Part shown: in pieces, positions 1-32,000 of the stretch
Layout: each line of letters opens with the position of its first letter
How positions within the stretch are numbered: position 1 is the stretch's first letter
Source: Scopulibacillus darangshiensis
GTDB lineage: Bacteria > Bacillota > Bacilli > Bacillales > Sporolactobacillaceae
Direction of reading: 5' to 3'
Assembly (NCBI RefSeq): GCF_004341035.1
Contig: NZ_SLXK01000047.1
Coordinates: 1,210-33,209, forward strand
Length of the DNA: 32,000 nucleotides
Notes under the pieces: generated by a model
Told to the model about the DNA's origin: nothing
Seen by the model: only the letters and a program-made list of their open reading frames with translations
The model's database searches: none
Program-made: the position numbers and the translations under genes

Positions 1-459
1 GTCCGAAAAATGCTTCATCCTTATGGTGTCGTATTCGAGGATCGGGAAATCGTCGGTTCATATTGCCCCGGCCGATATGATTTAAGCGTTGGCGGGAAAA
101 AGTTTGCCGGCATCTCTCAACGTCGTTTGCGCCGAGGTGTCGCTGTCCAAATTTATTTATGTGTAGACGGCAGCGGCTCAAAGCGGGCTGAGGTTGTTGG
201 CGAATTTTATAAACGAAGCTTAAAAGGCGAGGTCACACGCTTTGAGTATCCCGTAATCAAGCCGGAGACGATGGCTTCATTGTCTGAACTAACTGGCAAG
301 CCCCTTACTGTAAGGGAGATCATGAACCAATTTTACCAAACGCTTCAAAGATTCGGCTCTGTTGTACCTTCAGGTTTGACTGAAGACGAAGCTAAGCGTT
401 TCGATGATTATTACAGGCGCATGATTGAACGGAATGAAAAGGCTTTTGATTTTAATTAA
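1..459 (+). CDS. lipL: Octanoyl-[GcvH]:protein N-octanoyltransferase / lipoate-protein ligase family (LipL-like), 5' end cut by the window edge
   Basis: The frame is open from base 1 upstream of the listed ATG at 10. The motif CPGRYDL..GGKKFAGISQRR is typical of the LplA/LipB/LipL fold. It is adjacent to pta and hemQ, as ywfL is in B. subtilis (from memory). Confidence 0.7.
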   Translation, partial: VRKMLHPYGVVFEDREIVGSYCPGRYDLSVGGKKFAGISQRRLRRGVAVQIYLCVDGSGSKRAEVVGEFYKRSLKGEVTRFEYPVIKPETMASLSELTGKPLTVREIMNQFYQTLQRFGSVVPSGLTEDEAKRFDDYYRRMIERNEKAFDFN

Positions 460-468
460 CAAACTTAA

Positions 469-491
469 CCCGAAAGCACTAGGCTTTCGGG
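469..491. terminator. Hairpin CCCGAAAGC-actag-GCTTTCGGG downstream of lipL
   Basis: A perfect 9-bp stem starts 10 nt after the lipL stop. The U-tract is weak on both strands. Confidence 0.5.
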
Positions 492-594
492 TGGCTTGTG
501 CCATTTCCATTGTTCCACGTGTAACCTTTTGTCGAGTCTCATTCCAATTAGGTCGCGCAATCTGCCACAGTTTAGAACCGGCACCAGTCACGAA

Positions 595-1560
595 TCAATC
601 GACTAGGCTTTGCAGCGCAGTGATCAAGGCCAATTTATAGACATCATCGACGGAGCAGCCTCTTGATAGGTCGTTGACTGGCTTGTTCAATCCTTGAAGA
701 ATGGGGCCCACAGCGTCATAGCCGCCGAGGCGCTGGACCATTTTATAGCCGATATTGCCGGCTTCAAGACTAGGGAAAACGAAGACGTTTGCCTTGCCGT
801 CAAGTGGGGACCCGGGAGCTTTCTTTGCGGCAACCTCAGGAACATAAGCTGCGTCAAACTGACATTCCCCGTCTACTGTCAAATCAGGGGCTGACTCCCT
901 CACAAGTTTTGTGGCTTCGACAACCTTATCTGCTTCCGGTGCCTCTGCTGAGCCTTTCGTTGAAAAGCTAAGCATCGCGACTTTAGGATCGATGCCGAAA
1001 GCTTTAGCAGTTGCTGCACTTTCCACGGCGATTTCGGCAAGGTCCCTGCTGTCTGGAGTAATGTTAATGGCGCAATCGGCAAAAACGAGCCGTTCATCTT
1101 CCTTCACCATAATAAAAGCACCTGAGCTTCGCTTCACTCCCGGCTTCGTTTTAATAATTTGCAGCGCAGGACGGACGGTATCCGCTGTTGAATGAGCAGC
1201 CCCGCTCACCAATCCATCAGCCTGCCCCGTGTATACCAATATTGTGCCGTAATAGTTCGCATCATGCAGCCATTCCGTCGCTTGTTCTTCGGTTGTCTTG
1301 CCCTTCCGCCGTTCGACAAGCGCCTTCACCAGCTCCAAAAAATTAGCATCTTGCTTTGGATGGCGGATTTCAAGCCTTCCCGCTTTTTCAAGCTCAAGAA
1401 CTTTGCCGGCAAACGACTCTCGTTCTCCGACCAAAATAGGATGCAATATATTTTCATCAGCAAGCCTGACAACCGCTTCAACAATCCGTACGTCGCCGCC
1501 TTCAGGAAAAACAATCTTTGGTTTCGCTTGCCCAACTGTCGCCTTCATATCTTCAAACAT
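595..1560 (-). CDS. pta: Phosphate acetyltransferase
   Basis: 321 aa, collinear with B. subtilis Pta as I remember it (KIVFPEG, SGAAHSTADTVRPALQIIKT, FADCAIN, VFPSLEAGNIGYK, PVNDLSRGC). SD AAGGAGG lies upstream. Confidence 0.95.
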   Translation of the reverse strand: MFEDMKATVGQAKPKIVFPEGGDVRIVEAVVRLADENILHPILVGERESFAGKVLELEKAGRLEIRHPKQDANFLELVKALVERRKGKTTEEQATEWLHDANYYGTILVYTGQADGLVSGAAHSTADTVRPALQIIKTKPGVKRSSGAFIMVKEDERLVFADCAINITPDSRDLAEIAVESAATAKAFGIDPKVAMLSFSTKGSAEAPEADKVVEATKLVRESAPDLTVDGECQFDAAYVPEVAAKKAPGSPLDGKANVFVFPSLEAGNIGYKMVQRLGGYDAVGPILQGLNKPVNDLSRGCSVDDVYKLALITALQSLVD

Positions 1561-1795
1561 AACAACATTTCCTCCTTATATCATCACTTCTATCCATAGA
1601 TTACACCTAAGCTCTTCATTTTTAAACAACTAAGGCCATCTTCAAAATGATTTCCTATTTCCCCTAATTTTCTGTCCCACTTATGTCATCCACAATTTTT
1701 GACAAATCTGAAACAGTAATGTGGCTCTTTCGCGAAACAGGATTGTCTGTGATATATTTAAGAAGGATATTAGAAATTGTTAGGAGTGGGAAAGT

Positions 1796-2542
1796 ATGAG
1801 TGAAGCGGCAAAAACGTTAGATGGCTGGTACTGCCTGCACGATTTCCGGAAAATTGACTGGGCTCTTTGGAAGAATTTAACGAGTGATGAGCGAGAGTCT
1901 GCAATCCAAGAGTTTAATTCATTTTTGGATAAATGGGATATCATGCAGCAAAACAAAGAAGGAAGCTTTGCCTTTTATTCGATCGTCGGCCAAAAGGCTG
2001 ATTTTATGCTCATGTGGCTTAGACCGACTATGGTCGAACTGAACGATCTCGAAAACGCCTTTAATAAAACAAAAATGGCTGAATACACAATACCCTCGTA
2101 TTCATATGTATCCGTTGTTGAATTGAGTAATTATATGGCGGCAAAGGACAGTGACCCTTCTGAAGATCCAAGAATCCAAGCAAGATTAAAACCAATTTTG
2201 CCAAAAACACAATATGTATGCTTTTACCCGATGGACAAGCGCCGTGAAGGCAATGACAACTGGTATATGTTGCCAATGAGCGAACGCCGAGAGCTTATGA
2301 AAAGCCACGGTCTTATCGGCCGCAGCTATGCAGGCAAGGTAAAACAAATCATCACAGGGTCAGTCGGCTTTGATGATTGGGAATGGGGCGTCACACTATT
2401 TGCCGAAGATGTCCTCGAATTTAAAAAACTCGTCTATGAAATGCGCTTCGATGAAGTCAGTGCCCGTTATGGGGAATTCGGCGCTTTTTATGTCGGTGCA
2501 TTGCTTTCCAAAGAACGCTTTGCCCAAATGTTAACTATATAA
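1796..2542 (+). CDS. hemQ: Coproheme decarboxylase (HemQ/ChdC, chlorite-dismutase family)
   Basis: 248 aa starting [16 protein letters not shown], with a C-terminal motif typical of Firmicute HemQ. SD AGGAGTGGG lies upstream. Divergent from pta, as in B. subtilis. Confidence 0.9.
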
Positions 2543-2563
2543 CACCCGGACTTAATACTCTTT

Positions 2564-2595
2564 AGCCTCCTTCAATTGAAGGGAGGCTTTTTTTA
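2564..2595 (+). terminator. Rho-independent terminator of hemQ
   Basis: AGCCTCC-ttcaattgaa-GGAGGCT followed by T7. Confidence 0.85.
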
Positions 2596-2596
2596 G

Positions 2597-2626
2597 GTAT
2601 ATTAGCTGTCGGTTTGTCATAAGAAT
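2597..2626 (+). promoter_or_regulatory. Candidate sigma-E-type promoter for gerQ
   Basis: GTATATT (fits ZHATAXX), a 14-nt spacer, then CATAAGAA (5 of 8 matches to CATACAHT). It lies about 60 nt upstream of the gerQ ATG. Confidence 0.3.
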
Positions 2627-2688
2627 GATGACAGAGCGTGAATTTAATTTGTCTTAAGCATCTATTTTAATAAGGAGCGTGATCTAAA

Positions 2689-3252
2689 ATGGCCGATAAG
2701 CCATATTCACCAAGGAATTCACAAGGGGGATACGGGTCTTCCGCCTATCCTGGACCTCAGGGAGGCAGCCCGCAAAACCCCACTGGAGGAGGCGGAGCGC
2801 AACAAGGGCAAGCAGGCGGGGCGCCGATGCCATACGCTCCACAAGGACAGCAGGTCATGCCGCAAATGTTTACGGGTGCCGGCGGAGCCCCACAAGGCGG
2901 GCAGATGCCGCAGGGTTATATGCCTCAGATGGGAGCTCACGGTGGCAGTGCGCCTCCTCCAAGTGCATTTCAAGGTGTTCAAGGGGCACCTTATCTTAAT
3001 CCTTTAACAGAGCAATCTTATATTGAGAATATTCTTAGATTGAACTTGGAAAAGGTTGCAACAGTCTATGCGACCTTTGAAGGCAATACAGAGTGGAACG
3101 CTAAAGTATTCCGCGGGGAAGTCGAAGCTGCGGGCCGTGACCATGTGATTATCAATGATACCTCAACAGGCACACGTTATCTCATTCCTATGGTTTATGT
3201 TGATTACATCACATTCCAAGGACCAATCAACTACGCTTATCCATTCCAATAA
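2689..3252 (+). CDS. gerQ: Spore coat protein GerQ (YwdL-like)
   Basis: The N-terminal ~100 aa are P/Q/G-rich low complexity. The C-terminal domain (YIENILRLN...ATFEG..EWNAKVFRGEVEAAGRDHVIINDTSTG.RYLIP.VY.DYITF) matches the GerQ family as remembered. SD AAGGAG lies upstream. Confidence 0.8.
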   Translation: MADKPYSPRNSQGGYGSSAYPGPQGGSPQNPTGGGGAQQGQAGGAPMPYAPQGQQVMPQMFTGAGGAPQGGQMPQGYMPQMGAHGGSAPPPSAFQGVQGAPYLNPLTEQSYIENILRLNLEKVATVYATFEGNTEWNAKVFRGEVEAAGRDHVIINDTSTGTRYLIPMVYVDYITFQGPINYAYPFQ

Positions 3253-3255
3253 GAT

Positions 3256-3292
3256 GAAACCCTCGAAATTCTTCTGAGGGTTTCTTTTTTTT
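3256..3292 (+). terminator. Rho-independent terminator of gerQ, abutting the 3' end of the convergent DUF423 gene
   Basis: GAAACCCTC-N11-GAGGGTTTC followed by T8. Confidence 0.85.
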
Positions 3293-3294
3293 CA

Positions 3295-3672
3295 TTAATT
3301 TTTTACAAAAGCAATCACAACAAGCAGCCAGCTGACAAGAAAAGCCACGCCGCCGATTGGTGTAATTGCACCAAGAATGGAAACCTTAGTGATACTTAAA
3401 AGATATAAGCTTCCTGAAAAGATAACAATCCCTGCAAGCATCAGCCATCCTGCCCAGTTTAGCAGACCTGATTCACCACGAATCATAGTATTTGCCAAAA
3501 TCCCTATTAAGACCAGCCCCAATGCATGCATCATTTGGTATTGCACACCGGTTTCAAAAATACTCATATAATGTTCATTCAGCTTATCCTTCAATCCATG
3601 TGCACCGAACGCACCAATAGCAACTGACAAAAAGGCGCAAATAGCTCCAATAATTACAAAAACCTTTCCCAT
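3295..3672 (-). CDS. DUF423 family membrane protein (YwdK-like)
   Basis: Start reassigned to MGKVFVIIG (ATG at 3672, SD AAGGATGTG). Four hydrophobic helices. The AFGAHG motif is typical of DUF423. Confidence 0.8.
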   Translation of the reverse strand: MGKVFVIIGAICAFLSVAIGAFGAHGLKDKLNEHYMSIFETGVQYQMMHALGLVLIGILANTMIRGESGLLNWAGWLMLAGIVIFSGSLYLLSITKVSILGAITPIGGVAFLVSWLLVVIAFVKN

Positions 3673-3804
3673 CGTTTTCACATCCTTTATTTTTCGCGTT
3701 TTTTTCATCTTACCATAATTTACTTCTCGTTTTTTTCTATAAAAGTGAAGCCAGCGTGACATTTCTATGTAGAAAGCCGCCTTGAAAGCGGCTTATTGAA
3801 AGGC

Positions 3805-4092
3805 TTATCTGCTTTGCAAATATATGGTTAAAACCTCTTTCAGCTGATCGAATTGTTCGTCTGTATGAATAAGGTAATTGCCCTCATCTATTGAAGCTTG
3901 GAACGCTGAGATACCTTGTTCGTTAATAAAATCACTAAGATCCTGTATACGATCGTTTTGTGCAAAAAGAGGCTTAATGCCGACAAAGTCGTTGTTAACA
4001 TACACATCGTAGCGTTCAGGTCCCTTTTCCCATCCTGACTCATCCTGTTCGTCATGGTCATAATGGAAAGGATAAAAAGGATTATTGTCCAT
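3805..4092 (-). CDS. Small acidic hypothetical protein (95 aa)
   Basis: Clean ORF with SD GGAAGGGAG 10 nt upstream and hairpin AAGCCGC-N7-GCGGCTT (3774-3797) downstream. I recognise no family. Confidence 0.6.
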   Translation of the reverse strand: MDNNPFYPFHYDHDEQDESGWEKGPERYDVYVNNDFVGIKPLFAQNDRIQDLSDFINEQGISAFQASIDEGNYLIHTDEQFDQLKEVLTIYLQSR

Positions 4093-4191
4093 AAAAATAA
4101 ATCTCCCTTCCTTTTCAAGTTAACCGCGAGCGCCCTTGATTATGAGTGTTAATGTTTGGATGGGAGACACGCCTTTGGTCAACCCCCAATT

Positions 4192-4223
4192 TAAAAAAAC
4201 TGCCTCCTTTAAAAGAGGCAGTT
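4192..4223 (-). terminator. Rho-independent terminator of the DUF1499 gene
   Basis: On the minus strand, AACTGCCTC-N8-GAGGCAGTT followed by T7. Confidence 0.85.
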
Positions 4224-4226
4224 CCA

Positions 4227-4649
4227 TCAATTTTCCTTTGTGATATGATAAGTCCGCTGGATAAAGCGGGCATATATGGATTGGAGCCACCTTTTGTTTG
4301 ATCCGAAATCAGCAAAGCCAACTCGTGTTGCCGAGCGATAGTGAATGTGCTTGTCGGCAGAATCAAAATGAAATTCGGCATCATGGAAAAACTCGAAGAC
4401 GAGTGTCCGATAGACAACATGGATGTAATCATCACTCTGCTCCTTAATCTCCACTCTTGGCATTGAGTGAATAACCTCGAGCAAAATCTTTTTTGCTTCG
4501 TCTATAGACATATTCTGATATGACATCGGAAGCATTTTTCGATTTAAATCATGATGCTCAGTTGATACACAATTTGGTGTTTTTGGGCATGGTGCCAGTT
4601 GGCCGTCCTGCAAGCCCAATGCTATACCCTTTTTATCTTTATCCATCAT
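4227..4649 (-). CDS. DUF1499 family protein
   Basis: 140 aa. The N-terminal motif GL.DG.LAPCPKTPNCVST is the DUF1499 signature as I remember it. SD AAGGATGA lies upstream. Confidence 0.7.
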   Translation of the reverse strand: MMDKDKKGIALGLQDGQLAPCPKTPNCVSTEHHDLNRKMLPMSYQNMSIDEAKKILLEVIHSMPRVEIKEQSDDYIHVVYRTLVFEFFHDAEFHFDSADKHIHYRSATRVGFADFGSNKRWLQSIYARFIQRTYHITKEN

Positions 4650-4878
4650 TCATCATCCTTATAAAGAAAACCTTATTTCTGCTATAATCGCCGCTTATAT
4701 AAACGTATACGATTTCTTTAACCCTTCCCATTATAGTGCTTTTCTGCCAATAGGGTCAATGTGATTGCTGCTATTTAACGGATTGTTCATGAGATCGACA
4801 TTTTATCCGCTCTGTCATCTCTCCCGGTCAATTTATAAGAACGAACGGAACAGTTAGACTGTCCCGCACTTGTATAAC

Positions 4879-5571
4879 TTATTCACTTCTGTCGCTTTCT
4901 GTCCTTGCCTTTTTTTCCTTCTTTTTTTTCTTAACAAATAAACCTACCGCTACAACGATCACCGCTAATATGATGGGCAAGACCTTTTCATAAGGAATAT
5001 CAAGGCCGTGGAACCAGCTATCGATCGCTTCATCAGCAAGCAGCATTTCTCCTGCAGTGTAGCCGAGGAGCGCGGCGCCGAGAATGATAATGATCGGAAA
5101 ACGGTCCATAAGCTTCATTAGCAGCTGGCTTCCCCATATAATCAATGGAATGCTTACAGCTAGTCCTATAATTATAAGAAGAATACTGCCGCCCGCTGCC
5201 CCGGCAACGGCCACAACATTATCAAGACTCATGATCAGGTCAGCGATTATAATCGTCCTGATCGCACCCAATATATTAGAGCTGCCTTTCAAATCTGTCT
5301 CATCATCTTCAATTAATAAATTTATTGCAATATAGACTAGTAAAAGACCGCCGACAATTTTCACAAAGGGGATTTGCAGGAGCCAAACGGCGACAAAGGT
5401 TAACACAACCCTTAATACGATTGCACCGAAACTGCCCCAAAATATTGCTTTATTCTGCTGGCTCTTTGGTAAATTACGGCATGCCAAAGCTATAACAACG
5501 GCATTATCACCGCTGAGAACAATGTTAATTAGTATAATTTCCAGTAATCCGAATAAAAAAGTGCCATCCAA
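4879..5571 (-). CDS. TerC family integral membrane protein (YjbE-type)
   Basis: TTG start with SD AGGAGG 10 nt upstream. Duplicated TerC motifs SGDNAVVIA and SLDNVVAVA. Multiple transmembrane helices and a Lys-rich C-terminus. Confidence 0.85.
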   Translation of the reverse strand: MDGTFLFGLLEIILINIVLSGDNAVVIALACRNLPKSQQNKAIFWGSFGAIVLRVVLTFVAVWLLQIPFVKIVGGLLLVYIAINLLIEDDETDLKGSSNILGAIRTIIIADLIMSLDNVVAVAGAAGGSILLIIIGLAVSIPLIIWGSQLLMKLMDRFPIIIILGAALLGYTAGEMLLADEAIDSWFHGLDIPYEKVLPIILAVIVVAVGLFVKKKKKEKKARTESDRSE

Positions 5572-5890
5572 ACAACAACATCCTCCTATTTTTATGCTAT
5601 ATAAAGTATACCCTCATTCAATACCAATCACAAAGAATTAACTATTGTTAATATGTCCAAAGGTTTGCGAAAAAATTTTAAAAACATCTACTATTCCCCT
5701 CGCCATTGTAATATAATTTTAATTGTTCTGAAACAAGGAGAAACTTCTGATCGCCCTTTTGACATGGCTATTGACACGCTGGGTGAAAAATAAAGAATGG
5801 GAGCTTTTAACAGAGATTGTCTATTTTATTCTAGTGGACACCCTGATTCTAACCTTCCTATTCGGCGGTTACACTTTTTATTAAATGGGG

Positions 5891-5920
5891 AAAACCGGGC
5901 AATAGCGCCCGGCTTTCTTA
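5891..5920. terminator. Bidirectional terminator after the dehydrogenase gene
   Basis: CCGGGC-aatagc-GCCCGG flanked by an A-tract and a T-tract. It starts 10 nt after the stop at 5922. Confidence 0.7.
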
Positions 5921-5921
5921 T

Positions 5922-6785
5922 TTAGAGGTATGATTTGTACAAGACTTGAGTGCCGCTGTTTTCTTCGCCATTTTCGGCAAGCTCTTCATAAAGCTTTTTT
6001 GCCGACTCTAATCCCGGCGTCATCAGACCCATTTCTTTAGCCGTCTCTAGCGCTATTGTCATATCCTTTATAAAGTGCTTCACATAAAAGCCCGGCTTAA
6101 AATCGCCTTCCAGCATTCTAGGAGCAAGGTTCGAAAGCGACCAGCTGCCGGCAGCTCCGCTTGTAATGCTCTTTAGCACTTGCTCTTCATTTAATCCCGC
6201 GCGTTTTGCATAGGCCAGCGCCTCGCAAACACCCATCATATTAGACGCAATCGTTATTTGATTGCACATTTTCGTATGCTGGCCTGAGCCTGCCTTTCCT
6301 TGGTAAACAATATTCTCGCCCATTGCTTCAAAAATCGGCTTTAATTTATCAAAAGCTGACTTTTCTCCGCCGATCATGATGGATAATGTCCCTTTCTGTG
6401 CGCCGATATCCCCGCCAGAGACTGGGGCATCAAGGGCATGAATCCCGCGGCTGGACGCATCATTATAAATGTCCTCAGCAAGGGCGGGAGACGACGTTGT
6501 CATATCGATGACGTACGACCCTTTTTTCGCATGATTCAAAATACCATCCTTAAAATAGACGTCTTTGACATCCTTAGGGTAGCCGACCATTGTTACTACA
6601 ACATCTGAAGCTTGTGTGCAGCTGCTGATTGTATCAAACCACCTGGCGCCATCATCCACTAAATCAAGGGCCTTTTCCTTTGTTCTATTATAGATATTGA
6701 CCGAATAGCCGCCTTTAATAAGATTGCGAATCATTCCTTTTCCCATGACACCTGTTCCGATAAATCCAATCACCGGTTTATCCAT
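5922..6785 (-). CDS. NAD(P)-dependent beta-hydroxyacid dehydrogenase (3-hydroxyisobutyrate dehydrogenase family, YkwC-like)
   Basis: Start reassigned to MDKPVIGFIGTGVMG (ATG at 6785), with SD AAGGAG 9 nt upstream lying inside the last codons of the upstream permease. Rossmann GxGxxG motif and a C-terminal HIBADH-type domain. Confidence 0.85.
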   Translation of the reverse strand: MDKPVIGFIGTGVMGKGMIRNLIKGGYSVNIYNRTKEKALDLVDDGARWFDTISSCTQASDVVVTMVGYPKDVKDVYFKDGILNHAKKGSYVIDMTTSSPALAEDIYNDASSRGIHALDAPVSGGDIGAQKGTLSIMIGGEKSAFDKLKPIFEAMGENIVYQGKAGSGQHTKMCNQITIASNMMGVCEALAYAKRAGLNEEQVLKSITSGAAGSWSLSNLAPRMLEGDFKPGFYVKHFIKDMTIALETAKEMGLMTPGLESAKKLYEELAENGEENSGTQVLYKSYL

Positions 6786-6798
6786 TTTAAACGACTCC

Positions 6799-8268
6799 TT
6801 ATTTGAACTCATCAAAATCAATTTTACACTTTTCAAGCGGAATGAGCTTTGTTCGTTTAATAAGTTTGTAGCCAAACCACAACACAAGAAACAAAGGTAT
6901 ACTAATATAAGCTACGGTTAGACTCATCCAGTCCACCTTACCGCCAAGAAAGGCTTGGTAATCCTGGGCAATAATGACAATAAGACAAACAATGGTTGCA
7001 AAGATCGGGCCAAATGGAAACCACTTAGCTCGATAAGGAAGCTGCTCCAAGGAATACCCTTGGGCCACAAAAGCCTTCCGGAAACGATAATGGCTGACCG
7101 CAATCCCCAGCCAAAAAATAAATCCTGTGACACCCGCGGCATTAAGGAGCCAAATATAGATAGCACCGTCACCAAAGATTGATGCCAGGAAGGCCAGCAT
7201 GCCGACAACCGCCGTCATAATTAAGGCTGCTACCGGAATGCCCCGTTTGTTAAGTTTCGCAAAAAGACGCGGTGCTTGCCCGTCTTTTGCCATTGCATAC
7301 AGCATACGGGTCGACGCATAAAGACTTGAGTTGCCCGCTGATAAGACGGCGGTTAAAATAACAGCGTTCATGACAGATGCCGCAAAAGCCAAACCTGCTC
7401 TTTCAAACACTTGAGTGAATGGGCTGACCATAACATTTTCGCTTTGAAGCGTATCATTCGTATATGGAATAATAAGTCCGATCACTAATATTGCTAGAAC
7501 ATAAAACAAAAGGACACGCCAGAATATCGTGCGCACCGCTTTAGGAACAGTCTTTCCAGGGTTTTCACTCTCGCCTGCCGCCACACCGACGATCTCTGTC
7601 CCCTGAAAGGAGAACCCTGCGGCAAGGAAAATACCAAGTGTCGCCAAAAAGCCGCCATGAAAAGGCGCGTCGCCAACAGTGAAATTTTTGAACCCTATTG
7701 GTTTACCGTTAAATACACCGATGATCATGAGAATGCCAACGATAATAAAGATAATAACAGTCGCCACTTTAATAAAGGAAAACCAATATTCCCCTTCGCC
7801 ATAACCTTTTACAGAAAGGTAATTAAGAATGAAAATAATGACTAGAAACAGACCGCTCCATAGCATTGACGGTGAATCGGGAAACCAGAATTTCATAATA
7901 AGTGTTGAAGCTGATAATTCTGCAGCGAGTGTAATCGCCCAGCTATACCAATAATTCCAGCCTAAGGCGAAACCAAGTGCCGGATCAATGAAACGGGTTG
8001 CATAAGTGCTGAAAGAACCGCTTGTAGGCATAAATGCTGCTAACTCACCAAGACTTGTCATTATAAAATAGACCATGACGCCAATGATGAGATATGCAAG
8101 CAAGGCACCTCCCGGCCCCGCCGTATGGATAGCGGCCCCACTTCCCAGGAACAGACCCGTTCCAATAGCGCCACCCAAGGAAATCATCGTTAAATGACGG
8201 GATTTTAAGCCTCTTTTTAATTGATCATCCGTTAGATTTTTCTTGCCCTTTGCAGATTGTTCCGTCAT
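6799..8268 (-). CDS. APC-family basic amino acid permease, LysP-like (paralog 2, no riboswitch)
   Basis: Collinear with E. coli and B. subtilis LysP as remembered (RHLTMISLGGAIGTGLF, GPGGALLAY, FSFQGTE, NAVILTAVLSAGNS). Start moved to MTEQ (ATG 8268, SD AGGAG 7 nt upstream). Confidence 0.85.
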   Translation of the reverse strand: MTEQSAKGKKNLTDDQLKRGLKSRHLTMISLGGAIGTGLFLGSGAAIHTAGPGGALLAYLIIGVMVYFIMTSLGELAAFMPTSGSFSTYATRFIDPALGFALGWNYWYSWAITLAAELSASTLIMKFWFPDSPSMLWSGLFLVIIFILNYLSVKGYGEGEYWFSFIKVATVIIFIIVGILMIIGVFNGKPIGFKNFTVGDAPFHGGFLATLGIFLAAGFSFQGTEIVGVAAGESENPGKTVPKAVRTIFWRVLLFYVLAILVIGLIIPYTNDTLQSENVMVSPFTQVFERAGLAFAASVMNAVILTAVLSAGNSSLYASTRMLYAMAKDGQAPRLFAKLNKRGIPVAALIMTAVVGMLAFLASIFGDGAIYIWLLNAAGVTGFIFWLGIAVSHYRFRKAFVAQGYSLEQLPYRAKWFPFGPIFATIVCLIVIIAQDYQAFLGGKVDWMSLTVAYISIPLFLVLWFGYKLIKRTKLIPLEKCKIDFDEFK

Positions 8269-8320
8269 GTTGTCACTCCTGTCCAAACCTAATGGTTTTA
8301 TCCTCTCACAAATTTATTTT

Positions 8321-8349
8321 ATTATAAATTTTATGCATTCTTTTGTCTA
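8321..8349 (-). promoter_or_regulatory. Sigma-A-type promoter for permease paralog 2
   Basis: On the minus strand, TAGACA, a 17-nt spacer, then TATAAT. It lies about 50 nt upstream of ATG 8268, just downstream of the terminator of paralog 1. Confidence 0.6.
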
Positions 8350-8354
8350 TATGG

Positions 8355-8386
8355 AAAACGCACTGCCTGACCAGTGCGTTTTTTGC
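8355..8386. terminator. Terminator between the two permease paralogs
   Basis: AAAACGCACTG-cctgac-CAGTGCGTTTT, an 11-bp stem. The minus-strand read-out ends UUUUCC. The T-run is actually stronger on the plus strand. Confidence 0.7.
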
Positions 8387-8396
8387 CAAAATTCAA

Positions 8397-9872
8397 TCAG
8401 TCTTCTTGAGGACTTACATCACAATTTTTAAGAGGGATAACCTTGGAACCTGTCTTAAATTTGTATACAAGCCATACAATCAAGAATAACGGAATACCGA
8501 TATAGGAGACAAGTATCCCCTTCCAATCAATGCCGTTCCCAATAAATGCATTATAATTCTGTCCGATAATGACAATAAGGCAAACGATGAAGGCAAAGAT
8601 CGGTCCGAACGGAAACCATTTAGCCTGATAAGGAAGGTCTTTAAGCTGCTTGCCTTGTAACACATAAGCCTTCCGGAAACGGTAATGGCTGATGGCGATA
8701 CCGAGCCATGCGATGAATCCTGACATTCCGGATGCGTTTAAAAGCCAAACATAGACCTGCCCATCCCCGAAAAGTGAAGCAAGAAAAGCAAGGGCCCCGA
8801 CAGCTGCAGTAATGATTAGAGACCATATAGGAATGCCTCTCCGGTTAACTTTTCCTAGAAATTTGGGTGCCTTTCCCTCTTTTGCGAGCGCATACAGCAT
8901 ACGAGTCGATGCGTACAACCCAGAGTTGCCCGCCGAAAGGACAGCTGTAAGAATAACCGCATTCATGACGGATGCCGCAAAGGCAAGTCCCGCATTCTTA
9001 AAGACAAGTGTGAACGGGCTGACCATGATGTTATCACTTGCTAAATGACTGCTAGTGTATGGAATGATTAGACTGATCACAAAAATAGCTAAGACGTAAA
9101 AGAGCAAAATCCTCCAGAAGATGCTCCGTACCGCACGAGGGACGTTTTTCTCAGGGTCTTCACTTTCTCCTGCACTAATCCCCAAAAGCTCCGTTCCCTG
9201 AAATGAGAATCCCGCCGCGAGAAAGACGCCAAATGTCGCAAGCAGACCGCCATGAAACGGCGCATCACCGATAGTGAAATTTTTGAACCCAATCGCATTG
9301 CCATTCATAATACCAAAGATCATTAATAATCCGACTATAATAAATATAATAACTGTAGCCACTTTTATAAATGAAAACCAGTATTCAGATTCCCCATAAC
9401 CTTTGACCGATAAAACATTTAGTCCAAAAATAATGGCAAGAAACAAAGCGCTCCAAAGAATGGAAGGGCTGTCCGGAAACCAAAATTTCATAATAAGCGT
9501 TGCTGCTGAAAGCTCTGCAGCCAACGTTATCGCCCAGTTATACCAATAGTTCCAGCCTAGGGCAAAGCCAAAGGAGGGATCGACAAACCGGGTCGCATAT
9601 GTGCTGAATGAACCGCTTGTCGGCATAAAAGCGGCAAGCTCTCCGAGACTCGTCATTAGAAAGTAAACCATGACCCCGATAATGATATAGGCTAAGAGAG
9701 CGCCTCCCGGGCCGGCAGAATGGATCGCTGTCCCGCTTGCAAGAAAAAGCCCCGTACCGATTGCGCCCCCGAGTGAAATCATGGTGAGATGCCTTGGCTT
9801 CAAACCCCTTTTCAGCTTATTCTCCCCGCCGGTTGGAGGGTTTACGGCATCTGGTGAATGATTGTTGTTCAT
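8397..9872 (-). CDS. lysP: Lysine-specific permease LysP-like (paralog 1, L-box controlled)
   Basis: Start reassigned to MNNNHSPD (ATG 9872, SD GGGGAG). Roughly three quarters or more of residues are identical to paralog 2 by eye. Preceded by a lysine riboswitch, as yvsH/lysP is in B. subtilis. Confidence 0.85.
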   Translation of the reverse strand: MNNNHSPDAVNPPTGGENKLKRGLKPRHLTMISLGGAIGTGLFLASGTAIHSAGPGGALLAYIIIGVMVYFLMTSLGELAAFMPTSGSFSTYATRFVDPSFGFALGWNYWYNWAITLAAELSAATLIMKFWFPDSPSILWSALFLAIIFGLNVLSVKGYGESEYWFSFIKVATVIIFIIVGLLMIFGIMNGNAIGFKNFTIGDAPFHGGLLATFGVFLAAGFSFQGTELLGISAGESEDPEKNVPRAVRSIFWRILLFYVLAIFVISLIIPYTSSHLASDNIMVSPFTLVFKNAGLAFAASVMNAVILTAVLSAGNSGLYASTRMLYALAKEGKAPKFLGKVNRRGIPIWSLIITAAVGALAFLASLFGDGQVYVWLLNASGMSGFIAWLGIAISHYRFRKAYVLQGKQLKDLPYQAKWFPFGPIFAFIVCLIVIIGQNYNAFIGNGIDWKGILVSYIGIPLFLIVWLVYKFKTGSKVIPLKNCDVSPQED

Positions 9873-9915
9873 CAAATCTCCCCTTTTATTGTGTGATTCG
9901 GAAGGAAATGGGTAC

Positions 9916-10155
9916 AAAAAACCGTCGAATGCGCTTCGACGGTTAAAATAGAGCCCCAAACATACCTTCCATCGATAGCTCAACACGTTAATAAAATTAA
10001 CGTGACAGTTCTGTTCCTATTCGGAGACAGCCCCAGCCCGCCAAGTAAAGGATGATTGCGCGGACTTCGGCGGCTTTTCCTTTCATGGCAGTTTCATAGA
10101 CTCACCTTTAGTCTCCTCTGCATTACTCATAAAAACCGCGACCTCTACCCCATCT
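9916..10155 (-). promoter_or_regulatory. L-box (lysine) riboswitch with intrinsic terminator
   Basis: The minus strand reads GGUAGAGGUCGCGG..GAGUA..GGAGA..UGAAAGGAAAAGCCGCCGAAG..UGGCGGGCUGGGGCUGUC..AACUGUCAC, matching conserved L-box blocks of B. subtilis lysC. The terminator AACCGTCGAA-gcgca-TTCGACGGTT plus T6 is at 9916-9944. Confidence 0.85.
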
Positions 10156-10202
10156 AAGTATATGATGAGGATTTGTGTCTATTCAGTTGAACAACAGTGA
10201 TG

Positions 10203-10231
10203 ATTATACATAACTTATCTCTAATGTTCAA
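10203..10231 (-). promoter_or_regulatory. Sigma-A promoter driving the L-box leader
   Basis: On the minus strand, TTGAAC, a 17-nt spacer, then TATAAT. It lies about 45 nt upstream of the first L-box conserved block. Confidence 0.7.
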
Positions 10232-10444
10232 CTAAACGAAGATTCGGAATTATGAGTGTAGACCCTTTGCAGAACAGCGGTCTTAGTTCAATGTTCAGAT
10301 CCCCCTTTTCTGTATATTTTAATTAATTCTCTCTCCTATAGTAAATCACCTTTATTTGTTGATTAGTTAGGTAATTCTAACTAATGCTCGACAAGATTCC
10401 CCTTATTTCATCATTATCTATTATTATTCCCCGGGAAATTCCCC

Positions 10445-10502
10445 AAAATAAATAGAAGCGGATTCAAAATAACAGCCTGCAGCATTGCTGTCTCGAATCC
10501 GC
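10445..10502 (-). terminator. Probable recQ terminator (long-loop hairpin)
   Basis: GCGGATTC...GAATCCGC stem enclosing a CAGC/GCTG sub-stem, followed on the minus strand by TTCTATTTATTTT. Confidence 0.4.
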
Positions 10503-10508
10503 CTCATA

Positions 10509-12299
10509 TTATGTGGTGCCCGAAAGATTTCCCTTTGCCGTATAGCTCAAAATAATTTCCAGAAAGGCTTCGCCATATAATTCCCATTTGCGCTGACCAA
10601 CACCCTTAATAGCAAGCATGTCGCTTTGCCCTGATGGACATTTTGCACTCATCTCATGAAGGGTTTGGTCGGTAAAAACAACATAAGGCGGCACTTTTTC
10701 TTTGACTGCAATCTGCTTTCTTAGCTCCCTTAGTTGTTCAAACAGTTCATCATCGACAACAAATTGCTTTGCTTGAACCTTTTCCTTTTTCAAAACGGCT
10801 TCCTCACCGCGTAGCACCGGGATTGCTTTGTTTGTAAGAGTTAATACAGGATAAGTGCCATTTGCAGGGGACAAATATTGCTCAGCCGTCAGATAATCAA
10901 TAAACTCACTGACTTCCTTCTGAGTCCTCCCCTTCATAATCTTGTATGTTGGCAGCTTATCGAATCCGAAGCTTCTTATTTTTTGATCTGATGACCCTGT
11001 TAAAACCTTGGCAATAAAAGTCTTGCCAAACTTCCCTCTCATTCTTTTTATACATGAGAAGACCATCTGTGCTTCTTTTGTTACCTCAATTTCAGGCCGC
11101 TCATCCGTACAGCTGCTGCAATTGCCACAATCATTGGCATCCATCTCACCGAAATAAGCCAGTATATATTTCTGAAGACACCCTTCAGTATGACAATAGC
11201 CGACCATTTTTTGCAGCTTCTCATGTTCATTATCTTTATGATCCTGATCCATTTCTGATTGCTCAATAAGAAACTTCTGAATATGAATGTCCTGAGGACT
11301 GTATAGGATCGTACATTCCCCCGGTTCCCCGTCACGGCCGGCCCGGCCAGCTTCTTGGTAGTATGCTTCAATGTTTTTCGACAGATTGTAATGAATAACA
11401 TAGCGGACATTCGATTTGTTGATGCCCATGCCAAAAGCGGAGGTTGCCACCATCACGGTTAGATCATCATAAAGAAACCGCTCCTGATTCTCATTCCTCT
11501 CATTTTCTGCCATCCCAGCATGATATTTCCCAGCTTGAAAGCCTTTTTTTATAAGATAATGGTGAAGCCGATCCACTTCTTTCCTTGTAGCAGCGTAGAT
11601 GATTCCGGATTGGGCGCTGTTTTTCTTGATGTAATCATTAATAAAGGCATCACGGTCCTGCCCTTTAATCACTTGAAAAAATAGATTGTCCCGGCCGAAT
11701 CCTGTTAGAATCACATCACTGCGGTCAATCTGTAAGAGGTCACAAATATCATCAGCCACTTTAGGTGTTGCCGTTGCTGTTAACGCTGCTATAACCGGAT
11801 GTGAGTGAATGCGATCTATCATCTCTTTGATCAGACGGTAGCTTGGCCGGAAGTCATGCCCCCATTGGGAGATACAGTGAGCTTCATCAACGGCTACCAA
11901 CGACACGTCCATTCGGTCCAGTGCATGCAAAAAGAGCTGTGACCCAAGCCGTTCGGGTGCTATGTAAATAAGTTTGTATTCACCAATGATGGCACCGTTC
12001 AGCCTCTCATTGGCCTCTGCTGCTGATATCGAGCTATTAATGTAAGTAGCTGGAACACCCACTTTTTCAAGTGCATCGACTTGATCCTTCATCAGTGAAA
12101 TCAGCGGAGAAATCACCAATGTGACCCCTTGAAACATCAGCGCTGGTATTTGATAACATATTGATTTCCCTCCGCCTGTCGGCATGATGCCAACCACATC
12201 GCGACGCTGCAGAATCCGTTTTATAATATCCTCTTGTCCTTTTCGAAAGGACCCGTAACCGAACGTAGCTTTCAAAAGCTGTTGTGCTTCACTTATCAT
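10509..12299 (-). CDS. recQ: ATP-dependent DNA helicase RecQ
   Basis: 596 aa. Walker A MPTGGGKS, DEAH box VAVDEAHCISQWGHDFRP, the RecQ Zn-binding Cys cluster (CHTEGC...CGNCSSC) and a C-terminal HRDC-like region. Confidence 0.95.
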   Translation of the reverse strand: MISEAQQLLKATFGYGSFRKGQEDIIKRILQRRDVVGIMPTGGGKSICYQIPALMFQGVTLVISPLISLMKDQVDALEKVGVPATYINSSISAAEANERLNGAIIGEYKLIYIAPERLGSQLFLHALDRMDVSLVAVDEAHCISQWGHDFRPSYRLIKEMIDRIHSHPVIAALTATATPKVADDICDLLQIDRSDVILTGFGRDNLFFQVIKGQDRDAFINDYIKKNSAQSGIIYAATRKEVDRLHHYLIKKGFQAGKYHAGMAENERNENQERFLYDDLTVMVATSAFGMGINKSNVRYVIHYNLSKNIEAYYQEAGRAGRDGEPGECTILYSPQDIHIQKFLIEQSEMDQDHKDNEHEKLQKMVGYCHTEGCLQKYILAYFGEMDANDCGNCSSCTDERPEIEVTKEAQMVFSCIKRMRGKFGKTFIAKVLTGSSDQKIRSFGFDKLPTYKIMKGRTQKEVSEFIDYLTAEQYLSPANGTYPVLTLTNKAIPVLRGEEAVLKKEKVQAKQFVVDDELFEQLRELRKQIAVKEKVPPYVVFTDQTLHEMSAKCPSGQSDMLAIKGVGQRKWELYGEAFLEIILSYTAKGNLSGTT

Positions 12300-12370
12300 A
12301 TTGCACCACCTAGTTTGTTCCGAATAAAAATAGCTTTCTCTTATTCCATATTACCGCACATGATAGAATG

Positions 12371-12399
12371 TTGACTATACCCTGCAAAGAGATTATAAG
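12371..12399 (+). promoter_or_regulatory. Sigma-A promoter for the NAD(P)H-binding protein gene
   Basis: TTGACT, a 17-nt spacer, then TATAAG. It ends 18 nt upstream of ATG 12418. Confidence 0.6.
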
Positions 12400-12417
12400 A
12401 ATGTGGAGTGTGAAACT

Positions 12418-13038
12418 ATGAATCTGCTTATTCTTGGAGCGACCGGGCGTGTCGGTCGTGAGGTTGTAAGATTAGCTTTGGAAGACCAGCATAATGTCAC
12501 AGCTTTTGTAAGGGACCCGGCTCGACTCGGCTTGTCCCATCCTAAGCTTCATGTTTTGAAAGGTGATGCCACTCAAGCAAGTGATCTATTGTCTGCGGTG
12601 AAGGGACAACATGCAGTACTCGGCGCCCTTAGCACTGATGGCGGAAGTACCCTGTCAATAAGTATGCCGCTCATTGTTAAAGCCATGGAAAAAGAAGGTG
12701 TCAAACGGATTGTCACAATCGGCACGGCAGGGATTCTTAACAGCAGGGAGAATCCTGAGATCTTCCGGTTCCAATCAAATGAATCCCGGCGAATTATGAC
12801 CCGCGCCGCTGAGGAACATCTTAAGGCTTTTGAAACCCTAAAAAAGTCCTCCTTGCAGTGGACGGTGGTTTGCCCTACATATCTGCCTGATGGCGAATCA
12901 GAAGGCAGATACCGTGTTGAAGCGAATATGCTGCCAAACCGCGGGGAGAGAATCAGTGTGTGTGATGCTGCATCTTTCGCCTACAACCAGCTCGCGGACG
13001 AGAGCTATCTTTATCGCCGGGTTGGCATTGCTTATTAA
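12418..13038 (+). CDS. NAD(P)H-binding atypical SDR (YwnB / flavin-reductase-like)
   Basis: Start moved to MNLLILGATGRVG (SD GGAG 9 nt upstream). N-terminal GxxGxxG Rossmann motif. About 206 aa. Confidence 0.75.
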   Translation: MNLLILGATGRVGREVVRLALEDQHNVTAFVRDPARLGLSHPKLHVLKGDATQASDLLSAVKGQHAVLGALSTDGGSTLSISMPLIVKAMEKEGVKRIVTIGTAGILNSRENPEIFRFQSNESRRIMTRAAEEHLKAFETLKKSSLQWTVVCPTYLPDGESEGRYRVEANMLPNRGERISVCDAASFAYNQLADESYLYRRVGIAY

Positions 13039-13039
13039 A

Positions 13040-13071
13040 GGGGTCTGACCCCGAGGGGTCAGACCCCTCCT
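13040..13071. terminator. Perfect 13-bp GC-rich hairpin GGGGTCTGACCCC-ga-GGGGTCAGACCCC
   Basis: It starts 2 nt after the stop codon. No T-run follows on the plus strand (TCCTCCTAAAAAA), so termination activity is uncertain. Confidence 0.45.
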
Positions 13072-13157
13072 CCTAAAAAATGCATCCATAGTCGGAAGGC
13101 ATTCCCATTGATTGATGGAATAGCTTTTAGTAATCAAAAACTTTGGGAGGAATTTGA

Positions 13158-14645
13158 ATGTCAGTAAAAAAATTAATACGTCACGCATGCCAAACCCTTG
13201 CAGGCGGTGTTCTGGCTTTTACAATAGCCATCCCGCAAGCGGCGGCAAACGACAATCCCCATGGGGCTTACAAGCCGGGCCACTTTCCTAAGCTAGAAGA
13301 GATTCATACGCCAAAAAATGTGAAGCACCCTAGCAATGGCAAGCGTGTCCTAGGGCCGGGGCATCCTAAATACACTATGAATGTTACATACAATAGTAAA
13401 AACCATACCATCTCGGGCCATATGACAGTGGCTTTTAACAACAACCTGCACAAAAATCTTAATAGGCTCTACTTTAACCTCTGGGGAAATGCAAGTGTCT
13501 TTGAGGAGAATGGCGGTGGCATGACAGTGAGCCATGTCAAAATAAATGGCAAAAAGGCTGCCTATATTGTCAATGATACGAAGCTTAAAATCTCAGGGTT
13601 GTCATTAAAGGCTAATAAAAAGGTCACTGTTGGCATGGATTTCAATGTTAGCTTACCTCATCAGCAAGACCGCTTTGGCTGGAATAAGACAACCGTTTCC
13701 CTAGGTAACTGGTTCCCGATTCTAGGGGTCTATGACGAAGAGGGCTGGAATCTTGACCCTTACTATGCTTATGGGGAATCCTTTTATTCATTAACTGGGG
13801 ATTTCGATGTAACATTAACAACTGATAAGGACCAGGTCATTGCCGCATCGGGTACAGAAGTGGGGAAAGCAAAAATTATGAGCAGCCAGGCTGTCCATCA
13901 CTATAAAGCACATAATGTCCGTGACTTCGCAATGGAAATGGACCCTACTTACCATGTAAAATCGACTACTGTTAACAAAACGAAAATCAATGTCTATTAT
14001 ACCGATGAACAAGCAAAATATGCTGATGCCATGCTTGAATCCGGTCATGACAGCATCGCTCTATTCAGCAAAAAGTTTGGCAAATACCCATGGCCTGAGC
14101 TGGATGTTGTCAGCATGGAAGGCTGGTTCGGCGGCATGGAATATCCGCAGCTTGTCATGATCAGTCTCCCTGGTGAACGTTCACAAAACTGGGTCAAATC
14201 AGTGACTGCACATGAAATTGGCCACCAATGGTTCTATGGCATCATTGGTGATAATGAGTATGATGAACCATGGCTTGATGAATCATTTGCAGATTTCTCA
14301 GCTGCTCTTTATGATGGTGAGCTGAATCAATTAACTACACCGGCACCACAACAAGATTATTTCCATTTATCTTCACCTGTCTCGACATTTACTGCACATG
14401 CTGATGAAGGTGGAATAAACGCTTATTACAATACCATTTATGGTTATGGCTCACGTACGGTTAATGATCTGAGATTAAAGCTTGGGGATCAGCAATTTTA
14501 TAAATCGATGCAAACTTATTTTAAAAAGAAAAAGTTTGGAGTTTCGACGACCGCCGATTTTATTAAAATTATGGAAGACACAAGCGGCAAAGACTTATCG
14601 GCATTCTTCAAAAACCACCGTGTTTTCGTTTCGGACCAGCAATAA
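13158..14645 (+). CDS. Secreted M1-family zinc metallopeptidase (gluzincin)
   Basis: N-terminal signal peptide ending AAAN. HEIGH-X18-E zinc motif (HEIGHQWFYG...WLDESFADF). SD GGGAGG lies upstream. Confidence 0.85.
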   Translation: MSVKKLIRHACQTLAGGVLAFTIAIPQAAANDNPHGAYKPGHFPKLEEIHTPKNVKHPSNGKRVLGPGHPKYTMNVTYNSKNHTISGHMTVAFNNNLHKNLNRLYFNLWGNASVFEENGGGMTVSHVKINGKKAAYIVNDTKLKISGLSLKANKKVTVGMDFNVSLPHQQDRFGWNKTTVSLGNWFPILGVYDEEGWNLDPYYAYGESFYSLTGDFDVTLTTDKDQVIAASGTEVGKAKIMSSQAVHHYKAHNVRDFAMEMDPTYHVKSTTVNKTKINVYYTDEQAKYADAMLESGHDSIALFSKKFGKYPWPELDVVSMEGWFGGMEYPQLVMISLPGERSQNWVKSVTAHEIGHQWFYGIIGDNEYDEPWLDESFADFSAALYDGELNQLTTPAPQQDYFHLSSPVSTFTAHADEGGINAYYNTIYGYGSRTVNDLRLKLGDQQFYKSMQTYFKKKKFGVSTTADFIKIMEDTSGKDLSAFFKNHRVFVSDQQ

Positions 14646-14680
14646 AAAATGAGGCTGTAACAGAAGTTTTTTCTAATAGA

Positions 14681-14727
14681 AAAATCCGAACTTATTTAGA
14701 CATTCTATCTAGTTCGGATTTTTATTT
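14681..14727 (+). terminator. Rho-independent terminator downstream of the M1 peptidase gene
   Basis: AAATCCGAACT-N18-AGTTCGGATTT followed by TTTATTT. Confidence 0.65.
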
Positions 14728-14744
14728 ATACAGAAGAAACAACG

Positions 14745-14990
14745 AAACGCTACGTCAAAATACTTCGCTTTCCACGGGCACGGCCTCAGCCTCTTCAGAA
14801 AGCAAAAAACGCTTTCTTGGTTAATCAGAAAGTATAACTTTCTGACGCACATAAGTGCAACTACGCCTCTGTCTTCACCAAAGGCTCGCGAATCGGCGAG
14901 TTTTCTTTACGGGGTCTTCGGACACGTGCTGTTCCCGTAGGAGTCTTTCGTATTTTGACTACGCTTCGCATTTGCAATGATACTTTTCAA
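14745..14990. repeat. Structured noncoding inverted-repeat element
   Basis: Imperfect ~50-bp inverted arms (CGAAACGCTACGTCAAAATAC... against ...GTATTTTGACTACGCTTCG) flank three small hairpins at about 14808-14828, 14835-14855 and 14895-14910. There is no ORF. Confidence 0.6.
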
Positions 14991-15129
14991 ACTTTATTGT
15001 TCGGCATATGAATGAACTCTTTTAGTTTTGTCCCAGCCTCACTTTTTTAGTTCCATTTTCACCCCAAATGTAGTATTATATTAAGCACCATAAAACCAAC
15101 TTATTTTATAGGATTAGGGGTGATTGTAA

Positions 15130-16389
15130 ATGGCTTTAGCAACTGCTGAAAAATCGTCTTCAACCAAACAGGCTGATCTTAAGGCTGAAAAACCAAAGCT
15201 TGGCTCACCACAAACTATTTTGATTTCACTATCTATCGTTCTAGCACTTATTCTTAGCATTGTCATCATTAACATCGGCGGGATCAAGGAGGGTATTCTT
15301 CTTTGGCTCGGTTTATTGCTTGGTTTTACACTATTCCATGCCAGATTTGGTTTTACATCCGCGTTCCGAAGATTTATGTCAGTCGGCAACGGGGAAGCCA
15401 TTCGGGCTCATATGCTAATGTTAGCTGTAGCCAGTACGTTATTCGCTATCATTTTTGCAACACATACAAGCTTCTTCGGCGGACATCCCGAACAAAATCT
15501 TCACCCCATCGGAGTGAGTCTGATTGTCGGATCATTTATGTTCGGCATCGGTATGCAGCTCGGTGGCGGCTGTGCGTCAGGAACACTATACGCTGTCGGC
15601 GGCGGCCGCTCAGAAATGTTCTTGACCTTACTCGCTTTTATCGTCGGTTCGGTGTTCGGTGCCTGGCATTTTGATTTCTGGGTCAATCAAATGCCATCAT
15701 TCAAACCATTTTCCCTTGCTACAAGTACAGGTCTTGGCTGGTTTGGCGGCTGGATCATTCAAATGGTCATATTCGGAGTTATTACATGGATCACATTGAT
15801 CGTGGAAAAGAAGCGCCGTTCACCAAAGCTCGGCCCATTACCGAGCACAAATGGATGGAAACGCATCTTTCGCGGCTCCTGGCCGCTCCTCGTTGGCGCG
15901 GTTGCCCTCGCTGTTCTTAACGCCGCAACATTAGTTGTTAAAGGCAGTCCTTGGGGGATTACGTCGGGCTTTGCATTATGGGGATCAAAAGCTGCAAATG
16001 CCTTAGGAATTAATGTCGGGCAATGGGGATATTGGTCTGGCGACCGTGCCGCCTCCTTGCACGAATCAGTTTTTGCACATTCGACGAGTGTGATGGATTT
16101 CGGCATCGTCATTGGAGCTCTAGCAGCGTCAACGCTTGGCGGGGTTTTCCTAATGAAAAAAATCCCGCTTCGCCAGGCAATGGCTGCTATTATCGGCGGG
16201 CTCCTGATGGGTTACGGTGCAAGACTTGCCTTCGGATGTAACATCGGCGCTTATTTCAGCGGCATCGCATCCTTTAGTCTACATGGCTATGTCTGGATGA
16301 TCATGGCTATGCTCGGAACTTTTGTTGCTCTGTACTTGCGTCCGTTATTCGGCATGTCAGTGCCAAAGTCATCCGATAAGTTTTGTTAA
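15130..16389 (+). CDS. YeeE/YedE family inner-membrane sulfur (thiosulfate-type) transport protein
   Basis: 419 aa, polytopic. Conserved GGGCASGTLY and AFGCNIGAY motifs of the two YeeE/YedE repeats. SD AGGGGTG lies upstream. Confidence 0.8.
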   Translation: MALATAEKSSSTKQADLKAEKPKLGSPQTILISLSIVLALILSIVIINIGGIKEGILLWLGLLLGFTLFHARFGFTSAFRRFMSVGNGEAIRAHMLMLAVASTLFAIIFATHTSFFGGHPEQNLHPIGVSLIVGSFMFGIGMQLGGGCASGTLYAVGGGRSEMFLTLLAFIVGSVFGAWHFDFWVNQMPSFKPFSLATSTGLGWFGGWIIQMVIFGVITWITLIVEKKRRSPKLGPLPSTNGWKRIFRGSWPLLVGAVALAVLNAATLVVKGSPWGITSGFALWGSKAANALGINVGQWGYWSGDRAASLHESVFAHSTSVMDFGIVIGALAASTLGGVFLMKKIPLRQAMAAIIGGLLMGYGARLAFGCNIGAYFSGIASFSLHGYVWMIMAMLGTFVALYLRPLFGMSVPKSSDKFC

Positions 16390-16413
16390 AAAGAATTTGC
16401 TATTGAATTAAAA

Positions 16414-16446
16414 TTGCCCCCTTTCTGGTGAAATGGGGGCTTTTTC
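16414..16446 (+). terminator. Rho-independent terminator of the YeeE/YedE gene
   Basis: GCCCCC-N13-GGGGGC followed by T5. Confidence 0.8.
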
Positions 16447-16739
16447 TACGGGTCTATTTTTTATGATCAAAACCGACGCTGGCCCCTTTGACGGGTACGT
16501 CTTATTGCTGACCTTGGGTGTACCAGCACCCTTGGTCTCCGCTCCTAGATGGATTGGAAAAGGCAACGCCGACCCCCATGAATTGTCCGTCTATTGCATA
16601 AACTCACTCCAACCCTAATTTTCCCTTTATAAATTCCCCGCTTTTTATCACTCAAATCCATATCTGCCCATACCAACTGTACATCCCGACCATAAGATAT
16701 TTATGTAACCTTTTTATCCTTATCAGAGGAGGGATATCC

Positions 16740-17216
16740 GTGGATAAGAATGATAAAAACCGGCCGAAAAAGAAATCTATGCCAATGGGGAACAATATTA
16801 TGAGGCAGATCGATGACTTTTTCGCCAGTGAACCTTATCGGGGGATTCTTGATTCCATTGATTCCTTTTTTCAGCAGGGTCCCGGGTTTCAACCCCACTT
16901 CCCCGTAGATCTATATGAAACAGCTGATGATTGGGTCGTTAAAGCGGATCTTCCGGGTGTGGATCGGGAAAATATTCACATTGAAACGATGGGAGACAGA
17001 CTGAAAATAGCTGTCGTCAACGACGAATTAACCGAAGAAAGCCATGATGTCCACAACTATTACCATCGGGAAAGACGGATGCAAAAAAGAGAGCGGGTCG
17101 TCGCCTTGCCTTATAGCATCTACAAACAGCGCACGAAGGCAAAGTTCCACAATGGCATCCTAGAAATCCGTGGACCAAAGTATCCTAAAACGAAAAATAC
17201 ATTGGATATTGAGTAA
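16740..17216 (+). CDS. Hsp20/alpha-crystallin family small heat-shock or coat-like protein
   Basis: GTG start with SD GAGGAGGG. Alpha-crystallin core PVDLYETADDWVVKADLPGV...IHIE...FHNGILEI. Confidence 0.85.
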   Translation: MDKNDKNRPKKKSMPMGNNIMRQIDDFFASEPYRGILDSIDSFFQQGPGFQPHFPVDLYETADDWVVKADLPGVDRENIHIETMGDRLKIAVVNDELTEESHDVHNYYHRERRMQKRERVVALPYSIYKQRTKAKFHNGILEIRGPKYPKTKNTLDIE

Positions 17217-17227
17217 AGAAACTCATA

Positions 17228-17256
17228 AACCGCCCCGAGCCATTCGGGACGGATTT
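17228..17256. terminator. Bidirectional hairpin between the convergent Hsp20 gene and the small ORF
   Basis: CCGCCCCGA-gccat-TCGGGACGG with one mismatch. T-runs are weak. Confidence 0.5.
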
Positions 17257-17262
17257 ATGATT

Positions 17263-17460
17263 TCAACAGAGTAAATAGGCATTTTGCTTTGCAAAAACTT
17301 CACCTAGTGCACGAAGCAATTCCGGGACATCCAAACGTTCCATCTTCACTTCTATGAAGACAAGCTTGTCATAATGCCACACATTAATATCATTATATTC
17401 TTGATCAGGCCCGTGAATCGCACGTTCGACTGAGTAATTTAGAAAAAGAGAGAGAACTTT
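17263..17460 (-). CDS. Hypothetical small protein with unresolved start codon
   Basis: A coding-looking C-terminal ~65 aa (LFLNYSVERAIHGPDQEYNDINVWHYDKLVFIEVKMERLDVPELLRALGEVFAKQNAYLLC) is preceded by a strong SD AAGAGGGAG. No ATG, GTG or TTG lies within range of it. Confidence 0.35.
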   Translation of the reverse strand, partial: KVLSLFLNYSVERAIHGPDQEYNDINVWHYDKLVFIEVKMERLDVPELLRALGEVFAKQNAYLLC

Positions 17461-17470
17461 CTCCCTCTTC

Positions 17471-17656
17471 TTAATCCCTATCGTCACCTGGTGCAACGTC
17501 ACCATCGGAAAGCTTGGTAACACGCGTGAAATCGCCTGCCTCAATTTCTTCCTGACTGGCATCGGCACTCAGTTCTTTATCATCATCAATGCCTGGGGCA
17601 ACGGTCGGACCTTCCGCTTCTTTATCACGGTTGCGACGTCTTTTCCATTTGTCCAA
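17471..17656 (-). CDS. Hypothetical 61-aa protein with a basic N-terminus and acidic body
   Basis: TTG start 6 nt after GAGGTG. The sequence reads MDKWKRRRNRDKEAEGP...DGDVAPGDDRD. The longer 112-aa ORF-track version overlaps the upstream oxidoreductase gene and lacks an SD. Confidence 0.35.
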   Translation of the reverse strand: MDKWKRRRNRDKEAEGPTVAPGIDDDKELSADASQEEIEAGDFTRVTKLSDGDVAPGDDRD

Positions 17657-17726
17657 TGTTTTCACCTCGGAAAGATATTTAATCCTATCTTTCCCGGAAA
17701 GCCTGCAATTATGACGAATCTGCCCA

Positions 17727-18710
17727 TTAGCTGCTCTCCTCCTCGTTTTCTTTGCTTTCCTTATGTTCTTCATCTTCCTTAATCTTAATGACGATTTTCC
17801 CCTTGACATGGCCAGTCTCGCTTAATTCGTGCGCCTCTCTTAAACCATCCTGACCAAAGTCAAAGACCTTGGCAATCTGCGGCTTTAATTCACCGTTTGC
17901 CATTAGCTCTGCAAGCTTTTCCAGCTGTTCGCCGTTTGGCTCAAGCCAAACGAAGCCGGCTTTGACATCATGTTTTCGGGCTTTACCCTCGTCAGGCGGC
18001 TGAACGATCGATACAAGCACACCGCCTTTTCTAAGAACCCGAAAACTTCTTTCCTGAACCTTGCCGCCAATTGTGTCCAGGACAATATCTACATCTTCAA
18101 GCTCCTCATCGAAGTCTGATGATTGGTAATTTATAAATTGATCGACACCTAATTGTTGGGCAATTTCGGCACTGTTGCTGCCTCCTGTCGCGATAACCTG
18201 CGCTCCAAAGTGCTTTGCGATTTGAATTGCCATACTGCCGACACCGCCTGCTCCGGCATGGATCAGAACCCTGTCACCCTCTTCAATATGGGCAAAGTCA
18301 ACTAAGCATTGCCATGCTGTCAAACCTGCCAATGGCACAGCTGCCGCCTTGATGAACGCCGTTTCTTTCGGCATTTTTGCCACAAGACTTTCATCCGCCG
18401 TCACATACTGAGCATACGTCCCTCGTTCCGTTGTCGCCGGCCTTGCAAACACTCTGTCCCCCACCTCAAACTTTTCTACCTTAGTCCCAACTTTACTTAC
18501 GACTCCCGCTGCATCCCAGCCAAGGATAATTGGAAATTTAAATGGCAGCCTTCCTTGCAAATAGCCTTCTCTCACCTTCCAGTCAATCGGATTAATCGAT
18601 GTCGCATATAATTCGATCTGCACTTCTTTTGCCTTTGGAATCGCCTTTGGGAATTCTATTTCTCTCAAACGGCCTTTATCCCCGTATTCATTAATCACGA
18701 TGGCTTTCAT
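17727..18710 (-). CDS. Zinc-type/MDR NADPH:quinone oxidoreductase
   Basis: 327 aa. MDR fold with GAGGVGSMAIQIAK cofactor motif. SD AAGGAGGAAG lies upstream. It has an unusual acidic C-terminal tail. Confidence 0.85.
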   Translation of the reverse strand: MKAIVINEYGDKGRLREIEFPKAIPKAKEVQIELYATSINPIDWKVREGYLQGRLPFKFPIILGWDAAGVVSKVGTKVEKFEVGDRVFARPATTERGTYAQYVTADESLVAKMPKETAFIKAAAVPLAGLTAWQCLVDFAHIEEGDRVLIHAGAGGVGSMAIQIAKHFGAQVIATGGSNSAEIAQQLGVDQFINYQSSDFDEELEDVDIVLDTIGGKVQERSFRVLRKGGVLVSIVQPPDEGKARKHDVKAGFVWLEPNGEQLEKLAELMANGELKPQIAKVFDFGQDGLREAHELSETGHVKGKIVIKIKEDEEHKESKENEEESS

Positions 18711-18945
18711 TAGACTTCCTCCTTGATAAAATCGGCATGATCCGAGGATTATAGTCCCCCAAAAAGGACAAAAGCATCCGTCATGACAGGGATGTTCTCA
18801 TATTCTATGACATGCCATACATAGACTTAACGATAGGGAAAACAAGGGTTAGGTCATCGATTTTACGGGTATAGGTGTCATAACATGTTTTATAAACCTT
18901 TTGTTTCAACCCCTTAAAAAAGGAGAAACTAGGAGTGATTTGGAC

Positions 18946-20172
18946 ATGACGGAAATGAATCAAGAAAAATCGGCTAGAGTTGCACTTATAGGATGGAGTT
19001 TAGAAGCAATCGAAGCTGTTGATAGAATGGATCGTCCCTTTGTTGTGGTTGGCCCGCCGGATTTCGAAACTTATGCATTGGAGCATGGCATCGATTTCGT
19101 GAGTTGGGAGTTCGATCGAATTAATGAAAAATCAGGTGAATTATATGATACATTGAACGAATTAGGTGTCGAAGTCGCCGTTCCGCTTTATGAGGAAACA
19201 GTTGAATGGGCCGGTGCTCTTAATTCCCGTTTCCAAGATGACATGCGCGTCTTTAACCGCTCCATGTTATTTAGGGATAAAGGATTAATGAAACGGAAAG
19301 CGCAAATGTCCGGCATCCACGTCGGAGTTTTTGAAGAAGCCCGCTCCAAGGAAGATGTTATCCGGTTTTTGAAGCGAGTTAACACGGCTTTATTAAAGCT
19401 TGAGGGTGATCCAAATGATCCCATTCATTTAAAACCTTTTGATGCGGCCGGCTCAGTCGGACACAGGGTCATTCAAACAGCGGAGGATGTTGATGCACTC
19501 TCAGATAACGAATTTCCTTGTTTATTAGAGAGCCATCTTGATGGACAAGAGTTTTCCTGTGAAGCTTTCATTCACGACGGTAAGATCTACTTTCTGAACA
19601 TTACGGAATATGTCCATCTTGGCCACTCTAATTTCGTCCCTGCCTCCCCCGCTCTTGAGGAAAAGCGGCCTTTAATTAAAGCGGCGATACAAGATCTGGT
19701 TGATTCGTTCCAAATTAGGTACGGTGTCATTCATCCCGAATATTTTATCACCTCTGACAATAAGCTCCATTTTGGTGAAGTGGCAGCAAGAGTGCCAGGA
19801 GGGCATATTTTTCAACTTATTGAACGCGCTTACGGTTTCAGCCCGTATCAAGCCCAGGTTTTGTGCAGTGACCCGAAGACGACAGAGGACGAGCTGCTAA
19901 GGTTTTTCCCAAGTGATAAAGATGCTGTTGGATATGCCGGCAGCTTAATGGTTTATCCAAAAATGAAATTTATCGAGCGTTTAAACCTGCCGGATGAACT
20001 TGAATCTCACCCTTATTTTGAGAAACATGACATGTTTACACCTGAAACAAGTAAAGTGGCTGACCGGGTCGGCTTTGGCAACCACTATGGCACTGTATTC
20101 TTTTTCGGAGAAGACAGTCACACAATGACTGATTTATTAACAAAATATGAAGAGCACGATTTTTATTTATAA
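18946..20172 (+). CDS. ATP-grasp domain carboxylate-amine ligase, substrate unknown
   Basis: Start moved to MTEMNQ (SD AGGAGTG 8 nt upstream). ATP-grasp blocks: FRDKGLMKRK, IHLKPFDAAGSVG, LLESHLDGQEFSCEAF, HPEYFIT...FGEVAARVPGG. Confidence 0.8.
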   Translation: MTEMNQEKSARVALIGWSLEAIEAVDRMDRPFVVVGPPDFETYALEHGIDFVSWEFDRINEKSGELYDTLNELGVEVAVPLYEETVEWAGALNSRFQDDMRVFNRSMLFRDKGLMKRKAQMSGIHVGVFEEARSKEDVIRFLKRVNTALLKLEGDPNDPIHLKPFDAAGSVGHRVIQTAEDVDALSDNEFPCLLESHLDGQEFSCEAFIHDGKIYFLNITEYVHLGHSNFVPASPALEEKRPLIKAAIQDLVDSFQIRYGVIHPEYFITSDNKLHFGEVAARVPGGHIFQLIERAYGFSPYQAQVLCSDPKTTEDELLRFFPSDKDAVGYAGSLMVYPKMKFIERLNLPDELESHPYFEKHDMFTPETSKVADRVGFGNHYGTVFFFGEDSHTMTDLLTKYEEHDFYL

Positions 20173-20239
20173 CCCTGTCCACTAAAAGTCAGCCGGGTTT
20201 CTATAAGAAGCTGCATTAATTTAAAAGGAGAATGTTGAA

Positions 20240-22210
20240 ATGTCGAATCTTACTGCAAAAACCTTTGATGATTTTTCTAAAGCTTTCGACACATTGGAGA
20301 ATGCCAAATCCTTTGCAAAGACACTGCATCGCAATGAGGTGCTGCAGCTTGCAAGGCGTATGATGCAGGATAAAAAAGGCATTGAGCATCTTTATGGTTT
20401 TGCTGATCAATTTGAAGAAGCCGGTCTGTTCACAGATACCCCTTGGGAGCAGCCTTCCAAACTGCAGCCTATACTTGTGGCCGGTACGTTGAAAGCCACG
20501 GGAAACACCGCTTTGCTGGAGGTATTAAGCGAGTTACGAATGTTAGCAATAGCTAAAGGGAGATATGAGAACAGTCAGGTCACGTCTAAAGACGCTTCCT
20601 ATTTCTTGAATGAGGTTATGGCTCATAACATTAATCTGTTGTTTCCAGATACATCTGAGTCTTCAAGGATAGAAGCCGGACCTGAAACAGAGCGCGCCAA
20701 TATCCTTTTTCAATTTTTAGCAGACCATCTCTCCTTAAATGCAATTCTCCATAGCTTACTTTCCGAAATCGACAGGCTGGCTCTGCAGCGCCCGATTATG
20801 GTCAATCGCATTACCAAGATGATTCTAACCGCAAAAGAAGCAGTCACAAAAACAACAACAAAAGCGGACCGGGAAAAATTAAAAAAGTATGAAACAGCCA
20901 TTTCTGGCCCTACGCCGATCAGTAAAAAGGTACTAAACAGCGTGGGTTATGAAAATTTAATTAAAACGGCCGGCCAGAATGAACTTTATCGTGAAGCGGA
21001 GCTTTTTAGTGAATCGATGACAAAGACAGGTCTCGTTTGTCCTTATCATGCTGATTTCCTTCGTTACATCAATAAAGCAAAACCTGAGCTGGTCGGAACG
21101 GCCTTGTGTCTTAGTGACAAAGGAAAAGCCAATTTTGAAGAGCACGTTGCTCTCATTCAAAAAATGATCGATATCGCTGTCTTTCCTGCCACATGCCAAT
21201 CCATTTATGGGTTATCCTTGTTGCTTAATCGCGGTGTGTTGTCATCCCTGCCTGTGGCACCGGGCCTGCGCCGCCTGATTGATCTTGACATCCATCCTGA
21301 GGTTGGGAAAACCCTCGAGTCCCAAGGGGTGACACCTAACGGGGTAATGGTCGCCGGTACAATCAGCGTATTAGGGCAGCCTTTAGGAATCGGTCAAGGG
21401 ATGAATCCGACTTGCCAATCAGCCAGAGGCATTAGCCTTTGGGCCCAGCATGCACCAGGCAAACTTTTGGAGCTTATAGCTAAAGCGGCAAGAGACCGGG
21501 AAATTGAGATGCCCCTTGAAGGGTCAGCGATTAATTCGAAATCTTTGGCTGGGGGTTTGGCCCCTGATTTGAATAAAGAATTGGATCCAATTTCATTAAT
21601 CCTTGTCCCGCATTTGGATCGGATTTATGATGAGATGATGAAGCGGATGGTCTTTCGCGGTGAGGACGGCCATAAGTGGGTCAATCCGGCAATCTATGGC
21701 CGTTGGGTTTCAGACGGCTTTACTGCTGTGACTGATCCATACACAAGTGTTATTTCAGATTATGAAGGCTTTGTCCGCCGCTTTTATGCTACACACCACC
21801 CTGACTATAATGGCGGTCATGAATTGATTTATCCAAATCCGGTGGGTATTTTCATCACTAACGTTCATGCCAATCTGCTTGGGCTCCATGCCATCTCTAT
21901 ACAGAGGATCAAGGCTGACCCGAGCGGTGTTATGAGGGTTTATTTTTACAATCCGAATAACGATGGCGGGCAAAATTGGGGGCAGAATATCATTTGTTCA
22001 ATTTTTGGAAATGGCGAAGAAGAGGGCGAATCTTCACTTCCCTTTCATGAATTTGTCTCCCGAATGTATGCTTTTCATTATGATCCTTTTGAAATTGGGG
22101 AAACACAAGCCGTTAATGATGATGTGATAAAAAAAATTGAAACACTCGCCCGTGATAGCTGGGGAAAAAATTATGTCTGGGCCGCACAGCCCGGAGCAAA
22201 TATGTATTAA
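20240..22210 (+). CDS. Uncharacterised 656-aa protein: helical N-terminal two thirds plus a C-terminal papain-like Cys/His/Asn candidate domain
   Basis: SD AAAGGAG 9 nt upstream, 67 nt after the ATP-grasp stop with no hairpin between, and a strong terminator after. Candidate catalytic residues are Q386-x5-C392 (GQGMNPTCQSA), H550 (LLGLHAISI) and N571-PNND-GGQNWG. Confidence 0.75.
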   Translation: MSNLTAKTFDDFSKAFDTLENAKSFAKTLHRNEVLQLARRMMQDKKGIEHLYGFADQFEEAGLFTDTPWEQPSKLQPILVAGTLKATGNTALLEVLSELRMLAIAKGRYENSQVTSKDASYFLNEVMAHNINLLFPDTSESSRIEAGPETERANILFQFLADHLSLNAILHSLLSEIDRLALQRPIMVNRITKMILTAKEAVTKTTTKADREKLKKYETAISGPTPISKKVLNSVGYENLIKTAGQNELYREAELFSESMTKTGLVCPYHADFLRYINKAKPELVGTALCLSDKGKANFEEHVALIQKMIDIAVFPATCQSIYGLSLLLNRGVLSSLPVAPGLRRLIDLDIHPEVGKTLESQGVTPNGVMVAGTISVLGQPLGIGQGMNPTCQSARGISLWAQHAPGKLLELIAKAARDREIEMPLEGSAINSKSLAGGLAPDLNKELDPISLILVPHLDRIYDEMMKRMVFRGEDGHKWVNPAIYGRWVSDGFTAVTDPYTSVISDYEGFVRRFYATHHPDYNGGHELIYPNPVGIFITNVHANLLGLHAISIQRIKADPSGVMRVYFYNPNNDGGQNWGQNIICSIFGNGEEEGESSLPFHEFVSRMYAFHYDPFEIGETQAVNDDVIKKIETLARDSWGKNYVWAAQPGANMY

Positions 22211-22215
22211 AGAAA

Positions 22216-22250
22216 AAGGCTGCCGGAAGATTTCGGCAGCCCCTTTTTCT
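22216..22250 (+). terminator. Rho-independent terminator of the ATP-grasp operon
   Basis: GGCTGCCG-N8-CGGCAGCC followed by CCTTTTTCT. Confidence 0.85.
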
Positions 22251-22315
22251 TTACACTTTAAGAATGTTTAAGTTCGCTAAAGCGAAAAAGCGGGATAAAG
22301 TATAAGGGCAACTAA

Positions 22316-22346
22316 GGCTTTCGCCATTATAGCTTGGCGATAAGCC
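22316..22346 (-). terminator. Hairpin downstream of the aldo-keto reductase gene
   Basis: On the minus strand, GGCTT-A-TCGCCA-N8-TGGCGA-AAGCC, an 11-bp stem with one bulge. No clear U-run. Confidence 0.4.
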
Positions 22347-22355
22347 AAGTTTTCT

Positions 22356-23186
22356 TTACTGCCCCATTTTGTCAGGGTCAGGGCCAATCCGTTCATTCGT
22401 ATTCAAAGCATCAATGCGGTCCATATCGCCTTTATCTAATTCGAAATCGAAGACATTGGCATTTTGTCTGATCCGCTCTTCATGAACAGATTTAGGAATT
22501 GTCACAAAATCATGTTGCAGATCCCAGCGCAAAATGATTTGTGCCGGTGTTTTTTGATACTTCTCCGCAAGCGAAGTGATCGCTGGATGATCGAACAGCC
22601 GCCCGCGCATCATCGGACTCCAGGCCTCCATTTGGATGCGGTGATCATAGCAGAATGCCCTGGTATCTTCTTGGGTCAGTCTCGGGTGAAATTCAACCTG
22701 ATTGACAGCCGGCACGAACTCACTGTCAGCAAGGAGTTCGTGCAAATGATGGGGCTTGAAGTTGCTGACGCCAATCGCCCGCACATAACCTTCTTTATAT
22801 AGCTTTTCTAGCGCCCGCCATGTGTCCTTAAATTTCCCGCGGATCGGCCAGTGAATTAAATAAAGGTCAAGATAACTTACACCAAGTTTTTCACGGCTCT
22901 GCTGGAATGCCTTTAATGTTTCGTCATAACCTTGTTCATCATTCCAAACCTTCGTCGTAATAAAAAGCTCGTCACGTGATACATCAGCTGTTCTAATGCC
23001 TTCTCCGACACCTTTTTCATTTTTATAGAAAGATGCGGTATCAATGCTGCGATAACCGGCATGGATCGCTGACCTGACTGCATTTGTCACCTCATTACCG
23101 TCTTCTGCCTTGTAGACACCTAAGCCAAACCTTGGCATTTCGACGCCGTTATTTAACACCACTGTATCCGAAATGCTATTGATCAT
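22356..23186 (-). CDS. Aldo/keto reductase (YvgN/YtbE-type glyoxal reductase)
   Basis: Start moved to MINSISDTV (SD GGGAGGG 6 nt upstream). AKR motifs GYRSIDTA and LDLYLIHWP. Confidence 0.9.
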   Translation of the reverse strand: MINSISDTVVLNNGVEMPRFGLGVYKAEDGNEVTNAVRSAIHAGYRSIDTASFYKNEKGVGEGIRTADVSRDELFITTKVWNDEQGYDETLKAFQQSREKLGVSYLDLYLIHWPIRGKFKDTWRALEKLYKEGYVRAIGVSNFKPHHLHELLADSEFVPAVNQVEFHPRLTQEDTRAFCYDHRIQMEAWSPMMRGRLFDHPAITSLAEKYQKTPAQIILRWDLQHDFVTIPKSVHEERIRQNANVFDFELDKGDMDRIDALNTNERIGPDPDKMGQ

Positions 23187-23407
23187 ATGTATCCCTCCCG
23201 TGAACACTTTAATATTATTCATATTATAACCATAACAAAATCATCCCATGTGGCGTTAGTATTCCGCCCATAGGATGGCTTTGTTTAATCACTTTGATTA
23301 GCCCTTTTCCTGTGGCTCTTGGAACCTTGATGGGTGTGATCCGCAATACAAAGGCACGCCCGATATGATCCGCTTATCAGCCTTTTTGGTCAACCGCCAT
23401 TTGACAT

Positions 23408-23452
23408 TATAAAAATTTACCCCCCATTCCATAAACAGGGATGGGGGGTAAA
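23408..23452 (-). terminator. Rho-independent terminator of ung
   Basis: On the minus strand, TTACCCCCCAT-N13-ATGGGGGGTAA followed by ATTTTTAT. Confidence 0.85.
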
Positions 23453-23453
23453 T

Positions 23454-24146
23454 TCATTTGGCCTCAATTTCGGGCGGTTCAATGGAAAGCTCCCAATTAA
23501 CGGGCTCCCTACCGGCAGATTCAAGGAAAGCATTCGCTTTGGAAAATGGTCTGCTGCCGAAGAAACCGCGGTGAGCAGCAAATGGACTCGGATGCGGCGA
23601 TTTTATAATATAATGGTGATCATTCGTTATCAGCTCCTGCTTATTTTGGGCATGTTTGCCCCACAAAATAAACACAACCGGTGCCTTTCTTTGATTTAAC
23701 GTGCGAATGACTTGATCAGTGAACTGCTCCCAGCCCATGCCCTTATGGGAATTAGCCGCACCTCCTCTGACAGTCAAAACCGTATTTAACAACAGCACGC
23801 CTTCCTTCGCCCATTCAATTAAACAACCGTGCTCCGGATTGGCACAACCCAAATCATCCCGCAGCTCTTTAAAAATATTTTGCAGGGACGGCGGCTGCTT
23901 GACTCCAGGTTGTACCGAAAAGCTAAGGCCATGTGCCTGTCCTGGACCATGGTAAGGATCCTGCCCAAGAATGACCACTTTCGTATTTTCATAGGTTGTA
24001 TAGTGCAATGCATTATACAGATCGTACATATCCGGATATACCGTCTTATTATTGTATTCTTTTTTAAGGAAGTCTCTTAACTTTAAGTAGTAGTCTTTTT
24101 CAAACTCCTGACCCAAATAGGTCGACCAATCATTTTTTAAAATCAT
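23454..24146 (-). CDS. ung: Uracil-DNA glycosylase
   Basis: Start moved to MILKNDW. Family-1 UDG motifs [18 protein letters not shown] and HPSPFAA. Collinear with B. subtilis Ung as remembered. Confidence 0.95.
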
Positions 24147-24364
24147 ATAAATATCCCGCCTTAAAATGACAAAAAGCACGCCTGAAATGGTACTGTGGTG
24201 CTTTTTCGGTTTACGTTACCATAATTATATATTTCATCCAAACGATTTAGGATTCAATCGCCTTGATGAACGACCTCACGCACTACTTTTTATCGGCTTT
24301 GGGTTTTCATCTATTTTCCCTAAAGGTTTTCCGCGAGTCGACCTTTTATGATTTCCTAAGCAGA

Positions 24365-24394
24365 GGAAAAAAGGGCCAAATATACCCTTTTATT
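24365..24394 (-). terminator. Probable terminator of the nucleotidase gene
   Basis: An AAAAGGG-N9-CCCTTTT stem with flanking T-run, directly after the stop at 24399. Confidence 0.45.
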
Positions 24395-24398
24395 TATT

Positions 24399-25973
24399 CT
24401 AATAAATTACTTTCCAGTTTTGATCAACGGTCGCTTTGACAACTTTTTTCTCTAAGATATAATTTGCGATCAGTTCTGAGACATCAATTGGAATATCCTT
24501 GATCACCGGCTTATCTTTATACATTAAATACTCTCCGCCGCCCCCGGAGCGGTAGTTATTCATAACAACATCATATTCCTTGTCCATTGCGAGCGGTGCA
24601 CCTTGGTAATCAAGCTTTACAATCCGCTCACCCGCCGGCTTGGAAATATCTATTAAGTAATCAATGCCCTCCCACATATCATAATTATAATGCTGAGGCT
24701 TCGGTGTGGTAAAAGAAGGGCTCACTTCAATGCCCCCGCCATCATACTGCTTGAAATAGGATGCTGAGCGCTCAAGGGCATCCTTAATATCCTGACCTGA
24801 GATACGGATGACCTTTAAGGTGTTGGGATATATATAATTTGACACCACATCGCGCATGGTTACATGCTCCGGGAATCCACGTGAATGGTTATCAAAGAGC
24901 GCTGTATTGGAAATAGCCACTCCAGCTGTTTCCATTTGGACGCGATTAATAAACTCAATCAAAGGGTTATCTTCGATTCGAATCGCCATGGGGTCCTTTA
25001 CAGCCATATCGCCTTCAATTTTGCCGATCGGCTGGTCCAGCCATTTTTGCGTCCCCTCTTCATACACTTTCACTTTTTCCAATAGATTGCAATCAGCCTC
25101 TACATCGTTGACAGACAATAGTTCCGAGGACTTACTGACAATTTCCCAGCCATGCGTCCTCTTTACGATATCTAGGCTGACTTTTCCTACCGCGATGCCG
25201 TTGTTTCCCGGCTGGACGACGATCACGCCATTGATCACCTTATCGGCAATTTGCCTGTGCTGGTGCCCTGTCAACAGCACATCAATGCCACTTACTTCTT
25301 GACAGAGCTGATAACCCTGATTCTCGCCTGTCAGCGTTTCTGTAGCATCACCAGTATTAAGATCCCGTTCAAATCCGCCATGGTAGGCGACAACAACAAT
25401 ATCAGCCTTCTCTTCTTCGCGCAAATACTTAACCCACTTTTTGGCCGAAACAACTGCATCTTCAAATACCATGCCATCCAGGTGCTCAGGCTTCTCCCAA
25501 TTCGGTATGTAATGTGTCGTTAATCCAAGAACACCAACTCTTAAGCCATTTGCAAAAGCCTTCACAATATACGGCTTACCGTAAAAAGGTGTTCGCGTGT
25601 CCTCTTCCAAAATATTTGCTGACAGCCACGGGAATGACGATTCCTTTACAGCTTTTAATAAAACCTCCTGGCCATAATTAAACTCGTGGTTCCCAAAAAC
25701 AGCGGCATCATAATGCAAATCGTTCGCCAGAAGCACCATGGGATTGTCCCGCTTTTGGTCTATCCGGGCATAATGATACATTAAAGGTGTACCTTGAATC
25801 ATATCTCCGTTATCAATCAGCATAACATGATCATAGAGGTCCCTCTCCCTCTTAATAAGCGCTGCCGCTTTTCCCATGCCAACATCCGCTTTGCCGTTCG
25901 TCCCATAGTTAATCGGATAGATATTGCCATGGACATCGGAAGTTTCCAAAATAATAAGTTTCATTTTTTCCAT
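24399..25973 (-). CDS. Bifunctional metallophosphatase / 5'-nucleotidase (UshA/CpdB family), no signal peptide
   Basis: Metallophosphoesterase motifs DVHGN, GDMIQG, GNHEFN and GHQH, plus a C-terminal 5'-nucleotidase domain. Start chosen at MEKMKLII (SD AAAGGG 8 nt upstream). Starts at 26003 or 25964 are possible alternatives. Confidence 0.85.
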   Translation of the reverse strand: MEKMKLIILETSDVHGNIYPINYGTNGKADVGMGKAAALIKRERDLYDHVMLIDNGDMIQGTPLMYHYARIDQKRDNPMVLLANDLHYDAAVFGNHEFNYGQEVLLKAVKESSFPWLSANILEEDTRTPFYGKPYIVKAFANGLRVGVLGLTTHYIPNWEKPEHLDGMVFEDAVVSAKKWVKYLREEEKADIVVVAYHGGFERDLNTGDATETLTGENQGYQLCQEVSGIDVLLTGHQHRQIADKVINGVIVVQPGNNGIAVGKVSLDIVKRTHGWEIVSKSSELLSVNDVEADCNLLEKVKVYEEGTQKWLDQPIGKIEGDMAVKDPMAIRIEDNPLIEFINRVQMETAGVAISNTALFDNHSRGFPEHVTMRDVVSNYIYPNTLKVIRISGQDIKDALERSASYFKQYDGGGIEVSPSFTTPKPQHYNYDMWEGIDYLIDISKPAGERIVKLDYQGAPLAMDKEYDVVMNNYRSGGGGEYLMYKDKPVIKDIPIDVSELIANYILEKKVVKATVDQNWKVIY

Positions 25974-26007
25974 CAATTCAACCCTTTCAATTCTTTCATA
26001 CATTTAT

Positions 26008-26084
26008 TTTACCAGGTCAATCAAATGGGTTTACAAAATAATGACACAAGTTTAAAAAATGGACATTTATTTATTTTTTATAAT
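26008..26084 (+). promoter_or_regulatory. Candidate PhoP-type Pho box array plus -10 element
   Basis: Hexamers TTTACC, AATCAA, TTTACA, ATGACA and TTAAAA start at 26008, 26019, 26030, 26041 and 26052, an exact 11-bp phasing. TATAAT is at 26079-26084 and there is no canonical -35. Confidence 0.3.
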
Positions 26085-26134
26085 GTTATATGATTAAAGT
26101 GGAATCTTCAAAATACTTTTATGGGGGTATCTTT

Positions 26135-27073
26135 ATGATTAAAAAGCTTGTTGCATTATTTGCAACCCTGGGCTTGGCTATTGGCCTTCTTGCAGGTTGT
26201 GGAAGCGATAGCAAAAGCTCAAGCGGGGACAAAAAAGACGCATATGTTCCTAAAGAGCTCAACATTGGATTCGTTCCATCTCAAAATGCCGAAACACTAG
26301 AGGCAAAAGCAAAGCCACTTGCAAAGCTGCTTGAAAAAAAACTCGATATTCCTGTTAAAGTAACAGTAACAACTAATTATAATGGTGTGGTTGAAGCAAT
26401 GGGCTCAAAACAGCTTGATCTCGGGTTTTTACCGCCGACTGACTATGTTATGGCCCATAAGAAAGGCTACGCAGATGTCCTTCTTCAGGCACAACGTTAT
26501 GGTGTTAACCCTAAGGACGGCACTAATACAGATGAAAAAGTAGATTACTATTATGCAGGCATTCTTGTTAAAAATGACTCAGGAATAAAAAGTCTTAAAG
26601 ATTTAAAAGGCAAAACAATCGGCTGGCAATCACCAACATCATCTGCTGGTTATGTATGGCCTGCAGTTGAAATGAAAAAGCATGGCATTGACGCGCAAAA
26701 GGATGTTCAAGGTGTTCAGCTTCAAGGCCATGACAAAGGCGTCACAGCGCTTCTTAACGGTGACGTTGATGCGGCTGCCGTCTTTATCGATGCACGTAAC
26801 ATCGTTAAAGGCGAATATCCTGATGTCTTCAAAAAGACGCACTACCTCTATACAACAGAGAAAATTCCTAATGACACGATCAGTGTCCGCCCGGATATGT
26901 CAGATAAGTGGAAAGAAAAGATCGCCAATGCCTTTATTGATATCGGCAAAGACCCTAAAGGCCAAAAAATCATCGAAGCCATTTATACTCATGTCGGCTA
27001 TGTTAAATCAAATGACTCTAAATTCGACAAAGTGCGTGAATACAGCAAAAAGGTTCAAGAAATTGGGAAGTAA
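26135..27073 (+). CDS. PhnD-family phosphate/phosphonate-type ABC substrate-binding lipoprotein (orphan)
   Basis: Start moved to MIKKLVALF (SD GGGGGT). Lipobox LLAGC. The body is PhnD-like (NIGFVPSQNAE, GFLPP.DY, VRPD). No cognate permease or ATPase gene is adjacent. Confidence 0.7.
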   Translation: MIKKLVALFATLGLAIGLLAGCGSDSKSSSGDKKDAYVPKELNIGFVPSQNAETLEAKAKPLAKLLEKKLDIPVKVTVTTNYNGVVEAMGSKQLDLGFLPPTDYVMAHKKGYADVLLQAQRYGVNPKDGTNTDEKVDYYYAGILVKNDSGIKSLKDLKGKTIGWQSPTSSAGYVWPAVEMKKHGIDAQKDVQGVQLQGHDKGVTALLNGDVDAAAVFIDARNIVKGEYPDVFKKTHYLYTTEKIPNDTISVRPDMSDKWKEKIANAFIDIGKDPKGQKIIEAIYTHVGYVKSNDSKFDKVREYSKKVQEIGK

Positions 27074-27088
27074 AATACTTATTAGGAA

Positions 27089-27117
27089 TGGGGCAGTCAA
27101 CTGACTGTCCCTTTTTA
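27089..27117. terminator. Bidirectional terminator between the PhnD-like gene and the convergent gene
   Basis: GGGGCAGTCA-ac-TGACTGTCCC followed by T5. Confidence 0.8.
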
Positions 27118-27121
27118 ATTT

Positions 27122-27892
27122 TCAATCCTCCCGTGTAAATGTCACTGTCCTGCTCTTTATCGGCGTCATCCGATAAGCTTTGGCAATACCAATCTCCTTA
27201 ATTAATTCCTTTTTTACCTTTCTTAATGGTAACTGAACGGTAAGATGATCTGAAAATGGAAAATGAGATAAGGTCACCCTCTCCCTTTTCAGCCAGTTCG
27301 GAACGATCTTTTCATTATCAAAAAAGTTAAACCGTTCATTAAAGCCTTTTGCAAACCACCCTGTATTCTCAAGCGCTGTCATGGGCTCATTCATACAAAT
27401 AAATAGTGATAAATTATCACAGAACCCTAGTAATTTCCTATGTTCTTTAATCATGTCCTGTGACTGTTTGCCAGACAGATTAAATTCGGACATTAGTTTT
27501 TGCTGGCGTTCTGTTTCTTCGTGCACAAAAGACTTTACAGCCTCGTCATCATTCCCCTCCATCAAATGGGTATAGTGCAGGCTGCAAAGCAGTCCTGCAT
27601 AGGGATTTTGGCATGTTGTTTCATCAATGCCTTTTTTATAAAAAACAATCCGCAGCGAGAGCGGATAATCCATAAAAGAATAAGGCTCTCCCAGCTCATC
27701 ATTCCAAATCGGCGTGTCATCCATAGCAAGCCAGCTGCGGTCATGCTCGGACACCGCATATTCAACATCCTCTCTCCGGTCTTTGCCAAGAAAGAGATCT
27801 TCCCGCCATGCATTGGCAAAGCCACCTGACACCCTGCCGTGATCATCCTGTGCGATCATGACGAAATCATCCTCACGTTCATAGATAATCAA
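27122..27892 (-). CDS. Hypothetical protein, possibly DUF3891 family
   Basis: Start moved to TTG giving MIIYEREDDFVMIAQDDHGRVSG (SD AAAGGG 8 nt upstream). The family assignment is from memory of DUF3891 N-termini only. Confidence 0.55.
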   Translation of the reverse strand: MIIYEREDDFVMIAQDDHGRVSGGFANAWREDLFLGKDRREDVEYAVSEHDRSWLAMDDTPIWNDELGEPYSFMDYPLSLRIVFYKKGIDETTCQNPYAGLLCSLHYTHLMEGNDDEAVKSFVHEETERQQKLMSEFNLSGKQSQDMIKEHRKLLGFCDNLSLFICMNEPMTALENTGWFAKGFNERFNFFDNEKIVPNWLKRERVTLSHFPFSDHLTVQLPLRKVKKELIKEIGIAKAYRMTPIKSRTVTFTRED

Positions 27893-28093
27893 TAGTGACA
27901 CCCTTTCCCTTCCCAATTTCTAATGCTATACCCTATATTTGCCCCCCATTATACCTTTTCATTAAATGTCATCACCTTTTAAATTTTCAAAAACAAGCAG
28001 GGAATCCGGCCTTAAGTGCGAACTTTTAAAGAGTAGTATAAAGTCACCTTTAGCAATACACATCTATTAATCAAAGATCAGGGGGAATCGTTG

Positions 28094-29095
28094 ATGCGAT
28101 CATGGAAGGTCATTACAGGTGTTTTGTTAGTCTTGATGCTTGCTCTCGCGGGCTGCGGCACATCGGATAAAACATCAGGGAAAAAAACGGATGGTTCAAA
28201 GGATGAAGGCAAAACGTATAAAATTGGCATTAACCAATATGTCCAGCACCCTTCTCTTGATGCAGCAACAAAAGGCTTTAAAGCCGCCATTAAAGACAGC
28301 GGTTTAAAGGTAAAATATGATGTCCAAAATTCGCAAGGAAATATGAACAATGCCCAAACCATTGCTAAGAACCTGGTTGGTGAAAATGTCGATCTTATTT
28401 TTGCCAATGCAACGCCGAGCGCACAAGCATCATTAAATGCGACGAACAATATCCCTATCATCTTCACCTCAGTTACCGATCCTTTAGGGGCAAAGCTTGT
28501 CAAAAGCATGGATAAACCCGGCGGCAACATCAGCGGCACAACGGACACGCACCCAGATGCGATCCCTAACACAGTGAAATTTATCGATGAGGAAACAGAT
28601 GCGAAGACGGTCGGGCTCATTTATAACAAAGGCGAGCAAAATTCCGTAGCCCAGATAAAAGCTGTCAAGGATGCCATGAAAGGCACCGACTTAACTACGG
28701 TTGAAGCAGGCGTGGCGACATCTGCGGATGTGAAGCAAGCAGCGGAATCCCTCGTCGGACGCGCTGATGTTTTCTATGTCATAACAGATAATACCGTTGT
28801 TTCTGCGTTGGAATCTGTGATCAGCGTTGCTGACAGTAAAGACATCCCCCTCTTTGTAGGAGAACTGGATTCCGTCAAACGGGGCGGTTTTGCGGCTTAC
28901 GGCTTTGATTACTATGATATTGGCTATGAAGCGGGCGTTATGGCTGTTAAAGTTTTGAAAGGCGAAAAGAAAATCTCTGAGATGCCTGTCCAATATCCGC
29001 AAAAGTTAAAGCTTGTGATTAACAAAAAGGCCGCTAAGAAAATGGGTATTAAAATTAAACCAGAATGGGATAAAAAAGCGGAATTCATCGAATAA
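28094..29095 (+). CDS. ABC transporter substrate-binding lipoprotein, COG2984 / PF04392 type (copy 1)
   Basis: Lipobox LALAGC. KIGINQYVQHPSLD and ANATPSAQA blocks. SD GGGGGA lies upstream. Confidence 0.85.
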   Translation: MRSWKVITGVLLVLMLALAGCGTSDKTSGKKTDGSKDEGKTYKIGINQYVQHPSLDAATKGFKAAIKDSGLKVKYDVQNSQGNMNNAQTIAKNLVGENVDLIFANATPSAQASLNATNNIPIIFTSVTDPLGAKLVKSMDKPGGNISGTTDTHPDAIPNTVKFIDEETDAKTVGLIYNKGEQNSVAQIKAVKDAMKGTDLTTVEAGVATSADVKQAAESLVGRADVFYVITDNTVVSALESVISVADSKDIPLFVGELDSVKRGGFAAYGFDYYDIGYEAGVMAVKVLKGEKKISEMPVQYPQKLKLVINKKAAKKMGIKIKPEWDKKAEFIE

Positions 29096-29128
29096 CGACC
29101 CATTTTTTAAAAGAAAGGAGCCCCAGAT

Positions 29129-30130
29129 TTGAAGAAACAGACATGGAAGAGTTTAACGATATCGCTGCTCGTTATGATCGTTGTCCTCGCTGGATGCGGA
29201 AAATCCTCAGAAGAATCAAGCGGTGATAACAAAGCCGCTAAAGGGAAAATATTCAAAATCGGCATAAACCAATATGTTGAACACCCTTCTTTGGATGAAG
29301 CGACAGTAGGATTTAAAGAAGCGATCAAAGAAAACGGTCTGAAAGTTGACTATGATGAACAAAATGCTCAGGGTGACACGAACAGTGTCCAAACGATGGC
29401 CAAGAAAATGGTTAGTGAAAACGTCGATCTTATTTTTGCTAATGCAACGCCGAGTGCACAGGCCTCTCTAAACGCGACCAGTGACATCCCGATTATTTTC
29501 GCCTCGGTTGCAGACCCAGTTGGGGCGAAGCTAGTAAAAAGCATGGATCATACGGGACCGAATATTACAGGTACAACACACACTAATCCACATGCAATTC
29601 CAAAGACAGTGGCTTTCATTGATGAACAGACCGATGCAAAAACGGTCGGCTTAATTTATAACAAAGGTGAAATCAATGCCGTATCACAGGTTAATAGTGT
29701 CAAAGCGGCGATGAAAGGGACTGACTTGTTGCCCGTCGAAGCGACGGTCACAACATCAGCGGAAGTCAAGCAAGCGGCACAATCGCTTGTTGGACGGGCC
29801 GACGTCTTTTATATTGTAACGGATAACACAGTTGTGTCCGCTTTGGAATCTGTCATCGGCGTCGCCCGGAATAAGAACATCCCGCTCTTTGTAGGAGAAT
29901 TGGACTCGGTAAAACGCGGCGGCTTCGCTGCATATGGCTTCGATTTCCGTGAGGTTGGCTATGAAGCAGGCAAGATGGCCGTGAAGGTTCTTAAAGGCGA
30001 AAAGAAACCATCAGAACTTCCTGTACAATATCCGAAAGATTTAAGACTCGTCATTAATAAAAAGGCCGCTAAAGAAATGGGCGTTAAAATCAAACCAGAG
30101 TGGGAAAAAGAGGCAGATTTTATTAAATAA
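29129..30130 (+). CDS. ABC transporter substrate-binding lipoprotein, COG2984 / PF04392 type (copy 2)
   Basis: TTG start with SD AAAGGAG 8 nt upstream. Lipobox VLAGC. Collinear with copy 1 and highly similar to it. Confidence 0.85.
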   Translation: MKKQTWKSLTISLLVMIVVLAGCGKSSEESSGDNKAAKGKIFKIGINQYVEHPSLDEATVGFKEAIKENGLKVDYDEQNAQGDTNSVQTMAKKMVSENVDLIFANATPSAQASLNATSDIPIIFASVADPVGAKLVKSMDHTGPNITGTTHTNPHAIPKTVAFIDEQTDAKTVGLIYNKGEINAVSQVNSVKAAMKGTDLLPVEATVTTSAEVKQAAQSLVGRADVFYIVTDNTVVSALESVIGVARNKNIPLFVGELDSVKRGGFAAYGFDFREVGYEAGKMAVKVLKGEKKPSELPVQYPKDLRLVINKKAAKEMGVKIKPEWEKEADFIK

Positions 30131-30208
30131 ATTATTGGGACTCGGGGGAGTAAACAACTCCCCTTGTGCCCCTTAATATGCAACTTTGCGAAGGAAGGAG
30201 CTATACAT

Positions 30209-31219
30209 ATGTTTGCAAGCTTGTTCGGTGCTGTGGAATCCGGCATTATATATGCGATTATGGCTCTAGGAGTCTACCTGTCTTTTAGAATTTTAGACTT
30301 TCCTGATCTTACTGTAGACGGCAGCTTTGTTACAGGAGCAGGGACGGCTGCCATTCTCATTGTTCATGGCCAGAATCCATTTTTGGCAACCATCGCAGGC
30401 GGTCTAGCTGGATTCATCGCCGGTTGTATTACCGGCATCCTTCATACTAAAGGAAAAATCAACCCTTTACTATCCGGTATTCTTATGATGATTGCACTTT
30501 ATTCCGTTAATTTAAGAATTATGGATCAAAAGCCCAATGTCCCGCTGCTGGGACAGGAAACGTCTTTTTCAATGATGACATCATTCTGGCAGAAGCTAGG
30601 GTTGGATGCGCCTTTCAATTCCTTTCTGGAAATGGTCGGGCTTGGTGACAGCTTGCCTAAGACCTGGGGCATTTTCTTTTTTATGATCATCGTTGTCATC
30701 CTAATTAAACTGATCACTGACTGGTTCCTCAAAACAGAAGTGGGTCTCGCTATAAGAGCCGTCGGCGATAACAAACGGATGATTCGCAGCCTGTCAGCTA
30801 ATACTGACAGATTAACGGTCTTGGGACTCGGCATTTCCAACGCCCTCGTTGCTTTTTCTGGTGCTCTAATTGCTCAATACGGGGCGTTCGCCGATGTCGG
30901 GATGGGGATTGGCATGATCATCATCGGGCTTGCTTCTGTTATTATCGGTGAAGCGCTGTTCGGGACCAAATCGATTGCAAGAGCAACCTTGGCGGTTATA
31001 CTCGGTGCTATTATTTATCGGGTCATTCTTGCCATTGCCCTTAGAATTGAGTTCCTTGATACAGGCGACATGAAGCTTATTACCGCAGTGATTGTTATTT
31101 TCTCCCTTGTCCTGCCTAAAGTCATCGAGGCTAATAAAGAAAAAAGAAGACGCGCAAAGAAACGGCAGGCATGGCAAAAGGCCGTCAAAGGAGAGGGTGA
31201 TGACATTGCTTCAACTTAA
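30209..31219 (+). CDS. ABC transporter permease (COG4120 / BPD_transp_2 type)
   Basis: Start moved to MFASLFGAVESG (SD GAAGGAG 7 nt upstream). About 8-10 transmembrane helices. Basic C-terminal tail. Confidence 0.85.
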   Translation: MFASLFGAVESGIIYAIMALGVYLSFRILDFPDLTVDGSFVTGAGTAAILIVHGQNPFLATIAGGLAGFIAGCITGILHTKGKINPLLSGILMMIALYSVNLRIMDQKPNVPLLGQETSFSMMTSFWQKLGLDAPFNSFLEMVGLGDSLPKTWGIFFFMIIVVILIKLITDWFLKTEVGLAIRAVGDNKRMIRSLSANTDRLTVLGLGISNALVAFSGALIAQYGAFADVGMGIGMIIIGLASVIIGEALFGTKSIARATLAVILGAIIYRVILAIALRIEFLDTGDMKLITAVIVIFSLVLPKVIEANKEKRRRAKKRQAWQKAVKGEGDDIAST

Positions 31220-32000
31220 ATCCATACACAAAGTATTTAACGAAGGGACAGTGGATGAAAAGATCGCTCTTTCGGACATTCAATTACTGCTTGAACCCGG
31301 GGACTTTGTCACTGTAATCGGCAGTAACGGCGCCGGGAAATCAACGCTGATGAACATTGTATCCGGCGTCCTGACACCCGATGTTGGCGAGGTAATCATC
31401 AATGCCAGAAATGTCTCCGGCCTGCCTGAATATAAGCGTTCTAAATTTATTGGCCGGGTCTTTCAGGATCCCATGGCGGGCACAGCGCCAACGATGACGA
31501 TTGAGGAAAATTTAGCGATGGCCTACTCCCGTGACAAAAAAAGGACAATGAAGAAAGGCGTCACTAAAGGTAAGCGTCAATTTTTCCGTGAAACATTAAA
31601 ATCATTGCATCTTGGGCTCGAGGACAGGCTGACAGCCAAAGTTGGCCTGCTATCCGGCGGCGAACGGCAGGCCTTGTCGCTTTTGATGGCTACATTTACC
31701 GAGCCGGATATCCTGCTGCTTGACGAGCACACAGCAGCCTTGGATCCATCCCGCGCGGCATTGATCACCACTTTGACCAAGGAGATTGTCGAAAAACACA
31801 ACCTGACTACTATGATGGTCACTCACAACATGCAGCAAGCCATCGATTTAGGCAACCGGCTGATCATGATGGATAAAGGGCAAATCATTCTCGATGTTGG
31901 AAAGGAAGATAAACAAAACTTGACAGTTGAGCAGCTGCTCGAGGAATTTCGAAGGATCCGAGGCGAGCAAATGGCCAGTGACCGTGCGGTGCTGTCTTAG
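31201..32000 (+). CDS. ABC transporter ATP-binding protein (COG1101 type)
   Basis: ATG overlaps the permease 3' end by 19 nt (SD AAAGGAG). Walker A GSNGAGKST, signature LSGGERQ, Walker B LLLDEHTAALD. The stop TAG occupies 31998-32000. Confidence 0.9.

Follow-up and report, generated by a model that had tools for sequence, protein, structure and literature searches.

The 32,000-nucleotide stretch of Scopulibacillus darangshiensis DNA analysed here (the window) contains two genes of the same direction, referred to below as gene A and gene B, which are followed by an intrinsic terminator and preceded by a divergent dehydrogenase gene. The features of the locus are as follows:

17727-18710, minus strand: Zn-dependent dehydrogenase gene, divergent from gene A
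18711-18945, plus strand: 5' region common to the pair and the divergent Zn-dependent dehydrogenase gene, presumed promoter site
18946-20172, plus strand: gene A, 408 aa, predicted carboxylate-amine ligase of the ATP-grasp type with the L-amino-acid ligases as closest relatives
20173-20239, plus strand: spacer of 67 nt, carries the Shine-Dalgarno sequence of gene B and no terminator
20240-21304, plus strand: gene B, N-terminal domain (residues 1-355), modelled as all-alpha helical
21305-22210, plus strand: gene B, C-terminal domain (residues 356-656), modelled as a papain-fold, calpain-core-like cysteine enzyme domain
22216-22250, plus strand: intrinsic terminator that closes the pair, stem-loop at 22218-22241 and then a T-run

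Gene B occupies the open reading frame 20240-22210, and its 656-aa product is 100% identical to EV207_14723 of S. darangshiensis. For gene A, the program-made list of open reading frames uses a TTG at 18901; we placed the start at ATG 18946, which gives 408 aa, because the deposited protein P0270 was matched at 100% coverage from there and the length in the family is usually 403-409 aa. Given the length of the reading frames and the hundreds of homologs with E near 0, A and B are real genes and not chance open reading frames. The preliminary description of this DNA had reported two genes in the same direction, 67 nt apart, with no hairpin between them and with a Shine-Dalgarno sequence each, and our analysis agreed with it on all of these points. 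GGAG motifs resembling a Shine-Dalgarno sequence are located about 10 nt 5' of both ATGs, the gap 20173-20239 contained no terminator-like site, and the stretch around the gap folded no better than its shuffled versions (z 0.28). The strong terminator placed at 22216-22250 was likewise confirmed: it consists of a 10-bp stem with 7 G-C pairs, a 4-nt loop and a T-run, and none of 200 shuffles equalled its folding energy (MFE -25.8 kcal/mol, z -6.8). In the 5' region (18711-18945), sigma-70-like matches were found at consensus level only and did not exceed the shuffle count, and there was no Rfam match at E≤1. No riboswitch or T-box was detected 5' of gene A, either in the window or at eight other loci.

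Gene A matched the Pfam family PF13535 (ATP-grasp_4) with 37.4 bits (cutoff 27, E 2.5e-9), and the same family is annotated on all 120 of the A homologs listed. The top match in the PDB was RizA (4wd3), with an E value of 5.8e-10 for the single sequence and 7.4e-11 for the family profile; further matches were 4dim and BL00235 (3vot, 1e-5 with the family profile). The similarity to L-amino-acid ligases is low and partial, covering residues 63-310. In NCBIfam, no equivalog cutoff was reached for Ddl, PurK, CarB-like, PylC or DdaF enzymes (for instance, DdaF 14.5 versus a cutoff of 840 and PylC 22.6 versus 248), and the NCBIfam and PDB searches gave no RimK or TTL signal. Orthologs of gene A share 50-83% identity. 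Judged from these sequence comparisons, gene A is an ATP-grasp amide ligase, and its closest solved relatives are the L-amino-acid ligases, whose substrates are free amino acids that they join to each other. The earlier assignment of gene A to the ATP-grasp enzymes, and to no specific enzyme among them, was upheld, with the correction that the L-amino-acid ligases are recognisably closest.

For gene B, searches of Pfam, NCBIfam, PADLOC and the PDB sequences returned no family match. Even at E≤1, Pfam gave no Peptidase_C2, C1, CHAP, BtrH, C39 or phytochelatin-synthase match, and gene B had no PADLOC match that would indicate a defence system. Weak matches to designed armadillo proteins and antibody light chains were rejected as noise. 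An exhaustive profile search with gene B collected 285 representatives, all from its own family, which comprises more than 1,400 matching clusters at 90% identity; relatives are encoded in at least 573 genome-collection stretches among the first 600 candidates listed. The family includes paralogs of about 608 aa and one histidine-kinase chimera (P0254), while its other members carry no extra domains. It is described by no domain library, and our literature search found no mention of it and no study of the A-B pair. The product of gene B has no hydrophobic segment (maximum KD19 1.34) and its N-terminus is not signal-like. Thus, gene B does lack a signal peptide, a transmembrane segment and a recognisable family, as initially proposed, and the match to an unrelated or non-catalytic family that the same description had named as evidence against its reading was not seen.

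Structural modelling was more informative. Residues 356-656 of B, modelled alone, gave a pLDDT of 93.3 and a pTM of 0.91, and the top Foldseek matches of this model were the calpain cores 2ary_A, 3df0_A and 1mdw_B (probability 0.97-0.99, E about 1e-3, TM 0.33-0.40). These were the only high-probability matches; ranks 4-12 were mostly C1 papain-family enzymes or staphopains. The calpain match appeared only with the C-terminal domain alone, and the full-length model gave nothing significant. An hhalign comparison of the B family profile with the human calpain-1 core, the sequence of which was verified against the PDB, gave a probability of 0.3%. The low TM-scores indicate that the relationship with calpains is remote. 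In the alignment of 48 diverse B sequences, Q386 and C392 are invariant, and all four residues Q386, C392, H550 and N571 are kept in 47 members, the ~608-aa paralogs included; a single protein (P0171) lacks the His and the Asn. Their order is that of papain, with Gln-x5-Cys followed by His and then Asn. In the AF2 model, C392 opens the helix 392-404, H550 is within the strand 546-559 and N571 is just past the strand 565-570. On the basis of the models, residues 356-656 of B are a papain-fold clan CA cysteine enzyme domain, remotely calpain-core-like, with Gln386 as a candidate oxyanion residue and Cys392-His550-Asn571 as a candidate triad. The papain-type catalytic domain recognised at the outset was thereby retained, although it is not confined to the C-terminal third of the protein but makes up the C-terminal 46%. 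The rest of B is composed of helices only, up to about residue 358 in the full-length AF2 model. For this part, Foldseek yielded only ARM/HEAT-type matches that were not significant (E>0.1). This N-terminal domain has many invariant residues, and the exhaustive profile search found it outside the family in none but one likely chimera.

To establish how widely the two genes occur together, we compared 80 loci. A homolog of A adjoins B in 72 of them, usually directly upstream, and the pair is present in Bacillota, Planctomycetota, Myxococcota, Gammaproteobacteria, Bacteroidota-type lineages and Gemmatimonadota, so that the co-occurrence and adjacency expected from the preliminary description were found across several phyla. 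The gap from the stop of A to the start of B has an estimated median of about 33 nt at 66 other loci, and at one locus (L081) the stop and start overlap. The pairwise distances of A and B are correlated (r 0.785) and their clusters are congruent. At the eight loci where B has no adjacent A (L042-L048 and L076), B is apparently able to work, or to persist, without A. One 1066-aa open reading frame (L055) looked like an A-B fusion, but its A match is divided between two frames, so that a frameshift artefact is the most likely explanation and a fusion was rejected. Halomonas also carries the pair, and the single match on a plasmid is to a 1.8-Mb Halomonas replicon. As far as organism names alone can tell, many hosts of the pair are salt-associated, with saline or marine names.

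A and B are the only families conserved across the 80 loci. The genes flanking the pair differ by lineage and are of housekeeping type, and the pair does not sit within biosynthetic gene clusters. Apart from A and B, recurrent genes at the loci were limited to three kinds of GNAT acetyltransferase, alanine racemase and an HDAC-type deacetylase, each in less than half of the loci. GNATs are the commonest neighbour family: three unrelated types adjoin the pair in 29 loci. Two of the types have RimI protein acetyltransferase as the best NCBIfam match (sub-cutoff), and AblB-like GNATs are also among these neighbours. Alanine racemase lies 3' of B at four Bacteroidota-type loci and at L081. In Gammaproteobacteria, a gene of the HDAC family is inserted between B and A; at L075 it was identified by a Pfam match, at L071 as a similar protein by reading, and at L077 and L079 its presence is presumed from the position of the open reading frame. 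Some of this adjacency may be lineage synteny. None of the 25 most frequent neighbour families at the 80 loci is a carrier protein family, and there was no conserved third gene near the pair that could encode a protein target. Open reading frames of 15-79 aa within 700 nt were kept only inside single genera, at seven loci at most, and did not include a conserved precursor peptide. A graspetide/RiPP system was rejected for the lack of a conserved small open reading frame by the pair.

Taken together, it is probable that A and B synthesise a compound with an amide linkage, which is then cleaved or transferred. The pairing of a ligase with a Cys-dependent amidase or transferase, put forward in the preliminary description, holds at the level of fold and context; that a metabolite or a protein tag is made and trimmed is something we infer. 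Our working model, to which we would give slightly less than an even chance, is that the two proteins, a ligase and a cytosolic Cys enzyme, are a conserved module whose members work on the same amide bond, with a small-molecule product. A, as a soluble enzyme of the L-amino-acid-ligase type, would convert a carboxylate, most likely that of an amino acid, into an acyl-phosphate for linkage to an amine; from the chemistry of its family, the product would be a dipeptide-like or isopeptide-like small molecule. Catalysis by B would rely on Cys392, His550, Asn571 and Gln386: an amide would be attacked and its acyl group held on the enzyme as a thioester. The acyl group could then be hydrolysed, in which case B would be an amidase and the two genes a synthesis/breakdown pair similar to that of glutathionylspermidine synthetase/amidase (GspSA), or it could be passed to another amine by B acting as a transacylase. 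The helical N-terminal domain may serve in substrate or partner recognition, possibly in binding A. GNATs, the HDAC-type deacetylase and alanine racemase would be accessory genes recruited by different lineages; their presence suggests a substrate with an amine that can be acetylated and, for some of the lineages, with D-alanine. The saline and marine host names suggest a cytoplasmic solute or a stress metabolite. It is these neighbours and the salt-associated hosts, neither of which the preliminary description had anticipated, that make us lean towards small-molecule amine and amino-acid chemistry. A broader proposal, which we consider possible but doubtful, is that B founds a new clan-CA family with a calpain-like core and a unique helical domain, and constitutes with A a self-contained make/unmake or make/transfer cycle. 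Its compound, an amide metabolite or a protein tag, would be N-acetylatable and have an amino acid or D-alanine as a constituent, and the cycle would have spread by horizontal transfer over at least five phyla, in many apparently salt-adapted hosts, and would function in stress or osmoadaptation.

Since a calpain-like fold and a large helical domain are typical also of enzymes that act on proteins, the substrate may instead be a protein. In the manner of RimK and tubulin tyrosine ligase, A would then modify a target protein, at a side chain or a terminus, with one amino acid or a short chain. B would take the tag off again or process the target, with its helical domain docked to that protein, and the GNAT and HDAC-type neighbours would acetylate and deacetylate the same protein. 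Calpains, the top fold matches of B, are indeed endopeptidases on proteins, the RimI resemblance of two GNAT types and the inclusion of protein lysine deacetylases in the HDAC family are consistent with such a cycle, and ARM/HEAT-like domains often bind proteins, although these matches of residues 1-355 were not significant. However, A is closest to ligases of free amino acids (RizA and BL00235) and has no RimK/TTL signal, the alanine racemase and the AblB-like GNAT also point to free amino acids, and no conserved third gene near the pair could be the target; tagging thus appears unlikely to us.

We consider it equally improbable that the pair is an assembly module, in which B, as a transacylase, takes over on Cys392 a unit made or activated by A and delivers it to an oligomer or an acceptor amine, in the manner of phytochelatin synthase, CtaG/BtrH or the andrimid transglutaminase homologue. 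Papain-fold transacylases are proven partners of ATP-grasp enzymes in the closthioamide and butirosin pathways (PMC7183216), and a ligase and a Cys enzyme that are so strictly coupled suit a pathway better than a futile cycle. Nevertheless, the known cases are thiotemplated and need a carrier protein, the lack of which as a recurrent family beside the pair disfavours thiotemplated assembly; in addition, B has none of the BtrH, C39 or phytochelatin-synthase matches in Pfam at E≤1, and the loci lie among lineage-specific housekeeping genes, outside biosynthetic gene clusters. Finally, B could stand outside the pathway of A, either as an unrelated co-inherited protease or as a protein whose protease fold is degenerate and which serves in regulation or as a scaffold. 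This would agree with the failure to place B in any peptidase family by sequence, with the low TM-scores and with the eight loci that have B and no A. It is nonetheless very unlikely, as the candidate catalytic residues are almost perfectly conserved over phyla and paralogs, with P0171 as the sole loss, and the gene order, short spacing and congruent distance matrices kept over several phyla are hard to explain without functional coupling.

With a calpain-like catalytic domain assigned to B, and one particular ligase found to travel with it, two genes annotated as 'hypothetical' become a two-enzyme system that can be tested. Should a new cytoplasmic solute or a new reversible protein modification emerge as the product, bacterial stress physiology would gain a pathway, the calpain/papain cluster a bacterial relative and dipeptide biocatalysis a new ligase specificity; even with a minor metabolite as the product, the annotation of the family would be useful.

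The two proteins can be compared with several known systems. A resembles the L-amino-acid ligases (RizA 4wd3, BL00235 3vot and the BacD/YwfE type) in size (~410 aa) and in its ATP-grasp core, but the similarity is low and partial and A falls short of every equivalog model. To our knowledge, L-amino-acid ligases occur in antibiotic clusters or standalone, and never as partners of a papain-fold protein. The precedents named in the preliminary description, GspSA and BtrJ/BtrH among them, turned out to be analogies only, as B lacks CHAP, BtrH and C39 domains and has no recurrent carrier neighbour. GspSA is one fused polypeptide of a CHAP amidase and a GspS-type synthetase. Its coupling of an ATP-dependent amide synthetase to a Cys amidase on the same bond is the logic that, by analogy, we favour for A and B, but CHAP and GspS-type domains were not detected in either protein (Pfam and NCBIfam, E≤1) and the genes here are separate. 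In the NAGGN osmolyte pathway of salt-stressed bacteria, Ngg, a GNAT and ATP-grasp bifunctional enzyme, acts with AsnO to give an N-acetylated dipeptide. The combination of a GNAT with an ATP-grasp dipeptide ligase resembles the GNAT-A arrangement in about 40% of the loci; however, an AsnO-type amidotransferase is absent here, B is unrelated to AsnO, and A has no Ngg-like match.

Papain, cathepsins, calpains and staphopain have been grouped as a single structural cluster (PMC10318531), and the calpain core (MEROPS C2, clan CA; 2ary, 3df0 and 1mdw), C1 papain and staphopain are the best fold matches of residues 356-656 of B. With them B shares the order of Gln, Cys six residues further at the start of a helix, His on a strand and Asn after the next strand; by reading, its local motifs LHAIS and YNPN are similar to GHAYS and RNPW of calpain. 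Unlike calpains, B does not belong to the calpain family by profile (MEROPS C2, PF00648) and has no calpain-type C2-like or EF-hand domains, but carries its own 355-residue helical N-terminal domain. In closthioamide and butirosin biosynthesis, papain-fold transacylases with a canonical triad cooperate with ATP-grasp enzymes; CtaD/CtaG and BtrJ/BtrH combine, as A and B would, an ATP-grasp enzyme with a clan-CA Cys-His-Asp/Asn enzyme that handles amide bonds (PMC7183216). These are thiotemplated systems with a carrier protein in secondary-metabolite clusters, in contrast to the A-B loci, which have no recurrent carrier, and to B, which has no BtrH or C39 match. We regard the A-B pair as a variant of the known theme of a ligase combined with a Cys enzyme.

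The 408-aa ATP-grasp ligase (A) and the 656-aa protein (B) are encoded by neighbouring genes on the plus strand, flanked on both sides by genes on the opposite strand:

17727-18710, minus strand, Zn-dependent dehydrogenase gene
18946-20172, plus strand, gene A, ORF of 408 aa
67 nt, plus strand, spacer between A and B
20240-22210, plus strand, gene B, ORF of 656 aa
22218-22241, hairpin with a G+C-rich 10-bp stem and a T-run (fold z -6.8 against shuffled sequences)
22356-23222, minus strand, aldo-keto reductase gene, followed by uracil-DNA glycosylase

A GGAG motif is located about 10 nt 5' of the ATG of both genes. No terminator-like site was found in the spacer, and shuffled versions of the stretch around it folded just as well (z 0.28). 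Hence, the preliminary description of two same-strand genes, each with its own Shine-Dalgarno sequence, with no hairpin between them and a strong terminator after B, was correct. Judged from the sequence, A and B are likely on one transcript; no riboswitch or T-box was found ahead of A. The product of gene B is EV207_14723 of Scopulibacillus darangshiensis, the source of the window (100% identity), and that of gene A is 100% identical to a protein annotated 'ATP-grasp domain-containing protein'.

Just downstream of the dehydrogenase gene, two overlapping minus-strand ORFs (17471-17809 and 17263-17568), one of them very Lys/Arg-rich, look like chance ORFs. A full-length lysine riboswitch (RF00168, 9968-10155, minus strand, 110.6 bits) lies directly upstream of tandem amino-acid permease genes (PF00324; ORFs 8397-9986 and 6799-8286, both minus strand), with which it presumably forms a lysine-regulated transporter operon.

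When one genome was scanned for each species, at least 573 loci with relatives of B were recovered, the best 80 of which were analysed. Judged by their record titles, these belong to Bacillota (51 loci), Planctomycetota, Myxococcota, Gammaproteobacteria (Salinisphaera, Lentisalinibacter, Woeseiaceae, Oceanococcus and Aquisalimonadaceae), Bacteroidota-type lineages (Fodinibius, Rhodothermaceae and Cyclobacteriaceae) and Gemmatimonadota. A tblastn search with A detected a homolog (50-77% identity) in 72 of the 80 loci, nearly always on the same strand and directly upstream of B, with an estimated median gap of ~33 nt from the A stop to the B start (stop and start overlap in locus L081); in five loci from Gammaproteobacteria, A lies downstream of B on the opposite strand. 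Pairwise distances of A and B were correlated (r 0.785), and both proteins formed the same clusters, including two distinct module types within Bacillota. Homologs that are not neighbours, which the preliminary description had named as evidence against the pairing, were thus clearly not the rule. Three of the eight loci without an adjacent A (L042-L048 and L076) are second copies, additional to a full pair elsewhere in the same genome (L024/L042, L020/L045 and L049/L076). A second copy of B adjoins the first in nine loci, as a shorter paralog directly downstream in eight; in the ninth (L036) it is full-length and encoded on the opposite strand. The pair is also present in Halomonas sp. PA16-9.

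Several loci deserve separate mention. The type II module of Bacillota (L016, L018, L019, L021, L026, L028, L031, L032, L037, L040, L051 and L057) contains an A that is only ~50-52% identical to A of the window, below the A proteins of Planctomycetota; Halobacillus alkaliphilus carries both module types (L001 and L028). The shorter paralog of B, found in some Bacillaceae and Ureibacillus (L017, L022, L023, L025, L027, L049, L050 and L066, at ~8000-10000), has ~603-612 aa (~608), is 35-41% identical to B of the window and lacks the last ~35 residues; database members of the ~608-aa length class retain the candidate catalytic residues. Loci with B and no adjacent ATP-grasp gene (L042-L048, L076 and L082) come from a Guptibacillus and Alkalihalobacillus clade, a Ureibacillus second copy and one metagenome contig, and in four of them B adjoins an ORF that, on reading of its sequence, resembles an M20-type dipeptidase. 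On the 1.8-Mb replicon of Halomonas sp. PA16-9, whose PLSDB record is essentially unannotated, the pair (L085, 9616-13305, minus strand) precedes a gene for a TlyA/FtsJ-type methyltransferase, after which comes a large gene, split into two ORFs, for a mechanosensitive channel of the MscK/KefA type. A 1066-aa ORF apparently fusing A and B in a Planctomycetota MAG (L055, 4740-7938) is probably not a true fusion; since its match to A is split across two reading frames, a frameshift or assembly error in this high-GC genome is more likely. Two MAG contigs are labelled 'uncultured Enterobacteriaceae' (L063 and L064); their pairs group with the Planctomycetota and Myxococcota pairs, and the label looks doubtful.

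B showed no match in Pfam, NCBIfam or PDB sequences, nor in PADLOC, the search that bears on a defence system. As previously described, it contains no hydrophobic segment and its N-terminus is not signal-like. The family is large, with more than 1,400 clusters matching at E<=1e-3; the best 120 of these all have ~650 aa, show 52-67% identity and carry the annotation 'hypothetical'. When 1.84 billion representatives were searched exhaustively with a HMMER profile, just 285 matched, all family members or fragments, and neither domain of B was found in another family among them. Odd architectures, including one probable chimera with a histidine kinase, were uninformative.

The full-length AF2 model of B (pLDDT 81.8) is all-helical to approximately residue 358 and alpha/beta thereafter. 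Foldseek gave nothing significant for it, only weak ARM/HEAT-like matches and a few papain-type enzymes (E>0.1). The C-terminal domain (residues 356-656) was also modelled alone, from an alignment of 48 sequences from several phyla and paralogs (pLDDT 93.3, pTM 0.91). In a Foldseek search of the PDB with this model, calpain protease cores (2ary_A, 3df0_A and 1mdw_B) ranked at the top, with a probability of 0.97-0.99, E ~1e-3 and ~290 aligned columns at a TM of 0.33-0.40, by which the predicted relationship is remote. They were followed by cathepsin B, staphopains, plant C1 endopeptidases, bromelain, ananain and bleomycin-hydrolase-like enzymes. These matches belong to the one structural cluster that contains papain, cathepsins, calpains and staphopain in a classification of the papain fold (PMC10318531). 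Alignment of the B family profile with human calpain-1 (verified sequence) by hhalign gave no match. Taking the Foldseek matches, the low TM and the empty hhalign result together, the modelled domain is calpain-like in fold and lies outside family C2, and B as modelled belongs to a new family of proteins, in which a calpain-like domain is now recognised for the first time.

Q386, C392, H550 and N571 are kept in 47 of the 48 diverse sequences, the exception (P0171) being without the His and Asn. In the model, C392 opens helix 392-404, H550 lies within strand 546-559 and N571 follows strand 565-570. The candidate Gln386 precedes the candidate nucleophile Cys392 by six residues, and papain and calpain also have a Gln six residues before the Cys. 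By direct reading, LHAIS and YNPN of B are similar to the GHAYS and RNPW motifs of calpain. The papain-like catalytic signature noticed earlier in B is thereby supported by fold match and residue conservation, with Cys392, His550 and Asn571 as a candidate triad. D449, S452, R556, R566, Y568, Q578, W580, E593, E597, S599 and H613 are also invariant.

A scored above the cutoff for the Pfam model ATP-grasp_4, in agreement with its initial assignment. It reached none of the NCBIfam equivalog cutoffs for Ddl, PurK, PylC, DdaF and carbamoyl-phosphate-synthase-like models, so the view that it matches no specific enzyme held to that extent, but its closest solved relatives could be identified. These are L-amino-acid ligases, namely RizA (4wd3; E 5.8e-10 with the single sequence, improving to 7.4e-11 when a family profile of 31 sequences was used) and BL00235 (3vot); 4dim, an uncharacterised PurD-annotated ATP-grasp protein, was also found. 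By analogy with this group, A is expected to form an acyl-phosphate on a carboxylate with ATP, which an amine would then attack.

Clustering of all ORFs in the 80 loci indicated that broad sharing is limited to A and B. According to a Pfam census of these loci, the commonest immediate neighbours are GNAT acetyltransferases, in three unrelated forms:

190 aa, divergently upstream of the pair, in 13 Bacillaceae and Planococcaceae loci
283 aa, AblB-like double-GNAT, in 11 type II Bacillota loci, mostly directly upstream, convergent downstream in L040 and L051
200 aa, directly upstream, in five Planctomycetota and Myxococcota loci

The 283-aa form scored above the cutoff for TIGR03827, 'putative beta-lysine N-acetyltransferase' (228 bits versus 205). 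Among the 12 type II loci only L037 has no such gene, and ORF sizes, the sole criterion, gave no sign of a lysine 2,3-aminomutase gene near these modules. In L081 and in four loci of Bacteroidota type, B is followed by an alanine racemase gene, whose product scores above the cutoff of the alr equivalog. In Gammaproteobacteria, B and A are separated by a gene for an HDAC-family deacetylase, seen as a Pfam match at L075, a similar protein by reading at L071, and by ORF position at L077 and L079. In the window, no GNAT, alanine racemase or HDAC-type gene adjoins the pair. Enzymes that acetylate and deacetylate, and a source of D-Ala, were apparently recruited independently, which suggests that the substrate derives from an amino acid and bears a free amine. 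In Pontibacillus, the one genus concerned, a gene for an amide-handling enzyme, a C45-family autoproteolytic acyltransferase/hydrolase (NF040521, 257 bits), is divergently upstream of the pair (L011, L013 and L014, ~3134-4340, minus strand).

A RiPP system is disfavoured because no conserved small ORF was found near the pair, and thiotemplated assembly of the kind known from closthioamide and butirosin because the 25 most frequent neighbour families include no carrier protein family. The calpain-like fold of B and its helical domain would suit a protein tag as the substrate; the ligase type of A and the alanine racemase and AblB-like neighbours speak against a tag, which we consider improbable. 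On the same two grounds a small molecule is preferred, if tentatively. Many host names (Halobacillus, Pontibacillus, Salinisphaera, Halomonas, Fodinibius and Great Salt Lake bins) hint at saline or marine habitats, and a solute or stress role fits these names.

As the most likely mechanism, we propose that A and B would share one amide bond as their target. A would make the amide with ATP, and Cys392 of B would attack an amide to give a thioester, which may then be hydrolysed, as in a synthesis/breakdown pair, or hand on its acyl group. Acyl transfer by papain-fold enzymes is proven (PMC7183216). The original idea of a ligase paired with a Cys amidase or acyl-transferase was broadly right as far as fold and context go. 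The putative hydrolytic role of B would resemble glutathionylspermidine synthetase/amidase, itself a synthesis/breakdown pair, and A-B can be placed, as an uncharacterised variant, under the known theme of an amidoligase paired with a cysteine peptidase-fold enzyme.
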